A stretch of 64,000 nt of DNA, from assembly GCA_038046385.1 (NCBI GenBank), contig JBBSWH010000004.1, forward strand, positions 9,291 through 73,290, written 5' to 3'. The position numbers were made by a program, and so were the translations under genes. Under the pieces are notes generated by a model, which was given only the letters and a program-made list of their open reading frames with translations, did not search any database and was not told the DNA's origin. Below, one piece after another: positions 1-64,000 of the stretch. Within the stretch, counting starts at the first letter, position 1. Every line of letters begins with the position of its first letter. The DNA is from Nanobdellota archaeon. Lineage in GTDB: Archaea; Nanobdellota; Nanobdellia; Woesearchaeales; GW2011-AR4.

Positions 1-979
1 AGCGTCTTCAATGGCTGCCCTGATCTGTGCCTTGCCGGCGGAAGCTGCGCAATGTTATTATCGAAAAATGTTGTAACGTGATACTGCAGTAAGTCCCACA
101 AATCCTCGACGATGATTTCAGGCGCGCCTGCGTTGATGTTCTCAAACAGCCTCTGGTTTATCCTGACAATGTCGCCCATTTTGTGCGTAAGGTCGTCCTC
201 GCTTCTCTCTCCTGATTCAAGCGTGATTGAAGGCCTCATTGTAACTGGAGGAATTGCAAGCACTGTCAAAACCATCCATTCAGGCCTTACGTGAGGGACT
301 TTTAATCCGAATATCTCGCAGTCTGAATCTGGTATTTTTTCAAGCCTTGCCCTTATTTCGATTGGGCTTATCCTCTTGTCTTCTTCAATGAAAGTTGTAG
401 GCTTTTCAAGCGTGATTTTTTTCTGCTTTGCCTTGCAGTTAGGGCACTTGTTGATTGTTTTCAGGCTTGCAATTATGTCCTTTATCTTCTGCCTTCTGTC
501 CTCAACTCCTGCCTCTTTTTCAATCTGGTCAAGCTGTTCCTTTATCTTTGGAATTTTATTGTCCGGAATCAGTATTCTTCCACACTCCCTGCACGTGCAC
601 TTGACCATTGTCATGACTATGTTTACAAATTTGACGTGTATGATTGGCCTTGCAAGCTCTATGTATCCGAAATGTCCGATGCATTCTTTTAATTTTGAGC
701 CGCATGTCTTGCATCTTAATCCCGGGTCAATTACCCCTAATCTTATGTCCATCAGTCCGCCGTCAACAGGATAGCCTTCCTTGTCGTAAAGTTCCGGCGT
801 TACAATCTTTGCAGACGCCATCTTCTTTATCATCTTTGGGCTTAAAACTGAGAATGCGATGCTTCTGACTTGTTTGAAAATGTGCTGCTCTTCCATCTCT
901 ATTCTTTCGTGCTTTTCTTCCTTAGGCCCTTCTATTGCCTGCTGGACTTCTGCCGCTTCGTTTTGTTTTTCGTCTGCCA
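1..979 (-). CDS. rpoA1: DNA-directed RNA polymerase subunit A' (Rpo1N), N-terminal part; 3' end lies outside the window
   Basis: Not in the ORF track because it runs off the window edge. Manual minus-strand translation from ATG at 979 gives MADEKQNEAAEVQQAIEGPKEEKHERIEMEEQHIFKQVRSIAFSVLSPKMIKKMASAKIVTPELYDKEGYPVDGGLMDIRLGVIDPGLRCKTCGSKLKECIGHFGYIELARPIIHV... This is the conserved N-terminal clamp and Zn-binding region of Rpo1N/Rpb1. Confidence 0.9.
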
Positions 980-1012
980 TTTTATTTTGAGTTATTTTTA
1001 ATTTTTATTTGA

Positions 1013-2170
1013 TTATTTTTCTTTGCCCTTTGTCTGCTGCTTTACTGCCAGTGTCGGAAGCCCTGTTCCAATCGGAACCGGCTGGTTAATCATTACGTTC
1101 TCGACAACCGAGTTCAAATTATCAGTTTCTCCGACAAGAGCTGCATTTATTATGTGCTTGATTGGAGTTTCGAAAGATGCCCTTGCAAGGACGCTGGATT
1201 TCTCCGAGACAACGCCGTATCTTGTTATCCCTTTAAGTGTTCCGCTGATGCACATTGTGTCAGCGACAAGCATAATATGCCTTAAGTCTACATTCAGCCC
1301 CTGGCTTTCTATGACTTTGGATATTTCATTTATTATTGCCTGCCTTGCAGCTTCTATTCCCAAAACCTGCTCAATTTCGAATACGTTGTTTGTTGTTGTC
1401 CTGTAAGCATCAACTTCTTCAAGCTGCAGAATATCTGCAAGATTTGTGCCGGATGTTATGATTATAAATTCCTCTTCTCTCTTTACAGGAAGAACCTGCA
1501 TGATTCCCTTGATTCCTTTTATTGTAATTTCTTTTACTTTTTCCTTTGTCTTGTACGCATCGTTGAAAGTGTCTTCTTTGCTTCTTGCCTTCAGGATTAC
1601 TGTGTCTTTGTTGTCTCTTATGTTGTATCCCTTAAGCTGCTTTGAGATTGCATCAACAACCTTCCCCGTTGTGACTTCAATCACTTTCATCTTGTCCTTG
1701 TCAAGCTTTATCTCGATTGTCAAATCCGCGATGTTGATTGTGAATTCTGTTGAAATGTCCTTTAGTGTTGTTTCCTTTATCTGCATTGCAAGCTGCTTCA
1801 AATCTTCAATATTCTTTCCGCTTGAATAATGCTTCTTGAGGTAAATCTCCATCATTGAATTTGCAAGCTCTTTTCTTCCATCAAGAATTTCAATTATTCT
1901 AGGAAGTCCAAGTGTGACGTTCATCTCCGCAACTCCTGCGAAGTGGAATGTGTTCAATGTCATCTGCGTTCCCGGCTCGCCGATTGATTCTGCTGAGATT
2001 AATCCGACTGATTCTCCAGGATGAACGCGTGCTGTCATGTACTCTTTGTGTATTGCTTCAAGTATTTTCTTGATTTTTGTATCGCTTGCGCCCTTAGGCA
2101 TATTCTCTTTTATTTCCTCAATTATTTTAGGAGGAAGCTTGCCTTCGTATTCTGATATTAGGTCTGCCAT
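1013..2170 (-). CDS. rpoA2: DNA-directed RNA polymerase subunit A'' (Rpo1C)
   Basis: Track ORF 1013..2230. The likely start is [10 protein letters not shown] at 2170, 1 nt after the rpoB' stop. Trigger-loop block [20 protein letters not shown], then [28 protein letters not shown] and C-terminal PVPIGTG. Confidence 0.93.
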
Positions 2171-2171
2171 T

Positions 2172-3974
2172 TTAGTACTTGCTCTCCAGCTGCAGTTTAG
2201 GATAAATTCCCAATGACTTGAACTCGTCAAGCATCAGCTTAAATGCATAGCTTATCTCAATATCATTAACCTCTGTGTTTTCTCCGCAAACAGGGCAGTA
2301 AGACCTATTCTTGTAGTTGTCCTTGATTGCAATTATTCCGCATGACTCGCAAACCGGAACGATTGTCCTGTCTGAGTCAAATCTTTCCTTCAGCAATAAT
2401 GATGCTCCGTGCGCTACGAAAGTGTCTTTCTCCATCTCTCCCAGCCTTAATCCCCCTTCTTTTGCGCGCCCTTCTGTAGGCTGCCTTGTAAGCAATTGGA
2501 TTGGACCGCGTGCTCTTGAGTGGATTTTGTTTGCAACCATGTGCTTTAATTTTAAGTAGTACATATTTCCAACGAAGATTTTTGCAGTGTACTGCTCCCC
2601 GGTCTGTCCGTTGTAGAAAACTTCCATTCCGCTTTCCTCAAATCCAAGCGAAAGCAGTTCTTTCCTCAGCCTTTCTTCCGGCTCTGCGTCGAATGTTGTC
2701 CCATTGACATATCTTCCTGCCAATGCGCCGACTTTTCCTGCAACCATCTCTATCAGGTGCGCAATCGTCATTCTTGATGGTATTCCGTGAGGTGAGAATA
2801 TCAAATCTGGAACTATCCCCTTTGATGAAAATGGCATGTCGCTCTGAGGAACAATTAATCCAACAATTCCTTTTTGTCCGTGCCTTGATGTGAATTTATC
2901 TCCTGTTTCTGGAACTCTCTCGTCTCTCAGTCTTACCTGAATCAGCTTGTTTCCTTCCTCGTTTTCTGTGAGCAAAACAAAGTCAACAACCCCTTCCTCG
3001 CCGTGTTTTAAATTGATTGACGATTCTCTCCTTGTGCTTGATGCAAGTGAGTATTCTTCCATTGATGATAAGAATCTTGGCGGCGACGTCTTTCCGATTA
3101 CAACATCCCCTTCCTTGACTTTTGCTTCAGGATAAATTATTCCGTCATCTTCCAAGAATCTGTAATCTTTTTCTGTTTTATATCCTTTGACGTCTTTGTC
3201 AGGAATCCCCACCTGATCAATTAATCCGCCGGCGTATCTCAATTCTTCTGCAATTGCAGGCCTGAAATATGTTGATCTTCCGAATCCTCTTTCTATGGAT
3301 CCGTTGTTTAGTATGATTGCGTCTTCCATGTTATATCCTTTATAGCTCATGATTGCAACAACAATGTTTTGTCCCGCAGGATGCTTGTCGTAGTCTGAAA
3401 TATCGTGCATGATTGTGTTGACAATCGGCTTTTGCGCATATTGGAGCAGGTTTACATCCATGTCCATTCTTACAGAAAAGTTTGCTGCATAAAATCCAAG
3501 AGCCTGCTTCTGGTTCTTTGCCCCTGCGTTTAATCTCGTTGATTGGTTGAAATTTCCGTAAGGAACAAGTGATGAGCAGTGGCCCAGCATTGCAAGCGGC
3601 GTTATCTCAAGATGAGTATGGTCTGGTGTTAATTCATTTTCAAAGAATGCAACAAGCACATTTTCTTCTTCTGCTGAATCAAGATGTTCAATTACTCCCT
3701 GTTTGACTAAATCTGACCAAGATATTTCGTTCTTCTCAAGCTGCTTCATATGCTTTTCTGTAAGCAGCGGAACTCCGTCTTTCACAATTATCAATGGCCT
3801 TCTTGCCCTGCCTTTTGAGGATTCAATCTGAACTTCATTCAGCTTGTCATTGTAATAAACATTGACTGTCTCTGCAACAATTCCTTTTCTTCTTTCTTCT
3901 TTTATTTTCTGAGAGAATTCTATAGGATTGTCTATTGTTCCGACGAATTTGCTGTTTAAGTAGACTTCTGCCAT
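2172..3974 (-). CDS. rpoB1: DNA-directed RNA polymerase subunit B' (C-terminal half of subunit B)
   Basis: 600 aa. Contains [12 protein letters not shown] and LGEMEKD, plus a C-terminal Zn ribbon CESCG...CPVCG. Directly abuts rpoB''. Confidence 0.93.
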
Positions 3975-3975
3975 T

Positions 3976-5466
3976 TTATTTTACCGCCTTCAGGCCAAGA
4001 GCCTTCATTGACTTCAAAACATCTTCTTCGTTAGTGCTTCCTGATATTGTGCACAGCAATGCAAGGTTTTTTCTCAATCCGATGTTTGTTCCTTCTGGAG
4101 TTTCAATAGGGCATAATCTTCCAAGGTGCGTCGGGTGAAGCTCTCTTGCCTCAAAATTCTCCTGTGATGCGCTCAGTGGAGAAACAACCCTCTGCAAATG
4201 GGATATTGTTTCAAGATAATTCAGTCTCTGTATCCTCTGGCTGATTCCCTTTCTTCCGCCGACCCATACTCCTGTGGCCATTGAAGAATAAATTCTCTGG
4301 GTAAGAAGCTTGTCCCTTATGATTACTTTTATTGAAGGGAATTTTCCCCTCTTAACGATTCTCTGGAAATTATAAAGCAAGTCTCCGATAAGAACTTTTA
4401 AGTTTAATCTCAGAAGGTCTGCAAGCAGGTCGCCGCTCATCTTAAGCCTTTTATTCATGTAATGGTCTTTGTCATCTGTTCCGATTTCCCCGTTTGAAGC
4501 GAGGAGATATTTCTTGAGCATCTTGCACAGGTTGTGCGCTTTGGAAAGCCTGTCTTCTGTCCTTATTCCTATATGCGGCAAAAGATATTTGTCAATTATT
4601 TCCTTTGTCCTTTCTATCCTTATCTCTTTTGACTGGGTGATGCCTATTTTCTTTGCAATGTAGTCAAGAGCATCTTCTTCTGTCTTGATTGAAACGAACT
4701 CCATAAGGTTAATTATGACCTCGTCAAACTGCCTGTCTGAAGAAATGAATTTTGTGATTTCCTCGTCTTTAAGAAGGCCAAGCGCCTTAATCACCGGGAT
4801 AATCGGAATTCTTTTTACTCTTGTAAATGTCAGATAAAACAATCCGTCTTTCATCTTTTCAACAGTATGCGGAATCTTGAATGATCCGTACTCGGAAAAA
4901 AGTTTTCCGACAGTATGGCTCGGGCCTGTTGTGTCTTTTTCTATCAGGAACCTGTTTGATGCAAGATCCTCTATTGTAATTATGACTTTTTCTGTCCCGT
5001 TGATTATGAAATATCCTCCTGGCTCGTCAGGGTCTTCTCCTTTTGCAATCAGCTCGTCCCTATTCAGCTTATGCAGATGGCACCACTTGCTCTTCAGCAT
5101 TATCGGAAGGTTTCCAATTTGCGTGTCAAATGATTCTCTCTGGACGCCGTTGATGTGCGCAGAAACAGTTATCCATGTCGGAGCAGAATATGTTATTTTT
5201 CTTAATCTTGCTTCCATCGGGTAAATATTTCTTGATGATCCGTCTGCTTCTATCATCTTTGGCTTTTCTACCCAGATTTTGTCAAGCTTGATTTTAAACT
5301 CGTCAATGTTATGCGGGATTATTGTAGGAATAATCTCCCTGTTCTCCTCTATTATAACAAAAAGCTCCTTGTCTATGAAATTGTTGAAAGAATCTATGTC
5401 TGAATCTACGGAACTCTGCTCCTCAAAATATTTTTGGATAAGTGTCTTGCCGTATTTATACATCAA
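3976..5466 (-). CDS. rpoB2: DNA-directed RNA polymerase subunit B'' (N-terminal half of subunit B)
   Basis: 496 aa ending in the conserved CPIETPEGTNIGLRKNLA block. Its stop is 1 nt before the rpoB' start, so this is a split B subunit. Confidence 0.92.
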   Translation of the reverse strand: MMYKYGKTLIQKYFEEQSSVDSDIDSFNNFIDKELFVIIEENREIIPTIIPHNIDEFKIKLDKIWVEKPKMIEADGSSRNIYPMEARLRKITYSAPTWITVSAHINGVQRESFDTQIGNLPIMLKSKWCHLHKLNRDELIAKGEDPDEPGGYFIINGTEKVIITIEDLASNRFLIEKDTTGPSHTVGKLFSEYGSFKIPHTVEKMKDGLFYLTFTRVKRIPIIPVIKALGLLKDEEITKFISSDRQFDEVIINLMEFVSIKTEEDALDYIAKKIGITQSKEIRIERTKEIIDKYLLPHIGIRTEDRLSKAHNLCKMLKKYLLASNGEIGTDDKDHYMNKRLKMSGDLLADLLRLNLKVLIGDLLYNFQRIVKRGKFPSIKVIIRDKLLTQRIYSSMATGVWVGGRKGISQRIQRLNYLETISHLQRVVSPLSASQENFEARELHPTHLGRLCPIETPEGTNIGLRKNLALLCTISGSTNEEDVLKSMKALGLKAVK

Positions 5467-5701
5467 TTACCACCCTGTAAAAAATTGATTCCCCTGCTGT
5501 CGGGCTTTTTCTCGTTATTTTTATGACATCTCCTGGTTTTGTATCGAGATCTTTTATTGCGGAATCTGTCTTGAACATTTTTGGCATTTCCTTAGAAGTT
5601 ACATGATACTTTTCAAATAGGTTTGATTTTTCCTTCTCGCTCAATTTAGAGTGCTTAGGAGTCAGAGTGTGCTTGTCAACCTTAAATTTTACTTTCTTCA
5701 T
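5456..5701 (-). CDS. rpoH: DNA-directed RNA polymerase subunit H (Rpb5-like)
   Basis: 81 aa with C-terminal GDVIKITRKSPTAGESIFYRVV typical of RpoH. It is the first gene of the rpoH-B-A operon. Confidence 0.85.
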   Translation of the reverse strand: MKKVKFKVDKHTLTPKHSKLSEKEKSNLFEKYHVTSKEMPKMFKTDSAIKDLDTKPGDVIKITRKSPTAGESIFYRVVIDV

Positions 5702-5766
5702 GTTACAGTATCAATTATGCGCTGTATGGAAAATCTTCCCAACGTTTTTTTGTCTTTGATTGTAAG

Positions 5767-5899
5767 TGGGCCGGACGAGATTCGGACTCGCGACCACCTG
5801 ATTAAAAGTTTCACCCTGGCCTTTTGCAAGGCTCCTATGACAGGTGCTCTATTGCCCGATTGCAATGAATCGGCAACCACCAGGCTGAGCTACCGGCCC
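5767..5899 (-). tRNA. tRNA-Lys(UUU) with two putative introns (D-loop and anticodon stem, both non-canonical positions)
   Basis: Minus strand reads GGGCCGGTAGCTCAGCCTGGT[GGTTGCCGATTCATTGCAATCGGGCAAT]AGAGCACCTG[TCATAGGAGCCTTGCAAAAGGCCAGGGTGAA]ACTTTTAATCAGGTGGTCGCGAGTCCGAATCTCGTCCGGCCCA. Removing the bracketed segments gives a cloverleaf with anticodon arm CCTGA-CTTTTAA-TCAGG. Exact intron borders are inferred. The T-loop reads TCCGAAT (C at position 55), which is unusual. Confidence 0.75.
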
Positions 5900-5909
5900 A
5901 TGATTAGTA

Positions 5910-6015
5910 CGCCCTGGTCGGGACTTTCATTCCACGAACGTTAATTCGCAGTTCTTTTGAACCCGAATCGAAGCCGCGACAGGGCTTCATGATAGCCGGA
6001 TTACACTACCAGGGC
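5910..6015 (-). tRNA. tRNA-Asp(GUC) with a putative T-loop intron
   Basis: Minus strand reads GCCCTGGTAGTGTAATCCGGCTATCATGAAGCCCTGTCGCGGCTTCGATTCGGGTTCAAA[AGAACTGCGAATTAACGTTCGTGGAATGAAA]GTCCCGACCAGGGCG. Anticodon arm is AAGCC-CTGTCGC-GGCTT. The T stem TCGGG/CCCGA is separated by about 31 extra nt. Confidence 0.8.
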
Positions 6016-6244
6016 ATGAAGCGGCTCTGGAAAATAGGAATCCACCAATAGATAAAACAATGACGAAATCATAGTCTTTTGTCTAAAGAAGGATTAATTC
6101 CCATCTGCTCTGGGATTACAAGGTTATTTATAAAGGTTGCGGTGGACATATAACAATATTAGTGACACAGGAAAACAGGCTAAATTGCCTTATTTATAGT
6201 ATATTAATACTAAGTTTTGGGTTGAATATGGAAAAGTGCCATAA

Positions 6245-6448
6245 TTTGTTGAAAATAACAGTTTTGCCATCACTATGTGAGCATTTTCTACAATAACATT
6301 TAACAAGAAGGAAATATTCAAAAATGGACATTTTTGAATTTCGAAAATCCTATGGATTTTCTCTATGCAATGGGAATTCTTGTAATTCACTAAACTCATT
6401 CGATGCGAACGATGGCAAAACTAAACTTTAAGCTATATTTTCAACAAA
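6245..6448. repeat. Nested long inverted repeat enclosing two perfect hairpins (unassigned structured element or MITE-like)
   Basis: TTTGTTGAAAATA (6245..6257) pairs with TATTTTCAACAAA (6436..6448). GTTTTGCCATC (6261..6271) pairs with GATGGCAAAAC (6411..6421). Inner hairpins are ATTCAAAAATG-GA-CATTTTTGAAT (6316..6339) and GAAAATCC-TAT-GGATTTTC (6343..6361). Confidence 0.5.
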
Positions 6449-6497
6449 CTTGACTTTGTCAGATACCTTTAAATACCAAAATAAAATTCTTTTTCTC

Positions 6498-6608
6498 ATG
6501 AAGAGAAGTTCTCGCCGTTGGAAAAAGAAAAGGCAGATGAGATGGAAATGGCAGCGAAAAAGGATGAAGAAAGAGAGAAGGCTGCGTAAACAACACAGGA
6601 CCGGCTAA
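6498..6608 (+). CDS. rpl41e: Ribosomal protein L41e (36 aa, extremely basic)
   Basis: Below the ORF-track size cut-off. Manual translation gives MKRSSRRWKKKRQMRWKWQRKRMKKERRLRKQHRTG. The Arg/Lys-rich composition and length are typical of eL41. A TTTAAATA box lies about 23-30 nt upstream. Confidence 0.7.
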   Translation: MKRSSRRWKKKRQMRWKWQRKRMKKERRLRKQHRTG

Positions 6609-6647
6609 ACTTATATTTAGAATTATCAATATAATAGGGTGGTTTAA

Positions 6648-8000
6648 ATGTCAATGATGAACGATATTTCAAAGACTGACCCCGAAATATATGGGCTTCT
6701 AAAGAAAGAGCTTAATAGGCAACAAACCGGCCTTGAGATGATACCTTCTGAAAACAACGTCTCAAAAGCAGTTATGCAGGCAATGGGCTCTGTATTGACA
6801 AACAAGTACTCTGAAGGCTACCCTAAAAAGAGGTATTACGGCGGAAACCAATTCGCTGATGAAGTTGAAATTCTCGCAATAGAAAGATGCAAAAAAATTT
6901 TCAATGCTGTTCACGTCAATGTTCAGCCATATTCCGGAAGCCCGGCAAATTTTGCAGTGTACATGGCATTAATGCAGCCAGGGGAATGTGTAATGGGATT
7001 GAATTTATCTGACGGAGGCCATTTAACGCACGGATTCAAGGCGTCTACAACAGGCCAGATTTTCAAAAGTGTTCCATATCATGTAAAGCCAGACGGATAC
7101 ATCGATTTGGAAGAAGTTGAAAGGCTTGCCATCGAGAATAAGCCAAAATTAATCTGGGTCGGATACACAGCATATACGAGAGAATTTCCGTTTGAAGAAA
7201 TTTCAAGAATAGCAGACAAAGTAGGCGCATATCTTGCAGCAGACATTGCGCATATTTCCGGATTGGTTGCAGCAGGAATTCACAAAAGCCCGTCGCCATT
7301 TGCCCACATTATAACAACTACAACTCACAAGACTTTTAGAGGCCCTCGCGGAGGAATTATAATGGTTACCCAGAAAGGTCTAGACAAGGATCCTGAGCTT
7401 TCTGCAAAAATAGACAAAGCGGTTTTCCCTGGACTTCAAGGGGGCCCTCACGATCATACAACTGCAGCAATCGCTGTTGCACTGAAAGAAATGATGCAGC
7501 CAGAATTCAAAGTATATGCAGAGCAGATTATAAAAAACTCAAGAGCATTGGCAAAATCATTGATGGCAAACGGAATGAAAGTTGTAACAAACGGATCTGA
7601 TAACCATATGGTTCTTATTGATTTGACCCCATTCGGAAAAGGAAAGGGTGTTTTTGCACAGGATGCGCTTGATGAAGCTAATATTACAATGAACAAAAAC
7701 ACAATTCCTGCTGATCCCTCGTCTCCATTTTATCCAAGCGGAGTTCGTATGGGAACTCCTTCATTGACAACTCGCGGTATGAAGGAAAAAGAGATGGAGC
7801 TTATTGGAAAATGGATTGTAGATGTTGTAAAAGAGATTGGAAAATATGAACTGCCTGCAGACAAGAAAGAAATTAATGACTATCTTAAAAAATTCAGGGA
7901 AGAAATCAAAAGCAATAATAAAATTCATCAGATAAGGAATGAAGTCATAGAACTTTGCAGTAAGTTTCCGTTGTATCCGGGATTTGATGTTTTGAAATAG
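6648..8000 (+). CDS. glyA: Serine hydroxymethyltransferase
   Basis: 450 aa with SENNVSKAVMQAMGSVLTNKYSEGYPKKRYYGG and the PLP-lysine block TTTTHKTFRGPRGG. Ends in TAG. Confidence 0.95.
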   Translation: MSMMNDISKTDPEIYGLLKKELNRQQTGLEMIPSENNVSKAVMQAMGSVLTNKYSEGYPKKRYYGGNQFADEVEILAIERCKKIFNAVHVNVQPYSGSPANFAVYMALMQPGECVMGLNLSDGGHLTHGFKASTTGQIFKSVPYHVKPDGYIDLEEVERLAIENKPKLIWVGYTAYTREFPFEEISRIADKVGAYLAADIAHISGLVAAGIHKSPSPFAHIITTTTHKTFRGPRGGIIMVTQKGLDKDPELSAKIDKAVFPGLQGGPHDHTTAAIAVALKEMMQPEFKVYAEQIIKNSRALAKSLMANGMKVVTNGSDNHMVLIDLTPFGKGKGVFAQDALDEANITMNKNTIPADPSSPFYPSGVRMGTPSLTTRGMKEKEMELIGKWIVDVVKEIGKYELPADKKEINDYLKKFREEIKSNNKIHQIRNEVIELCSKFPLYPGFDVLK

Positions 8001-8081
8001 ACTTTTACGGATATTCTCGAAAACTTATTGTTACTACAAAATAAGCAATATTTATATAACTATTTCTATTACCCCATACCT

Positions 8082-8513
8082 ATGACTCTGCCAGAAGTTG
8101 TTAACGCTAAAGCTGTAAAAGAATGGGTTGTTGTTGATTATCAAGATGGCTCAAAACTTTTTATTAAAGGGCTCCAGCCACCTGGTCCGCTTACAAGAAT
8201 AGATGATGTAGCTTTGTTGAGTCTTTATCAAAATGATGGTTTGGCTGCATTTGTTGTTAATCAGCCATCCAAAGATGCACGTCCTGAGGATAGGGGATTT
8301 CAGTCTGTTGGAGCAGTAAGCCAACAGCAGTTTGCTGAATACTTGGGTGCTGCTTTAAAATATTTTGAGAGCGTATCTGAAACAGGCAATCCAATATACG
8401 GAATGTTAGCCGGTTATGGTCAAAAGCCAAAAGAAGAGTTGTCAAAAGGAGCTTACAAGCCATTTGAAAGAAGCACTCCGTTCTTTGCAAGGTTAGAAGA
8501 CGCAAGGCTCTAA
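8082..8513 (+). CDS. Hypothetical protein
   Basis: Track ORF 8028..8513 starts at TTG. The ATG at 8082 (MTLPEVVNAK...) follows an ATATTTATATAA box and is preferred. No recognisable motif. Sits between glyA and folD. Confidence 0.5.
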   Translation: MTLPEVVNAKAVKEWVVVDYQDGSKLFIKGLQPPGPLTRIDDVALLSLYQNDGLAAFVVNQPSKDARPEDRGFQSVGAVSQQQFAEYLGAALKYFESVSETGNPIYGMLAGYGQKPKEELSKGAYKPFERSTPFFARLEDARL

Positions 8514-8557
8514 AAAAGCAGATACTTTTAAATACAAAATATCAATATTCTTTTACT

Positions 8558-9394
8558 ATGCCAGCAAAAATAATAGACGGCAACAAAATCGCAAAAAGCA
8601 TTCTAGATAATATAAAAAATAAAGTTAAGGTTATGAAGGAAAAGCCCGGCCTTGCTTTGGTTATGGTCGGCAGCAACCCTGCTTCTGAAGTCTATGTTAA
8701 TTTCAAGGAAAAAGACGCAAAAAAAACTGGTGTGTATTGCGAACGTTACAATCTTGAAGAGAAAACAACTCAAAATGATTTGCTCACGCTTCTTAACAAA
8801 CTAAACAACAATCCAAAAATACACGGATTGCTTGTCCAGCTGCCGTTGCCAAAACAAATTGACGAAAAAGTTGTAACAGATTCTATTCTTCCGCAAAAAG
8901 ATGTTGATGGTTTCACAACAGTAAACCTTGGAAGCTTGATGGCTGATAAAACAATCATAGCTCCTGCAACTGCAGTTGCAGTTATTCATCTTATTGAATC
9001 AACCGGGATAAAGATTGAAGGAAAGAACGCAGTTGTCATCGGAAGAAGCAACATTGTCGGAAAGCCTGTTGCATTGATGCTGATTGAAAAAAACGCAACA
9101 GTCACAGTATGCCATTCAAGGACAAAAAACATTTCCGATTACACAAAAAAAGCAGATATTCTTGTTGTTGCCGTTGGAAAGCCGAATCTGATAACAAAAG
9201 AAATGGTAAAAGAGGGCGCTGTTGTGATTGATGTCGGCATCAACAGAGTCAACGGAAAGCTTGTAGGCGACGTTGACTTTGAAAATGTAAAAAATGTTGC
9301 CGGCTTCATAACCCCGGTGCCAGGCGGCGTTGGCCCGATGACGCGCGCGATGCTGATGCAGAACACGCTGAAAGCGATGGAAATGAATAAATAA
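8558..9394 (+). CDS. folD: Bifunctional methylenetetrahydrofolate dehydrogenase/methenyl-THF cyclohydrolase
   Basis: 278 aa with VIGRSNIVGKPVALML and TPVPGGVGPMT, typical of FolD. Confidence 0.92.
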   Translation: MPAKIIDGNKIAKSILDNIKNKVKVMKEKPGLALVMVGSNPASEVYVNFKEKDAKKTGVYCERYNLEEKTTQNDLLTLLNKLNNNPKIHGLLVQLPLPKQIDEKVVTDSILPQKDVDGFTTVNLGSLMADKTIIAPATAVAVIHLIESTGIKIEGKNAVVIGRSNIVGKPVALMLIEKNATVTVCHSRTKNISDYTKKADILVVAVGKPNLITKEMVKEGAVVIDVGINRVNGKLVGDVDFENVKNVAGFITPVPGGVGPMTRAMLMQNTLKAMEMNK

Positions 9395-9461
9395 TTTTTC
9401 TGAATAATAAGTTCGATAGTTTTAAATACCTAGTTTCTTACCTTTTCATAGGGGGGATTTA

Positions 9462-10070
9462 ATGCTTCGTTTGGGTATTTTAGCGTCGACAAATGCGACA
9501 GATATGCAGGCTGTAATTGATGCTATAGAATCAAAGCGATTAAATGCCGTTATTTCTGTTGTTGTAAGCAACAAAAAAGATGCTTATGCTCTTGAAAGGG
9601 CAAAAAAACACAATATCAAATCTGTTTTCGTTGAATCAAAAGGCAAAGAACGAGAACACTATGACAGGGAAGTTGCAAATGTGCTTAATGAAAACAATGT
9701 TGAATTAATTCTTTTGATTGGCTACATGAGAATCTTGAGCCCGTTCTTCGTAAGAAAGTACAAAAACAAAATCATGAACATACATCCAAGCCTTCTTCCG
9801 GCATTCGCAGGCGGAATGGACAAAAATGTGCATGAGGAAGTTTTAAAAGCAAATGTGGAAATAACAGGCTGCACGCTCCATTTTGTGGATGAAAGCGTTG
9901 ACGGCGGCCCAATAATAATGCAGAAAGAAGTCAAAATAGAAAAAGGCGAAACTGTTGAATCATTGAAAAACAAAGTTCAAAATGCAGAGCAGGAGATAAT
10001 AGTTAAAGCAGTTGATTTATACAGCAAAGGAAAAATAAAAATTCATGATAACAAGGTGTCAATAGCTTGA
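9462..10070 (+). CDS. purN: Phosphoribosylglycinamide formyltransferase (folate-dependent)
   Basis: 202 aa with NIHPSLLPAFAGG and GCTLHFVDESVDGGPII. Confidence 0.9.
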   Translation: MLRLGILASTNATDMQAVIDAIESKRLNAVISVVVSNKKDAYALERAKKHNIKSVFVESKGKEREHYDREVANVLNENNVELILLIGYMRILSPFFVRKYKNKIMNIHPSLLPAFAGGMDKNVHEEVLKANVEITGCTLHFVDESVDGGPIIMQKEVKIEKGETVESLKNKVQNAEQEIIVKAVDLYSKGKIKIHDNKVSIA

Positions 10071-10531
10071 GAGTAAGAAGATTCATCAAAAACGTAAGGT
10101 CTTTGAACAAAAAGCCGAGAAACATAGACACGCCAATAATCTGGTGGAAAGATATTAATCTTTTCATAGGAATCTTTCTTATCTTAGCCAGCTTAGTAAT
10201 CGGATTTTACGGAAAAGGGCTCATTGGAATTTTTTTTTCGGATTTGCTATCTAAGCTGTACAGCCCATTCTATCTTTTCACCGGGCTGTCGGTTTATGGA
10301 GCCAGCTGGATTGTAATGTTTATAGGTATCTCGATTGTAGGGTGGGAAACTGCAAGAATCATCCAGTACAAGATAAGGCACAAAGTTAAAAAGACAGTTA
10401 AAAAAACCTACAAGCATGCAAAGAATATACACAAAAAAAGCGGTGATTATGCAAAAAGACTGCACAATTCAAACATTGATAAGATAGCTAAAATGTCAAA
10501 AAAAGAATATGACTCAATAAACATAAAATAA
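10067..10531 (+). CDS. Hypothetical membrane protein
   Basis: 154 aa, TTG start overlapping the purN stop. Three hydrophobic segments and a basic C-terminal tail. No family recognised. Confidence 0.45.
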   Translation: MRVRRFIKNVRSLNKKPRNIDTPIIWWKDINLFIGIFLILASLVIGFYGKGLIGIFFSDLLSKLYSPFYLFTGLSVYGASWIVMFIGISIVGWETARIIQYKIRHKVKKTVKKTYKHAKNIHKKSGDYAKRLHNSNIDKIAKMSKKEYDSINIK

Positions 10532-10539
10532 AAAACCAA

Positions 10540-12069
10540 ATGAAAACCGCACTGATATCAGTTTCAAACAAAGAAGGAATTATTGAATTTGCAAAACAGC
10601 TTTCTAAGCTGGGATATGATATAATTTCAACAGGGAATACTGCAAAATTATTACAAAAAAATAAAATAAAAACAACTCTAATTTCAGAAATAACAAAATT
10701 TCCAGAGATGCTTGACGGAAGGGTAAAATCATTGCACCCAAATATTTTTGCAGGAGTTTTGGCAGACTTGAAAAACAAGAAGCACGCTGCAGAATTAAAA
10801 AAATATAAAATATCCCCAATAAGCATTGTTGTGGTAAACTTCTACCCCTTTGAGGAAACAATAAAACAAAATGCAAAGATTAACGATGTCATAGAAAGCA
10901 TCGATATTGGCGGCCCGTCTCTTGTAAGGGCTGCTGCAAAGAACCATAAAAATGTAGCTGTCATTGTTAATCCTGCAGATTACGGCAAAGTTTTAGATGA
11001 GATAAAAAAGGGAGATATAACAGATGAAACAAGAAAAAATCTGGCTACAAAAGCATTTTTGCACACGGGAAGGTACGACACAATAATCGGCAGGTATTTC
11101 ACTGAGACTTATCTCAATGAAATGTTCCCAGACACCTATAATTTTACATTCAAAAAAATACAGGATTTAAGATACGGAGAAAATCCTCACCAGAAAGCTG
11201 CATTTTACGGCTCGTACTGGATAAATGAAACATGTGTAAGCACATCAAAACAATTGCAGGGAAAAGAATTATCATACAACAATATTCTCGATGCAAATGA
11301 CGCTTTCGAGCTTGTAAAGGATTTTGATGAGCCGGTTGCAGCTGTAATAAAGCACACCAACCCGAGCGGAGTCTCTACCGCTTCGACAATAGATAAAGCC
11401 TACAAAAAAGCGTACGAGACAGATTCAAAATCTGCATTTGGAGGAATTGTTGCATTAAACAGGCCATGCACCAAAAAAATTGCAGAAATGCTAAAGCCAG
11501 TTTTCATGGAAGTTGTAATATGCCCAAAATTTGAAAAAGAGGCTATTGAAATTTTCAAAGGAAAGAAGAATTTGAGATTGCTTGAAACCGGCCCGGTAAA
11601 AAAAGACTACAAGAGCATGGACATGAGAAAAGTGGTTGGGGGTCTTCTTGTGCAGACAAGGCAGTTTCCTGAATTAAAAGAAAAAGACTTGAAAGTTGTT
11701 ACAAAAAGAAAGCCTACAAAAGATGAGATAAGGGATATGCTATTTTCATGGAAGGTTAATCGTCATGTCAAATCAAATGCAATTGTATTCGCTAAAAATA
11801 ATGTGACAACCGGCATCGGCGCAGGCCAGATGTCAAGGGTTGATGCTGTCAAGCTTGCAATAATGAAATCAGAAGACAAGTGCAAGGGCTCTGTGATGAG
11901 CTCTGATGCATTTTTCCCGTTCAGCGACGGAGTTGACGAGGCTGCAAAAGCCGGAATAACTGCAATCATACAGCCAGGCGGCTCGATAAGGGACGGGGAA
12001 GTCATAAAGGCTGCAGATGACAACAATCTTGCGATGGTATTTACCGGGGTAAGATTATTTAAGCATTAA
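10540..12069 (+). CDS. purH: Bifunctional AICAR transformylase / IMP cyclohydrolase
   Basis: 509 aa. MGS-like N-terminus ALISVSNKEGI; C-terminal GIGAGQMSRVDAV and SSDAFFPFSDG. Confidence 0.93.
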   Translation: MKTALISVSNKEGIIEFAKQLSKLGYDIISTGNTAKLLQKNKIKTTLISEITKFPEMLDGRVKSLHPNIFAGVLADLKNKKHAAELKKYKISPISIVVVNFYPFEETIKQNAKINDVIESIDIGGPSLVRAAAKNHKNVAVIVNPADYGKVLDEIKKGDITDETRKNLATKAFLHTGRYDTIIGRYFTETYLNEMFPDTYNFTFKKIQDLRYGENPHQKAAFYGSYWINETCVSTSKQLQGKELSYNNILDANDAFELVKDFDEPVAAVIKHTNPSGVSTASTIDKAYKKAYETDSKSAFGGIVALNRPCTKKIAEMLKPVFMEVVICPKFEKEAIEIFKGKKNLRLLETGPVKKDYKSMDMRKVVGGLLVQTRQFPELKEKDLKVVTKRKPTKDEIRDMLFSWKVNRHVKSNAIVFAKNNVTTGIGAGQMSRVDAVKLAIMKSEDKCKGSVMSSDAFFPFSDGVDEAAKAGITAIIQPGGSIRDGEVIKAADDNNLAMVFTGVRLFKH

Positions 12070-12073
12070 GAAC

Positions 12074-12122
12074 ATTTAAATCAGGAATTTTCTGATTTAA
12101 ATCATCGAAATTTTGTTTCGAT
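12074..12122 (+). terminator. Two consecutive hairpins after purH (possible terminator region)
   Basis: ATTTAAATCAG-n7-CTGATTTAAAT (12074..12102) and ATCGAAA-n5-TTTCGAT (12104..12122), followed by TATATTTATATAAT upstream of trpS. Archaeal termination does not require hairpins, so function is uncertain. Confidence 0.3.
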
Positions 12123-12155
12123 ATATTTATATAATGCAATTTTAGTGTTCTGAGT

Positions 12156-13247
12156 ATGAAACATAAAACTATAGACCCATGGGGTTCAGGCCTTCTTGAG
12201 GATTATGAGAAAATCATAAAAGATTTTGGGCTTGAAGTGTTCGATGCAAAATCTTTTCCTGATCCGAATAGGCTGATGAGGCGCAATGTTGTCTTTGCAG
12301 GCCGCGATTTAAAGGTTATTTCTGATGCAATAAAAAATCATAAAAAATATTATGTTCTTAGCGGCATCGTTCCTTCAAATGAAAAAATACATTTCGGCAA
12401 CAAGATGGTTGTCGAGAACATAAAGTATTTTCAGGAGCATCACGGGCATGCATACATTCTCGTTGCTGACTTGGAAGCAGCTTCTGCACGCGGAATAAGT
12501 CTTGAAGATGCAAAAAAAATGGCATTGGATTTCCATATTCCTGCGTATATCTCTCTTGGGCTTGACGCAAAAAAAACCACCTTCTATTTTCAATCAGAAA
12601 ACAAGGAAGTCATGAACAAAGCTTACGAATTTGCAAAAAAAGTCACTTTTAATGAATTTGAAGCAATCTACGGAAGCGCTGACCCTGGCAAGATAATGGC
12701 CGCAATGGCGCAGGTTGCAGACATTCTTTATCCTCAGTTTGGCGAAAGCATACCGGGCATAATACCGGTAGGCATAGACCAGGACCCGCATATACGGCTT
12801 TCAAGGGATATTGTAAGGCGATTTAAAGAAAGGAAATATTTTTTGCCGTCAGCAATGTACCACAAATACACACCGTCATTAAAAGGAGACATGAAAATGT
12901 CAAAATCACATCCGGGGAGCTGCATTGAGCTGCCGGAAGATATAAAGTCAGTAAAGAAAAAAATAAAAAATGCTTTAAGCGGCGGACGCGACACGCTTGA
13001 AGAACATAGAAAACTTGGAGCGGATGTTGAAAAAGACATGGTTTTCGAATTGTTAAAGCAGCATCTTGTAGAGGATGACAAAGAGCTTGACAAGATTTAT
13101 CATGAATACAAATCAGGAAAGATGACAAGCGGAGAGCTAAAGGAGATTGCTTGCTCCAAAATGGAAGATTTCATGAACGAGTTTAACAAGGGTGTTGAAA
13201 AGGCAAGGAGCCACATTTCTAGCTTGAATTTCGTTAAGTTCAAATGA
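12156..13247 (+). CDS. trpS: Tryptophanyl-tRNA synthetase (class I; Trp/Tyr subfamily)
   Basis: 363 aa. N-terminal MRRNVVFAGRDL block resembles archaeal/eukaryotic TrpRS. HIGH-like KIHFGN and KMSKS (DMKMSKSHPGS) are present. Confidence 0.8.
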   Translation: MKHKTIDPWGSGLLEDYEKIIKDFGLEVFDAKSFPDPNRLMRRNVVFAGRDLKVISDAIKNHKKYYVLSGIVPSNEKIHFGNKMVVENIKYFQEHHGHAYILVADLEAASARGISLEDAKKMALDFHIPAYISLGLDAKKTTFYFQSENKEVMNKAYEFAKKVTFNEFEAIYGSADPGKIMAAMAQVADILYPQFGESIPGIIPVGIDQDPHIRLSRDIVRRFKERKYFLPSAMYHKYTPSLKGDMKMSKSHPGSCIELPEDIKSVKKKIKNALSGGRDTLEEHRKLGADVEKDMVFELLKQHLVEDDKELDKIYHEYKSGKMTSGELKEIACSKMEDFMNEFNKGVEKARSHISSLNFVKFK

Positions 13248-13324
13248 GCGATTGTAAATTTGAACTTCAGAAAATTGATTAAATTTTCGTTAAGTTTAAA
13301 TAGATAATATAGCACTATAGTAGC

Positions 13325-13675
13325 ATGGCAAAGGATAATAGACCAAGTGTTGTAAACGGAATGTTTCTTGCACTTATTTCAATGGCTGTTTTTTCAATCG
13401 CAATAATGAGCGAGAACTCCAATATAACTGGATTTGTGGCTGCAAACGACAATGTGCAGTCAATTAATATTCTTGACTTAAAAGGATTCAGTGATATAAA
13501 CTCCCTCGGTGAGCTTGCTCCTGGAAAATACTACATAAGCAGTGAAGGAATTGTCTATTACATGGACGATTCTTCAAGGTTCGCTGTCGCAAAAATAGAT
13601 TATATTGATGAAATCCAAAAAAACAGGCTCATTTACATAGACGGCAAAGGTAATGTCGGATATCTTATAGAATGA
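13325..13675 (+). CDS. Hypothetical protein with N-terminal membrane anchor or signal
   Basis: 116 aa with hydrophobic segment MFLALISMAVFSIAIM. No family recognised. Confidence 0.45.
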   Translation: MAKDNRPSVVNGMFLALISMAVFSIAIMSENSNITGFVAANDNVQSINILDLKGFSDINSLGELAPGKYYISSEGIVYYMDDSSRFAVAKIDYIDEIQKNRLIYIDGKGNVGYLIE

Positions 13676-13890
13676 TTAAAATGAAAAAAGAGTTTAATGT
13701 CGCCCCATTGTCAAGCGCATTCATGCTTACCAGCATTGTTGGTGCCCTGATTTCTGCTTTTTACATTTTTCCCAGTTCAAGAACGTGGGGATTTGCATTT
13801 ATTTTGTTCTTCACATTAATGTTCGTAGCGTCTCTTATATCAATGACGTACGCGCCAAGCGACTGGCCGCTGAAAACGCCAAGAAAATAA
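13672..13890 (+). CDS. Small hypothetical membrane protein
   Basis: 72 aa with two hydrophobic helices. Start overlaps the stop of the preceding ORF. Confidence 0.4.
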   Translation: MIKMKKEFNVAPLSSAFMLTSIVGALISAFYIFPSSRTWGFAFILFFTLMFVASLISMTYAPSDWPLKTPRK

Positions 13891-13891
13891 G

Positions 13892-14296
13892 ATGATTTCA
13901 GATTCAGAGATTTGGATAAGGCTTGTGATTTCTGTCCTTGCAGGCGGATTAATAGGCCTTGAAAGGGAAGTTGTCCACAAGCCTGCAGGAATAAGAACGC
14001 ATATGCTCGTTTCAATGGGGTCTGCCCTGTTTATTATTATAACAATACAAAGTATCCCTGGCGAGATAGCAAGAATTATTGCAGGGATAGCAACAGGAAT
14101 AGGATTTTTGGGTGCAGGCACGATATTCAGGACAAAAAGCGAAGTTCAGGGGCTGACAACAGCAGCTTCAATATGGGCTGTTGCAGCAGTGGGATTGGCA
14201 GCCGGCCTTGGATATTATCTCATTACTTCAATATCGGTTTTGCTTGTGATTGTAATACTCCACTTGAACAAGCTGGAATTTTTCAGAAGGCTTTAG
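13892..14296 (+). CDS. MgtC/SapB family membrane protein
   Basis: 134 aa. LAGGLIGLEREVVHKPAGIRTHMLVSMGSALF is the characteristic MgtC-family N-terminal block. Confidence 0.8.
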   Translation: MISDSEIWIRLVISVLAGGLIGLEREVVHKPAGIRTHMLVSMGSALFIIITIQSIPGEIARIIAGIATGIGFLGAGTIFRTKSEVQGLTTAASIWAVAAVGLAAGLGYYLITSISVLLVIVILHLNKLEFFRRL

Positions 14297-14333
14297 AGAA
14301 CTTCTGCAAATTAGTAGTTTTTCAAAATCCTGC

Positions 14334-15650
14334 TTAGAATTCAATAACTTTCTTTTCGTTTGGAAGCGCGCTTGGGGATGATCCGCCGTGCCATGTGTAT
14401 CTTGGCCTTATTCTTACAGGGTATAATTTCTCGTTTATATCGTCAAATATGATTGCAGCGCCCTCTTCTGAAGGCAATAAGTTAAGCTGCTTGTCCAATC
14501 CGTCGCGCATGTAGCTTTGCATTATGTTGCTAAGCGCGTCAACGTCGATGTTTGCAGTTAGTCTGTGTGCAATGACTACATCAGCCTGCGTAAAAACATC
14601 TGTATGGATTTTTCCTGGCTGCTGTGATGCAAGGACAAGGCTTATTCCTGGCTGCCTCCCTTCCCTTAACAATGTGATTAGCGGCGCTGTTGCCGGAGTC
14701 TTTCCCTTGTTTGGCAAAAATTCATGCGCCTCGTCTATTATCAGCCACACCATTGGCTCCTTTTTATGATCTTTTTCTTCTTCAAAAAAATGGATTTCCT
14801 CGCTGACAGACCTTTGCTCTTCTGCCTTTCTTGCAGTCATTCTCTGCACAAACAGTTTCTGAGCAACTAGGCCGATTACAAGCCCCCTTAAATTTTCAGA
14901 GCCGCTTGAAGTGGTATATGCGCTGACATCAAGCACGCTTATCTGCCCAGGTATGACGATATCTTCTATCATTGTCCCTTCTGTGCTGAACAGTCCCCAT
15001 TTGTCTGCGACCATAAACCTGTTTTCAGCCGCGTCCTTTACGGATTTTTCTGCCCTGTCGTCTTTTGCAATCTCATCAATAATGTCACTTATCCCATAAT
15101 CAGTTTTCTCTTCCTGAAGAGTATTAACAGCCCTTTCAATTGCTATGCCGATTGGGTCCATTATCTGGATGTTAAATATCATGCACCATTCCTCTGCTTT
15201 CAGCTCGCTTGTCTTGACAGAAAATGGATAGTCTGCGGGGATGCCTTTTTCCCTGTAGTCTTCAAAAACCCCTTTTGGCGTGAAGATATTTATGTTAAGC
15301 CCTTTTGGCTCGATGCCCCATGATTCTATTATCTCATGGTCTTTATTGTTCGGGTATTTCATCGTCCAGTATATCCCCATTGTGTCCAGCATTACAACGG
15401 CAAGGTTGTTCCTTATTTCATCCGGAAGGTCATAAATCCCTTCTGCAATGACCCCCATTGTATAACTTTTTCCAGAACCTCTTTTTCCGACGACAAAAAC
15501 AACATGGGACTTTGCAACATCAAGGTACACTTTATTTGACAATGAAGTTGTCTGGCCCATTTTTACATAATGCCTTCCAAGAAGTATTGCACCGTCTGTT
15601 CCGTGCTTTTCCTTGTTAGCTTCGCTTCTTCCCACAAGAATGTCGTACAT
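14334..15650 (-). CDS. HerA/FtsK-superfamily ATPase (DUF87-like)
   Basis: 438 aa with Walker A VVGKRGSGKSYT and Walker B WLIIDEAHEF. Confidence 0.7.
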   Translation of the reverse strand: MYDILVGRSEANKEKHGTDGAILLGRHYVKMGQTTSLSNKVYLDVAKSHVVFVVGKRGSGKSYTMGVIAEGIYDLPDEIRNNLAVVMLDTMGIYWTMKYPNNKDHEIIESWGIEPKGLNINIFTPKGVFEDYREKGIPADYPFSVKTSELKAEEWCMIFNIQIMDPIGIAIERAVNTLQEEKTDYGISDIIDEIAKDDRAEKSVKDAAENRFMVADKWGLFSTEGTMIEDIVIPGQISVLDVSAYTTSSGSENLRGLVIGLVAQKLFVQRMTARKAEEQRSVSEEIHFFEEEKDHKKEPMVWLIIDEAHEFLPNKGKTPATAPLITLLREGRQPGISLVLASQQPGKIHTDVFTQADVVIAHRLTANIDVDALSNIMQSYMRDGLDKQLNLLPSEEGAAIIFDDINEKLYPVRIRPRYTWHGGSSPSALPNEKKVIEF

Positions 15651-15760
15651 GGCTCATTAGTCTGCTGTATGTTATAAATGCTTTTATTGAAACTAGCCAG
15701 TGGCAAAAATTTTGAATCTTATTAGAAAGATTTATTTATCACCCAATAAGCCATAAAGCA

Positions 15761-16978
15761 ATGAATGCATCCCAGAAAGAAAGGCTTGAGCAGGAATTAA
15801 GGTTTCTTAAGGAAAGTTTTGAGGCAGAAGTAATAAGCAAGGAAGAGTTTGAGAAAGGAAAGGAAAGAATAGAGAAAAAACTAAGTGTTTTGAATGCAGA
15901 AAAGCCGGCTGAGCCAAAGCCGGAAGAGCCTGTTAATGCTGAAAAAACCGCAAATGGGCAGGAAGATGATGATTATAAAAAAGAAAATGCTTCGGTCCAG
16001 CAGGAAAAAGCACAATCTAATGAAGATGTTAAAAAGGAAGCTGAAATAGAGATACTTGAAGAGCAGGAAAAAAATAGTTCTGAAGAAAGCCATGAAGAGG
16101 AAAATCCTAAGGCACAGGAAACAGCTTACGAAAAAAAATCAGATAAGCCAAAAACAAGCAGATTGTTCAAGTACGGTGCTGTGTTTGTCGTGCTTGTGTT
16201 AATATTATTCTTTTCATATAATGCTTTTAAAAATGATAGTTCTGCAGAAAAACCAAAAGCCGAGCAGGAGATTAAATTTGTCCCGGTATGTTCTGCCGAT
16301 TCTGACTGCACAAAAGAAGGATATACTGGGTCTTGCGCAAATTCCGGAGCAAAAAACTCAGAATGCCAGTTTACTGAAATTCCAAAAATAAATGCAATTG
16401 TTTTGAACGGCAAGGGCGAATGCTTCAACTGCGACACAGGCAGGGTTTTAGGAATACTTAATGAAAGATTTGGGCCATTGCTTGCAGAAAGCATAGATTA
16501 CAATACTGAAAAAGGAAAAAACCTGATTCAGGAGCTTGGCATAACAGTTCTTCCTGCATACATCTTCAGCCCTGATCTGCAGGAAAGAAAAAATTTCAAT
16601 GAATTCAAACAGATATTCATAGAAAAAAATGGTTATTACATGCTGAACACTGATGTTGCAGCGTCTTCATTTTATTTCACAAGAAAGAATATGCAGATGA
16701 AGCTTGACCTTTTTGTGATTGAGAATGATGCATCGAGCATGAAGGCAGAGAACAATCTAAAAGAATTCCTTGCCGGCTTCAAGAATGTTAAGTTTGAAAA
16801 GCATTCCTACGGCAGCCAGCTTGCGCAGGAGCTTGGGTTAAAGACGTTCCCAGTGTTCCTTGTCAACAATCAGGTTAAATTCGGAGGAGTTCAGCCTGCA
16901 GATGTTATAAGAGAGAATTTCTGCAATATGAATAATGTTGCAGATTGCCAGAAGAATTTATCAAAGAATTTAATTTGA
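15761..16978 (+). CDS. Hypothetical membrane-anchored protein with acidic low-complexity linker and Cys-containing extracellular domain
   Basis: 405 aa. SHOCT-like N-terminus (ISKEEFEKGKERIEKKL), E/K-rich region, one TM segment (AVFVVLVLILFF), then a Cys-rich domain (CSADSDCTKEGYTGSC...CFNC). Confidence 0.5.
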   Translation: MNASQKERLEQELRFLKESFEAEVISKEEFEKGKERIEKKLSVLNAEKPAEPKPEEPVNAEKTANGQEDDDYKKENASVQQEKAQSNEDVKKEAEIEILEEQEKNSSEESHEEENPKAQETAYEKKSDKPKTSRLFKYGAVFVVLVLILFFSYNAFKNDSSAEKPKAEQEIKFVPVCSADSDCTKEGYTGSCANSGAKNSECQFTEIPKINAIVLNGKGECFNCDTGRVLGILNERFGPLLAESIDYNTEKGKNLIQELGITVLPAYIFSPDLQERKNFNEFKQIFIEKNGYYMLNTDVAASSFYFTRKNMQMKLDLFVIENDASSMKAENNLKEFLAGFKNVKFEKHSYGSQLAQELGLKTFPVFLVNNQVKFGGVQPADVIRENFCNMNNVADCQKNLSKNLI

Positions 16979-17031
16979 TTAATTTCTAGAAAAGCAAGGT
17001 TTATATTTATGTTATCTGGGTCATAACCTAA

Positions 17032-17511
17032 ATGGTTATTGTAAGCTCTGATGAAATTAACAGTGTTTTAAAGACCTACAAACTTGTTGAAGACAAAATA
17101 AGATGGTATAGGGCATCGGTAAGGGTTCTTGATTTAGGATGCGGAAAAACCGGAGCTGCAGTGACTGAGCTAAAGGCACGATATAACGGTAAAGTAGAAT
17201 GTTATGGGGTTGATCCAACTGTAAGGGCTAGCTCCAGAGATACCCCATTATATATGGAAGAACCCGATAGCCTCCCATTCAAAGATGGATATTTTGATGT
17301 TGTTTACTCATGTAATTACATGTATTATTTTGATGACGAAAAAATACGAAGCATCCTTAAAGATGTTCTAAGAGTATTGAAGCCCAAAGGATATTTTGTT
17401 TTTAATGACTATAGAAGAAGCTCAGCAAAATATAAAGAGGATTTTATCCCTTCAGCTGGAATAAAAGCAAGAATTTTTGGAGACAAGCCAAAGTTCATAA
17501 TAAAATATTGA
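17032..17511 (+). CDS. Class I SAM-dependent methyltransferase
   Basis: 159 aa with motif I VLDLGCGKTG and a later VLKPKGYFVFND. Confidence 0.7.
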   Translation: MVIVSSDEINSVLKTYKLVEDKIRWYRASVRVLDLGCGKTGAAVTELKARYNGKVECYGVDPTVRASSRDTPLYMEEPDSLPFKDGYFDVVYSCNYMYYFDDEKIRSILKDVLRVLKPKGYFVFNDYRRSSAKYKEDFIPSAGIKARIFGDKPKFIIKY

Positions 17512-17572
17512 TTATTAATAAAAATTAATTAAAAAATAAAAGAAAAAATAAAAAAAGAATTAAAAAATAAAA

Positions 17573-18871
17573 TTAAAAGTCATTCACAGTAAGAATGCTT
17601 ACTCTTGTCTCGTTTGGCTTGACTTTTGAGTCCATTGCAACAAGGAACTTGACATTTGCAGATTCTGCTGCTGTTGCAATTTCCCTTTCAATGCTGCCGT
17701 CAAAGATGACTGCATGCGCATTGGTTATGCTCTTCAAAGCAGTGTGAATCTCGCTTACAGGAACTTTTCCAAGTATTGCAAGCTTGCTGTCAAGTATCTC
17801 AGCGCCTCTTGTTCCAATCAGATCTTCAAGCATTGATTTGAATTTGTTCTTCTCCTCAACTGAGATTGCTTTTTTCACCATTGGCGGTGGAGCAGTCTGC
17901 TGCTGGAAAGGCCTTTGGGGCCTTTGCTGGTAGGACTGTTGCATATGCGGTTGCTGCTGCATCTGGTGATGCGGCTGGCTATGCGGCTGCGGGCTTGGAT
18001 TTCTTCTTACCATCTCCATTGCCATCTTTTCCGGCTCCTTTGAAAGCTCCAGTTTTGCCTGTTCGCCTGAAATTCTGCTTCTTAATGCCTTGTGAATTTC
18101 TTTCTTTGCTAGCTCTTCAACTTCCTTTCCGTCAGGTGCTTTTGTAACGAAATCTATGTCGGCAACTCCAGTAAGTTCCTTAATAATAAGGTTTCCCCCT
18201 CTGTCTCCATCGACAAAAGCTGTGACAACTTTCCTTGAACAAAGCTCAACTATTGATTCTGGAACAGATGTGCCGTTAATCGCAACCGCGTTCTTGAATC
18301 CGTGCTTTAGTAAGTTGAGTACATCTGCTCTTCCTTCAACGACAATAATTTCATCGCTTTCTTCTATTGCAGGGCCTGCGGGAAGCCTTTCTCTCCCATA
18401 TTCAACAATTTCCATGACCCTTACAGCTGATGTTACTTCATCTGCAAGCTCTTGCGAGTCCGGCATTGTGTTTTCCATCATTTTCTTAAGAAGCTCTTTT
18501 GCCCTTTCTATGACCATGCTTCTTTTGCTGATTCTAACATCTTCTATGTTAGTAACTTCGATTTTTGCATTGCAAGGCCCTATTCTCTGGATTATTTCCA
18601 AAGCTGCGCCTACAATTGAAGTTTCTGCCTTGTCAAGAGAAGAAGGTATGATTATTGTTCCTTTTGTCTTTCCTGTTCTTGTCTCTGTGTTGACTTCTAT
18701 TCTTCCGATTCTTCCTGACTTTTGAAGCTCCCTTAATTCAAGATCTGCTCCCAAAAGCCCTTCGGTCTGGCCGAAAATTGCGCCGATTACGTCCGGCTTA
18801 TCTACTACTCCCTCAATATCTATATTTGAGTGAATTATATATTTTGATGATACTGGGCTTATTTTTCCCAT
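17573..18871 (-). CDS. dnaG: Archaeal DnaG primase / exosome-associated Toprim protein
   Basis: 432 aa. N-terminal [31 protein letters not shown]; Toprim [10 protein letters not shown]...FVDGDRGG. Contains a Q/P/H-rich insertion ([32 protein letters not shown]). Confidence 0.9.
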
Positions 18872-19538
18872 GTTTATCCCTCCACTTAACTCTATTAGTT
18901 TATAGAAGAAGCTATCAAACCAAAATGATTGTGATTTTGAATGACCATGTGTTAGCTTCTCCTGATGTGAAACTCTTAGAACAAGCTATGATTACTCTTA
19001 TTTAATCAACATAATATATGTTTATGCAAAATAAATAATGATGATAATGATAGGCTTATTCTAATGCTTCGTTTTTTTTTGATTATATTATAATAATGTA
19101 GCCCGTTGCACTAACCCCAAAATTCATTGCTTGACGGTCATCGTGAGCTCCGTTTGGTACTCTCGTGACGGGCAAAATCTAGTAATCCATTCCGATATTT
19201 AAACCTTTGCAAAAATCTTATTTTACAATATTTAAGATTATTTTAAATATATTCAGTATGGAAAATAAAGAAAATCATCAAAAAATGAGTGTTTTAAGCA
19301 TATTTTAAATAAAAACCCTAGCGAAGCCTCTTGCGAAACCCCGCTAAGGAAAAAGAGGTGATTATAAAGTATTACATTCCCCAACGTAATATATCTGTTA
19401 CTACTGAGTAATAGAACTTATATTTAAATGTTTCGATTGATTCACTATTTTAAAGTAGTGTAAGCATAAGTGGATAGAATTATATAGAAACTAAGTTTTT
19501 CAAAGCCTAAAATGATAAATAAAAAAAGTTTCGATATC

Positions 19539-19634
19539 GTAGGATTTCACAAAGTGAATATCCTACCGGAACATGTCGTAAATCAAAGATTTACGAACAC
19601 ACGCAAATTCCAAAAGAATTTGCTTTGCTTCCGG
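19539..19634 (+). ncRNA. Cluster of three A-loop hairpins closed by a CCGGAA/TTCCGG helix (unassigned; may be the 5' leader of the RIO kinase gene)
   Basis: GTAGGATTTCAC-AAA-GTGAATATCCTAC (19539..19566); CGTAAATC-AAA-GATTTACG (19577..19595); GCAAATTC-CAAAA-GAATTTGC (19603..19623). CCGGAA (19566..19571) can pair with TTCCGG (19629..19634). Confidence 0.3.
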
Positions 19635-19647
19635 GGGTAGTTACGCT

Positions 19648-20364
19648 TTGGCAAAACGATCAGGGGCAAAGGAAGAGCATAAAGTCTGGGGCAACGTATT
19701 TGACCCATTCACTCAGAAAACGGTCTATAAGCTCATAACACAGGGGCATTTTGAAGGCCTTCAAAGCCCAATCTCAATAGGAAAAGAAGCCAATATATTT
19801 TCTGCCTTAAGAAAAGACGGCTCAAAGATAATGACAAAAATCTACAGGCTGGAAACATGTGATTTCAACAGGATGTATGATTACATCAAAAGCGACGTTC
19901 GTTTTTCACATATCAAAAAAGGCAAGAGAAACATTGTTTTTCTCTGGGTGCAGAGAGAATACAGAAACCTTATGAAAGCAAGGAAAGCGGGGGTAAATGT
20001 CCCTATACCGATAGCTTTCTCCAATAACGTGCTTGTGCTTGAATTTATAGGGGATAATGAGATGATTGCGCCAAAGCTAAAGGATTCTGAGGTAAAAGAC
20101 AAAAAAGCATTTTTTGACAAGATTGTCTTAAACATGAAGAAACTCTACAAAGTAGGTTTAGTTCACGCTGATTTATCTGCTTTTAACATCCTAAATAACA
20201 ACCAGAACCCGGTTTTCATTGATTTTTCGCAAACTACAACAATTGAAGACCCAAGAGCAGCTGAATACCTTGAAAGGGACGTAAGAAACATAGCGACTTA
20301 CTTCAGGAAAATTGGGTTTGATGTAGATGAGCAAAAAACAAAAGAAAAAATAATGAAAACATGA
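19648..20364 (+). CDS. RIO-type serine/threonine protein kinase
   Basis: 238 aa. ISIGKEANIFSA (ATP-binding region), catalytic GLVHADLSAFNIL, metal-binding IDFSQ. Only a TTG start is available in frame. Confidence 0.85.
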   Translation: MAKRSGAKEEHKVWGNVFDPFTQKTVYKLITQGHFEGLQSPISIGKEANIFSALRKDGSKIMTKIYRLETCDFNRMYDYIKSDVRFSHIKKGKRNIVFLWVQREYRNLMKARKAGVNVPIPIAFSNNVLVLEFIGDNEMIAPKLKDSEVKDKKAFFDKIVLNMKKLYKVGLVHADLSAFNILNNNQNPVFIDFSQTTTIEDPRAAEYLERDVRNIATYFRKIGFDVDEQKTKEKIMKT

Positions 20365-20419
20365 TAAAAAACTTAATTTTATAAATAAGCTTAAAAATTA
20401 CCTGACATTCCAAACTTCA

Positions 20420-20965
20420 ATGGTCGAATATTCATATGAGCTAAAGGTCCCTAAAAACAGGGTTGCCGTAATAATAGGTAAAGAGGGATCTATAAAAAGA
20501 GAGATAGAAGAAGCGACTAAAACAAAGCTGGATATCGACTCAAAAGAAGGCGATGTTTCTTTAACTGGAGAGGATGCTCTTGGCCTTTATTCTGCAAGAG
20601 AGATAATAAAAGCAATAGGGCGCGGTTTCAATCCGGAATTGGCAAAATTATTGCTTAAGCAGGATTATGTTTTTGAAGTTGTTGACGTCGCAGAGTTTGT
20701 AGGAAGATCAAAAGATGCAATCATAAGATTAAAAGGACGTGTAATAGGAAAAGAAGGCAAGTCAAGAAGACTGATTGAAGAGCTGACAGAATGCAACATC
20801 TCTGTTTTCGGAAAGACAATAGGAATAATAGGCCTTCCGGAGTCTGCTTCAAACGCACGCCATGCAATAGAATCCTTGCTTAGCGGCTCTAATCACTCAA
20901 ATGTCTACAAGTGGCTTGAAAAAAGAAGAAAAGACATGAAAAGAAAATCGATAATGGAAATGTAG
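20420..20965 (+). CDS. KH-domain RNA-binding protein (Dim2/Pno1-like)
   Basis: 181 aa with two KH GxxG-type blocks, [13 protein letters not shown] and [13 protein letters not shown]. Follows a RIO kinase gene directly. Confidence 0.75.
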
Positions 20966-20969
20966 TTTT

Positions 20970-22628
20970 ATGGCAAAAGAAGCAGAAAAATATATTCCGG
21001 TCGCAGATGAGCTTGCGAAAAGGCAGAAAGAAATTTCTGTAGCCGAATTCTTCACTAAAAACAGGCACCTTCTTGGATTTGACAACAAGAGAAAAGCGCT
21101 TTTGATGACTGTCAAGGAAGCTGTCGATAATTCTTTGGATGCATGCGAGGAAGCAAGAGTCTTGCCGGAAATAACAGTCGAAATCATAGAGATGTCAGAA
21201 TATAAGTACAAGGTTGTGATTGAAGACAACGGCCCAGGCATAGTCAAAAAGCAGATTCCAAACATTTTCGCAAAGCTTCTTTACGGAAGCAAGTTTCACA
21301 CTTTAAAACAGGCAAGAGGCCAGCAGGGAATTGGAATAAGCGCAGCCGTGCTTTATGCCCAGTTGACGACAGGAAGGCCTGTAAAAATCACATCAAGAAT
21401 CGGAAATAAGGAGCCTGCGCATTATTATGAGCTGAATATAGACACTCAAAACAACAAGCCAGTAATAGCAAAAGAAGAGATAGTTGAATGGCACAGAGAA
21501 CATGGAACAAGAGTGGAAATTGACCTAGAAGCAGAATACCTCAAAGGTAACCAGTCTGTTGATGAATACCTTAAGCAGACAGCAGTCATAAACCCACATA
21601 TCACAATAATTTACACTAATCCAAAATCAGAGCAGGTAATCTATGCAAGAGGCACGGACAATTTACCGGATGAAGCAAAAGAAATCAAGCCGCATCCTTA
21701 CGGAATTGAATTAGGAATGCTTCTTGATAAGCTAAGGTGGACAGAATCCAGAACGCTGCAAAGCTTCCTTACATCAGAATTCTCAAGAGTCGGCCCAGGA
21801 ACAGCAAAGGAAATCTGCGAGCATGCTGCTGTTTTGCCGAATACAAAGCCATCTGAAGTTTCAAGAGATATGGGGGAAAGGCTTATCCATGGAATCCAAA
21901 AAACAAAAATAATTGCCCCTCCGACAGACTGCCTAAGCCCTATAGGGAAAGAGCTGCTTGAAAAAGGGCTGAGAAAAGAAATAAAAGCAGAGTTTTACTG
22001 CACAACCTCAAGGCCGCCTTCTGTTTACCGCGGAAATCCGTTTATAATTGAAGTTGGTGTTGCATACGGCGGAGAGATTCCAAAAGATGAAAAAGTCAAC
22101 ATACTAAGATTTGCAAACCGTGTTCCGCTGCTTTATCAGGAAGGGGCATGTGGAATGACAGATTCCATAACAGAAACAAGCTGGAAGCCATACGGCTTAA
22201 ACCAGTCTGGTGATTCCATCCCGGTAGGCCCTGCTGTCATCCTCGTGCATATGTCATCTGTCTGGGTTCCGTTCACATCAGAGTCAAAAGAAGCAATAGC
22301 CCATTATGCTGAAATCATAAAAGAAATAAAATTAGGATTGCAGGAATGCGGAAGGCTGCTTGGATCTTACGTAAGAAAAAAATACAAAGTTTCTGAACAG
22401 ATAGAAAGGGCAAATATGTTTGAACGATACATTCCTGAAATTGCAGATTCATTATCAGTCTTATCAGGAGAGAAAAAAGAGAAGATACTCCAGGGCTTGC
22501 AGAAAATGCTTGTCAAGCCGGAAATAAAAAACGAAATAATACAGGACGACGAAGACGATAAACTGTACAGGATGGATTTTAAAAATAAGAAGGAAGAAAA
22601 TGAAGAAGCAAGAGAAGAAACCGGTTAA
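20970..22628 (+). CDS. top6B: DNA topoisomerase VI subunit B
   Basis: 552 aa GHKL ATPase with [19 protein letters not shown] and [15 protein letters not shown]. Confidence 0.92.
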
Positions 22629-23688
22629 GCAGCTTGAAGAGCTTGGAAGCAAGCTTGTTGCAGATATTGAAAAAGGCAAAAACCCAACTATAGAATTCAG
22701 CCTAAGAAGCTTATCTAACGTTGTTTTTGACAAAGACACAAAGACTTTAGGATTAGGAGAGAAGCTGCAGCAGAGATCTTTTTTCAATGTTGGCCACGCA
22801 AAAAAGTTTTTGCAGACTCTTGAAGTTGCAAAAGTGAGCAAGAATCTGCTTGATGTTGGAAAGCACGCAAGCTTAAGAGATGTTTTCTACATGGCAAAGA
22901 GGACTATTGCAAATTCCAACATAAACATTGTTGATGATCAAAGTGAGAGCGACAAATCTTTGGAAGATTTAGAGCTTATAACTGACTTGTCAAGGGAACA
23001 ATTAAACATAAACGCCAATAAAATGGGTTCTGTTGCCGGCAACGTTACAATTGAAGATTCTGGCGACATAATAAACTGGGCAAAGCTCGGAAGCGGAGGA
23101 TGGAGCATCCCTTCAAATGTTGAAGAAATAGAATTCAAAAGCGTAAAAGCCAAGTATATCATTTACATGGAAAAACAGGCCGTCTGGGAAAGATTGCATG
23201 AGGATAAATTCTGGGAAAAGCAGAACTGCATCATCGTAACATCACAGGGCCAGACAACAAGAGGGATAAGAAGGCTCCTTCAAAGGCTGTCGCAGGAGCA
23301 CGATCTTCCGCTGTATGTGCTTGCAGACTTTGACCCGTGGGGTTTCTACATATATTCTGTTTTGAAATTCGGCTCAATCAACCTTGCGCACATGTCAGGC
23401 ACAATGACTTTGCAGAATGCAAGATTCCTTGGGATAACTGGAGATGATGCAAACAACTATGATTTAAAAAAGCATTTCATCAAGTTCAAAGACGTCGATA
23501 TGACCAGATTAAAGCAGATTTCGGAGTATGACTGGTTCAAGAAAAACAAAGAGTGGCAAAGGCAGTTTAAAATGATGAAAGACTTTGGAGCCAAGCTGGA
23601 AATCCAGGCACTGTCTTCAAAAGGGATAACATTTATATCTGATAAATACCTTCCTGAAAAGATAAGAAAAGGCGAGTTTTTAGAATAG
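22600..23688 (+). CDS. top6A: DNA topoisomerase VI subunit A (Spo11-like)
   Basis: 362 aa. [12 protein letters not shown] (catalytic Tyr region) and Toprim [10 protein letters not shown]. Overlaps top6B by 29 nt. Ends in TAG. Confidence 0.92.
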
Positions 23689-23689
23689 A

Positions 23690-23836
23690 ATGGAAAAAGA
23701 AGAAAAGCCAAAAAATGTCCCTTCATGCTGCATCGGCTGCGTCCGATGGGAACGCCATGGCAAAAGCTGCTGGTATTACTGGGAAGGCAAGAAGCACTGC
23801 ACAGTCTGGACAGACACATTTGACCAGCTGGTTTAA
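23690..23836 (+). CDS. Small Cys/Trp-rich hypothetical protein (48 aa)
   Basis: Below the track cut-off. ATG lies 1 nt after the top6A stop. Translation is MEKEEKPKNVPSCCIGCVRWERHGKSCWYYWEGKKHCTVWTDTFDQLV. GC-richer than the surroundings. No family recognised. Confidence 0.35.
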   Translation: MEKEEKPKNVPSCCIGCVRWERHGKSCWYYWEGKKHCTVWTDTFDQLV

Positions 23837-23859
23837 GGATTTCTAGTTTTTAAATGAAT

Positions 23860-23910
23860 GGGCGAGCCGGTTATGGTGCCGGCGAGCTGTAACATATGTG
23901 CGAAGCACGG
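23860..23910 (+). repeat. Conserved two-hairpin motif, copy 1 (unassigned small structured element)
   Basis: GGCGAGCCGGTTATGGTGCCGGCGAGCTGTAACATATGTGCGAAGCACGG. Homologous to the reverse complement of 52292..52347, with a compensatory base-pair change. Confidence 0.55.
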
Positions 23911-23989
23911 AAATTAATTGATTATGTTACAATTACCTAACCTGTCTTCTTAATAAAGTTAATAAACCATATTAAGATACTCCCATACT

Positions 23990-25750
23990 ATGGAATACTC
24001 GAAGCTTGTTGAGATTTACGAAGCGTTAAACAAGACTACAAAACGTCTGGAAAAGGTGCATATAATATCGGAATTTCTTAAAGACATTAATGTTAATGAA
24101 ATGGAACAAACAGTTCTTCTTCTTGAAGGGAGAGTATTCCCGATTTACGACCAGCGAGAAATAGGCGTTGCATCCAGATCAATGCTGAAGGCCATGAATC
24201 TTGCAACAGGAATAAGTGTTGAACAGATAGAAGCAGAGTGGAAAACCCTTGGCGATCTTGGAATTGTTGCAGAAAAAATTGTAAAAGGCAAAAAACAATA
24301 CACCCTCCATTCTGAAAAACTTTCTGTAAAAAAGGTTTTTGAAAATATTAGAAAGCTTGCTGAGCTTGAAGGGCATGGAACTGTTGACAGAAAAACACAG
24401 CTGATAGCTGAGCTTTTGACATCGGCAACGCCAATAGAGGCAAAATACATTGTAAAAACCGTTCTTAGCGAAATGAGAATTGGCGTTGGTGAAGGTTCTA
24501 TGCGTGATGCAATCACATGGGCATTTTTCGGCAAGGATACCGGAGTCAAATACACAAGGGAAGGAAATGATATAGAAGTTGAAAACCGTGAAGTTTACAA
24601 CAAATATCTTGACGCTGTGCAGCACGCTTATGACATGACAAATGAATTCTATGAAGTTGCAAAAGCCGCTAAATTAAACGGATTGAATGGCCTTGCATCA
24701 ATGAAGATGAAAACAGGCATCCCGATAAAAGTAATGCTTTCATTGAAAACAGACACAATTGAAGAAGGATTTGAAACGGTTGGAAAGCCTGCTGCTTTGG
24801 AATTCAAGTACGATGGATTCAGGATACAGGCGCATAAAGATGGAGATAAAATAACTTTGTTTACAAGACGGCTTGAGAATGTCACAAACCAATTTCCTGA
24901 TATTGTTAAGTTTGTCATGGATAATGTTGACGGAAAATCTTTCATAATTGATTCTGAAGCAGTCGGCTACAATAAAAAAACAGGAAAGTACATGCCGTTC
25001 CAGAACATTTCCCAGAGGATAAAAAGAAAATATGATATTGACAGGATGGCAAATGATTTTCCTGTAGAGCTTAATGTTTTTGACATAATCTCTTATGGCG
25101 GGCAGAGCATGATAAGCGAGCCCTTTGAAAAAAGAAGAAAGCTGCTTGAAAAAATAGTAAAGCAGGAGCCGAAAAAAATAATGCTCTCAAAGATTTTAAT
25201 AACAGAAAGCGAAAAAGACGTTGAAGCATTCTTCAAACAGGCAGTTAATGCAGGAAATGAAGGATTGATGTTCAAATCATTAAGCGCGCCTTACAAGCCA
25301 GGCGCAAGAGTCGGCCATATGATAAAGTTCAAGAGTGTTATGGAAACACTTGACCTTGCCATAACAGGGGCTGACTGGGGAGAAGGCAAAAGATCAAACT
25401 GGCTTTCCAGCTATGCTATTTCGTGCATCAATGAAGATGGCAATTTTGTAGAAATTGGAAGGGTTAGCACAGGATTGAAGGAAAAGGAAGAAGAAGGCCT
25501 AAGTTTTCTTGAGATGACCCGTATTTTGCAGCCGTTGATAATAAAAGAAGAAGGAAAAACAGTTTCAGTAAAGCCAAAGATTGTGATTGAAATCGCATAT
25601 GAGGAGATACAGAAAAGCCCTTCTTACACATCAGGATACGCTTTAAGATTCCCTCGCATAATTTGCCTCAGAGTCGAGAAAGGTCCAGAGGATGTGTCCA
25701 CACTAGACTATGTAGAAAAACTTTACGAGTCCCAAAAGAAGCGTTCTTGA
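23990..25750 (+). CDS. lig: ATP-dependent DNA ligase
   Basis: 586 aa with adenylation motif EFKYDGFRIQAH, then DSEAVGY, EGLMFK and an OB-fold C-terminus. Confidence 0.93.
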   Translation: MEYSKLVEIYEALNKTTKRLEKVHIISEFLKDINVNEMEQTVLLLEGRVFPIYDQREIGVASRSMLKAMNLATGISVEQIEAEWKTLGDLGIVAEKIVKGKKQYTLHSEKLSVKKVFENIRKLAELEGHGTVDRKTQLIAELLTSATPIEAKYIVKTVLSEMRIGVGEGSMRDAITWAFFGKDTGVKYTREGNDIEVENREVYNKYLDAVQHAYDMTNEFYEVAKAAKLNGLNGLASMKMKTGIPIKVMLSLKTDTIEEGFETVGKPAALEFKYDGFRIQAHKDGDKITLFTRRLENVTNQFPDIVKFVMDNVDGKSFIIDSEAVGYNKKTGKYMPFQNISQRIKRKYDIDRMANDFPVELNVFDIISYGGQSMISEPFEKRRKLLEKIVKQEPKKIMLSKILITESEKDVEAFFKQAVNAGNEGLMFKSLSAPYKPGARVGHMIKFKSVMETLDLAITGADWGEGKRSNWLSSYAISCINEDGNFVEIGRVSTGLKEKEEEGLSFLEMTRILQPLIIKEEGKTVSVKPKIVIEIAYEEIQKSPSYTSGYALRFPRIICLRVEKGPEDVSTLDYVEKLYESQKKRS

Positions 25751-25762
25751 ACATTTTATTAA

Positions 25763-25982
25763 CCACTGGACAAAAAAGCACTGGACATCTCTGCCTAAGA
25801 TATATAAATCACTTCTGCCTCTAAAATTAAAAAAGAGGACACACAAAACTGCTAAATAATGATTTTCGGCTTTACCATAAATCAATTATGCAGTTTCGCT
25901 TAACATTCTCTTTTTAAATGAGATTTCCTGTATTAAACACAAGGAAATCTCACGTTAGATGAGCTTTCAAGAGGTAAGTAAA
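25763..25982 (+). repeat. Conserved promoter + structured 5' leader element, copy A
   Basis: CCACTGGACA then CACTGGACATCTCTGCCTAAGATATATAAA (TATA-like box about 25800..25808). P1 strands AAAAAGAGGACACACAAAACTGC (25830..25852) and GCAGTTTCGCTTAACATTCTCTTTTT (25890..25915). P3 hairpin GAGATTTCCT/AGGAAATCTC (25920..25951). GAGGT lies 7 nt before ATG 25983. Confidence 0.8.
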
Positions 25983-27065
25983 ATGGTGATAAGGTTAACT
26001 GACGAACAAAAAGAACAAATCAAAAACAAGTTTCAGGAGTATTTAAGTACAAATAAAACTACAAAAAATATTGCAAATGAATTAGGAGTAGAAAAATCTA
26101 CCGTTGCAAAATTTTATTCTAAATTGTTTGGAGAACAATATAAAAGAATGGCAAAATCAAAGTGTTACCAACATAATACCATATTAAGTGATAATCAAGT
26201 ATTAAAATTGTTTGAAAGGTACAAGAATGGAACTCCCGTAAAAGAATTAGAAAAAATTTCAGGGGTTGGATATGGTTCTTTATGCCCAAGAATGTTAAGG
26301 TTGATTGGAGAAGAATATCAAAAAGTATCTCTAAAAAGAAAGTATGAGAAAGCAGGAAATTTCTATAGAAAAGTGATAGATTTTGATGTAAGAATTGCGT
26401 TTGAAAAGTATAAATCAACTTCAGTATCAACGACCGCATTGGCTGATGAGTTAGGTTTAGCAGAAAGTACACTTATTTTCAGGTTTAAAAAATTGTTTGG
26501 TAACGACTAGGATATTCTTGCATTAAAAAGGAGAAATGAAAGAAAGGTTTCAAAAGAAGATTACATAAAATCTTTTGAAGAATACAAAAATTCCAATATC
26601 TCGTTAACTGACTTAGCAAATAAGCTAAATGTAAGAATTACTTCGCTTCGCACAAGATTTTTGAGGCTATTCGGAGAAGAATATATAGAAATAGCAAAAC
26701 AAAAATCTGATGGGTCTGCGCTAAACCGAAAAGGGGTTAACGCTGAAAATATAGCTTTGGAATATTTGAAAACAAAAGGCCATGTTATAAGTGATGTAAG
26801 ACATAAGGCAATTCTCAAAGGAACCTTAAAAAGGCCTGATTTTGTGATTGATAACACTTTTGTGGAAGTTAAGAATAACTACATAAATCTTAATAAGAAA
26901 AGAGTAAAGGGCTATTTGCAAATTATAGGAGATTACCTAGGGAAAGAAACAAAAGAAGGGAAAATATTGACAAAAGGCATTATAATTTCTTTAGGTGGCT
27001 TTTCTCAAGAAGTCAGGAAGAAAGCAGAAGAAGATGGAATAACTTTGATTGATTTGAAAAAATAG
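25983..27065 (+). pseudogene. 4x HTH-repeat + C-terminal PD-(D/E)xK nuclease protein interrupted by a single in-frame TAG (26508..26510). Either a pseudogene or a read-through gene.
   Basis: Track ORFs 25959..26510 and 26661..27065 share one frame, and 26511..26660 is open. Four repeats end KLFGEQY / RLIGEEY / KLFGND* / RLFGEEY. The fourth repeat begins before the TTG 'start' at 26661. The C-terminus has RPDFVIDNTFVEVK (PD...ExK). Confidence 0.7.
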
Positions 27066-27110
27066 AATTCTCACCAAACCTTTAAATAGCCCTATTTATT
27101 CCTCATTCTT

Positions 27111-27536
27111 ATGATAGTCGGCTTCGCTTTTACAAAAATAACAGCAGAAAAGAATGAGTCTGCAAAGGGAAAGATAGACATAAACAATAATGTATCCATA
27201 AAAGATGTTGTGGAAGACAATCTATCTCTTGGAAAGGAAAAGCAGACTGCCTTGAAATTCACTTTTGAATTTGTTTCAAAATATGAGCCTAACCTGGGAA
27301 AAATAGGAATTGAAGGGAATCTTCTTTACATGACCGATGCAAAGAAATCAAAAGAGATTCTTGCATCATGGAAAAAAGACAAAAAAGTCTCGCAGGATAT
27401 AATGGCAGGCCTTTTGAACCATGTTCTTACAAAATGCAACATACAGGCATTGATATTAAGCCAGGACATTAACCTGCCTCCGCCAATTCCTTTGCCAAAA
27501 GTGCACATGCAGCAGAAGCAGGAAAGTAAGAATTAA
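27111..27536 (+). CDS. Hypothetical protein (weak SecB-like pattern only)
   Basis: 141 aa. No firm motif. The C-terminal LNHVLTKCNIQALILSQDINLPPPIPLPKV is loosely reminiscent of SecB-type chaperones. Assignment is not supported beyond that. Confidence 0.4.
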   Translation: MIVGFAFTKITAEKNESAKGKIDINNNVSIKDVVEDNLSLGKEKQTALKFTFEFVSKYEPNLGKIGIEGNLLYMTDAKKSKEILASWKKDKKVSQDIMAGLLNHVLTKCNIQALILSQDINLPPPIPLPKVHMQQKQESKN

Positions 27537-27579
27537 ATAAAATTCTAATATTAATTTATCATTATTGGATTTTTGGGAA

Positions 27580-28173
27580 TTATTTTTTATTCTGCAATGA
27601 TTCTTTATCTGCTCTTCCGGAATATAAGCTTTCGAGCCTTCCGCTTAAAGTTGATTGCAGATATTTATAAATTTTGTACGGATCATCAATGTATTTTAAT
27701 TCGTCGTACATTGTTCTTGTCTGAATTTGGCTTGGAGTGTACCCTCCGCCTTGTGTGCGCATGCCGCCGGTTGAATACGTCTGTGTTTTGCCGACGTCGA
27801 TTTTTACAGTTCCGACAGAAAACATTTTACCAATAATTCCAACATCAACCAACAGGTTTTTTATTTCATTGAAATAAATAGACTTAAAGTCAGTTCCAAT
27901 CAATCCTGATTTTATTAAAATTCTTTTTTGGGTTACGGCATATTCTTTTATCCTGTTTGAAAAAAACTGAAACAATGATAAAATTATGCCTAAAGCAATG
28001 ACCGCAGCCCCGTACATCTTAGGAAAAGATGTGGCAGCAATCAAATAAGTCCCAATCGATAAGATTATCAGCAATGAAAATATCAAACCAAAATTAAGAA
28101 CTTTTCTGTTTATAATGCCGCGCCAAACTATCTTTTCGCTGGGTTCCAGAACTGCATTAATATCTGCATCCAT
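27580..28173 (-). CDS. Membrane protein with bacterial PH (bPH_2/YdbS-like) domain
   Basis: 197 aa. Two TM helices followed by YAVTQKRILIKSGLIGTDFKSIYFNEIKNL, typical of the DUF304/bPH_2 family. Confidence 0.6.
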   Translation of the reverse strand: MDADINAVLEPSEKIVWRGIINRKVLNFGLIFSLLIILSIGTYLIAATSFPKMYGAAVIALGIILSLFQFFSNRIKEYAVTQKRILIKSGLIGTDFKSIYFNEIKNLLVDVGIIGKMFSVGTVKIDVGKTQTYSTGGMRTQGGGYTPSQIQTRTMYDELKYIDDPYKIYKYLQSTLSGRLESLYSGRADKESLQNKK

Positions 28174-28257
28174 TTAAACGATAATAAAATAACGCATATA
28201 TATATATATCGATTTAAAAATAAATAAAAAAGAAGGAAAAAATAAATTTACGTCCCT

Positions 28258-28325
28258 GCCAATGCCAACCTTTTGCGAAAAGCTTGGCCAAAAGCGTGGG
28301 TTTCGCTACGCTCAAGCCCACTAAC
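28258..28325. repeat. GC-rich 68-bp structured insert flanked by 9-bp direct repeats (MITE-like) at the 3' end of ahcY
   Basis: TACGTCCCT occurs at 28249..28257 and at 28326..28334; the latter overlaps the last ahcY codons and abuts its stop codon. The insert folds (minus strand) into GTGGG...CCCAC and GCCAAGCTTTTCGCAAAAGGTTGGC hairpins. Confidence 0.45.
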
Positions 28326-29584
28326 TACGTCCCTTCCTGCCAGCTTCCCATGTAATGCTTCTGGTCTGCAGTCATCTCGTCAATTATTATTCCCATGGCA
28401 TGCAGCTGTAGTTTAGCAATATCGTTATCTATATGTTCAGGAAGCTGTATGACTTTTGGCGGCATCTTTCCTTTGTTCTTCACAGCATATTCGCATGCAA
28501 GCGCCTGCCCGCAGAACGACGTTGCCATTACTTCGCTTGGATGCCCTTCTGCAACAGCAAGATTAACCAAACGCCCTTCTCCGCATACATAAATTCTTTT
28601 TAAGTCAAAAGTATACTCGTCAAGGAAAGGCCTTATATTCCTGAAGTTTGCAATCTTTTTCAATCCAGCGACGTTTATTTCAGCGTCAAAATGTCCGGAA
28701 TTTGCAAGAATTGATCCGTCTTTCATAAGCTCAATATGCTCAATATCTATTACATTTTTGTTTCCTGTAACTGTTATGAAAATGTCGCCGATTTTTGCAG
28801 CTTCTTTTATCGGCATTACTCTGTAGCCGTCAAGCGCAGCCTGCAGTGCCCTAAACGCATCAATTTCGGTTATAATTATATTAGAACCCATTCCCTGTGC
28901 CCTTAGCGCAACTCCTTTTCCGCAGCTTCCATAGCCGCAGACAACAACATTTTTTCCGGCAAACAGTATGTTTGTTGCCCTTATGATTCCGTCAATCGTG
29001 CTCTGCCCGGTTCCATAATAATTGTCAAGCAAATGCTTGGTCTTGTTGTCATTGACGGCAATCATCGGATACCTTAATGCGTTATCCTTTTCCATTGCCT
29101 TCAATCTTATGATGCCGGTTGTTGTTTCCTCGCATCCTGCAATTATGCTGCTTATCAATTCTGGATGGTTTTTGTGAATTTCACTTACTAAGTCGCATCC
29201 ATCGTCTATTGTTATGTTTGGCTTAAATTCTATGATTTTATTCAAATACTTGTAATAATCCTCTTTTGTCTCTCCTTTGTATGCCCACACCTTGATTCCT
29301 TCTTTTGCAAGAGCTGCAGCAACATCATCCTGCGTGCTTAATGGGTTGCATCCTGTGATTGCAACATCTGCGCCGCCTGAGATAAGGGTTCTTACAAGAA
29401 TTCCTGTTTCTTTTGTAACGTGCAGTGCCATTCCAATTCTTAATCCCTTAAATGGCTGTTCAGAAAGAAACCTTTTCTTTACTTCCATCAAAGCGCTCAT
29501 TCTTGACTCAGCCAGTTCAAGGTTTTTCATTCCCTGATCTGCCAGTTTCATATCCTTTACTTCGTAATTTTGATTTGTGTCCAT
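28325..29584 (-). CDS. ahcY: S-adenosyl-L-homocysteine hydrolase
   Basis: 419 aa with NAD-binding VVVCGYGSCGKGVA and a conserved C-terminal region. Ends in TAG. Confidence 0.93.
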   Translation of the reverse strand: MDTNQNYEVKDMKLADQGMKNLELAESRMSALMEVKKRFLSEQPFKGLRIGMALHVTKETGILVRTLISGGADVAITGCNPLSTQDDVAAALAKEGIKVWAYKGETKEDYYKYLNKIIEFKPNITIDDGCDLVSEIHKNHPELISSIIAGCEETTTGIIRLKAMEKDNALRYPMIAVNDNKTKHLLDNYYGTGQSTIDGIIRATNILFAGKNVVVCGYGSCGKGVALRAQGMGSNIIITEIDAFRALQAALDGYRVMPIKEAAKIGDIFITVTGNKNVIDIEHIELMKDGSILANSGHFDAEINVAGLKKIANFRNIRPFLDEYTFDLKRIYVCGEGRLVNLAVAEGHPSEVMATSFCGQALACEYAVKNKGKMPPKVIQLPEHIDNDIAKLQLHAMGIIIDEMTADQKHYMGSWQEGT

Positions 29585-29719
29585 TTATATCACCAAATAT
29601 GGGTAATTTCGGTATATATTTATATTTTTTTCGATAAATATTGGATAAAATCCGTAAATTATTGAAATAACTGGATAAAATAGCAAAATTTAAATATAAA
29701 TTAAAAAAATATCTATGCC

Positions 29720-30145
29720 ATGGACGGAAAAGATATGAAAATAATTGAAATCCTGAAGCAGGATTCAAGATTGCCGATAAAAGAGATAAGCAAACGGACC
29801 AAGATACGCCCCAGTACAGTGCACCAGAGGATAAAGAACCTTCTGAAAGACGGCGTGATAGAAAAATTCACGATAAAGGCAAATAACAAAAAGATAGACC
29901 AGAATTTCATTGTGCTGATGCTCGTAAAGGGGACAACAACAGAATATCTTGACAGCAAGATAATCCATGATGATCATGTCAAGGAGATTTTTGGAATAAC
30001 GGGAGAGTATGACATGCTTTTGAAATTGAAGTTTAAAGATGTTGAAGAATTCAATGACTTTGTTTTGAAATTCAGGAAAGAGAAAAAAGAAATTCAGTCA
30101 ACAATGACGATGATAGTGACTGCTAATTTGAAGGAAGAGGTTTAG
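29720..30145 (+). CDS. Lrp/AsnC family transcriptional regulator
   Basis: 141 aa. N-terminal HTH KIIEILKQDSRLPIKEISKRTKIRPSTVHQRIKNL and a C-terminal RAM-like domain. Ends in TAG. Confidence 0.85.
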   Translation: MDGKDMKIIEILKQDSRLPIKEISKRTKIRPSTVHQRIKNLLKDGVIEKFTIKANNKKIDQNFIVLMLVKGTTTEYLDSKIIHDDHVKEIFGITGEYDMLLKLKFKDVEEFNDFVLKFRKEKKEIQSTMTMIVTANLKEEV

Positions 30146-30150
30146 AAAAG

Positions 30151-30624
30151 CTACAATTCTTTTTTCAGCGCTTCTCTAATATTTTTAATATTATCTTCTG
30201 AAATTCTGGCCAATGCATCTTTTGTTTTTACAAAAAAGCTTGAAGAGTACCTTTTGATTTCGTCAATTGCTTTTGAATCAACTGGCCTGTTGGAATAATA
30301 CTGCAGATCAATCCTTGCAGAAAATGCCTTTTCAATCATGTCGCAATCTTCTTTATCATAAAACAGTTTAAGATGCTCTTTCATAAACGCCAATGAGCAG
30401 GAGTGTATTTCGCATTTTATGCCTATTCTGAGCATCAGGGAATAAAGAGAGTAATAGAAAACATAGTAAGCCATAGTTGCTGTCCAAATCCTGCTGCTTT
30501 CAACATCCTGTAGCGCACTTATTGATTCTTCCGCCATCTTCATGTAAGAATGAGACATGTTGCTGTTTGGCTCTACAAATTCTATTCCGTTTTTCTGCTT
30601 TAGGCACCATTTAACTGAAACCAT
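30151..30624 (-). CDS. HEPN-domain protein (partner of adjacent nucleotidyltransferase)
   Basis: 157 aa, all-helical. The pattern MAYYVFYYSLYSLMLRIGIKCEIHSCSLAF resembles MNT-associated HEPN proteins. Overlaps the upstream MNT gene by 14 nt. Confidence 0.6.
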   Translation of the reverse strand: MVSVKWCLKQKNGIEFVEPNSNMSHSYMKMAEESISALQDVESSRIWTATMAYYVFYYSLYSLMLRIGIKCEIHSCSLAFMKEHLKLFYDKEDCDMIEKAFSARIDLQYYSNRPVDSKAIDEIKRYSSSFFVKTKDALARISEDNIKNIREALKKEL

Positions 30625-31195
30625 GGTAATTCCTCCACGCCAGACTTATAAAATCTTCAGTTCCAAAGAGGATTATATGATTTTCCAAAATTTCCCTGCA
30701 TAAGTTGTTTTTCTCTTTTAAAAGATTAATCCACTCATTTCTTGAAAAATGCTTTGCGCTTATCTGGAGTCCTAATTCTTTTCCTCCTGCATATTTGCTG
30801 TTTTTCCCTCCTATTATAAATATATCCAAGTCAGAATTGCCTTTTTGAATGTTTTTTGCATAGCTGCCGAAAATGCCAATAATGCCTTCGCCTTCTTTAA
30901 AGGCATGCGCTATCTTTCTTTCTTTGCCCATAAATTCCAGTTTTCTGGCAATCTCTGCTGTGGCAACTATATCTTTGATTTCCGTATTCTCCATATTGAG
31001 CCCATAATGCTTTAATGTCCCTTCTTTTCTCGTCTTTAATACTCCTTTTTGTTCCAATTCTTCCAAGGCCAATGCTATCCCTTTTTGGCTTAGGCTTACT
31101 TTGCCTATAAGGCTTCTTCCGTATACTTCTTTGGCATAATTGCCCAAAAACTGCTTCAAAACCTCAAAATATTTATTGTGTATCATTTTACACAA
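30611..31195 (-). CDS. Minimal nucleotidyltransferase (MNT) with N-terminal wHTH
   Basis: 194 aa with [23 protein letters not shown] (GS-x10-DxD nucleotidyltransferase signature). Confidence 0.75.
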
Positions 31196-31307
31196 TTGTG
31201 TAAATTATTACATATTTAAATCTTTCTGTTTTGAGAAGTGTATTGTTGCTGTAAAAGATTGTATGCAACTGCAATATAGTATTCAAACTGAAGGAAGAGA
31301 TTTAGAA

Positions 31308-31583
31308 ATGTTTAAATACCACCTTTTCAAAAGATATAAGATGCTCAAAAGAGGATTTTTGTATTTTGTTATATTTGCGTTAGTTCTGTCATTATCTTCA
31401 ATTGTTTATGCTGCCTCTCCGGCAGCACAGCCGCCAAGCCAGCCAGCCGCACCACAGACAGCTTCACAATCATCATGCGCAGGAAGATGCGGAAATTATG
31501 ATTCAGCCAAATCATGCCAGTGTGATTCTGCATGCGCAAATTACGGCGACTGCTGCTCTGACAAGAAAACAGTGTGCGGTTAA
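31308..31583 (+). CDS. Small secreted protein with a somatomedin-B-like 8-Cys domain
   Basis: Track ORF 31140..31583; the likely start is [16 protein letters not shown] at 31308 (or the M at 31341). Signal/TM segment [19 protein letters not shown], a PAQP linker, then [34 protein letters not shown]. Confidence 0.65.
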
Positions 31584-31625
31584 AAAAATATTCTTGACTG
31601 AGTAAATTTAATGTAATTAAAAATC

Positions 31626-32525
31626 TTAGAATTCCCTTATCTCTTTCATCTCGTTGTATCTTTTCTCAATATCATGCATTGTAAGGTTCTTTAATCTATT
31701 AACTCCAAAATCCTCTGCATTGTAAGACGCTGCAACGCTCCCGTACACAATTGCCTTTCTAAGATTAGGCTCTGAATAGTCTTTTGTCTTTGCCAAATAT
31801 CCAATGAATGCCCCGCCAAACGTGTCTCCGCAGCCGGTTGGGTCTTTTATGACTTCAAGCGGATATCCCGGCGCGTTAAAATGTTTGTTTTTTGTGAACA
31901 ATAAAGAGCCATGCTCCCCTTTCTTGATTATTACGGCTTTTGGACCCAGTTTCAAAGCTGAATTCGCAGCCTTAACCAAGTTCGCTGTTTCAAAAAGCTG
32001 CCTTGCTTCCCCGTCGTTAAGTATGAAAACATCGGCTTTTTTTATGATTTCAAGCAGCTCTTTCTTTTTGCTGCTTATCCAGAAATTCATAGTATCCAAA
32101 ACGACAAGCGAAGGTTTCTTCATCTGCCTCAAAGCCTCAAGCTGCAATGACGGATCAATGTTCGCTAAAAAAACATGCTTTATTTCTTTATAGCTTTCCG
32201 GCACTGTTACTTTAAAATCTGCAAGAGAATTCAGTTCTGTCTTTCTTGTCTTGGCTTCGTTCATGTCAAATTCATAGAACCCTTCCCAGTGGAAGGTTTT
32301 GCCGGATATTTTTATCCCGGAAGTGTCGATGTTTTTTTTTCTGAACATCTCAATATGCTCTTTCGGGAAATCCTCCCCTATAATGGACATTATCGCAGGT
32401 TTTGAGAACATGCTTGCCGATATTGAAGCGTATGTTGCGCTTCCGCCAAGCCCCCTTTCAAGCTTTCCAAAAGGGGTTTCAATAGTATCCAATGCAACAG
32501 TTCCCAATATCAAAACATCATTCAT
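31626..32525 (-). CDS. PfkB-family carbohydrate/nucleoside kinase
   Basis: 299 aa. N-terminal GGSATYASI and C-terminal DPTGCGDTFGGAFIGYL (PfkB signature 2). Confidence 0.85.
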   Translation of the reverse strand: MNDVLILGTVALDTIETPFGKLERGLGGSATYASISASMFSKPAIMSIIGEDFPKEHIEMFRKKNIDTSGIKISGKTFHWEGFYEFDMNEAKTRKTELNSLADFKVTVPESYKEIKHVFLANIDPSLQLEALRQMKKPSLVVLDTMNFWISSKKKELLEIIKKADVFILNDGEARQLFETANLVKAANSALKLGPKAVIIKKGEHGSLLFTKNKHFNAPGYPLEVIKDPTGCGDTFGGAFIGYLAKTKDYSEPNLRKAIVYGSVAASYNAEDFGVNRLKNLTMHDIEKRYNEMKEIREF

Positions 32526-32564
32526 AGAAATAAGTAATCTGGAATCTTTTTAAAGCTTACGGGA

Positions 32565-32702
32565 TTACTCCTCATCGCCTTCGTCTTCTTCGTCCTTGTC
32601 CTTATCGTAGTCGTCCTCGTCGTCCTTCATGGAGTCGTTGTATTCATCGTCTTCCTTCTTCTCCGCGTCGTTGAACGAATCGATTTTTTCTTCTTCTGCC
32701 AT
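32565..32702 (-). CDS. Small highly acidic hypothetical protein (45 aa)
   Basis: Below the track cut-off. Translation is MAEEEKIDSFNDAEKKEDDEYNDSMKDDEDDYDKDKDEEDEGDEE. Same orientation as both neighbours, and it fills the intergenic gap. Confidence 0.35.
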   Translation of the reverse strand: MAEEEKIDSFNDAEKKEDDEYNDSMKDDEDDYDKDKDEEDEGDEE

Positions 32703-32748
32703 TTTTACCAAATTAATCCTTGCAGAGCTACTTTAAAAGATTTTCGAT

Positions 32749-33714
32749 TTATGAAAACATATTTTCAAACTCTTCCAAAAATTCTTTAGCAATCTCTTTG
32801 TCATGTATAATCAAAATATTCTCGTCATTCCTCGTGTCTCCGCTTAAAGTGGGGTTAAAAGAACCCGTTACAACCGTCTCATTGTCTATGATAAACACCT
32901 TATGATGCAGCTTGTATTTGCTTTTATCAAGCGTAGCGTCGATTCCAAAACCTTTCAATCGTTCATCCTGCGAGAATTTATTTGAAGCCTGTCCTTTGTC
33001 GAAAACGCCTTTTATTTCAATTCCATCCCTAGAAATCAAAGCATCTGCAATCTTCTCTGATGTGAAACTGAATGTCATAAAGTAAACGCTCTTTTTCGCA
33101 TTCTTGATCAGGTCAACGACTTTGTCAGCACAGTTATCTTCAGGGCAAAAGTAATTCTCAATTTTTGCATCATTCAGATACATAACAGGGCTTTGAACTC
33201 TGCTTCCTTCTCCAAACTTGCCTTTCCATAATTCATCAAACTCATTATTATAATTAGCAGAAAGTATTTTAGAATGTAAAACAACCAAATTATTATTATT
33301 AAGGTTGTTATCATTAAAGGTCGGATTAAAAGATCCAGTCATAACAATAGAATTATCAATTACACAAAATTTGTTATGCATCAGCTGGCTCGAATCATCA
33401 AATTTTACATTTCCTTTTAATCCAGTATCTTTGCTGGCCTCATCCATAACCAAGTTTACATCAATTGTTTTGCTTTTTATATAAAATGAAGATATCAGGT
33501 TTTCAAGATTAAGATCATATAAAGCACAAGAAACAGAAGACTTTGCGCTCATTATATTTGATTCAAAAACAGAGCTGCAATTTTCCCTTGGGCAGAAATA
33601 AACTTCTGTAGCATCACTTTGCTCCCGTGGCACAGCTTCCCTTACCGCAAACCCACATCCAAAAAGAGATACAACTATTGCCCAACAGAAAAGTTTAAAT
33701 ATAAGCGTCTTCAT
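32749..33714 (-). CDS. Phospholipase D / Nuc-family protein with two HKD motifs, lipoprotein-type signal
   Basis: 321 aa with HNKFCVIDNSIVMTGSFNPT and HHKVFIIDNETVVTGSFNPT. N-terminal ...VVSLFGCGF. Confidence 0.85.
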   Translation of the reverse strand: MKTLIFKLFCWAIVVSLFGCGFAVREAVPREQSDATEVYFCPRENCSSVFESNIMSAKSSVSCALYDLNLENLISSFYIKSKTIDVNLVMDEASKDTGLKGNVKFDDSSQLMHNKFCVIDNSIVMTGSFNPTFNDNNLNNNNLVVLHSKILSANYNNEFDELWKGKFGEGSRVQSPVMYLNDAKIENYFCPEDNCADKVVDLIKNAKKSVYFMTFSFTSEKIADALISRDGIEIKGVFDKGQASNKFSQDERLKGFGIDATLDKSKYKLHHKVFIIDNETVVTGSFNPTLSGDTRNDENILIIHDKEIAKEFLEEFENMFS

Positions 33715-33859
33715 TTTAAAGTGATAACCAAAATAAACTATCTCATAGTGATAAAGTCACTTCTAAAGTGATCTATCACCTCTTTTTTCCCGGCAGGACA
33801 AAGCAATTTGTTCTGCAGGGTTATTTTAAACTTAAATTTAGCTATGCTCTTCAATGAAT

Positions 33860-35596
33860 TTATTTTCCCTTATCTTTCCTTATCACAGAGTTTGCAATTA
33901 TACCGGTCAAAACACCCATTAGAAATATGATGATATACTTGCTATCCATACTATAATTTGTTTTCTTCCCATTGCTTTCCTTAAAATAAATGTCAAGGTT
34001 TCCCAGTTCCAAAGCGTATTCCGAATAAAGCATTGCAGAAAAGATATCATTTTCTTTCAAAGAAGTTGCATACTCATAGTAGCTGTACCCCAATATCGGA
34101 AAAATCCCTTTTGATGCCTGCCTTGCAATATTGTTTTTTACCACTTCCAGTTTCCTGTCAACCATATTGACATACTGCTCGCTGTCAACGCCAAAAACGC
34201 TTAGTATGACATCAACATCTGCCTTTGCCTTGCTTGCCCTTGAAAGGCAAAGCTCATAATTTCCTTTTTCTAATTCATCAGTTGCCTTGTCAATTTCTTT
34301 TTGTATATTGTCAAGGGAGTTTGGAATGTAAAGCTCAACATATTGCTTTCTTTCATCGGCTTCGCTTATCTTGCTCTGGCACGTCTTCTTCAGCACCTCT
34401 TTATTCAAAATAAATTTTTTCCCGCTCTTTCCAAAAAACAAGGACCATGACTCTGCTGATTTTATTCTTTCAGAGGCATATGCAATTGTTCTTGCTGCGT
34501 TTTCTGTCTTGTTTGTTTTATTTAGCACAGACAGTGCCTGTTCAGCTGAATCATGCGCTTCAATCAGCCTTTCCCTGACTACAATATACGCCTCAAGGTC
34601 GGTTATAGTGCTTTTTTCAACAGCTTCTGTTTTAACAGTCATATTGTTTATCTCTTCCTTGAGATTTAAAATTTCGGATTCCATTTGTATTTTTGAAAGA
34701 TTTCTTGAAAGAATGAGCAAAGTTGAGTATTCAACATTGGCGCCAAAGCAATAGCTTGCAGACGAGTAGAATTTCTGCTTTTCAAATGATTCTTTTCCCT
34801 TTGAGCTCAGATTTTTTGCATTTTCAACAATAGATGTCACATTAATCGGATAGCCTATTCCGGAAGACGCTGCCTTAAGCTTGCTGCTTCTGTCGCAAAG
34901 GTCATTTGCCAGCCCCCTCATCGTGCTTTTGTATTCTGCATCAATGTCTATTGCCTTGAAATTCTGCTTTATCTCGTGGCCTGTGAACTCTCTTACAGCA
35001 TCGTTCAGCGTTGATGCTTCCATAACCTCAATTCCTATTGTTTTTGAAAGATTTTTCAAGTCTGTAGTCTTGTTGCCTACCCTGATGGTCATCTCGCCTG
35101 ACGGTATCAAAACTTTTTCAATCCCGTATTTTTTTGCGGCCTCTATCTTTGCATCAACCCCCCCAACAGGCCCTATCAGCCCGCCTGAATTGATTGTGCC
35201 GGTTATTGCATAATCTTCATTCAAGTCGTAGCCTTCAAGCATTGCAACAGTTAAAACAGCAATTGACGCCCCTGCGCTCGGTCCTGCTATTATGGCTGAA
35301 TCTGCCGTTATTGTGTAAAAGAAATCTACATCATCGCATTCCCTGTCAAGCATGTCGCATGCAATAGCCTTTGCAAACCTTGTTGACATCTGTGTGTCTG
35401 TCTTTGTCAGAGGGAATGTCTCAAGAAATACCCTTCCTGACCCTGGCTTGATTTCAAGGTATAAATCCGCGATTCCGCCTTCATATCCTGTTTGCGTTTC
35501 TCTTACAGCAAGAAGCTTCATGTGGCCGGATTCTGCAAAAACACCGGCTGAAAGCATCAATGCCATAATCAAAAAAGAATATATCAATTTCCTCAT
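33860..35596 (-). CDS. Secreted/membrane-anchored S16 (Lon-type) protease domain protein
   Basis: 578 aa. Signal peptide, Lon proteolytic-domain serine block IIAGPSAGASIAVLTVAML, a long helical region and a C-terminal TM helix. Confidence 0.7.
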   Translation of the reverse strand: MRKLIYSFLIMALMLSAGVFAESGHMKLLAVRETQTGYEGGIADLYLEIKPGSGRVFLETFPLTKTDTQMSTRFAKAIACDMLDRECDDVDFFYTITADSAIIAGPSAGASIAVLTVAMLEGYDLNEDYAITGTINSGGLIGPVGGVDAKIEAAKKYGIEKVLIPSGEMTIRVGNKTTDLKNLSKTIGIEVMEASTLNDAVREFTGHEIKQNFKAIDIDAEYKSTMRGLANDLCDRSSKLKAASSGIGYPINVTSIVENAKNLSSKGKESFEKQKFYSSASYCFGANVEYSTLLILSRNLSKIQMESEILNLKEEINNMTVKTEAVEKSTITDLEAYIVVRERLIEAHDSAEQALSVLNKTNKTENAARTIAYASERIKSAESWSLFFGKSGKKFILNKEVLKKTCQSKISEADERKQYVELYIPNSLDNIQKEIDKATDELEKGNYELCLSRASKAKADVDVILSVFGVDSEQYVNMVDRKLEVVKNNIARQASKGIFPILGYSYYEYATSLKENDIFSAMLYSEYALELGNLDIYFKESNGKKTNYSMDSKYIIIFLMGVLTGIIANSVIRKDKGK

Positions 35597-35736
35597 GTTT
35601 TTTAAAAACAGCCAGATATTTAATAACTTTTTGATTAATCTGTTTTTTCAGAATTTTGTTTTTTGTTATTGTTTCCTTCGTCAGTGGTATTATTCTGCAG
35701 TTTTTCAGTGTGCCTGCATTTGAGATAACTCAAGGA

Positions 35737-36186
35737 TTAGTCACCACATCTTTCGATGTTGCCTTCATTTATCACGTTTTGGCATTTAGAACTTATTACT
35801 ATACCTCCATCGAAAGTAATCTTACCGCTTTTATACTCTTTTACTTGGGACGGTTCGTTGCCTTCTTTATAGATAGGCACTAAACAGTTTACCCACCCAT
35901 TGCTGTAATGCCCATATGCAATATATTCTTTACCGGGAAAACTGCCACTAAAGTCACCACCGCAAGACTTTGTCAATTTTATTATATTTTCATATTTATC
36001 TTGCAAACATAAATAACTATTTCCAGAAAATTCTATTGAAAGGCATGAAGTTCCCTTTATGTTTATAATTTTACCTTCGTATTTTTCAGGATAAAAAGAA
36101 ATATCCTGTATAGAGTCATAATTGAGGTTACAAGATGTAAGCATCAATACGAACATTAATGCCAAAAAAACAAGTTCAATCCTCAT
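35737..36186 (-). CDS. Hypothetical lipoprotein
   Basis: Track ORF extends to 36225. The internal start MRIELVFLALMFVLMLTSC (36186) gives a lipobox-like signal. Confidence 0.5.
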   Translation of the reverse strand: MRIELVFLALMFVLMLTSCNLNYDSIQDISFYPEKYEGKIINIKGTSCLSIEFSGNSYLCLQDKYENIIKLTKSCGGDFSGSFPGKEYIAYGHYSNGWVNCLVPIYKEGNEPSQVKEYKSGKITFDGGIVISSKCQNVINEGNIERCGD

Positions 36187-36228
36187 TTTATATTCTAAAG
36201 AGTAATCATTTAAAAATATTCTCATCTA

Positions 36229-36417
36229 CCACTGGACATCCTCACCTAAGGTTTATAAAGCAATTCTGCTTCTGAAAACTGAAAAAGAGAACACGCAAAA
36301 CTGCCAAATTATGATTTTTGCTTATAAGCCAAAAATCAATTATACAGTTTCGCTTAACATCCTCTTTTTCCTGAACTCCAAAGTTCCAGAAGTCAGAAAC
36401 TTTGGAGGTTGATTAAA
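36229..36417 (+). repeat. Conserved promoter + structured 5' leader element, copy B
   Basis: CCACTGGACATCCTCACCTAAGGTTTATAAAG (TATA box 36252..36259). P1 36282..36304 / 36344..36369. P2 hairpin GATTTTTGCTTATAAGCCAAAAATC (36313..36337). P3 CCAAAGTT/AACTTTGG (36378..36405) overlaps GGAGGT (36404..36409). ATG at 36418. Confidence 0.85.
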
Positions 36418-37578
36418 ATGAATGAAGATAAAATACAAATAACATTGGAAGATTTTCCAGATGATATCTATATTCTTTTAGAAGATAATTTTAGGGCAGA
36501 TTTCTTCAAAACTGCTTGGAAAATAAACAAAAGTTACAGGCACTTGGCTAAAAAGGTTGGAGTTTCCAATCCAGTCATGCTTTCTTGGAGAAGAGGAAGG
36601 ATTAATTTTACCAACCAAGACCAATTTTGCCCTGTTTGGGCTATAAAAGAGATAATAAACTACTCTAAGCATGATTCTGAATGGAAATTTTATTTGGATG
36701 AAGTACAAAAACACGTAAAATCAATAAGATGCAAGGCAGGCACTTACAAAATCTACAATGTTAAGCTGCCAATATATGATTCAATAGAGCTAAGGGAAAT
36801 TGTAACACACCTTATTTGTGATGGCTCGGCTTTAAATGAAAAGTATAGGACATCTAAATATGCTTCCACCAGTTTAAAAACTGTAAACGAAATAAAGAAA
36901 AAATTGTCAATATTTGGAGAAACTCCTAATTTAATTATTAGGAAAGAAACCTACACAAATCATTATTTGCCACTTTATGTATTAAATTTTTCCAAAGCTA
37001 TAACCAAAATTTTGACTGCTAAATTCAATATCGACTTTAGAGGGGATAAAGCAAGAATGCCTAAAGAGTTTTTTGTAGGGGAAAGAAAGTTATTAGTTGC
37101 AATTGTTAGGGCATTCTTAATTGATGAAGGATGTATAAGGGACAGAAATATTAACTTTTGTTCTGGGAGTGTGGAACTGCTTGAAGATTTAAAGCAAATT
37201 TGCCTTTTGCTAGACTATAAATGTCAAAATATAAGAAAAAGTGGTGGAACTTACTATCTAAATATTTCTCCAGACTCATTTACCAAAGTTTATGGGGATT
37301 TGGATTTGTTTGGTAAACTTCCTATTGCAGATAAACAGGAAAGATTGGATTTAGGAATAAAAATAATCAATAATTCACCAGATTTTCATAGTCTGGATAA
37401 TGATTTATTGTTAAATTTGAAAAGCCCAATTACAACTTTAGAGCTTTCTAAGAGATTACTAATAAACGGAAAAACAATAACTGAAAGATTAAACAAGATG
37501 CAAAAATTAGGGCTTGTTGAAAGAAATGTTAACAGAAACTTAGGAAAAGGCGGTTCTTTTAGCTGGAAGGTTCTTTAG
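36418..37578 (+). CDS. Free-standing double-motif LAGLIDADG homing-endonuclease-like protein with N-terminal HTH and C-terminal wHTH
   Basis: Track ORF 36409..37578 (TTG start); the ATG at 36418 is preferred. LAGLIDADG-type motifs are EIVTHLICDGSA and AIVRAFLIDEGCI. C-terminal TTLELSKRLLINGKTITERLNKMQKLGLVER. The 3' end overlaps the topA 3' end by 20 bp. Confidence 0.8.
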   Translation: MNEDKIQITLEDFPDDIYILLEDNFRADFFKTAWKINKSYRHLAKKVGVSNPVMLSWRRGRINFTNQDQFCPVWAIKEIINYSKHDSEWKFYLDEVQKHVKSIRCKAGTYKIYNVKLPIYDSIELREIVTHLICDGSALNEKYRTSKYASTSLKTVNEIKKKLSIFGETPNLIIRKETYTNHYLPLYVLNFSKAITKILTAKFNIDFRGDKARMPKEFFVGERKLLVAIVRAFLIDEGCIRDRNINFCSGSVELLEDLKQICLLLDYKCQNIRKSGGTYYLNISPDSFTKVYGDLDLFGKLPIADKQERLDLGIKIINNSPDFHSLDNDLLLNLKSPITTLELSKRLLINGKTITERLNKMQKLGLVERNVNRNLGKGGSFSWKVL

Positions 37579-39799
37579 CTTCATCTGAGGGTTTATTATT
37601 AGTTAATTTCTCAGTATAACGGCATTTAGGAAATTTATTACAGGCGTAAAACTTTCCGTAAATCGAGCTTCTTAATACAATATCGCCTTCATTGCATTTC
37701 GGGCATTTTCTCTTTATCTCGCCTTTTGCAATCGCTTTTGCTTCTTCTCCTGCTTCACCTGCTACGTGCTTTGTGGAACATTTCGGATTCAAACAGAATT
37801 CAAGCGGCTGCTTGCCTTTCTTTATCGCAAGCACCATTGGATACTTGCAAGTTTCGCATTCTTTCTTAGCAGGTTTTATCAAAGCGTTTTTTGGTATTGA
37901 AAAAATAGTCTTGCAGTCCGGATATTTGTTGCACGCCGCAAAAGCCCCAAACTTTCCGCGGCGCATTGTTATGTTTCCGAGCTTGCATATCGGGCATATC
38001 CCGAGAAAAGACATTTCATCCTGCGTCTCCTTGTTTGCCTTTGACAGTTCAGTTCCTATCTCCTTCTGGTGCTTCTTAAAATCAATTAATATTTTTGTGA
38101 TAGCCTCTTTAGCCTCTTCCAGAACCTGATCTTTTTTCTGCTTGCCTTCCCTTATGCCTTCCATTTCAAGCTCAAAGTGCCTAGTCAGTTCTTCATCTAT
38201 TATTTTAGGTGAATATTTCTCAAGGGTTTCTATTGTTGACACTCCAAGCTGTGTGGCTTCTATCGGGGTTCCTTTTACATATCCCCTATTGAATAGTGTA
38301 TCAACAATTTCAGAGCGCGTTGCCTTTGTCCCGAGATTTCTTCTTTCAAGCTCTTTTATTATTGAAGCAGGCGTGTATCTTTTTGCGTGCTGTGTTTCCT
38401 TCGACAATAATTCTATTTTCCCAATATTCACTTTTTGCCCCTGCCTTAAATCTGGAAGCTCTATTTCTTCCAGTTTTACATAAGGCTCATAGAATTTGTG
38501 CCACCCTTTTTCTATTGTTCTTGTGCCTCTTGTTATGAAAATTTCATTGTTGCAGTTTAAGTCTACAGTCATTGTCTCTCTTACTGCATTCTCTGCAAAC
38601 GTTGCCATGAACCTCTTTACAATAATATCATAGATTTTTGCTTCCTTTGCCTCAAGCTCGTTTGGAGCAATTCCAGTCGGATAAAGCGCAGGGTGCGCAG
38701 GGTCTGTCTTTTTGCCGTTGTTTGGCTTGAGGGATTTTTTTGCTGTAAGCAGCTTGACAGATGCAGCATATTTTGCCTGCTTTCCTAAGCCGTCAAATAT
38801 CTTCTTATAGCCTATTGACTCCGGCAGCTGCTGGCTTGATGTTCTTGGATAAGAAATGAAACTTGAAGTGTAAAGCTCCTGCGCAATAGAAAGTGTTTCT
38901 TTTGGAGATATTCCGAAGCATCTGTAAGCCTCAATCTGCAATGATGTTAAATCGAACGGAAACGGAGGCATCTGGTCAAATTTTCTTCTTTCAACCTCGT
39001 CAGCATTTGCTTCTTTCTGGCTTTTTGTTTTGGCAATTGATTTCTCAGCTTCCTTTTTGTCCCAGAATTTGTCCTGCACATGCCAAGCTTCCATCTTCTG
39101 CTGCTTAAAATTTGCGTCCATCCTTATCTGCCAAAACGGCTTTGGAACAAATGCCTTGATTTCCTTTTCCCTGTCTACAATTATCTTCAGCGAGGGTCCT
39201 TGAACCCTGCCGGTTGACATTATCTTGAATGATCCTGATGATTTTATTGATGCTGTAAGCGCCCTTGAATAGTTAATTCCATTATACCAGTCCAGAAAAT
39301 GGCGCGTTTCTCCGGCCTCTGCCTGACCCCAGTCAAGGTGCTTGCTTTTTTTTGAATATGCTTCCCTTAGCTCATCTTTTGTCAATGTTGAGAACTTCAT
39401 CCTGTATGCATCTTTCTTGCCGCAAGCGTACCTTATGACATTTAATCCGATTACTTCCCCTTCCTGGTCATAATCTGTTGCAACTGTGTATTCGTTTGCG
39501 CCTTTTGCGAGCTTCTTTATTGTATTAAGATATTTTTTTGTAAACTCTGATCCCCTGACATTTTCAGAAACCGGCTTCCATTCTATGTCAAACATAGGAT
39601 ATGTCCATCCTTTCTTTTGCCTTTCACACAGCCCATAAAGATGGCCTACAGCGCACGTAACAACAATATCCTTCTTGCCATGGGTAATCTTATAGTAAGC
39701 AACGCCCTGATTAACCTCTTTTATCGCCTTTCCATCAGTAAGTGATTCTGCTATTTTCTGAGCAGCAGCCGGCTTTTCTGTGATGATTAACTCATACAT
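37559..39799 (-). CDS. topA: DNA topoisomerase I (type IA) with C-terminal zinc ribbons
   Basis: 746 aa. Toprim start YELIITEKP, active-site region FISYPRTSSQQLP, and C-terminal CPICK/CETCK/CPKCN zinc-ribbon repeats. Confidence 0.92.
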   Translation of the reverse strand: MYELIITEKPAAAQKIAESLTDGKAIKEVNQGVAYYKITHGKKDIVVTCAVGHLYGLCERQKKGWTYPMFDIEWKPVSENVRGSEFTKKYLNTIKKLAKGANEYTVATDYDQEGEVIGLNVIRYACGKKDAYRMKFSTLTKDELREAYSKKSKHLDWGQAEAGETRHFLDWYNGINYSRALTASIKSSGSFKIMSTGRVQGPSLKIIVDREKEIKAFVPKPFWQIRMDANFKQQKMEAWHVQDKFWDKKEAEKSIAKTKSQKEANADEVERRKFDQMPPFPFDLTSLQIEAYRCFGISPKETLSIAQELYTSSFISYPRTSSQQLPESIGYKKIFDGLGKQAKYAASVKLLTAKKSLKPNNGKKTDPAHPALYPTGIAPNELEAKEAKIYDIIVKRFMATFAENAVRETMTVDLNCNNEIFITRGTRTIEKGWHKFYEPYVKLEEIELPDLRQGQKVNIGKIELLSKETQHAKRYTPASIIKELERRNLGTKATRSEIVDTLFNRGYVKGTPIEATQLGVSTIETLEKYSPKIIDEELTRHFELEMEGIREGKQKKDQVLEEAKEAITKILIDFKKHQKEIGTELSKANKETQDEMSFLGICPICKLGNITMRRGKFGAFAACNKYPDCKTIFSIPKNALIKPAKKECETCKYPMVLAIKKGKQPLEFCLNPKCSTKHVAGEAGEEAKAIAKGEIKRKCPKCNEGDIVLRSSIYGKFYACNKFPKCRYTEKLTNNKPSDEAKEPSS

Positions 39800-39895
39800 A
39801 AACTATTGAATTCTGCAAATTCTATAAAAATCTTTTCAAAATGGGCAAAATTCTATAATTTTAGCTGGATTTACAGATAATATTAAAAACAGAAA

Positions 39896-40942
39896 ATGGT
39901 TTTTATGGTTATGTACGAAGAAATTGCAGCAAAGGTTCTGGAGTCGTTAAAAAACAAGGAGTTTTCCAAAGGGACATATCCAAAATTTTCTTCTGAAGAG
40001 TATACTCCTTTTAAGATTGAAAAATCTAATTTTCACGAAATAAAAGATATTGATTCAAAAAGCATTGCATTCATTGATGGGGGAAATGCTGAAATAATTG
40101 GCTCTGCAAACTTTTCATTGAGCATGATAAGAACATCTTGCATTGTATTGAAAAACAGAGAAAAAACTATCAGAAAAAAATCAGAAAGTATGGTTTTAGT
40201 AAGTTCCATAGAAGAAAACAAAGAGATACATTACAAACCGATCGTTTTTAACCCTGATTTTCTTGATATTAAAAATATTTCATTTAATTCTATGGATGAA
40301 ACTTTAAAAAACGGAGTCAACAGGGCAGAAATAAAAAATGTCCCTAATGCAGTAAGGAGGTTTGCAGAGCTAAACATGGCAAAAAATGTTGCAGATGATA
40401 TGCTTGCCGAGATTATAGTTATAGACGGAAACCTCCAGTGCACTTTGGTCAATGAAAAAAAATACCTTGATGCACTTTATGAATCCTGCACAAAAAATAA
40501 TATTGTGCTATGTGCTTTAAGCAAGACAAGCGCATTGTTTACAGACAATGGAAATCTTTTAAGCGCCGCATTAAGTGATATTGCTACGACGCAAAAATGG
40601 CAGTATCATCCAGTTGCAGAAATAAAAAGTGATAACCACCAAGCAGAAATTTTCTTTGTGAAGTTCCATGAAAAATCCAACCACGTGTTCAGGCTAGAAG
40701 TATTAAAAACACAAAAAGAGAATGCTGATGAAACGATTAGTAATGTATCATCATGCTGTAATGATCCTGTCTTCATGGGGTATCCTTTTGGACTGATAGA
40801 AGCTGACAGGATTGCGCGCGTTTCCAATGATGAAAAAGAGTTTCTAAAAACAATGATTTTGGCAAAGATAGGAGAAAAAAATATTGCAAAATACCTTAAT
40901 TCTTCAAACGCGCATCAGATACTTGACAAGATAAGCTTTTAA
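39896..40942 (+). CDS. NurA-like 5'-3' nuclease domain protein
   Basis: 348 aa. IAFIDGGNAEI, IIVIDGNLQ and ALSKTSALF resemble the conserved DG/SK blocks of NurA. Assignment rests on motifs only. Confidence 0.5.
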   Translation: MVFMVMYEEIAAKVLESLKNKEFSKGTYPKFSSEEYTPFKIEKSNFHEIKDIDSKSIAFIDGGNAEIIGSANFSLSMIRTSCIVLKNREKTIRKKSESMVLVSSIEENKEIHYKPIVFNPDFLDIKNISFNSMDETLKNGVNRAEIKNVPNAVRRFAELNMAKNVADDMLAEIIVIDGNLQCTLVNEKKYLDALYESCTKNNIVLCALSKTSALFTDNGNLLSAALSDIATTQKWQYHPVAEIKSDNHQAEIFFVKFHEKSNHVFRLEVLKTQKENADETISNVSSCCNDPVFMGYPFGLIEADRIARVSNDEKEFLKTMILAKIGEKNIAKYLNSSNAHQILDKISF

Positions 40943-40996
40943 TTTATCCAATAAAATCAGAAAACAATTTAAATAGCGGAATTTCTGTGATAAATC

Positions 40997-41719
40997 ATGG
41001 CTAATGATCAAGAAAGAGTTCCTACTGGAATAAATGGCCTCGATGAGCTTCTAAGCGGCGGATACATAAGAAAAAGCATGAATCTTCTAAGCGGAAGCCC
41101 TGGCAGCGGCAAAAGCATACTGGCAATGCAGTTCATAATAAACGGAGCCGTAAAGCACAATGAACCGGGAGTCTATATCTCATTTGAGGAGGATGCTGAA
41201 AGCCTCAGAAGAAACATGAAAAATTTCGGCTGGGACATTGAGCAGCTTGAGAAAGAAGGGAAAATAGCAATAATAAACATATCGCCCATTGATATAGAAC
41301 CCTCCCCATCGGATAGCGACATATCAAATGGAAGCTCCCTTGGAATAAAATACAGCATAGTAAAAAAAATCAAGGCAAAAAGAATTGTAATTGACTCAGC
41401 AACAGCTTATTCTGTTCTTTATACAGATGAACTAAGCAAAAGAAAAGCCCATCTTGAATTATTTAAGATGCTAAAAGATTGGGGATGCACTTCATTGCTT
41501 ATAGCAGAGCATGATCTTGAAACGCATACAAGTTCTCCTCTTGATTTTGAGGTTGACAGCATAACGTGGATGTATAATTTCAAGAAGGAGCATTTAAGGA
41601 CAAGAGCAATAGAAATAATAAAGATGCGCGGATCAAAACATTCTACTTCAACATCTGCCCTTGAAATAACAGAAAAAGGCATTGTAGTTTATCCAGGAGA
41701 ACCTGTTTTCAAATCATAA
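40997..41719 (+). CDS. Single-domain KaiC/RadA-like (RecA-superfamily) ATPase
   Basis: 240 aa with GINGLDELLSGGYIRKSMNLLSGSPGSGKS (Walker A) and IVIDSAT (Walker B-like). Confidence 0.8.
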   Translation: MANDQERVPTGINGLDELLSGGYIRKSMNLLSGSPGSGKSILAMQFIINGAVKHNEPGVYISFEEDAESLRRNMKNFGWDIEQLEKEGKIAIINISPIDIEPSPSDSDISNGSSLGIKYSIVKKIKAKRIVIDSATAYSVLYTDELSKRKAHLELFKMLKDWGCTSLLIAEHDLETHTSSPLDFEVDSITWMYNFKKEHLRTRAIEIIKMRGSKHSTSTSALEITEKGIVVYPGEPVFKS

Positions 41720-41723
41720 AAAA

Positions 41724-41826
41724 CGCCCCTCCGGGGAATTGAACCCCGATCTTAAGCTGTTTTCAAGCGAAATTGCTGGATTTTCGCTGCCGCAAGCTCA
41801 TGTGCTATCCGTTATACCAGAGGGAC
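41724..41826 (-). tRNA. tRNA-Arg(GCG) with a 31-nt intron at the canonical 37/38 position
   Basis: Minus strand reads GTCCCTCTGGTATAACGGATAGCACATGAGCTTGCGG[CAGCGAAAATCCAGCAATTTCGCTTGAAAAC]AGCTTAAGATCGGGGTTCAATTCCCCGGAGGGGCG. Anticodon arm is TGAGC-TTGCGGA-GCTTA. The intron contains the AGCGAAA/TTTCGCT helix. Confidence 0.8.
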
Positions 41827-41935
41827 ACTATTAATATATAGGTAGAAACTGCTTTTTTATAAAGCTTCTCAGATATCAATTTCACCACTCACCTATAGTA
41901 ACAAAATAGAAAGATTTATAAATAGGGAAAAAAGG

Positions 41936-42847
41936 ATGTTTGTTATGGCACTTGATGATTTATTAAACAACCTGTCAAATCCCTCTACAAAACAAGTTCT
42001 TGATGGGTTGCAAGAAGCAGTAGTCATTACAGGGGTAGATGGATCAATACTTTACGCCAATAGTCAATTTTCAAAAATTGTACAGGCTTATTATGGAAAA
42101 GAAAATCCACATGGCAGAAATTTATTTGGGGATTATAACTTTGAAGCAAAAGATCAAAAAGCCGCTCTCCTTGAAGAATGTGTAAGCAGTGGACTGGCAA
42201 AACAATCTAGAAGAGTTGTATATGTAAGGGATGATAAAAGTGAGCATTATTACAATATAAGGATGGAGCCGTTAAAAGGTGCTAATGAAAAAGTAGAAGG
42301 TGTCCAAGTAGGGTTTGTAGATGTAACTAACGAGGTTTTAGAGGCTATAAAAGATGAATTAACTGGCGCATTTACGAAAAATCATTATTTAAGGCAATTA
42401 TTTCCTACAGAAAGCGCTAGGGCTATTAGAGCTAAAAGGAGCGGTTCTGAGAAAGAGTCTTATTTAGGAGTCATTGTAGGGGATTTGCAGGATTTCAAAA
42501 AAGTTAATGATACATTGGGCCATTCTATTGGTGATGATATACTAAAAAGAACAGCAAGTTTAATGATGGAAAGTGTAAGGCCAACAGATTATGTAATAAG
42601 GTTTGGAGGAGATGAATTTTGCGTCTTGCTTCCAAATACGGATCAAGCAGCCGCAAATCAGGTTATGGCAAGAATAAATTCTAATATTAAAAAATATAAT
42701 AGGGGAATAAGAAATCCACTCATGCAAATCAAAATGAATTTTGGAGTGCTATCAGATAATGATAATTATGAGGGTATTTTGGAAAAAGCTGATGCTTTTA
42801 TGTATGCCAATAAAAGAGGAGCAAAAGAAAAGGGTACTCCTCCATAA
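41936..42847 (+). CDS. PAS-like sensor + GGDEF diguanylate cyclase domain protein
   Basis: 303 aa. N-terminal PAS-like LQEAVVITGVDGSILYANSQFSKI. GGDEF domain is GDLQDFKKVNDTLGHSIGDDIL ... RPTDYVIRFGGDEFCVLLP, with an intact GGDEF motif and RxxD five residues upstream. Confidence 0.85.
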   Translation: MFVMALDDLLNNLSNPSTKQVLDGLQEAVVITGVDGSILYANSQFSKIVQAYYGKENPHGRNLFGDYNFEAKDQKAALLEECVSSGLAKQSRRVVYVRDDKSEHYYNIRMEPLKGANEKVEGVQVGFVDVTNEVLEAIKDELTGAFTKNHYLRQLFPTESARAIRAKRSGSEKESYLGVIVGDLQDFKKVNDTLGHSIGDDILKRTASLMMESVRPTDYVIRFGGDEFCVLLPNTDQAAANQVMARINSNIKKYNRGIRNPLMQIKMNFGVLSDNDNYEGILEKADAFMYANKRGAKEKGTPP

Positions 42848-42855
42848 ACATATTA

Positions 42856-44415
42856 TTACCCCTCCCAGTCTCTCAAGCTAATCTGGCCTTTGCGTTTATT
42901 TTCAGGAATTAAGGCAACATCCTGTCCAAGCTGTTTTTTTATATTTAATGCTGTCTTCTCTCCAATAATCTGAGTCAAGGTAGACAAATCTACAGCTTTC
43001 AAATCTTTTATATCTTTTAATTTGTTCCTAAAAAGCAATCTCGCCCTTACTCTTCCGATATTCTCCAGTTTTATCAGGGGCAATAATTCTTCCTTGACTC
43101 CATACTTTAATCTTAATCTTAGTTTTATGATTTCTTTTATCAAAGACTGATAATGGAGCATCTTGCACATCTCTTCTGTCGAGTACAAAAGCCAGTCTGC
43201 TATGTCCACTTTTGCCCGCAACTCCCCTGGCCTCGTGTTATACTCTTCAAGCAAAAATTCTTCATCCTGCTCGTCAATCCACTGATTAAACATCGAAGCA
43301 GTCTTGACAGAATTCAAAAAATCCTCATATTCCGGTTCGTACATTGAGGGCTCCTGCTCAAGGATATAGTCGCCCATTTCGAGCAAAAATTCCTGTATCT
43401 TGTCATATTCTCTTATACCGACTTTAAGCATAGGCCTTATCTCAAGCGTGTGTGATATAGTCTGCAAAAACGAAAACGCATTTATCTTTTTGTCAGACGC
43501 ATTTCTCATGCACGTGATTATAAAATGCGCTGTCAAAGGATCAAGATACAATTCTGCAATTCTTTTTCCTATTAAAGTTGCTTTCAGTTTTTCATCATCT
43601 ATTTCATTTGCGCTCGTGAATTCATCGCCGGAACGCATAATGAACTCCCACTCTTCCAGCATGTCAATCACTTTTGAAATTGTTGAATGCAGTTTTCTCA
43701 AATCCTTAAACTGGTGCGCATAGAATGTCTTGTCAAAAAAGCCAAACAGCTGTTTTTTTGTCGTGATAAAATTTGCAGCGATTAATGAAAGCACATATGT
43801 CCTTAAAACCGGCTCAACAGCAAGCTTCGAGTATATATCTTCCGGGGTTCCATTAAGATATTTTTCTTCTATCTTTTCCTTCTCGCCCTCAGTCATTGCA
43901 ATGACAATTGACTGGCCTTCGCTGTCATAATTCGGCCTTCCAGCTCTGCCAGACATCTGCATGTAATCCAGTACTGGAATCCATGATAATCCGTGAACAG
44001 TATACCTTCTCAAATCCTTTATTATTGCCCGGAAAGCTGGCAAATCAACCCCGTAAGCAAGCGTTGGGGTGCAGCAGATTATTTTTATTGTGCTGTTCCT
44101 GAAATTTTCTTCTATTATCTCTTTTTGTTTGTGTGTCAGGCCGGCATGATGGAATGCAATCCCTTTTCTCATGCAGAACGATAGTTTCTCGCACTGTTTT
44201 GTCGGCTTCGGAAGCGCATTTAATGCATCTTCCGCAATCAGATTAAGAGTTTCATTTGTTGATTTTATTTTTTTTGATATTTCTTCTGCTGTCTTCTCTG
44301 CCGATTTTTTTGTGTTTACAAAAACAATGGCCTGCTTGCCTATCTTTAAAGTGTCAAGCGCCAGATTAATAGCTCCGCTTTCAAACTCGTCGTCAATCTT
44401 AACTTGCTTAGGCAT
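42856..44415 (-). CDS. Ski2/Hel308-like helicase, C-terminal portion only (RecA2 + WH + ratchet + HhH); RecA1/DEAD domain absent
   Basis: 519 aa. Starts just before motif IV (KQAIVFVNTKKSAEKTA). Has GIAFHHAGL, CCTPTLAYGVDLPA, QMSGRAGRP and a C-terminal HhH-like NIGRVRARLLF. No Walker A or DEAH motif. The upstream gene is unrelated. Confidence 0.8.
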   Translation of the reverse strand: MPKQVKIDDEFESGAINLALDTLKIGKQAIVFVNTKKSAEKTAEEISKKIKSTNETLNLIAEDALNALPKPTKQCEKLSFCMRKGIAFHHAGLTHKQKEIIEENFRNSTIKIICCTPTLAYGVDLPAFRAIIKDLRRYTVHGLSWIPVLDYMQMSGRAGRPNYDSEGQSIVIAMTEGEKEKIEEKYLNGTPEDIYSKLAVEPVLRTYVLSLIAANFITTKKQLFGFFDKTFYAHQFKDLRKLHSTISKVIDMLEEWEFIMRSGDEFTSANEIDDEKLKATLIGKRIAELYLDPLTAHFIITCMRNASDKKINAFSFLQTISHTLEIRPMLKVGIREYDKIQEFLLEMGDYILEQEPSMYEPEYEDFLNSVKTASMFNQWIDEQDEEFLLEEYNTRPGELRAKVDIADWLLYSTEEMCKMLHYQSLIKEIIKLRLRLKYGVKEELLPLIKLENIGRVRARLLFRNKLKDIKDLKAVDLSTLTQIIGEKTALNIKKQLGQDVALIPENKRKGQISLRDWEG

Positions 44416-44453
44416 TATAAAAAAAGAAGAATCAAAGTTTATAAGATTTTTGA

Positions 44454-46343
44454 TTAAACTACGTTTACATTGATCATCTGCTCTGTCTTGTCAATGCCGT
44501 CGCTTACAATTACTTTAACCTGTTTTGTGCCTCTTGTTGTGAATATTCTCTGATGCTTCTGCGTGCCTTTGTATTTGTCAAAAAAGCCAAAGTCCCAAGT
44601 ATAATCCAGCTGGTCATTGTCATCGTCAACTGCCACAACAGACATCGATGCTGGCTTGTTCAAGCGTGCAGTTACGCTTATTGTTGCATTGGCAATTCTT
44701 GGCGCCCTATTTTTATCTCTTAATTCTAGCTTCATGATTTGTTTTGAATCAAGCGAGCCGTCTGTTGCGCTAAAAACAAGATTATAAACCTGTTTCTGTC
44801 CTTTGCTTAAAACAGAGTATGCTGGTTTCCATATGAATGCGTTGTCTTTTATATTGACTCCTTGCGGAGGGTTTTCCAAATAATATTTTACATTGTCCCC
44901 ATCTGGGTCTTTTGCATTCAGAAGCATTGCAATCTCGTCATTTTCGTATGCAACAATATCCGATAATTTATCTAAAGCCGGAGCCCTGTTTGAATTTGCA
45001 ACATTCACAGGAACTTTGATTGATGCCTGTTCTGTTCCGTCGCTTGCAGTTATAGTAATTTCATGGTCTCCTGAATCATCATAAGTTGGCCTGAATGCGG
45101 CAGTTGAAATGTATCCGGAAAATTGCAGTGTTACTTTGTCGCCGTCTAAATCATAAGCTCTTGGTTCAAGTGTAACAAATTCATCTTCTTTTGCAATTAT
45201 TGTGTCCATCGGCTCTATCACAGGTGCCCTGTTCTTGTCAACAACAGTTATTATGACATTCTGCACCACTTGGTTTTTGTTTGAAACTGCAATAAACTGC
45301 GGATAGAAGCTCTTGCCGAGTATCCTGAATTTTCCAAGAAGCTTGTTGAAGAAGCTGTTCTTCTGTATTGTATCATAATCTGGTGTCCATGTAAATACAT
45401 TGCCGTCAAGCAATGACCCTTCCGGAAGGTTTTTTGCTTCAAAATTTATTTTGTCTCCGTCAGGATCAGATACCTTGAAAGTTATTTTTATCTCATCACC
45501 CTCATTAACTACCGGGTTGCTTAGTTCAGCAAATTCTGCCGGCCTGTCAATATCATTGACAGTTACTACCACTGTCTTGCTGCCGGAAAATCCCTTTCCT
45601 TCAGCATGCACTTTTATATCATAAATGCCGGAATCGTCATAAGTAGTTTGCCACTCATTGTTATTGTTGAATGGCTTTGAGATTGTATACGCCAGCCCAT
45701 ATTTTTCAAAATCTGGAATTTCTATCTTTACAAGTTCATTTTCATTTGCAGCCACATCCTTGATTTCATCAAGAATCCCCTGCACATCTACATTTTTGAC
45801 TTCAACTGGCCATTCTTTTGATGTTTCGAGTTTTCCGTCTGAAACAACTGATTTTATCCTGTGCGTTCCTTCGTCATTGTACGTTGAATCGTAAGTATAT
45901 TCATTTCCTTCTGCAACTTTCTTGTTGTCAAAATACCACCTGTAAGTTAATTCGTCTTTGTTTGCATCTGATGCAATAACACTAAAATCTACTGACTGTG
46001 ATTCGTTTATTGCTATTGAATCCTGCCTTGGAAGAAATGAGTCAACAGAAGGCGCTGCTTCCTTTCTTTTTACAACAATCAGAATATCTTTAGAAGTGCT
46101 TATCTGGCCGTCAGAAACAGTCACCATTGAATTATATGTGCCTGCATCTCCATAAGTTGTCTGCCATTCTCCATTTTCATTTAAGGGGGATGAATACTCA
46201 ATAGATATATAATCAGAATCAGGATCATCAGCTTTCGGAGCGATTGCTATCTTCTCCGTCTCATCTATCACGAACTTTGTCGCAGAATAGGCAAGAGGAA
46301 TTACTAAGAATACAATCAAAAGTAAAGCTAGCTTCTTTTTCAT
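44454..46343 (-). CDS. Secreted surface protein with tandem Ig-like (PKD/cadherin-like) repeats
   Basis: 629 aa. Signal peptide, then about 6 repeats with recurring EWQTTY(G/D)D(A/S)G.Y...V.V.DG and DPDGD motifs. Confidence 0.7.
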   Translation of the reverse strand: MKKKLALLLIVFLVIPLAYSATKFVIDETEKIAIAPKADDPDSDYISIEYSSPLNENGEWQTTYGDAGTYNSMVTVSDGQISTSKDILIVVKRKEAAPSVDSFLPRQDSIAINESQSVDFSVIASDANKDELTYRWYFDNKKVAEGNEYTYDSTYNDEGTHRIKSVVSDGKLETSKEWPVEVKNVDVQGILDEIKDVAANENELVKIEIPDFEKYGLAYTISKPFNNNNEWQTTYDDSGIYDIKVHAEGKGFSGSKTVVVTVNDIDRPAEFAELSNPVVNEGDEIKITFKVSDPDGDKINFEAKNLPEGSLLDGNVFTWTPDYDTIQKNSFFNKLLGKFRILGKSFYPQFIAVSNKNQVVQNVIITVVDKNRAPVIEPMDTIIAKEDEFVTLEPRAYDLDGDKVTLQFSGYISTAAFRPTYDDSGDHEITITASDGTEQASIKVPVNVANSNRAPALDKLSDIVAYENDEIAMLLNAKDPDGDNVKYYLENPPQGVNIKDNAFIWKPAYSVLSKGQKQVYNLVFSATDGSLDSKQIMKLELRDKNRAPRIANATISVTARLNKPASMSVVAVDDDNDQLDYTWDFGFFDKYKGTQKHQRIFTTRGTKQVKVIVSDGIDKTEQMINVNVV

Positions 46344-46395
46344 TTATCCCCCAAATAAAAGAAAAGACGGCAATAATTTGCCGTATTTTGTAAAA

Positions 46396-47484
46396 TTATT
46401 TCTGCACAATCTCTGTTATGACAGGTGCCCTGTTCACGTTTGCCACTTTCACGCTTATTTCGTGCTCTGTGGTGTCCTGACCGTCGGTTGCGCTTACAAC
46501 AATAGTGTAAGTTCCAGCGCTGTCATAGCCGGTTTCCCAGGTAAATACATTGTCTTCCTGTGTAAACCTTGACTCGCTTATTGAGTATTCTAAGTTATCG
46601 TTGTCATCATCTGTTGCAAGAGCAGTTATTACTATAGTGTCTGTCTCGCTTGCGCTTATGTCAGCAATGCCTTCAAGCACAGGCTTCCTGTTTACATTCT
46701 TTACTTCAACAGACCATATCTTGCTTGCTAATGATATTCCGTCAGTCACATCAACTTTGACAGTGTGTGTTCCTGCGTCATCATAGGTTGTCTGGTAAGT
46801 ATATTGTGTTTCTGTGCCCACAGCATATCCGTCAATCTTCCATTCATATGAAAGCGTGTCGCTGTTAAGGTCTGATGACTCTGCGCTGAAATCCAATGAC
46901 TGTGTTTCGTCAGCCACAAGCCCGCTCTCGATTGGGTTTGAAGAGTCTATTGTTGGTGCTTCCTCTTTCTTGTTAACTATGATTAAAACATCTCTTGATG
47001 TTGTTGATTCACCGTCTGATACTGTAACAGTTACTGTGTACTCTCCGGCATCTCCGTATGTTGTCTGCCATTCTCCGCTTTCGGTTAATGGTGATGTGAA
47101 TGTGAATGCAAGCTTGCTGTCCTTGTCTGGGTCCTCTGCCTTTGGCACAAGATTGACAAGTTCTGTTTCTTCAACTAGTATTACAACTGCCTTTTCCTTT
47201 GGCATCTCTACTGGAAGTGCTTCGCTTGTTTCTTCAACTGGAATTTCTTCAGCAGTTTCTTCAGCTACTGATTCTTCAACAGGCTTTGTTTCTTCTGGAA
47301 CAACTTCTGTTTCAGTTACTTCTGTTTCTTCAGAGGTATCTGTTGTTTCCTGAGAGGTCTCTTTATCAGTATCTTCCTTGACAGCGTTACCTGTAGTGCC
47401 TGAAAATGTCTGGTAAACCTCGCAGCTGCTCAATAGAAACATAGAAACTATCAATAAAACAACAAGACCTTTGTTAAAAACCAT
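46396..47484 (-). CDS. Secreted surface protein, paralogous Ig-like repeats with acidic T/E-rich linker
   Basis: 362 aa. Signal/lipobox-like LLSSC, a TE-rich low-complexity linker, then repeats sharing GEWQTTYGDAGEYTVTVTVSDG with the adjacent gene. Confidence 0.7.
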   Translation of the reverse strand: MVFNKGLVVLLIVSMFLLSSCEVYQTFSGTTGNAVKEDTDKETSQETTDTSEETEVTETEVVPEETKPVEESVAEETAEEIPVEETSEALPVEMPKEKAVVILVEETELVNLVPKAEDPDKDSKLAFTFTSPLTESGEWQTTYGDAGEYTVTVTVSDGESTTSRDVLIIVNKKEEAPTIDSSNPIESGLVADETQSLDFSAESSDLNSDTLSYEWKIDGYAVGTETQYTYQTTYDDAGTHTVKVDVTDGISLASKIWSVEVKNVNRKPVLEGIADISASETDTIVITALATDDDNDNLEYSISESRFTQEDNVFTWETGYDSAGTYTIVVSATDGQDTTEHEISVKVANVNRAPVITEIVQK

Positions 47485-47704
47485 TATTTACCCCTCCGCA
47501 TATTTTTCATTTAAGTTAAATCTGAAAGTGTTGTTATTTTAGAATACTAACTTGTATTTAAACTTTGTGGTAGTTAAAATAGATTTTGGTGATTTTTGTC
47601 GAATGGAGATTCTTTTTTCAAAGAATTATTTAATAGTGATTATAGGAGTTATAAGATAATGGATTCTAAAAAGCCGGAGCACTATATATAGTATGTGATT
47701 TTGA

Positions 47705-47892
47705 CCACTGGACATCTCCGCCTAAGATATATAAAGGAGATTTACTTATAAAACTGAAAAAGAGAACACGCAAAACTGCTAAATTAAGTCTTTTGGTCTT
47801 TGACGCAAAAGCCTATTACGCAGTTTCGCTTCAAATTCTCTTTTTACTTAAATCCAAAGTTCCAAGAGTCAGAAACTTTGGAGGTGTCTAAT
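47705..47892 (+). repeat. Conserved promoter + structured 5' leader element, copy C
   Basis: CCACTGGACATCTCCGCCTAAGATATATAAAGG (TATA-like 47726..47734). P1 47757..47779 / 47820..47845. P2 CTTTTGGTCTTTGACGCAAAAG (47790..47811). P3 CCAAAGTT/AACTTTGG (47854..47881) overlaps GGAGGT (47880..47885). ATG at 47893. Confidence 0.85.
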
Positions 47893-48681
47893 ATGAAAGC
47901 GTTAAGTCAGGAGGAAATTGAGCAGATTTGTGGATTGTATAAAGAACATGGTAGTGTTAGGGCTGTAATAAAAAGAATGCCTGTGAGTAATGGGTCAGCA
48001 CACAAATATCTAACTTTAAAACACTTAATCAGAAAACAAAATATCGTCAGGGAATTAAAAACCCATGATGAGAGATTAATTGGGGTTTATGTTGGTCTTT
48101 GGATGGGTGATGGAACTCAGTACAAAGATGGGCATAGCTACACTATCAAAATATGCACAAATAGCGATGATGTAAACCTAAATAAATTTGTCAAAGATCT
48201 CATAATCCTAGTTTTTAATAAGAATACTTCATTGTTTAAGGAAAGGCACAGGAAAAGCGCTTATATAAAATTCAGCTCTAGGTTTATTTTTGAATTCATT
48301 CATGATTATGTTGTTTATGATGAAAAGAAGAAAACATATACTGTAGGGCTAAGGAAAAGGGCTAATGCATATCCAAAAGAATTTCGTGAAGGATGCTTGC
48401 TGGGTTTAGCATTAAGTGATGGATATCTTAAAAATAATTTTGTTTTTACTGTTTCATCTGCCAGATTGGCTAGAAATATGTATGATTTATTGGCCGGATT
48501 TAGGTACAATCCCTGTTCAAGCTTAGATAGGAGAGAAAAATACCACAACAACATCATGTATTCAATAAAGCTTACTAAGCCAGATAGCATGGCTTTGAAT
48601 GTCTTTTTAGACAAAGTCATTAGAAGTTTAGGATATACTTATTCTTTTAAGGAATTGAAATATGGGCCCGGTGAGATTTGA
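47893..48681 (+). CDS. Free-standing double-motif LAGLIDADG homing-endonuclease-like protein (second, non-orthologous copy)
   Basis: Track ORF 47800..48681 (TTG start) reads through the conserved leader. SD + ATG at 47893 (MKALSQEEIEQI...) is preferred. Motifs are IGVYVGLWMGDGTQ and CLLGLALSDGYL, with an N-terminal HTH-like segment. The last 19 bp overlap the 3' end of tRNA-Ile. Confidence 0.8.
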   Translation: MKALSQEEIEQICGLYKEHGSVRAVIKRMPVSNGSAHKYLTLKHLIRKQNIVRELKTHDERLIGVYVGLWMGDGTQYKDGHSYTIKICTNSDDVNLNKFVKDLIILVFNKNTSLFKERHRKSAYIKFSSRFIFEFIHDYVVYDEKKKTYTVGLRKRANAYPKEFREGCLLGLALSDGYLKNNFVFTVSSARLARNMYDLLAGFRYNPCSSLDRREKYHNNIMYSIKLTKPDSMALNVFLDKVIRSLGYTYSFKELKYGPGEI

Positions 48682-48751
48682 ACTCATGGCCTCACGATAT
48701 CAGACTGAATGATATCAGTCGTGCGCTCTAACCAAGCTGAGCTACGGGCCC
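48663..48751 (-). tRNA. tRNA-Ile(GAU) with a 14-nt intron at or near the canonical position
   Basis: Minus strand reads GGGCCCGTAGCTCAGCTTGGTTAGAGCGCACGACTGATA[TCATTCAGTCTGAT]ATCGTGAGGCCATGAGTTCAAATCTCACCGGGCCCA. Confidence 0.85.
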
Positions 48752-48802
48752 GTAGTTTTGAAGAAATTATGCCGATTTATAAAGCTTGTTGAGAATAAAA
48801 AA

Positions 48803-48891
48803 CGCCCCCGGTCAGACTCGAACTGACGACCTTATCGTCTCTCTGAATAAATCATAACAGCGATACGCTCTACCTGCTGAGCTACAGGGGC
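48803..48891 (-). tRNA. tRNA-Asn(GUU) with a 16-nt intron at the canonical position
   Basis: Minus strand reads GCCCCTGTAGCTCAGCAGGTAGAGCGTATCGCTGTTA[TGATTTATTCAGAGAG]ACGATAAGGTCGTCAGTTCGAGTCTGACCGGGGGCG. Confidence 0.85.
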
Positions 48892-48931
48892 ATAATTAAA
48901 AGGATAAAAATTCTATTTAAAAAGCTTTAGC

Positions 48932-49345
48932 TTAATTTATGCCTACAACCTTAACTTTGAAGTTAAGCTCTTTGCCTGCCAGCGGATGATTCAAGTCTAT
49001 TTTTATGATGTCTTTTGTCACTTCAGCCACGACTGCAGGTATTGTCTGTCCCTGCGGTCCTTTAAGCATAAGTCTTCCGCCAACTTCCACTTCCTGTGAG
49101 AATTTTTCTTTTGGAACTGTTATTATCAATTCTTTTTGTGCTTCTCCGTAAGCTTCTTTTGGGACTATCTTGATTGTTTTTTCCTCGTTTAGCTTCATTC
49201 CTTTAATGCCGTTTTCAAATCCCGGAATAACCTGCTTTGCTCCTATCTCAAACTCCAACGGGTCTTTTCCTTCCGATGAATCAAATACCTTTCCGTCGCT
49301 TAACGTTCCTGTGTAATGGACTTTTACCTTATCGCCTTGTTTCAT
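48932..49345 (-). CDS. FKBP-type peptidyl-prolyl cis-trans isomerase (SlyD-like, short)
   Basis: 137 aa with KVKVHYTGTLSDGKVFDSS and an IF-insert-like region. Confidence 0.88.
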   Translation of the reverse strand: MKQGDKVKVHYTGTLSDGKVFDSSEGKDPLEFEIGAKQVIPGFENGIKGMKLNEEKTIKIVPKEAYGEAQKELIITVPKEKFSQEVEVGGRLMLKGPQGQTIPAVVAEVTKDIIKIDLNHPLAGKELNFKVKVVGIN

Positions 49346-49433
49346 GATAAATCACCTTCATCGCAGAATTAAATTATTATATTTAAGGGTTTGGATGTAT
49401 AAATTTAAATAGTAAAAAATAAAGACTACATAA

Positions 49434-50009
49434 ATGATTCAAATAAATTGGATAGAACTATCAACTAACTTAGGGATACTTGTTGGAATAATCATTGCAG
49501 TTTATGTTTACAATAAAATTATCAATTCTTCGTGGATGAAGAGTGTCATAGAAAATAAGAAATTTGAGGCAGTTATCGAAAAGATAAAAGAGTATATTCC
49601 AAAATTGCTTTTTTTCTGTTTTGTTGCTACAATAATCATAGGAGTTATGAATTACTTAGACAACCCAGATAAAAATGTTATTTTAGAATTCTCATCAAAA
49701 TTATCTATAACAGGTTTAACTTTAGGCGCTTTTTCTATTGCAATTGCCACTTTTATAAATCAAGCTAAAAAAGAAGGTTTAAGCGATGAAGCAATGAGAT
49801 ATAGACACTTGTCTGAAAATTTTATACTAAGTGGACTTTACTTCATGTTTACTTACTTCTTCTGGTTAGTTCAAGGTTTTTATATTGTTAAAGAAGGAAT
49901 TTATAAAAATGTAGGAGTTATTTATCAATTACTAGCTTATTTAGCAATAATTTTTGGGATTATTTTCTTACTAAAGGGTATGTATAGTTTATTAAAAGAA
50001 AATAGTTGA
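49434..50009 (+). CDS. Hypothetical integral membrane protein
   Basis: 191 aa with about 5 hydrophobic helices. No family recognised. Confidence 0.45.
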   Translation: MIQINWIELSTNLGILVGIIIAVYVYNKIINSSWMKSVIENKKFEAVIEKIKEYIPKLLFFCFVATIIIGVMNYLDNPDKNVILEFSSKLSITGLTLGAFSIAIATFINQAKKEGLSDEAMRYRHLSENFILSGLYFMFTYFFWLVQGFYIVKEGIYKNVGVIYQLLAYLAIIFGIIFLLKGMYSLLKENS

Positions 50010-51506
50010 CTAAACTCCCACTCTCTTCTCCACCGCAACCTTCCCAATAATACTTCTTAGCATATGTCCCGTTATCTCTAAATCATAAAACTGCTTCAAT
50101 GGTATACGACCCTTTACACCAACAATTATAGGATATGTTCCGAATTGGCGACAAAAAGTTGTTTTTCCATCATAGATTTCAGCCCAGCAGTTTGTCAAGA
50201 CTGTTCCTGTTGGAATAACCCTTTGCAGCATTGGCCAGTCTATCTTCTGGCGGATTTCATTTCGCCATTTCCAGTACATCTTTTTGTTCTTGCGCAAGAA
50301 CTTGTCTTTGCCTTCATTAAACAATGAAGTTCCTTCAAAGATTGCAACCTGACGTATATTAATACGACGCAGCATCAATCCTTCATCATAAATGCGCTTA
50401 AGCCATGACATATTCTCAAAGTGTGTTTTCTTTGTCTCATTGCGAAGCCCAAATATGATATTAATCCCCGGCAAGAATTTAGGCATTCCGTCGCTTCCTC
50501 TCTCGCCGCCAAACTGATTAAGTATCTTGATTGCTTCATACGCAACGGCAGGTGACGTATTAAGAGAATTAGCTTTTACAACTTCCATGTCAAAAGATTC
50601 AACGCCAAACGCAGCTATATTGCCCGACGTGCAATATTTAACAATTGCTTTTGTTATTTTAAAATCGTTTTTCTTATCCATTACAACTTTAACAGGATTT
50701 ACATTGTCAAGATGCAGTACTTTAATGTCGGGGCATTTATTATGAATTTCTTCAAGCAGTTCAGCAGCATAAGGTATTGTATAAAAGCAAGTTTGTTTTC
50801 CCAGCCTAAAGAATCTAGCGCCAAGATTGTAAAATTCAACCACTTCATTCAAAACATCTTCTTTTGCGCGAAATTCAACCTTATTCTTCAAAGGCTCTGT
50901 GCAAAACGAGCATTTCCCTATATCGCACCCGTGTCCTGTTTCGATTTCAATCATCCTATGGTCAGGAATCTGTTTGATTATAGAAGCGCCTTTCAATGCG
51001 TACTTTCCAACATCCTTGTAAAGAAAATTAAACATCTCGTAAGAAACTTTGTTAAACACAGAAAGATCAGCTTTCTCAAAGAACTTGCCGCCAAACAGCT
51101 GTGTTCCAAACACAGCAGGTCCTGTAAGTATTTTCTCGCACTTCAAATCCTGAATCATCGGAATTATCTCGTGCAAAGTGCCGGGTATTGCAGAAAGATA
51201 TTTGCCGGGAACATGAACACCAAGCACAATGATTAAAGTGTCTGTCTCTGAAAGAATTTTTGGAACATCTTTGTAATTAGAAGTCAAATTATATGTTGTT
51301 ATGTCTGTTTTTTGGTGCGGTTTTGTTTCTTTGATTACTCCATTATTCTTCTTCCACAGCCTTAAATCATCAATAGTAAGATAATTAACTTCTTCATTCA
51401 AATATCCAGCCACATACCTTGGATAAGTGCCAAGATATGGAGGGACTCCAAGTCCGGCAGGTTCGTCTGTGTAGCAGTCAACAATTGTATAAACCATATA
51501 GAACAA
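50010..51506 (-). CDS. Radical SAM domain protein
   Basis: 498 aa. The Cys cluster GHGCDIGKCSFCTEP sits in a TIM-barrel-like context. Subfamily not assignable by eye. Confidence 0.65.
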   Translation of the reverse strand: MFYMVYTIVDCYTDEPAGLGVPPYLGTYPRYVAGYLNEEVNYLTIDDLRLWKKNNGVIKETKPHQKTDITTYNLTSNYKDVPKILSETDTLIIVLGVHVPGKYLSAIPGTLHEIIPMIQDLKCEKILTGPAVFGTQLFGGKFFEKADLSVFNKVSYEMFNFLYKDVGKYALKGASIIKQIPDHRMIEIETGHGCDIGKCSFCTEPLKNKVEFRAKEDVLNEVVEFYNLGARFFRLGKQTCFYTIPYAAELLEEIHNKCPDIKVLHLDNVNPVKVVMDKKNDFKITKAIVKYCTSGNIAAFGVESFDMEVVKANSLNTSPAVAYEAIKILNQFGGERGSDGMPKFLPGINIIFGLRNETKKTHFENMSWLKRIYDEGLMLRRINIRQVAIFEGTSLFNEGKDKFLRKNKKMYWKWRNEIRQKIDWPMLQRVIPTGTVLTNCWAEIYDGKTTFCRQFGTYPIIVGVKGRIPLKQFYDLEITGHMLRSIIGKVAVEKRVGV

Positions 51507-51533
51507 GTATCCCCGACGGCTTTAAAAGGTTTA

Positions 51534-52181
51534 TTATGATTTCTTCAAACTGTCAAGAAGTCTCTTGGCAGCAGCGGCCCTGTCCTTGTCTCCAAAAATG
51601 TAAGCGCCTGCTACAAACACATTCGCGCCTGCATCCTTCGAAATTGCTGCAGTAATATGATTGATTCCGCCGTCCACTTCAATGTCAATCTTAGGATTTA
51701 ATTTTCTAAGTTCTCTGACTTTGTCCATCATCTCTGAAATAAAAGATTGTCCGCCCCATCCTGGCTCTACGGTCATCACAAGCACCATGTCAACATGGTC
51801 AAGATATTTCTTGATAGAATCAACAGAAGTTTTTGGTTTTATTGAAATCGCAGCCTTTACATTTTTGCTCTTGATATAAGAAATCTGCTTCATAGGATCA
51901 TTGCATCCTTCAACATGGATTGTGATTGAAGCAGCGCCCGCATCAATAAACCCCTGTATGTATGAATTTGATGGCTCGTGCACCATGAGATGAACATCAA
52001 GCGGAACTTTTGTTTTTATCTTGGAAACAAATGCAGCATCAATTGTTGTTGGCGGAACAAATATGCCGTCCATTATGTCAACATGAATCAAATCAGAATA
52101 TTCCTCAACCTGTTTTATCTCGCTGTTTATCTTTATCTTGTCAGCAGACAATATCGAAGGCGCTAGTTTTATCTTTGGCAT
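51534..52181 (-). CDS. rpe: Ribulose-phosphate 3-epimerase
   Basis: 215 aa with LAPSILSAD, HVDIMDGIFVP and MTVEPGWGGQSF. Confidence 0.92.
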   Translation of the reverse strand: MPKIKLAPSILSADKIKINSEIKQVEEYSDLIHVDIMDGIFVPPTTIDAAFVSKIKTKVPLDVHLMVHEPSNSYIQGFIDAGAASITIHVEGCNDPMKQISYIKSKNVKAAISIKPKTSVDSIKKYLDHVDMVLVMTVEPGWGGQSFISEMMDKVRELRKLNPKIDIEVDGGINHITAAISKDAGANVFVAGAYIFGDKDRAAAAKRLLDSLKKS

Positions 52182-52291
52182 TTTTAATTGTTGATTTTAT
52201 TTGATGTTTTTATTTTGATTTAGTTATTAATTTTTATTATTTAATGTTATTTGTTAATGAGTTTTATTTTATTGGATCATATTTTTATTTT

Positions 52292-52347
52292 CCCGTTCGG
52301 CTTCGCCTCACAATAGTTACGCTCGCTGGCACCATAACCAGCTCGCC
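52292..52347 (-). repeat. Conserved two-hairpin motif, copy 2
   Basis: Minus strand reads GGCGAGCTGGTTATGGTGCCAGCGAGCGTAACTATTGTGAGGCGAAGCCGAACGGG. Co-oriented with the flanking genes, as copy 1 is. Confidence 0.55.
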
Positions 52348-52379
52348 AATTATTTATAATAATAGATAATCGGTATAAT

Positions 52380-52838
52380 TTATATTTCTTTTGAAAACAA
52401 CTCTTTCATCAGCTTAAGAGCAATCTCTCTCTTCTTTGGAAAGGCAGCAACGCTTATTCTCATATGGAAGCAGCTTCCGGAATCTGTAATCATGATTTTT
52501 CTTTCATTTATCCATGTTTCCTTGTCTATCCTTAAAAAGAAATGCAAACCTGAATCCAATCTTGACTCAAGCTGCGAAATTATCATTGACTTGTCAACAT
52601 CTTTTATTTTAGAAACCAATGAAAAAAGAAGATCATTCACGAGCTTTTGCCTGTCGAGATTGACTTCCAAAATCTCTATTTTATTTTCACTAACACCTTC
52701 TGCATTTGTCTTCTCAACCTTGACCTTGCTCTTTTCAAGGTTAAAAGGAAACAATTCAAGAAAGGCATTAAAATTAGATTCTTTATTTTCGTTCTCGTGA
52801 GAAAAAACAGATATTTTTACGTTGTGAGCGTATTTCAT
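52380..52838 (-). CDS. Conserved archaeal protein, possibly the COG1325-type predicted RNA-binding/exosome-associated family
   Basis: 152 aa. Starts KYAHNVKISVFSHE. Lies next to the UPF0147, prefoldin, rpoP and rpl37ae genes. The family call rests on context and weak recall. Confidence 0.45.
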   Translation of the reverse strand: MKYAHNVKISVFSHENENKESNFNAFLELFPFNLEKSKVKVEKTNAEGVSENKIEILEVNLDRQKLVNDLLFSLVSKIKDVDKSMIISQLESRLDSGLHFFLRIDKETWINERKIMITDSGSCFHMRISVAAFPKKREIALKLMKELFSKEI

Positions 52839-52844
52839 ATAAGG

Positions 52845-53099
52845 TTAATTGAACTTTTCAAGCATGCTGATTATGTTCCACAATTGTGTTCTTGTGTAGG
52901 ATTGTAAATTAACATCGTTTGCAAGCTCATCAAGCTCGCTTAAAGCGCGGCTGACCTTTATCTGGATTTCAGTTTCTTCTTTCATTGCAGTTATAACAAC
53001 CTGCACCTTTGCCCTTACATTTCTAGGAACAGTCGAGTCTTCCTGTAGCTCATTCAGGTTGTGGATGATTGCGTCAACTTCAATTATTTGTTCTGCCAT
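52845..53099 (-). CDS. UPF0147-family small helical protein
   Basis: 84 aa. The blocks DSTVPRNVRAKVQVVITAM and LDELANDVNLQSYTRTQLWNIISMLE resemble the archaeal UPF0147 family. Confidence 0.6.
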   Translation of the reverse strand: MAEQIIEVDAIIHNLNELQEDSTVPRNVRAKVQVVITAMKEETEIQIKVSRALSELDELANDVNLQSYTRTQLWNIISMLEKFN

Positions 53100-53101
53100 G
53101 T

Positions 53102-53434
53102 TTACTCTTTCTTCATGTGCTTCATAATCTCGCCCTGAAGTGCAGATGCTTTTTCTCTTATCTGGGTTTCCTGCTTTTCTATGGATTTCATCCTTAATTC
53201 AAGCACTTCTTTTTTTGACTCTAAATCGGCTTTTAATTCGTCTTTGTCGGCTTCAACCATTATGTTGCCAACGATCTTATAAGATTTATCGGTAGTTTCA
53301 AGCTCATTCAAAGCAGACTCAATCTCAACAAACTGCATCTGGAACTGCTGTTTCTGCCCAAGAAAACTCTGCAGGCTTTGCTCAAACATCTGAAGCTGCC
53401 CTATCTTCTGCTCTGTATCTTGTGAGACTTCCAT
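53102..53434 (-). CDS. pfdB: Prefoldin subunit beta
   Basis: 110 aa coiled-coil/beta-hairpin/coiled-coil: QKIGQLQMFEQSLQSFLGQKQQFQMQFVEIESALNELE...YKIVGNIMVE. Confidence 0.8.
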   Translation of the reverse strand: MEVSQDTEQKIGQLQMFEQSLQSFLGQKQQFQMQFVEIESALNELETTDKSYKIVGNIMVEADKDELKADLESKKEVLELRMKSIEKQETQIREKASALQGEIMKHMKKE

Positions 53435-53462
53435 TTTTAGTTATAAATAAAATAAGTTCTGT

Positions 53463-53600
53463 TTATTTGGACTTTACTTTTGTCCCTACGCCCCTTGGCT
53501 TGAAAAGTATTTTGCTTCCGCAGTACGGGCATCTTATTCTTTTTCTGAGATAATCTGTTGCAACCTTCTTGTTGCAATCAAAACATTTGTATTCTGCCAT
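53463..53600 (-). CDS. rpoP: DNA-directed RNA polymerase subunit P (Rpo12)
   Basis: Below the track cut-off. Translation is MAEYKCFDCNKKVATDYLRKRIRCPYCGSKILFKPRGVGTKVKSK. It has a CxxC...CxxC zinc ribbon with typical RpoP length and tail. Starts immediately after the rpl37ae stop. Confidence 0.75.
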   Translation of the reverse strand: MAEYKCFDCNKKVATDYLRKRIRCPYCGSKILFKPRGVGTKVKSK

Positions 53601-53912
53601 TTATTCCGCCTCTGTGCTTTCTTCTTCCTGTTCTGTTGTTTCCTCTTCAACAGGCTTCTCTTCCATTACTTCTTTTTCTTTCACCACTATCTTCTTTGTG
53701 ACAGAATAAGCCTTTCCTGTGAACTTTGCTTCGCACTTCCTGCAGTGCCATATCCCTACGGCTATTCTCTTTACAGTGACATTGTTGCAGTATGGGCATT
53801 TGTGCTTTTTTCTCTGCTCAGCCTCTATTTTAGAAAATTGCAATTTTGGTTTTCTTCCGTACCTTGCTCCAAATCTTTTTACAGATCCTAGATTTCCTTC
53901 TGTTTTTGCCAT
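53601..53912 (-). CDS. rpl37ae: Ribosomal protein L37Ae (eL43) with acidic C-terminal extension
   Basis: 103 aa with RFGARYGRK and zinc ribbon CPYCN...CRKC. Has an extra about 30-aa E-rich tail. Confidence 0.9.
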   Translation of the reverse strand: MAKTEGNLGSVKRFGARYGRKPKLQFSKIEAEQRKKHKCPYCNNVTVKRIAVGIWHCRKCEAKFTGKAYSVTKKIVVKEKEVMEEKPVEEETTEQEEESTEAE

Positions 53913-53934
53913 TTTGTTGTTAAATATTTTTGAA

Positions 53935-54091
53935 TGGGGCTGCCCGGACTTTCATAGCGTCTTACATCGTTCCGCATGATTGAAAATCATGCATTGCATG
54001 CTTTTCCCAAGGGTTTTTGCAAAACGCTTTTTTGAACCGGGGTCTTCTGGTCCCAAACCAGAAAGGATGTTCCAAGCTACCCTACAGCCCC
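53935..54091 (-). tRNA. tRNA-Pro(UGG) with a long (about 84 nt) T-loop intron
   Basis: Minus strand reads GGGGCTGTAGGGTAGCTTGGAACATCCTTTCTGGTTTGGGACCAGAAGACCCCGGTTCAAA[AAAGCGTTTTGC...GACGCTATGAAA]GTCCGGGCAGCCCCA. Anticodon arm is TCTGG-TTTGGGA-CCAGA. The T stem CCCGG/CCGGG is split by the insert. Confidence 0.78.
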
Positions 54092-54246
54092 AGTGAGCAG
54101 CTATTATCAAAGCTTAAGGGAAAGTTTTGGCTTTTTAAATGTATCTGTATCTTTGAATGTATTGGCTGCTGTTGTGCAGACATATTTAGGTACATCTACT
54201 CTAAAATAGTAAAAGTTATATTCAGGATGCCCAATCAGAGTATAAA

Positions 54247-55527
54247 ATGATGGATTTTATTAAAAAAATCTTCCAAAAGGAAGAAGAACCGCAAGAAAAG
54301 CAGTTGATTAACCTTCAGCTTGCAGAACTGGAAGCCTGGCTCAATGAGCGCTCAAAACCATTGATGGAAGAGGCAATGCAGCATGCAAAAGATATTTTTA
54401 TGAAAGTTGATGAAGAGCTGCAGAGAACAAGGTTCAACATAGAAGTGCTGGAAAATGCAAGCCTGCAGAATCCAAACATACCATTCAAAGCAAAGCAGTA
54501 CATGGAAGGCAACAGAAAAGCGTACATAAAGGCAATAAACTCTTTCCTTGGCAGGATGGAAGTTAACAACAGGGATTATTACTATCTTCTTGAGTTCTGC
54601 AAAGAATTTGAAAAGCTCATAGAAGAGCTTAACACAGGCACATTGAGGAGCTATATGATTCTTCAAGAATTTTTTGCAAATGAATCCGGCAAAATAGCCA
54701 AAAACCTGAAAAATTTTGACCTTCTTTTTAAGGAGCTGAAAATGGAGCTTAGCAACGAAAAGCTGGTCTTAGTAAAAAAGCTTGTAGAGCAGGCGCAGCT
54801 TCTGAACAGCAAAGCCAAGCAGGGGCTTAACCTTAGGCTTGATGTAAAAAACGCCAGTGCAGGGCTGGAAATTGCAGAGAGGGAAAAGAACGGCATACTT
54901 GCAGAAATAGAAAGATTCAGCAAGAGCCAGGAACATGAAAACTTCCTGAAGCTTAGCGAGGAAAAAAAATCAAAAATGAGCTCTTCCTACAGCGATGAAG
55001 ACCAGATAATTCAGTATTTTTCCATGCTTGAAAGGCCGCTAAGAAAATACTCGCATACTGTTTTTGAGCACGAAGAGATGGTGTTAGGATACTTAAAAGA
55101 CCCAATAAGTGCGCTTTCAAATGACAAGGATCTCAAAATAGCAGAAGCGCTGAAAAATCTTGAAGGCATGCTGAATGAAAACAAAATCCAAGTTGATGAA
55201 AAGAAAAAAGAGAAATCCTTTGAAGCAATAAAAAAAATGGACATGGTTTTCCTTAAAGGTTTTTCAGATAGATATTCTTCGTTCAAGTCTGAGATGAAGG
55301 AGATAGACCATAAGATAGTTTCTTCAGGAGTTGCTGACCGATTCAGGCAGCTAAATGACAATCTTGAAAGCGCAAATCTTAGGATAGAAAGAATGAACAT
55401 AGAACACGGTAAGATAAGCATTGATGCAGAAAAAACCCTTTCAAATATTGAATCCTTGAAAAAGGGAATAGAATCTTCTATAAAATCTGTTTTTGATATA
55501 AATCTCTCGATAGTAATGCAGATATGA
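54247..55527 (+). CDS. Hypothetical coiled-coil protein
   Basis: 426 aa, heptad-rich and E/K/L-rich throughout. No catalytic motif. Confidence 0.5.
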   Translation: MMDFIKKIFQKEEEPQEKQLINLQLAELEAWLNERSKPLMEEAMQHAKDIFMKVDEELQRTRFNIEVLENASLQNPNIPFKAKQYMEGNRKAYIKAINSFLGRMEVNNRDYYYLLEFCKEFEKLIEELNTGTLRSYMILQEFFANESGKIAKNLKNFDLLFKELKMELSNEKLVLVKKLVEQAQLLNSKAKQGLNLRLDVKNASAGLEIAEREKNGILAEIERFSKSQEHENFLKLSEEKKSKMSSSYSDEDQIIQYFSMLERPLRKYSHTVFEHEEMVLGYLKDPISALSNDKDLKIAEALKNLEGMLNENKIQVDEKKKEKSFEAIKKMDMVFLKGFSDRYSSFKSEMKEIDHKIVSSGVADRFRQLNDNLESANLRIERMNIEHGKISIDAEKTLSNIESLKKGIESSIKSVFDINLSIVMQI

Positions 55528-55574
55528 GCGAAAAGAATAAATAAAGGAGATATTTCTCAAAGTATGGTGATTTT

Positions 55575-56246
55575 TTGAAAAAGATATTATTTTTTCTGAT
55601 GGCAGTATTTATTGTAGCCTGCGCCCCTGGAAAGGATTTTGAGCAGGGTGTTTTAAATCTGAATGAGATAAACTCAAAATACGGAACAACAATGGAAACT
55701 TACCCTGACACCGTGGAAAAAATGTCAGCCATGATTGATGAGATGTCAAAACTGAAATCTTCTGGTTTAAACGCAGGCAGTAAGCCATTTAGCTATGTCT
55801 TGAATTACAGGATTTTGAACCTTGAAGCTGAAAAATTGTATTCTGAAAGCCAGAAGTATGGCACTGTAGGGAGCACTGCGTCAGGTTTTTCATGTAAGCC
55901 AAGGCCGCTGATACTTGAATCTGCTGACTTAAGGCAAAAATCTGCATTGAAGGCTTTTGAGGCCGTTGACGTTATCAGAAAAATCGTCAATGAATACCCT
56001 AAAGAAGCTTCTTCGCTTGGTTTTTCAGAAAAAAACGCATTGTTCCTCAACGCAACGTTTTATGAAATAGAAAAGCAGGCAAAAAAAGATATTAGCTTAA
56101 TGAACAATCTCTGCACTGAAAACAAAACATTGGAATTTTACAGGCAGGAATTCAAAAGCAAAAAGCTAATGAGTAATGAGGAAATAGAAAAAATTACTTA
56201 CAGCGATGCAGTTATAGCATGGAAAAAAGAAAGAGGTTACAACTAA
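55575..56246 (+). CDS. Hypothetical lipoprotein
   Basis: 223 aa, TTG start, lipobox-like MKKILFFLMAVFIVACAPG. Confidence 0.5.
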   Translation: MKKILFFLMAVFIVACAPGKDFEQGVLNLNEINSKYGTTMETYPDTVEKMSAMIDEMSKLKSSGLNAGSKPFSYVLNYRILNLEAEKLYSESQKYGTVGSTASGFSCKPRPLILESADLRQKSALKAFEAVDVIRKIVNEYPKEASSLGFSEKNALFLNATFYEIEKQAKKDISLMNNLCTENKTLEFYRQEFKSKKLMSNEEIEKITYSDAVIAWKKERGYN

Positions 56247-56247
56247 A

Positions 56248-56670
56248 ATGGAATTAAAAATGCCAAGCAGTGTGGAAGATTGTGTGTATTTTACAAACAG
56301 AACGATAGGCTCCGGAAGGGCAATAGCCTGGGCCTTCAGGAAAGAGTGTCCTAAGTGCAAAAAAGGAGCCGTTGGAAAGCCTATGAAGAAAAACGGCAAG
56401 ATAGACAAAAAAGCAGAAATCTGCAAGTGCAATTCCTGCGGGTATGAAGAGCCAACCGAACAGGCAGAGTCCGGGCTTGTGCTTAACGTGGATTACAAGT
56501 GCCCTCACTGCGGCAACGAAGGCCAGACAACAACAGAATACAAAAGAAAGACCTTTGAAGGAGTCCCATCATATATCTTTGAGTGCACCAAGTGCAAAAA
56601 AAAGATAGGCATCACAAAGAAGCTGAAGGAGCCTAAGAAAAAGAAAATTGCTGATGCAGTGGAAGAATAA
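56248..56670 (+). CDS. Hypothetical double zinc-ribbon protein
   Basis: 140 aa with four CxxC pairs (CPKCKK, CNSCGY, CPHCGN, CTKCKK) and a basic tail. Confidence 0.5.
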   Translation: MELKMPSSVEDCVYFTNRTIGSGRAIAWAFRKECPKCKKGAVGKPMKKNGKIDKKAEICKCNSCGYEEPTEQAESGLVLNVDYKCPHCGNEGQTTTEYKRKTFEGVPSYIFECTKCKKKIGITKKLKEPKKKKIADAVEE

Positions 56671-56718
56671 ATCATCTACAAGCAAAACATCGCAATTTTA
56701 ACATTTTATTAATAATTC

Positions 56719-57831
56719 CTAAAACTGAATAAAAACACCAAGAACCATATTCATTATCTTCTGGGCAATCATATATATCAGGAAAGAAACTGCCATAAAT
56801 ATAGGTATATACTTAATTCCAGATTTTACATTTCCTTTCTTTATTACCGATATCATCAGCGCAGAAAAAAATGCCGACAGTCCAAGAGAAACATATCCGA
56901 ATATTGTGAAATCTCCTATTGAAACTCCTGAGCCGGAAAAGCTTATCGGAACTCCGACACTGGAAGCTGAATCAAGATTCCCCCCTAAAGATGAGCTTAT
57001 TCCCTGCACCACATTTATCAATACTCCTGAAAGCGCAAAAAGAAACGGTGCAGCAACTATTGTTGAAAATGTTATGAATATTACATAAGTTGTGACATTA
57101 GCAGACATCTCTTTCATTAATGCCTTCTGCTGCTGTATGTCATCGGCAATCCTGTTAAGAAGCTCCCCTATTTTTCCCCCTGCCTCCAATCCTTCATTTA
57201 TCATGTTCACTGTTCTTTTAAGCGTGACTGAATCGTATCTTGCCGCAAATCTCTCTAGAGCCGTTTTTAAATCAACGCCAGCCATTGTTTCTTTCGCAAT
57301 CATCTCTATTTCTTTTGCAAGCACACCGAACCTAGGCCTTACTGCATACCACAGTGCCCTGTCAATCGGCATTCCTGCGTTTATGTTTGAAGCTGCAAGC
57401 TGCAGAAAATCCGGCAGAACTTCTTCAACATCTGTTTTTCTTTTGAAAATTCTGTAGTCGACCAGAATATAGAACCCAATCCAGATTGCAAACCACAGAA
57501 ATAGAAATACAAAAACCCAAACCAGTAGCATCCATGCTGCAATCTTTGACCAGGTTATGCCATAATTCGATGATAAGAAGTACACAAGATAAAGAGAAAT
57601 CGCAAGATTAATTCCTATTGCCGCATTAAAGAATATCTTTGATAGTTCTTTTGTGTTTATGTCAAATCCGGCTCTTTCTATGCTGCTTTTTAGCCTTTGC
57701 TTTTTCTCCTGTGCCTTCAGTTTTTTGTCCTCAGACTTCTTGGCATCCTGATTTTCATTATCTTTCTTTTCCTGATTTTGTTTGTGATTATTCTCTTTTT
57801 CATGCTTCCTGAAAAAAAATTTGAAGTCCAT
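56719..57831 (-). CDS. Type II/IV secretion system F-domain membrane protein (TadC/FlaJ-like)
   Basis: 370 aa. Basic/acidic N-terminal tail, TM helices, and the cytoplasmic block PDFLQLAASNINAGMPIDRALWY typical of T2SSF. Confidence 0.7.
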   Translation of the reverse strand: MDFKFFFRKHEKENNHKQNQEKKDNENQDAKKSEDKKLKAQEKKQRLKSSIERAGFDINTKELSKIFFNAAIGINLAISLYLVYFLSSNYGITWSKIAAWMLLVWVFVFLFLWFAIWIGFYILVDYRIFKRKTDVEEVLPDFLQLAASNINAGMPIDRALWYAVRPRFGVLAKEIEMIAKETMAGVDLKTALERFAARYDSVTLKRTVNMINEGLEAGGKIGELLNRIADDIQQQKALMKEMSANVTTYVIFITFSTIVAAPFLFALSGVLINVVQGISSSLGGNLDSASSVGVPISFSGSGVSIGDFTIFGYVSLGLSAFFSALMISVIKKGNVKSGIKYIPIFMAVSFLIYMIAQKIMNMVLGVFIQF

Positions 57832-57832
57832 T

Positions 57833-58657
57833 TTAGAATTCTGCAGCGGGCCTTGAAAATTTCACAAGTGAGATGAACATAATCTGCACAATTGCAAGCG
57901 CTCCTGCAAGCACCATCAATATTGTAAGGCTTAGCTCAAACTTGATAAATGAAGATAATATTATCAGCATAGTAACGCCAAGAGACGGAAGTATTACTGC
58001 AACCATCATGTAAAACATTGCTAATGGATTCAGTTTTTTGCCGTATTTGTTTATTTCTGTTATCTGGTCTTTAGTTATGTTTTCTATGACAGAATACAAT
58101 GACTTGGCTATGTCTGATCCGGTTCTTATGGAATTGATTATCTGCCACAGTATTCTCCTTAAGTCGTTTGACGGAACAAACTCTACTGCATCATTGAGCG
58201 CATCTTCCATGCTTGTTCCAAGATCAATCTTGTCAACCACTTCTTTGAAGTATTTTCCAGTCACTCCAAAATTCTTTGACACGTTTGTCATCGCATTGTA
58301 CAGCGGAACTCCCGATTCAAGCTCTATAATTATGAACCTGCCGACAAAAACTATCTCCTTTGCCACTTCTTTCTCTTTCTTGAGTATCTTTGAATCAGGG
58401 AGCTTGAGCATATATGAGAACATGACAAAAAATATTATTGGAAAAAACAGCAGGAATACTGGCTTGAAAATGCCTATTTTTGCGATGAGGAGGAAAATTG
58501 CAGTGAGCAATCCAATCGTCATGTACACTGCAGAAACAAATGTTTTCTTTATGAAATCTTCAGGCTTGTCGGCCATGCCTGCCTGCTTGAGCTTGAGCTT
58601 TAGCGCAGGGAAAAACTTGGACATCCTCTGAAAAAGTATCCCTGTTTTTCTTTCCAT
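57833..58657 (-). CDS. Type II/IV secretion system F-domain membrane protein (TadB/FlaJ-like)
   Basis: 274 aa. The GVPLYNAMTNVS... block has T2SSF domain topology. Adjacent to the second F-domain gene and the ATPase. Confidence 0.65.
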   Translation of the reverse strand: MERKTGILFQRMSKFFPALKLKLKQAGMADKPEDFIKKTFVSAVYMTIGLLTAIFLLIAKIGIFKPVFLLFFPIIFFVMFSYMLKLPDSKILKKEKEVAKEIVFVGRFIIIELESGVPLYNAMTNVSKNFGVTGKYFKEVVDKIDLGTSMEDALNDAVEFVPSNDLRRILWQIINSIRTGSDIAKSLYSVIENITKDQITEINKYGKKLNPLAMFYMMVAVILPSLGVTMLIILSSFIKFELSLTILMVLAGALAIVQIMFISLVKFSRPAAEF

Positions 58658-58661
58658 TGAA

Positions 58662-60305
58662 TTAAGCCTCTAGCATCTTATTCTTTTTAACGTGGCTCAT
58701 CAGGTTTTCCTTGTCGGTGTAATATTCTGCCATGACCCTTCCGACCCCGTCTACTGTATTTATGTTATTTTTCACAAGCCACTTAAGGACATTTTCCTTG
58801 TCAATTAATGCTCTCTTGATCTCATTCCTTGTCAGGCCTGTAAAAAGCTCAATTGTTTTCATTAGTGCTTTTGATTCAGACACTTTTCTGAATTTGTTTG
58901 CCTTGATGTCCAGCTGGATGAGCACATTTGGCTCTGCATTTGGGAGTATTTCTGCAATCTGGAATGTCTTTCTTGCGCCAGTTCTCCTGTTCCTGTACTG
59001 GACAATAATCATAGAAATGGCAGGCAGCATCAGTTTTGGAATCTCTATTGGCGCATTTGTCAGCCTTGTAACAACTTCGTATGCGTCATTTGCGTGGACA
59101 GTCGCATAAACTGAATGCCCGGTGTGGATTGCCTCAAAAAGTACCTCTGCTTCCCTTTTCCTTCTTATCTCTCCGACAAGAATTCTGTCAGGCCTCATTC
59201 TTAATGAATTTACCAGGAGATCAAGCATTGCCACCTCTCCCTTTCCTTCAGGATTTGGAAGCCTTGTAATCATAGGAACCCAGTGCAGAAACTTTGGCAG
59301 CTGGATTTCTCTTGTGTCTTCTATGCTTATTATTCTCTGGTTAGGCGGAAAGAAATTTGCAACAACATTAAGCATTGACGTTTTTCCAGATGCTGTGCCT
59401 CCCGCTATAAGTGTGGAAAGCTCATACTGCACGCCAAGCCATATAAGCGCAGCAGCTTCTATCGATATTGTATTGTCTTTGATGAAATCCGTTATTGTCC
59501 AGGGCTTTGCCGCAAATTTTCTAAGGGTTATTGTGTTTCCTTTGACTGATATCGGCTCAAGAGTTGCATTGACCCTGTCTCCGCCTTTCAGGTGCGCGTC
59601 CATCAGCGGCTCAAGTATTGTAAGCTGTCTTCCGACTTTTCTTCCAATCATTGTTGCATAATGCCTTATCTGGTCTTCGCTGGACAGCATGATATTTGTC
59701 TTCAGCCATCCATGTTTCTTGTGATAAACCCAAACCGGCTCCTCTGCGTCATTTACTGCAATCTCTTCGAGCTTTTCATCGTCCATCAGAATTTCAATGC
59801 TTCCGAGGCCAAGGCTTCTTTGTATAAGGTAAGATGTCAGAAAACTTGCAGTTTTTTCGTCTGCATCAGGAAAATGCTTGGATATCAAATGAGTTATCGT
59901 GTCTGTGAATCTCTGCTCTATTATACCGGTGTCTTTTGTTGAAAGAATATCCACCATTCCGAGATTAACCTGTGTCGTTAATTCTTCCCTTATCTTTTCA
60001 AGGATTATTTCTGTATTCTTGCTTATGCTGGATATTGAGACATTATAAAGCGGGATAAACTCTCCTTTTTTCTTGTGTATGGTTATTGTTATCGGTATTG
60101 ATTCAGAAACAAAGTCGTATGTTGAAAGAATATCCTCTTTTTTTATTTCAGAATGCTGGATTTTGTCTTCTGAAGGAATGATTGGCTGGTGCTTATCTAT
60201 TATTTTTTGCAGTGCTGCGGAAACCTGATCCTGCATGCTTAATTTACCAGTATGTTTATCAGAATGCTTGCTAGCTCCCTTATTTATCTTGAATCTTTCA
60301 AGCAA
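58662..60305 (-). CDS. Type II/IV secretion ATPase (FlaI/PilB/VirB11 family), archaeal type IV pilus-like assembly ATPase
   Basis: 547 aa with Walker A LIAGGTASGKTSMLN, ISIEDTREI, RMRPDRILVGEIR and the His box GHSVYATVHA. Confidence 0.88.
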   Translation of the reverse strand: MLERFKINKGASKHSDKHTGKLSMQDQVSAALQKIIDKHQPIIPSEDKIQHSEIKKEDILSTYDFVSESIPITITIHKKKGEFIPLYNVSISSISKNTEIILEKIREELTTQVNLGMVDILSTKDTGIIEQRFTDTITHLISKHFPDADEKTASFLTSYLIQRSLGLGSIEILMDDEKLEEIAVNDAEEPVWVYHKKHGWLKTNIMLSSEDQIRHYATMIGRKVGRQLTILEPLMDAHLKGGDRVNATLEPISVKGNTITLRKFAAKPWTITDFIKDNTISIEAAALIWLGVQYELSTLIAGGTASGKTSMLNVVANFFPPNQRIISIEDTREIQLPKFLHWVPMITRLPNPEGKGEVAMLDLLVNSLRMRPDRILVGEIRRKREAEVLFEAIHTGHSVYATVHANDAYEVVTRLTNAPIEIPKLMLPAISMIIVQYRNRRTGARKTFQIAEILPNAEPNVLIQLDIKANKFRKVSESKALMKTIELFTGLTRNEIKRALIDKENVLKWLVKNNINTVDGVGRVMAEYYTDKENLMSHVKKNKMLEA

Positions 60306-60332
60306 TGCTTACACCTCTTTTTTTATATAATG

Positions 60333-61478
60333 TCAGATTTTGAAAAATGAAGTAAGCTTCTTAAGTTCATTTTCGAATGTGCTTTTTTTCTTGTCCACTT
60401 CGCTGAACTTTTTTTCAAGGCTTGCCATTTCCTTGCTAACCTCTCTTCCCTTGCTGCTTAACTGGAAGGATTTTGCCTTTTTTATAAGATCCATAAGGCT
60501 TTTTTCTAAATCGTCCCTGTCCTTATTGACCTTTTCCATTAGGCTCATTATCTCTGTTTTTTTGTCAAAAAACTCCTTGATTTTTTTGGATGCATTGCTG
60601 GCTTTGGAGTCATCTTCATTCTTTTTTGCCATTTTTTTGAGGATGCTGTCCTGGAGATCATCAACTTTTTTTTCCTGCTCCTTGCTTTTCTGAATCAGGG
60701 CATCCATATATCCCCTTTCCTCGTCAAATTTTTTCTTTATGTTTTCCATTACATTATTGAGTTTTTCTATGTGGCTCTCAGAATCTTTTATTGATGAATC
60801 TTCCTCTGACATTTTCTTTTCAATATCCGCTATCATTGACTTGAATTCGTTGAGCTTTTGGCCAAGCATCTTCTCACTTTCTGTGATTGATTTTGTCTGG
60901 GCCTTCTCTTTGTCGAGCGATGTTTTTTCCTTCTTTATGCTCTCAAATATCTCTTCATATTTTTTTTGCTCTCTTGTTATGTCTTTTGAGTATTCATCAA
61001 TTCTTAATTTTGCATCTTTTCTTTGCTCCATGAGCTGTTTTTGCAGATCTTGCTTCATCTGGTGGAACTTATCCAATTCCTTCATATCTTCCCTTACTTC
61101 ATCAAGCTCCACCCCTATATCTCCCTTAAAGCTGTTAAAGTCCTCTTTTATCTTCTTAATGTCTTCAGCCTGTTTTTCCAGGAAGCTTAAGTTAACCTCT
61201 GCTTTCCTTACAAAAATGTCTTTTTTGCTTTCAAATTCCTTTGCCTTGGACTCCACTTCCTTCTTGGTTATTTTCTTCTCAACTAAAAACGGCTTTGTCA
61301 GCTTGTACTCTATGCTGATTATACCCTCTTCCTCAAGAAAATCCGACCACTCCTGTATGACTGATTCGCCTACTCCAAGCTCCTTGGCAGCATCGGCAAG
61401 AGCTATTCTGCCTTTATTTTTTATAAGATTGACTAGTTTGTCTACCCCTGTTTCTATTACTCCGCTGTCTATTGGCAT
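60333..61478 (-). CDS. wHTH + long coiled-coil protein at the head of the pilus-like operon
   Basis: 381 aa. N-terminal VDKLVNLIKNKGRIALADAAKELGVGESVIQEWSDFLEEEGIISIEY, followed by an E/K-rich coiled coil. Confidence 0.5.
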   Translation of the reverse strand: MPIDSGVIETGVDKLVNLIKNKGRIALADAAKELGVGESVIQEWSDFLEEEGIISIEYKLTKPFLVEKKITKKEVESKAKEFESKKDIFVRKAEVNLSFLEKQAEDIKKIKEDFNSFKGDIGVELDEVREDMKELDKFHQMKQDLQKQLMEQRKDAKLRIDEYSKDITREQKKYEEIFESIKKEKTSLDKEKAQTKSITESEKMLGQKLNEFKSMIADIEKKMSEEDSSIKDSESHIEKLNNVMENIKKKFDEERGYMDALIQKSKEQEKKVDDLQDSILKKMAKKNEDDSKASNASKKIKEFFDKKTEIMSLMEKVNKDRDDLEKSLMDLIKKAKSFQLSSKGREVSKEMASLEKKFSEVDKKKSTFENELKKLTSFFKI

Positions 61479-61523
61479 GGTAAAATTCTCTTTTTAGTTG
61501 TTTAAAAAGGTTATGTTTTTATT

Positions 61524-61650
61524 GTAAATTCGTGGGTTTGATACCCTGTGCTTTAGCACGAATTTACAATCCCGCAGACTTGCCTATTAATTACGAGGCA
61601 CAATCAAAAACCCGACTTTTAAGTCGGGGATTGTGCCAAGTGGCAAGTCT
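61524..61650. ncRNA. Unassigned structured region upstream of 5S rRNA (11-bp hairpin plus a 76-nt three-tier hairpin)
   Basis: GTAAATTCGTG (61524..61534) / CACGAATTTAC (61557..61567). AGACTTGCC (61576..61584) / GGCAAGTCT (61642..61650), enclosing GGCACAATC/GATTGTGCC (61597..61605 / 61629..61637) and CCCGACT-TTTA-AGTCGGG (61611..61628). Confidence 0.4.
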
Positions 61651-61699
61651 ACGTTATCCCACCGTAACCTTTTTAAAGCGTCATCGTATCCCAATACAT

Positions 61700-61809
<110 letters not shown>

Positions 61810-61816
61810 ACCTTTT

Positions 61817-62623
61817 CTAATTTTTCTGATAATTCTTCAAATCACTTAAACTGTGTATATGGACTTCCTTTTCAGAGCTTAAATGCCCGTTTAGCATTCC
61901 TTTCTGCGCAAGCTCCGGGAATATGTCAAGCTCCAGGCTTGATCCTGAATACTCAAGCATTTGCGGCTCTGTCACAAATATCGGGGAAAACACAAGATAA
62001 ATATCTGATTTTTTTGATTTCTGCGTAAAAGCAAGGACTTTAGTTCCCTCTACTTTTACAGTGCCTTTCTCGCTTGGCTTTGATGATGTTGTCAGCATTA
62101 TTGTTGCCATGGAATTCTGCTTTATATGGTCATTCCAGAGCTCTTCTATGTTTATCTTGTCGAATATGACATCCCCATAAACCACAAGAAAGCTCGTGTT
62201 TATCTTGCCCTTGATGTGCCTGAGCGAATCTGCAGTTCCTCTTGAGGATTTTTCTTCTATGTAAATTACCTTAACGCCATAGTCTGTTCCGTCTTTAACC
62301 ATCTCAAATATTTTTGTTAGGATTTCGTGCCTTGCAACTATAAAAATAGTCTTAAAGCTGCTCTCCCTGAGTTTTTTCAGTGCGAGCTCTATGACACTCT
62401 TGCCTTTAATTTTTGCAGTTGGCCTGTATTCTTCTTTGGATATTCTCAGGTGACCTACATCGCCGCCAAGGAGGATTACTGCAGCTTTGTTCTCTCCGAG
62501 TGAGTTCTTAACAAGATGCTCAATTGCCTGCGATCTGTTTCTTATATACACATTGTCTATGATGGAATCTATCTCCCCCAAAATCTTCTCATTTATCGTT
62601 ATTGATATTTTTGATTTCGACAT
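61817..62623 (-). CDS. Ribbon-helix-helix (CopG-like) domain fused to a sugar-phosphate nucleotidyltransferase domain
   Basis: Track ORF extends to 62695; the start at MSKSKISITINEKILGEIDSII...RNRSQAIEHLVKNSL (62623) is preferred. This is followed by AVILLGGDVGHL...RPTAKIKGKSVIE (NTP-transferase G-rich loop). Confidence 0.65.
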   Translation of the reverse strand: MSKSKISITINEKILGEIDSIIDNVYIRNRSQAIEHLVKNSLGENKAAVILLGGDVGHLRISKEEYRPTAKIKGKSVIELALKKLRESSFKTIFIVARHEILTKIFEMVKDGTDYGVKVIYIEEKSSRGTADSLRHIKGKINTSFLVVYGDVIFDKINIEELWNDHIKQNSMATIMLTTSSKPSEKGTVKVEGTKVLAFTQKSKKSDIYLVFSPIFVTEPQMLEYSGSSLELDIFPELAQKGMLNGHLSSEKEVHIHSLSDLKNYQKN

Positions 62624-62846
62624 TTTATTGGGTTTTTGAATTAAATTGGCTTTTCCGTGCCATTCATGGCACATTCGCCGATAAATGCTTTGCATTTTCG
62701 GTCGTGCTCAAAAATCTTTGATTTTTGACATTTGATGAAACTTTTTCACAAAAAGTTTCCCGCACTCAACTGACGGAACAGTTGACATGGTACGATAAAG
62801 TAGGATAAGGGTAAGATATTTAAATAAGTTTCCGTTCTGGAATGCT

Positions 62847-64000
62847 ATGAGAATAGCAGTAGCAGGCGCAGGGTATGTCGGACTGGTAACAGCAGCGTGT
62901 TTCGCAGAGCTTGGCAACGACGTTTATTGCGTAGATATAGATGAAAATAAGATAGACAAGCTAAAAAAAGGAGAGATACCGTTCTATGAGCCCGGGTTAG
63001 GTGAGATTGTAATAAAAAACAGGGAAAGACTCCATTTTACAGTGGATTTAAAGGATGCAATAAAAAAGTCAGATATCATCTTCATATGCGTTGGAACCCC
63101 TCCAAAAGAAAATGGAGAAGCTGATTTAAGCTATGTTGAAGATGTTGCAAGGACAATAGCAGAAGTGATGGATTCTTACAAGGTGATTGTTGAAAAAAGC
63201 ACTGTCCCTGTAAAAACCGGTGAAAAGGTTGCAAAGTCAATAAAAGACTACAATGTGCATAAAGTTGAGTTTGATGTTGTCAGCAACCCTGAATTTCTGA
63301 GAGAAGGCAGCGCAATAGGCGATTTCATGAATCCGGACAGGATAGTCATAGGCACTGAAAGTGAAAGGGCAAAAACCATGATGAGGAATCTGTACGAGCC
63401 GCTTAAGGCGCATATAGTATTTACAGATATAAAAAGCGCTGAAATAATAAAGCACGCTTCAAATTCTTTTCTTGCAGCAAAAATTTCTTTCATAAATGCA
63501 ATAGCAAACATATGCGAATTGGCCGGCGCAGATGTGGAAAAGGTTGCAGAGGGAATGGGGCTTGACAAGAGAATAGGACGCCAGTTCCTGAATGCAGGCA
63601 TCGGCTATGGTGGTTTTTGCTTTCCAAAAGATGCAGAAGCTTTCATCAAGATATCAGAAAAACTGGGCTACGATTTCAAGATGCTGAAAGCGGTGCAGGA
63701 AATAAACAGTTTTCAAAAAAAGCATTTTGTAAAAAAAATTGAAAAGGCTTTGTGGGTTGTCAAAGGAAAAACGATAGGTGTCCTCGGCCTTGCGTTCAAG
63801 AAAGATACTGATGACATGAGATTTGCCCCTTCAATTGATATAATAAGCGACCTTCAGAAAGAAGGGGCTAAAATAAAGGTATATGATCCGGAAGCAATGG
63901 AAAATGCAAAATCCTTCCTAAAAAGTATTGTTTACTGCAATAGCCCTTATGATGCTGCAAAAGACACAGATATGCTTTTAATATTGACTAACTGGAATGA
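62847..64000 (+). CDS. ugd: UDP-glucose/GDP-mannose 6-dehydrogenase family protein (3' end outside the window)
   Basis: Not in the track because it runs off the window. Manual translation from ATG 62847 gives MRIAVAGAGYVGLVTAACFAELGNDVYCVDIDENKIDKLKKGEIPFYEPGL..., with a later GFGGFCFPKD-type block (GIGYGGFCFPKDAEAF). Confidence 0.88.
   Translation, partial: MRIAVAGAGYVGLVTAACFAELGNDVYCVDIDENKIDKLKKGEIPFYEPGLGEIVIKNRERLHFTVDLKDAIKKSDIIFICVGTPPKENGEADLSYVEDVARTIAEVMDSYKVIVEKSTVPVKTGEKVAKSIKDYNVHKVEFDVVSNPEFLREGSAIGDFMNPDRIVIGTESERAKTMMRNLYEPLKAHIVFTDIKSAEIIKHASNSFLAAKISFINAIANICELAGADVEKVAEGMGLDKRIGRQFLNAGIGYGGFCFPKDAEAFIKISEKLGYDFKMLKAVQEINSFQKKHFVKKIEKALWVVKGKTIGVLGLAFKKDTDDMRFAPSIDIISDLQKEGAKIKVYDPEAMENAKSFLKSIVYCNSPYDAAKDTDMLLILTNWN

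Follow-up and report, generated by a model that had tools for sequence, protein, structure and literature searches.

Three intergenic cassettes of common design lie in the 64-kb window (the whole stretch of 64,000 nucleotides analysed here), each made up of a ~190-nt block and an open reading frame on the + strand. The block leads from an upstream box, CCACTGGACAT, through a TATA box, a ~90-nt hairpin (P1) and a second hairpin (P2), which in the general layout pairs with GGAGGT, to an ATG. The blocks lie at 25763..25982, 36229..36417 and 47705..47892, as had been proposed in the initial annotation, and their motifs exceed chance: AAAAAGAGRACACRCAAAACTGC is matched three times in the window against 0 expected by chance, and CACTGGACATC-N4-CCTAAG three times against 0.08 expected. 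The exact CACTGGACA was confined to the three blocks in a search of the window, occurring twice in copy 1, and a covariance model (CM) search of the window found no fourth copy. The Shine-Dalgarno (SD) sequence, annotated as GGAGGT or GAGGT 7-8 nt before the ATG, has that spacing in all three copies: AGAGGT 25970-25975 with ATG at 25983 in copy 1, GGAGGT 36404-36409 with ATG at 36418 in copy 2, and GGAGGT 47880-47885 with ATG at 47893 in copy 3.

In cassette 2, the box CCACTGGACAT occupies 36229..36239, about -52 to -42 from the putative transcription start, and is followed by the TATA box TTTATAAA (36252..36259), by P1 (36281..36370; fold energy -22.3 kcal/mol, z-score -5.7, with covariation) and by P2 (CUCCAAAGUU...AACUUUGGAG, 36376..36407), which takes in the first four bases of the SD. 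From base to tip, P1 consists here of a stem GAAAAAGAGAA/UCCUCUUUUUC, an internal loop, a stem GCAAAACUG/CAGUUUCGC with an A.C mismatch, and a variable apical stem. Cassette 3 has the same elements: CCACTGGACAT at 47705..47715, the TATA box ATATATAAA at 47727..47735, P1 at 47756..47846 (fold energy -26.3 kcal/mol, z-score -4.9) and, at 47853..47883, a P2 predicted to occlude the SD. Cassette 1, which as a whole covers 25763..27065, is a variant form, with a duplicated upstream box (CACTGGACA-N6-CACTGGACATC, 25764..25789), the TATA box ATATATAAA (25800..25808), P1 (25829..25916; fold z-score -4.9, CM match of 110.5 bits) and a different second hairpin, GAGATTTCC...GGAAATCTC (25919..25952), which leaves the SD outside. 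The same second-hairpin variant is found in L151 (loci outside the window are given by their L numbers). Box duplication of the kind seen in cassette 1 is also present in L019, L031, L038 and several metagenome copies.

The three reading frames encode different proteins. ORF1 (25983..27065), interrupted by an in-frame TAG at 26508-26510, carries four HTH repeats and an Mrr/PD-(D/E)xK-like domain, whose match to Mrr_cat is weak and below the cutoff (E 1.8e-3); its intact homologues are 383-390 aa long and 46-69% identical to it, and by its sequence it is probably a decaying homing-endonuclease gene. ORF2 (36418..37578) is a protein of 386 aa in which an N-terminal region is followed by two LAGLIDADG motifs and, at the C-terminus, by a winged HTH; LAGLIDADG_3 matches it weakly (E 1.4e-3), though both motifs are visible. 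It converges on topA (37559-39799, - strand), the 3′ end of which shares the last 20 nt of ORF2. ORF3 (47893..48681) is a 262-aa protein with an N-terminal HTH followed by an I-DmoI-like monomeric double-LAGLIDADG endonuclease, and its last 19 nt overlap in antisense the 3′ end of a tRNA-Ile(GAU) gene (48663..48751, - strand). PDB searches with each of the three single sequences returned nothing useful, and only the ORF3 family profile gave a match, to I-DmoI (E=1e-10), along residues 13-182, that is, nearly full length, with the acidic residue kept in both LAGLIDADG motifs of the family. The cargo types first assigned, 4xHTH + PD-(D/E)xK and double LAGLIDADG, including the 386-aa protein, were borne out, except that the copy 1 frame is broken. 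Likewise, the three ORFs are not orthologues and BLASTP detects no similarity among them, although ORF2 and ORF3 do belong to one superfamily (LAGLIDADG). None sits in an intron or intein context, as had also been noted: each is intergenic with its own TATA box, SD and ATG, and Rfam finds no intron.

The leader extends far beyond the window. Two independent DNA-pattern scans gave 126 distinct copies in genomes of Woesearchaeota/Nanoarchaeota (DPANN) and in groundwater metagenomes; 50 copies come from 49 Woesearchaeota/Nanoarchaeota stretches (contigs of about 30 assemblies), with eight in one assembly, and the scan with a pattern free of P1b sequence yielded 91 metagenome stretches. Because both scans demanded a near-consensus leader sequence, diverged or ORF-less copies may have escaped them; a CM search for diverged or solo copies returned only known ones and antisense echoes. 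The P1b pattern had 0 matches in viral contigs, which leaves a virus-borne origin unsupported. At gathering score, Rfam 15 matched only tRNA and 5S sequences in the window and 40 loci, and a permissive scan (E up to 10) of 36200-36440 reached at best E 0.19, with chance miRNA and snoRNA matches. Inspection of P1 by eye found no bulge-helix-bulge, kink-turn, H/ACA or C/D box motif. The leader thus has no Rfam match, in keeping with the initial annotation, which did not recognise it as a known RNA family, and literature searches returned no description of it, nor of free-standing endonuclease genes in Woesearchaeota.

Along the 126 copies, conservation rises and falls with the elements of the block. 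Sequence 5′ of the box is at background and so is the ORF, while the box is conserved at 90% or more, the TATA box at 70-99%, the spacer from TATA box to P1 at 35-70%, the P1 arms at 90% or more, the P1 apex at about 55%, and the P2 arms and SD again at 90% or more; SD, SD-ATG spacer and ATG are all conserved within one block. Such module-by-module constraint is a poor fit to recent copying. The spacing is regular: almost every copy has 59-62 nt between the box and the ACAC downstream of it, and the centre of the TATA box lies about 26 nt 5′ of the P1 base. From this promoter geometry we infer that transcription would start at the base of P1 and that the leader would exist as RNA.

Both hairpins are supported by covariation in the aligned copies. 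RNAalifold on a MAFFT alignment retained only 11 pairs owing to register shifts; the structure was drawn by hand, its pairs were counted, and it was then checked on an independent, CM-aligned set. Paired cells amount to 90.5% and 92.5% in the two sets, against 35-59% when the partners are slid. Compensatory changes are found at positions 36-82 (UA31/AU19) and 43-75 (CG20/UA15) and, in the independent set, at 28-105 (GC66/CG11/UA3) and 37-98 (AU41/UA40). In P2, the pairing of the SD is kept with different sequences in L013 and L037. Around ten copies bear an extra apical branch in P1, which shows the apex to be permissive. The SD forms part of the 3′ arm of P2 in cassettes 2 and 3 and in most copies, cassette 1 and L151 being the exceptions. 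The suggestion of a shared cis-regulatory RNA fits this evidence. A short upstream reading frame in the leader was considered and rejected: cassette 2 has a 34-codon ATG...TGA frame, and about 40% of the copies have AAG in place of that ATG.

The paired arms P1a and P1b are conserved in sequence far beyond what pairing accounts for. This could be taken to mean that P1 is a small RNA gene of its own, acting in trans and running from the box promoter to the U5 tract, with the nucleases riding on read-through or targeting it as they target tRNA genes; the extent of P1, from the putative transcription start to CUCUUUUU, and its multiplicity, up to eight per assembly, would agree with it. Nevertheless, all 53 of the 53 copies retrieved with the P1b-only pattern have an SD and an ORF at fixed distance together with P2 or a hairpin equivalent to it, a covariance model search of 0.82 Mb yielded no P1 on its own, and SD, spacer and ATG are conserved in the same block as P1, so that we regard a trans-acting RNA as decidedly improbable.

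A regulatory switch would also place P1 at the centre, as a sensor that is either a riboswitch aptamer or the target of a specific regulatory protein. Once occupied, it would open or shut P2 or lift termination at the U5 tract, and so make the expression of the endonuclease respond to a cellular signal. The U5 tract that closes P1 is known to signal termination in archaea, P1 has invariant basal stems and junctions under a permissive and covarying apex, the SD-containing hairpin follows directly 3′, and in cassette 1 and L151 the duplicated arm GAGATTTC could form a mutually exclusive hairpin. What the leader has in common with riboswitches and ribosomal-protein leaders is a conserved structure that covaries, has junction nucleotides that do not change, and precedes a hairpin containing the SD. 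It differs from them in that a search of its common form found no conserved pairing by which P1 and P2 would exclude each other, the two hairpins folding independently; it has no Rfam match, and the genes it precedes are selfish-element nucleases that show no ligand logic and include no metabolic or transport set hinting at a ligand. A 6-nt complementarity between the P1c 3′ strand (AAUCAA) and the SD-ATG spacer (UUGAUU) was considered and rejected, as it does not covary. On balance a switch seems rather unlikely.

The cargo behind the leader is diverse. An ORF lies at fixed distance behind every copy, and a copy without a downstream ORF, which would have spoken against the initial annotation, was found neither in the near-consensus scans nor in the CM searches. 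LAGLIDADG_3 is matched by 82 of 117 ORFs (~70%), while the remaining ones include HNH_repeat (E 5e-55) and Mrr_cat/PDDEXK proteins; BLASTP sorts the first 53 ORFs into 17 clusters, and decayed ORFs occur among the cassettes. It holds in the window and throughout the 126 copies that one conserved non-coding promoter and leader precede different free-standing nuclease genes. Furthermore, leader identity is 69-92% regardless of how the ORFs are related, and the ORF1 family occurs with the leader (in the window and L151) and, in other lineages, without it (L148-L150 and L152). For these two reasons, the leader reads as an exchangeable module whose similarity is independent of that of the ORFs, in keeping with the portable promoter/leader module proposed at the outset.

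This diversity bears on the idea, also raised in the initial annotation, that the RNA works together with the nucleases, as a cofactor or guide like the omega RNA of IscB/TnpB or HEARO RNA. The one point in its favour is that a structured RNA is linked in the genome with nuclease genes. However, one RNA stands before at least three unrelated folds (LAGLIDADG, HNH-repeat and PD-(D/E)xK), unlike omega RNA and HEARO, where it serves one family, and LAGLIDADG enzymes such as I-DmoI, which ORF3 matches, read DNA through the protein itself. Moreover, there is no target-specific single-stranded variable segment: the sole variable part of the RNA is its base-paired apex, which occurs in few types common to families with different neighbours, and ORF1 homologues of other lineages use leaderless promoters. 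A guide-RNA role is thus very unlikely and close to refuted.

The families differ in the genes they adjoin. The ORF1 family is found at the 3′ end of lig at four loci in three contexts (L148/L149, L150 and L152), in tandem and convergent orientations; the ORF2 family adjoins topA at its 3′ end, with orthologues beside topA in L070, L108 and L113; and the ORF3 family lies at tRNA-Ile, an L099 orthologue having the same arrangement, so that this tRNA gene is presumed, from its position, to be the target or anchor gene of that family. More broadly, 21 of 99 copies have a tRNA T-loop motif close to the stop of the ORF, the background being 1.8%. A presence/absence comparison covers cassette 1: in the close relative L145 (ligase 90% identical in amino acids), the syntenic site lacks window positions 25741-27076, the 1336 nt being replaced by 326 unrelated nt between flanks that are 83-88% identical. 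Comparison at the lig locus, recommended with the initial annotation, thereby bounds the cassette. Its other test, for IS or MITE ends, gave neither terminal inverted repeats joining the two ends of any cassette nor target-site duplication at the cassette 1 boundaries defined by L145.

The lack of such ends is also relevant to the possibility that the palindrome works as DNA, whether as an insulator, as a bidirectional terminator (A-tract, hairpin, T-tract) or as a structure that pauses replication or promotes recombination and so aids the copying and exchange of cassettes. Leaders do appear to be exchanged between cassettes, AAAAAGAG...CTCTTTTT is shaped like a bidirectional terminator, and A.C mismatches are roughly as common in the stems as G.U, as would be expected if both strands matter. 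Since G.U pairs are no commoner than A.C, and the conserved A.C mismatch of P1b is G.U on the opposite strand, wobble asymmetry fails to confirm the + strand as the folded one. Nevertheless, branch insertions make the distance between the arms vary between about 45 and 85 nt, as suits a single strand that folds rather than a binding site in duplex DNA. The palindrome is also fixed in position and orientation with respect to TATA box, SD and ATG, and the cassette ends show neither terminal inverted repeats nor target duplications. A role at the DNA level has little probability in our judgement.

The explanation that we favour, and consider fairly probable, is that the three blocks are copies of a lineage-wide expression head, one that free-standing homing-endonuclease genes carry in DPANN archaea of the Woesearchaeota type. 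The cassettes show features expected of such genes: a nuclease of a homing-endonuclease superfamily, expression signals of their own, a family-specific neighbour and, for cassette 1, an empty site. The head would have three parts, namely an archaeal promoter with the conserved box CCACTGGACAT, a probable transcription factor site, ahead of its TATA box; P1, a ~90-nt hairpin from the putative first transcribed base to the U5 tract; and P2, a short hairpin with the SD as its 3′ arm. Transcription would be tied to the regulon of the box, and the occlusion of the SD by P2 would keep a potentially toxic nuclease at low translation, the leader probably being a structured 5′ UTR that limits translation. 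P1, with its invariant basal stems and internal loops, might be a 5′ stabiliser or attenuator, and/or a platform bound by a host factor that determines the level of expression. Predicted P2 stability is only moderate (-10 to -13 kcal/mol). The predicted probability that the SD is unpaired is similar for window control genes with SD-like sites (median 0.22 vs 0.20), so that SD occlusion, judged by folding prediction alone, is not distinctive. Different nuclease families would have gained the head and would swap it by recombination, and each promoter-leader-ORF unit would have as its neighbour a conserved host gene (lig, topA, MCM, tRNA-Ile or tRNA-Pro) presumably cut by the nuclease in unoccupied genomes, as in the intronless homing of the seg and mob genes of phage T4.

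In T-even phages, I-TevI, I-TevII, I-TevIII, segB and mobE are controlled by hairpins that sequester the ribosome binding site (PMC2988022). The leader resembles these in that an SD of consensus type, with the start codon about 8 nt after it, is buried in a hairpin directly 5′ of endonuclease ORFs of different families (PMC2988022). It differs in that its host is archaeal and its location chromosomal and not phage, in that the hairpin sequence itself is conserved in more than 100 genes of many species, and in having two further conserved elements, a ~90-nt hairpin at the 5′ end and a promoter box upstream. It also differs in that no late promoter is seen inside it by which the SD could be freed: inspection for a second promoter within the hairpin region found no conserved TATA-like element about 25 nt 5′ of the P2 3′ arm. 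As to the genes, the cassettes are comparable to T4 seg/mob genes, among them SegB in a tRNA gene cluster, as intergenic endonuclease genes outside introns and inteins that adjoin conserved genes, including tRNA genes, are present or absent in relatives and have decayed copies (PMC2988022, PMC2330249). Unlike the seg/mob enzymes, those of the cassettes are mostly LAGLIDADG and not GIY-YIG or HNH, and, as putative homing enzymes, they lie in cellular DPANN genomes, with up to eight or more per assembly. The ORF3 family likewise approaches I-DmoI, an archaeal LAGLIDADG enzyme of rRNA introns; in contrast to it, the cassette genes are not intron-encoded and have their own promoter, leader and SD, and their proteins carry extra N-terminal HTH or C-terminal winged-HTH domains.

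The box CCACTGGACAT is not restricted to the cassettes, as it precedes, without the leader, MCM, a Cas4/Dna2-like nuclease, DUF5131 and a PolB-exonuclease-like match that is weak and below the cutoff. That it is common to MCM and repair genes suggests a testable link with replication or repair. A bolder and more tentative proposal, possible although doubtful, sees in P1 a new class of regulatory RNA in archaea that would serve selfish nuclease genes as sensor or protein dock and, together with the box, would tie all homing endonucleases of a DPANN cell to one host signal. If so, this signal might be, e.g., replication or DNA-repair status, and the homing endonucleases would form a regulon at the level of the host or of the elements.

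On the comparisons made here, the leader is a conserved, previously undescribed putative control module for homing-endonuclease genes in these archaea. To our knowledge, few structured cis-regulatory RNAs have been described from archaea and hardly any from DPANN lineages, and free-standing homing-endonuclease elements are little described in cellular archaeal chromosomes. The tiny DPANN genomes contain many such genes, each beside an essential or tRNA gene. With more than 120 natural variants that covary, the leader is ready for structural and biochemical work, and the fact that unrelated nuclease families have converged on, or swapped, one promoter-leader module offers a route to studying how hosts tolerate selfish nucleases. 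It can serve as a marker for finding these genes, and it also accounts for assembly breaks at these sites.

The three promoter-plus-leader blocks of the window, each heading a nuclease gene (ORF1, ORF2 and ORF3 of cassettes 1, 2 and 3), lie where the initial annotation had placed them and align with one another over ~190 nt. In the 64 kb of the window, each of their two longest common strings is found three times, where chance would give 0 to 0.08; the exact string CACTGGACA was confined to the blocks in a search of the window, and a covariance model search found no fourth copy there. Each block ends, as claimed, with (G/A)GAGGT 7-8 nt 5′ of an ATG. The genes that follow, encoding a 4xHTH + PD-(D/E)xK-like protein (ORF1) and two LAGLIDADG proteins (ORF2 and ORF3), are indeed unlike each other, with no BLASTP similarity among the three. 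ORF1, the gene of cassette 1 (25763..27065), is interrupted: it carries an in-frame TAG at 26508-26510, at the Tyr position of the consensus (K/R)L(F/I)GE(E/Q)Y of its fourfold HTH repeat; the frame is open for 184 codons beyond it, and intact homologues have 383-390 aa. An endonuclease gene in decay has probably acquired this TAG recently, as a nonsense mutation.

In cassette 2 a conserved box (CCACTGGACAT, 36229-36239) is separated by a BRE-like sequence of ~12 nt from the TATA box (36252-36259), which is followed by a variable spacer of 21 nt, the hairpin P1 (36281-36370; stems P1a, P1b and P1c), a linker of 5-8 nt and a second hairpin, P2 (36376-36407), whose 3′ arm is formed by the first four bases of GGAGGT; this Shine-Dalgarno sequence (SD) stands 8 nt before the ATG at 36418. 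The centre of the TATA box lies ~26 nt from the start of P1, where established promoter geometry would place the expected archaeal transcription start; P1 is 5′-terminal on the inferred transcript, and its 3′ end is U5. Predicted folding energies are -20 to -26 kcal/mol for P1, with z-scores of -4.9 to -5.7, and -10 to -13 kcal/mol for P2; the SD is not predicted to be more occluded than in control genes. The SD-ATG spacing described for cassette 1 holds; its SD lies outside the second hairpin. In hairpins of this type (window 25919-25975; homologous stretch L151, 115-170), a near-duplicate of the 5′ arm (GAGATTTC in L151, GAGCTTTC in the window) follows just 5′ of the SD and could form an alternative pairing with the 3′ arm. 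A candidate upstream ORF in the cassette 2 leader (34 codons, ATG...TGA, 36311-36412, ending at the SD) has AAG for ATG in ~40% of copies and is probably not conserved.

With a pattern demanding P1b only, and each species represented by a single genome, 50 copies were found on 49 stretches from ~30 assemblies, nearly all labelled Woesearchaeota or Nanoarchaeota (a few labels look wrong), with a maximum of eight copies in one assembly; viral contigs gave zero matches to the P1b pattern. The window itself belongs among Woesearchaeota-type DPANN archaea, on the basis of its intron-bearing tRNA genes (three of three: 48663-48751, 48802-48892 and 41723-41827, all on the minus strand), its TATA-type promoters and its ligase homologues labelled Woesearchaeota or Nanoarchaeia. 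A metagenome scan, with a pattern lacking P1b, returned 91 stretches, and the two scans and the window together provide 126 distinct copies. Per-column conservation among these is sharp-edged, with background levels 5′ of the box and 3′ of the ATG: the box, the arms of P1, the arms of P2 and the SD all reach 90% or more, the TATA box 70-99%, the apex of P1 ~55% and the spacer between TATA box and P1 35-70%, columns fixed by a search pattern being uninformative within that pattern's set. The modules are therefore under purifying selection: copies made recently, or homogenised by gene conversion, would not combine fixed modules with a free spacer and apex. Contigs often start or stop within the promoter or leader (starts of L004, whose first bases are AAAAAGAGAACAC, L035 and L042; many short metagenome contigs). 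Short-read assemblies are probably broken by the ~190-nt repeat, and copies per MAG would therefore be underestimated.

When a hand-drawn structure is imposed on an alignment of 52 copies, 90.5% of cells are paired, against 35-59% with partners slid, and 17 pairs have changes on both sides. The metagenome set, aligned to the model and contributing nothing to its building, gives 92.5% against 37-58%. There, one pair of P1b, outside the metagenome search pattern, is GC66/CG11/UA3, and P1c covaries as AU41/UA40, UA56/CG12 and CG38/UA24. P1b also holds a conserved A.C mismatch, and SD pairing is retained in L013 and L037 by unrelated sequences. In about ten copies the P1 apex bears an additional branch of two hairpins; the functional core is therefore the P1 base, i.e., both stems and the two internal loops. 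In the stems G.U is not enriched over A.C, and wobble counts therefore do not single out the + strand as the one that folds. The leader, which the initial annotation could not assign to a known RNA family, matches none in Rfam, permissive thresholds included.

The association with a downstream gene extends to all further copies, an ORF standing at a fixed distance behind every one. Pfam LAGLIDADG_3 is present in 30 of 48 and 52 of 69 ORFs, HNH_repeat (Pfam) in three (E down to 5e-55), Mrr_cat or PDDEXK matches in a few, and additional HTH domains in many; the first 53 ORFs form 17 BLASTP clusters. The ORF3 family profile matches I-DmoI over nearly its full length (E=1e-10). Of 105 complete ORFs, nine have fewer than 150 aa and, together with ORF1 of the window, look like decaying copies. 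The ORF1 homologues of L148-L150 and L152 have neither box nor leader and begin ~25 nt 3′ of a TATA-like element; that of L151 (69% identical) has the full leader with the window's variant second hairpin. Moreover, leader identity is 69-80% between same-genome cassettes with unrelated ORFs and 70-92% between orthologous cassettes of different genomes, independent of ORF identity, and the leader of ORF2 in the window has an apical type unlike that of its three orthologues. Exchange of leaders between cassettes is the simplest reading of these sequences.

Outside the cassettes, CCACTGGACAT with a TATA box, devoid of P1 and P2, is found upstream of genes of four further kinds: MCM (E 8e-89), a Cas4/Dna2-like PD-(D/E)xK nuclease (E 2e-11), DUF5131 (gp37/gp68-like; E 2e-92) and a PolB-exonuclease-like protein (weak). 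These leaderless sites are at L039 4604-4700, L047 3711-3800, L131 11425, L144 2452, L009 789 (-) and L029 (-). Within the window the box is confined to the cassettes, and it is therefore no general promoter feature but a promoter element of the regulon type, which the endonuclease genes share with genes for replication and repair; this suggests a common replication/repair regulon. A transcription factor probably binds the box.

The suggestion that the RNA works with the nucleases, as guide or cofactor, is very unlikely: three unrelated folds have the same RNA, no part of this RNA is single-stranded and specific to a target, and some relatives lack the leader. The block most likely serves as an expression head that acts in cis: the box would link transcription to a replication/repair-type regulon, P2 would hold the SD paired, and P1 would probably act as a stabiliser or attenuator, as the place where a host factor docks, or as both. 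No conserved alternative pairing of the kind that would make P1 a classical riboswitch was found; a riboswitch is a less likely possibility. By analogy, P2 would resemble the structures that keep the SD paired in T-even phage endonuclease genes (PMC2988022). Regulated free-standing homing-endonuclease genes with SD-occluding hairpins are thus the known kind to which the cassettes belong; new are the archaeal chromosomal setting, the conservation of a single leader in many species and nuclease families, the further conserved motif P1, absent from Rfam, and the promoter box in common. The leader is not described in the literature searched.

At cassette 1, L145 offers an empty site: its ligase is 90% identical to that of the window, the flanks are 83-88% identical (DNA), and 326 unrelated nt stand in place of window 25741-27076, i.e., box through ORF1 stop plus 11 nt. 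A bPH_2-domain gene (27580-28173, minus strand) is also missing from the otherwise syntenic L145, window 27590-28324 being a second indel near cassette 1. The initial annotation had considered IS or MITE ends; no such ends were found, the cassettes having neither terminal inverted repeats nor target duplications. Intact ORF1 homologues in L148/L149, L150 and L152 lie at the DNA ligase 3′ end, convergent and overlapping by 4-24 nt, and the window's ORF1 cassette is in tandem with the ligase. ORF2 homologues in L070, L108, L113 and L079 are located between a 149-aa gene and the topA 3′ end. A different LAGLIDADG cassette is found upstream of topA and divergent from it in L129 (3-596), and topA is therefore flanked at either end in different genomes. 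ORF3 overlaps the 3′ end of tRNA-Ile(GAU) (48663-48751, minus strand) in antisense with its final 19 nt, and the L099 homologue is likewise convergent with tRNA-Ile(GAU); HNH-repeat cassettes in L039 and L047 lie 3′ of MCM, and tRNA-Pro adjoins the cassette in L007, L034 and L053. Furthermore, 21 of 99 ORF stops have a tRNA T-loop motif at -60 to +150 nt, the background being 1.8%.

In all this the cassettes fit what is described for the T4 seg and mob genes, whose free-standing homing endonucleases spread by intronless homing (PMC2988022); for the cassettes, cleavage and homing are putative. SegB, one of the T4 enzymes, is reported to lie in a tRNA gene cluster (PMC2330249).

The tRNA-Pro(UGG) genes stand directly 3′ of the cassette ORFs (L007 4265-4358; L034 ~5520-5620; L053 downstream of 6363, minus strand); the 5′ part of the tRNA (AGCCCCGTAG...) contains the stop codon of the ORF in L007 and L034. 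A short intron splits the tRNA in the D arm, at a non-canonical position that differs between genomes; this intron could disrupt the endonuclease target and hence provide self-immunity. In relatives, inteins with LAGLIDADG_3 are present in DNA ligase (924-926 aa forms) and in CDC48 (P0114, P0117; L147 7699-11761), and intein-borne and free-standing endonucleases would therefore target the same conserved genes. The window also contains a gene (41936-42847) for a PAS_9 + GGDEF (diguanylate-cyclase-type) protein, which is unusual for archaea.

Follow-up and report, generated by a model that had tools for sequence, protein, structure and literature searches.

A conserved three-helix RNA structure is probably the 5' leader of free-standing homing-endonuclease cassettes in Woesearchaeota-type (DPANN) archaea

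The 64-kb stretch of DNA that was analysed as a whole, called the window here, has a G+C content of 38%, intron-containing tRNA genes, a lone 5S rRNA gene and a gene for an ATP-dependent DNA ligase; these features mark it as archaeal. The 5S rRNA gene lies at 61698-61812 (+), and 16S and 23S rRNA genes are absent from the 64-kb window. Three of the tRNA genes, 48663-48751 (-), 48802-48892 (-) and 41724-41826 (-), are 89-103 nt long, presumably with introns; ARAGORN left the anticodon unnamed in two of them and missed the third. The window holds three cassettes, A, B and C, each consisting of a promoter, a structured leader and a downstream gene or genes. Their features, in window coordinates, are as follows.

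47706-47714 (+): CACTGGACA box of copy C, at the upstream border of its cassette
47720-47735 (+): BRE-like GCCTAAGA and TATA box TATATAAA (47728-47735) of copy C
47757-47845 (+): P1-P2 domain of copy C, delimited by fold and covariation, its 3' strand closing with T5 (47841-47845)
47757-47766 with 47836-47845 (+): outer block of P1 in copy C, AAAAAGAGAA paired with TTCTCTTTTT, 10 bp
47767-47769 (+): CAC bulge in P1 of copy C
47770-47771 with 47828-47829 (+): 2-bp GC/GC helix of copy C
47773-47779 with 47820-47826 (+): inner block of P1 in copy C, AAACTGC paired with GCAGTTT
47784-47819 (+): P2 of copy C, with CTTTTGGTC-TTT-GAC(G)CAAAAG at 47790-47811
47853-47861 and 47874-47882 (+): P3 of copy C, an anti-SD:SD hairpin of (T)CCAAAGTT, 12 nt and AACTTTGG(A)
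47880-47885 (+): Shine-Dalgarno (SD) sequence GGAGGT of copy C, overlapped by P3
47893 (+): ATG of gene C
47893-48681 (+): gene C, 262 aa, N-terminal HTH and two LAGLIDADG motifs, homing-endonuclease-like
36230-36417 (+): copy B, with box 36230-36238, TATA 36252-36259, P1-P2 36282-36369, P3 36377-36407 and SD 36404-36409; covariance-model score 141.8 bits
36418-37578 (+): gene B, 386 aa, LAGLIDADG_3-like with a C-terminal winged HTH
25764-25982 (+): copy A, with two boxes (25764-25772, 25779-25787), TATA 25801-25808, P1-P2 25830-25915, a variant P3 GAGATTTCCT-n12-AGGAAATCTC at 25920-25951 and SD-like AGAGGT at 25970-25975; 112.1 bits
25983-27065 (+): gene(s) A, with HTH repeats at 25983-26510, TAG at 26508-26510, and HTH plus a Mrr_cat-like PD-(D/E)XK domain at 26511-27065

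The region 47704-47897, which carries copy C, has two relatives in the window, at 36228-36422 (copy B) and 25779-25916 (copy A). The three leaders are 67-81% identical to each other, and BLASTP detects no similarity among the three downstream proteins. The leaders share a common shape: a long P1 helix broken by an asymmetric internal loop, an apical P2 and a separate P3 hairpin. Against dinucleotide shuffles, the folds of A, B and C have z-scores of -3.6 to -6.9, and 0 of 200 shuffles equalled them. A first-pass annotation, made from the window alone, had proposed a three-helix RNA fold for these leaders, and all of its helices were found again in copies A, B and C. Both blocks of P1 are present in copy C, the outer one being 10 bp long where 8 had been given. 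Copies A and B look as that annotation described them, including the different P3 stem of A.

The downstream genes had been taken for nuclease genes, and their domain content points the same way. Among the 49 downstream proteins compared, which come from the wider family described below, 30 match LAGLIDADG_3, three match HNH_repeat (the 'homing endonuclease associated repeat') and one matches Mrr_cat; the others show HTH domains only. HTH domains are borne by many cassette proteins, and the largest BLAST cluster of downstream proteins holds 103 of 158. Gene C is 26% identical to a protein with LAGLIDADG_3 and HTH_38 domains, with both LAGLIDADG motifs aligned, and has 62 homologues in the database, many with PF14528. 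The two ORFs of gene A share a frame and are split by the TAG at 26508-26510 alone. Read-through would give a protein of ~360 aa with four HTH-like repeats and the Mrr_cat-like nuclease domain; the split could represent a pseudogene, a split gene or stop-codon read-through. No further endonuclease-like ORF was found in the window. In the copies inspected, the start codon follows P3 and the SD sequence. An upstream small ORF within the leader was considered and discarded, an AUG being present in one P2 type only.

The cassettes abut conserved host genes, namely the DNA ligase gene (A), topA (B) and a tRNA gene (C), and comparison with other loci identifies them as insertions. In locus L163, an orthologue of the DNA ligase gene (76% identity) is followed directly by an orthologue of the window gene 27111-27536. 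Cassette A, ~1.3 kb and roughly 25763-27073, is missing there; the inserted DNA begins with the first box, no more than 12 nt from the stop codon of the ligase gene, and stops just short of the promoter of the next gene. Orthologues of gene B adjoin topA in L086, L123, L129 and L077, and in L076 cassette B is missing between the same flanking genes. The 3' end of gene B overlaps the 3' end of topA (37559-37578), and the last 19 nt of gene C overlap the convergent tRNA gene 48663-48751 (-). About half of the leader copies have an ORF on the same strand whose end is no more than 200 nt from P1, in many cases directly at the box. This is the behaviour of free-standing homing-endonuclease genes. 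An intron carrying an endonuclease, either group I or bulge-helix-bulge (BHB), was rejected: there is no Rfam intron match, the element is intergenic and it has its own promoter. Moreover, the 3-4-3 geometry of a BHB motif is not seen in the bulges, and a paper on archaeal group I introns concerns rRNA introns only.

Two neighbouring observations may be recorded here. A helicase gene in L173 (1-884, -), beside a leaderless cassette, contains an intein with its own LAGLIDADG_3 domain, so intein-borne and free-standing endonucleases occur side by side in these genomes. In L169, the segment 9660-9890, just upstream of a leaderless endonuclease cassette, is G+C-rich and structured-looking, and no Rfam family reaches the gathering score there.

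The leader belongs to a large family. A P1-based pattern run on GTDB species genomes returned 48 loci with 52 copies (the P1-ascertained set), nearly all from MAGs labelled Woesearchaeota or Nanoarchaeia. The few loci labelled Methanosarcinales, Aminicenantes or Micrarchaeota may be binning errors. A second search used the CACTGGACA box and P3 only, leaving P1 and P2 free, and gave 119 metagenome stretches (the P1-independent set). A covariance model trained on the copies of the first search had 52, 78 and 38 sense-strand matches in three locus groups, and all 168 matches lie inside a cassette, with ~0.98 Mb of loci plus the window scanned. It found no further diverged copies in the loci or the window, the leftover matches being reverse-strand echoes. 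Together, the 52 GTDB copies and 116 metagenome copies make 148 distinct sequences. In a search of the window with Rfam 15, only 5S rRNA and tRNAs reach the gathering score, and over 47650-47950 the best hit is a miRNA model with an E-value of 1.1. Known ribozymes and riboswitches were rejected on this ground, no Rfam match having an E-value below 1. A virus origin was rejected as well, as the viral contigs of IMG/VR contain no copy of the leader. No description of the leader motif was found in the literature.

Pairing in the enlarged sets is highly consistent. Standard pairs fill 92.3% of the cells in the P1-ascertained set and 91.6% in the P1-independent set; shifting the 3' partners by 1-3 columns lowers these values to 36-61% and 34-63%, respectively. 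Changes on both sides occur at 20 pairs in the first set and 19 in the second (15-20 across enlarged alignments), and the observed covariation was matched by 0 of 500 shuffles in each of the two sets and thus exceeds chance. In the P1-ascertained set, double changes are found in 11 of the 12 P3 pairs and in 5 P2 pairs. In the P1-independent set, they are found in 6 of the 10 outer P1 pairs, and one inner P1 pair occurs as G-C (57), C-G (9) and U-A (1). The compensatory changes that had been claimed from the window copies are therefore seen in P3 and P2 in the one set, and in P1 and P2 in the other. From the covariation and the pairing in the enlarged sets it follows that the three-helix fold is real and conserved.

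The copies also vary in instructive ways. P2 is replaced wholesale between types, and in some copies (e.g., L028, L036, L045) an extra hairpin is inserted into it. The distant variants L132, L160 and L162 keep the architecture with different stem sequences. A different P3 stem is found in copy A, L008, L028 and L032; in L008 and L032, CUCC-like bases still pair with the SD sequence. Over the 148 copies, P1-P2 is 82-107 nt long, the linker from P1 to P3 is mostly 6-7 nt, and a T run of at least 5 stands at the 3' end of P1 in 138. The unpaired bases CAC, UUAACR and YAAAU of P1-P2 are conserved, and P2 is variable. Concerted evolution within a genome was considered and rejected: orthologous leaders are ~80% identical, and paralogous or unrelated ones up to 88%. 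As orthologous leaders are no closer to each other than paralogous or unrelated ones, the tree is star-like. Two further motif candidates were dismissed. GCTTAAC fits the RYYYAAC core of an integron attC-like site, has no inverse core partner and is expected as a chance match. By inspection, the P1 internal loop has no tandem G-A pairs on either strand that would make it a K-turn.

The promoter is as uniform as the fold. In the window, the exact CACTGGACA 9-mer occurs solely at the three cassettes (25764, 25779, 36230, 47706), and CACTGGACA(T) is found upstream of 50 of the 52 P1-ascertained copies, doubled in some. A TATA box, TATATAAA or TATTTAAA, lies at a fixed distance of 29-30 nt before the first base of P1 in ~150 copies, and in the aligned copies a BRE-like purine-rich stretch precedes it. 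Many host genes of the window have a TATA-like motif 28-32 nt before the ATG and no SD sequence, and a minority have a GGAGG-type sequence. Because of this arrangement the former genes appear to be leaderless; examples of such starts are at 8558, 12156, 13325, 27111, 37559-39799 (-), 40997 and 49434. By the same geometry, the cassette transcript should begin at the first base of P1, a predicted start based on promoter spacing. What the cassettes have in common is the promoter with its box; the 135-nt leader is added exactly at this predicted transcription start. The box may be bound by a regulator of its own, for which the HTH domain found in many of the cassette proteins is a candidate.

The combination of the CACTGGACA box, RCGYGTGAG or GCCTAAG, and TATA marks endonuclease promoters even where there is no structured leader. 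Such leaderless box sites are at L168 9935-10003, L169 9945-10003, L170 9875-10003 and, in L171-L174, ~940-1003; L170 has up to four copies or near-copies of the box.

P3 is the part of the leader that touches the ribosome-binding site. In the predicted hairpin, CUCC pairs with the GGAG of the SD sequence, and the mean minimum free energy (MFE) of P3 over the 148 copies is -11.1 kcal/mol. GGAG is found in 140 of the 148 copies and is paired in the whole-leader MFE structure in 136 of those 140. The proposal of the first-pass annotation that the fold occludes the ribosome-binding site thus holds for most copies. It does not extend to copy A, whose P3 leaves the SD-like AGAGGT (25970-25975) uncovered, 18 nt past the hairpin. 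The annotation had further suggested that translation could be gated by the structure, and this is not borne out by the predictions. In one representative copy, P3 forms identically after removal of the 5' half or of the entire 5' strand of P1, GGAG has a predicted probability of ~0 of being unpaired whether the 5' half is present or not, and no alternative pairing was found that frees GGAG or links P1-P2 to P3. In the same representative copy, P3 is predicted to be folded from 10 to 55 °C, with ~-17 to -21 kcal/mol at 10-20 °C, and an RNA thermometer was rejected on this prediction. Covarying stems and invariant unpaired bases, as expected of a riboswitch, are present, and the mutually exclusive pairing of a sensor and a platform was absent from the one representative copy. 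Since P3 folds independently of P1-P2 and keeps GGAG paired from 10 to 55 °C, it looks, in these folding models, like a constant translational brake and not like a demonstrated switch.

The leader is not an obligatory part of the cassette. Seven homologues of gene C were retrieved via the protein and not the RNA. Each of them shows an exact or near match to the box, followed by a BRE-like stretch and TATA, and their ATG follows 22-24 nt after the TATA; the covariance model finds no leader in any of the seven. In such leaderless orthologues the TATA is as far from the ATG as it is from P1 in the leader-bearing copies. Two of these loci, L174 (60% identity to gene C) and L171 (52%), are syntenic with cassette C: both have the divergent gene with a PKD domain and an intergenic region that is homologous. 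When these loci are aligned, the leader is present in window copy C and in L113, and L174 and L171 pass from the promoter directly into the ATG. By protein identity, the leaderless L174 is closer to gene C (60%) than is the leader-bearing L113 (54%). It follows that, inside one endonuclease lineage and at one locus, the leader was gained or lost more than once. The existence of orthologous cassettes with the same promoter and no leader makes the leader an optional module that was gained or lost.

Taken together, the element probably serves the free-standing homing-endonuclease cassettes of Woesearchaeota-type (DPANN) archaea as a 5' leader, read on the sense strand. What the computations establish is its fold and covariation, the pairing of the SD sequence, the promoter geometry, the gene association, the insertion polymorphism of the cassettes and the presence or absence of the leader; where transcription starts, how translation is affected and what P1-P2 may do are inferred. 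In the proposed mechanism, the cassette-specific promoter (CACTGGACA box, BRE-like stretch and TATA) would direct transcription from the first base of P1. The RNA would carry the P1-P2 domain at its very 5' end, with five U closing the 3' strand, followed by the separate P3. By pairing CUCC with the GGAG of the SD sequence, P3 would keep translation of a potentially toxic nuclease at a constantly low level. The invariant unpaired bases suggest that P1-P2 is more than a stabilising stem. It could be a second layer of control, acting by partial oligo-U termination, by protection of the 5' end or as a platform for a factor. The leader is removable: related, even orthologous, cassettes share this promoter and have their ATG where transcription is predicted to begin, which would give a leaderless mRNA. 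A bolder version, which we consider unlikely, is a portable RNA module that moves between nuclease cassettes and whose P1-P2 is a new class of functional RNA, either a sensor or a small or antisense RNA controlling all homing endonucleases together. If this were true, the near-identical P1-P2 in dozens of cassettes per genome would offer genome-wide copy-number control by the cell or by the elements.

A possible alternative, less probable than the leader reading and compatible with it, is that P1-P2 is mainly a discrete hairpin RNA of ~90 nt or an attenuator, so that the endonuclease mRNA would be made via read-through only; P3 would still brake translation. Oligo-T tracts are the intrinsic termination signal in archaea, and the T run that closes the 3' strand in 138 of the 148 copies fits such a role. 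The two ends of the predicted RNA are base-paired to one another, the five basal A-U pairs never flip to U-A though pairing would survive, and the high conservation of unpaired P1-P2 bases suits an RNA with a function of its own. However, T5 is confounded with its pairing role opposite the A5 at the predicted transcription start, and in an AT-rich organism it is only a candidate terminator. In the copies inspected, the distance to the ORF with its SD sequence and P3 is fixed, and ~0.98 Mb scanned with the covariance model contained no copy on its own. Less likely still is an action of the element as DNA, whether as a miniature inverted-repeat element or recombination site between promoter and ATG, or as a palindromic operator for a dimeric protein. 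The outer block of P1 resembles terminal inverted repeats, orthologous cassettes either have the complete leader or lack it, with clean boundaries, and many cassette proteins have HTH domains, but we hold this explanation to be very improbable. There is no copy away from a cassette in ~0.98 Mb and no target-site duplication at the junctions of the aligned cassettes with and without leader. Whole-stem replacements keep the pairing (P2 variants; P3 in A, L008 and L032; inner P1 in L132), which fits RNA pairing and not a fixed protein-binding site. Wobble-type pairs are tolerated, and the anti-SD:SD logic of P3 is meaningful in RNA only.

The structure could also be selected on the opposite strand, as an antisense RNA that pairs with the identical leaders of all cassettes (multicopy inhibition) or as a bidirectional terminator or insulator at the cassette edge; this we regard as improbable, in spite of a clear folding asymmetry. 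The reverse complement of P1-P2 folds better by 9 kcal/mol on average (-33.2 vs. -24.4 kcal/mol) and is the better of the two strands in all but one of 118 copies (117); RNAalifold gives consensus values of ~-33 for antisense vs. -12 to -17 for sense. The better fold arises because the loop oppositions of the sense strand (CAC vs. ACR, A vs. C) all turn into G-U. Several polymorphic pairs have C-A and not U-G intermediates, a pattern that would be expected from selection on the other strand; pair 15/103, for example, is seen as C-G, C-A and U-A and never as U-G. The ratio of G-U to A-C is 0:22 in the middle of P1, 19:39 in P2 and 7:13 in the inner P1. After clustering, the excess of A-C over G-U is ~1.5-2 fold and comes mostly from a handful of pairs, 18/107 in P1, 44/84 in P2 and 144/161 close to the loop of P3; a further contributor, the 15/103 opposition, is not part of the structure that was counted. 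Both strands start with GAAAAAGAG and finish with CTCTTTTTC, and strict conservation of primary sequence over unrelated genes would suit a trans-acting antisense RNA. On the other hand, G+U-rich complements of A+C-rich strands fold better regardless of function. The ratio is balanced in the outer P1 (19:23) and runs in the opposite direction in the P3 core (26:10), which favours the sense strand, and the hairpin inserted into P2 (L028, L036, L045) passes through sense G-U. The conserved BRE/TATA is oriented in the sense direction, and a search downstream of the ATG, where the sequence is only A-rich, revealed no conserved antisense promoter. The T-rich loop of P3, a candidate TATA for the antisense direction, is missing in B, C, L010 and L048.

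Several known systems resemble parts of the leader reading. In IS10, a multicopy selfish element, the 5' region of the transposase mRNA (RNA-IN) is complementary to a stable stem-loop RNA (RNA-OUT), and sequence identity between copies allows control of the transposase in trans. Here, by contrast, no antisense promoter was found, and the antisense reading comes from the folding asymmetry only. HEARO, the omega-RNA of IscB, is a conserved structured RNA directly 5' of a nuclease gene in a mobile unit. Unlike omega-RNA, the archaeal leader precedes nucleases of unrelated folds (LAGLIDADG, PD-(D/E)XK) that recognise DNA by protein, it includes the gene's own SD sequence, and orthologous genes manage without it. 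A guide-RNA role is thus unlikely.

The closest parallels are in phages. Homing-endonuclease genes of T-even phages (I-TevI, I-TevII, I-TevIII, segB, and mobE of Aeh1) have hairpins that sequester the ribosome-binding site (PMC2988022). As in the archaeal leader, a stable hairpin lies just 5' of the ORF with the SD sequence in its 3' arm, and it precedes endonucleases of different families; its presumed purpose is a low level of the DNA cutter (PMC2988022). The phages have a late promoter, within the hairpin or behind it, from which transcripts with a free ribosome-binding site arise (PMC2988022), whereas the sole conserved promoter of the archaeal cassettes is upstream of everything and each predicted transcript bears the hairpin. 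In most archaeal copies the A/T-rich loop of P3 could serve as a TATA ~23 nt from the ATG for a second promoter of this type; B, C, L010 and L048 lack it. The archaeal leader further differs in its host, in the additional ~90 nt of P1-P2 and in that one near-identical leader is common to more than 100 genes. Conserved 5'-UTR hairpins also precede free-standing endonuclease genes at 'fractured gene' loci of marine metagenomes, where complementary motifs form a hairpin upstream of ORFs in many host-gene contexts (PMC2677866). Those loci are phage-like, with T4-type late promoter elements and GIY-YIG or Vsr-like enzymes, and, unlike the archaeal leader, have neither a second structured domain nor an archaeal promoter (PMC2677866).

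Hiding the ribosome-binding site of a homing endonuclease is therefore already known from T4-like phages; new, it seems, are the host group, the presence of a P1-P2 domain and the modular nature of the leader. What appears to be undescribed is an archaeal counterpart, one near-identical promoter-plus-leader unit used by more than 100 endonuclease genes of unrelated folds in dozens of DPANN genomes, and a conserved extra RNA domain. P1-P2 is a candidate new RNA family. Three cassettes in this 64-kb window suggest that these small genomes carry free-standing homing endonucleases at about the density of phage T4; the host setting is that of tiny groundwater archaea. Orthologous cassettes with and without the leader form a natural control, and its effect on expression and on persistence of the element is directly testable.

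Cassette B has a companion on its upstream side. A 162-aa ORF without a Pfam match, window 35737-36225 (-), starts 4 nt from the box of cassette B. It accompanies the cassette in L086 and L129 and is missing along with it in L076. The TATA of cassette B (36252-36259) is near-palindromic, TTTATAAA, and ends 26 nt from the ATG of this ORF; judging from this spacing, a single TATA may serve both directions.
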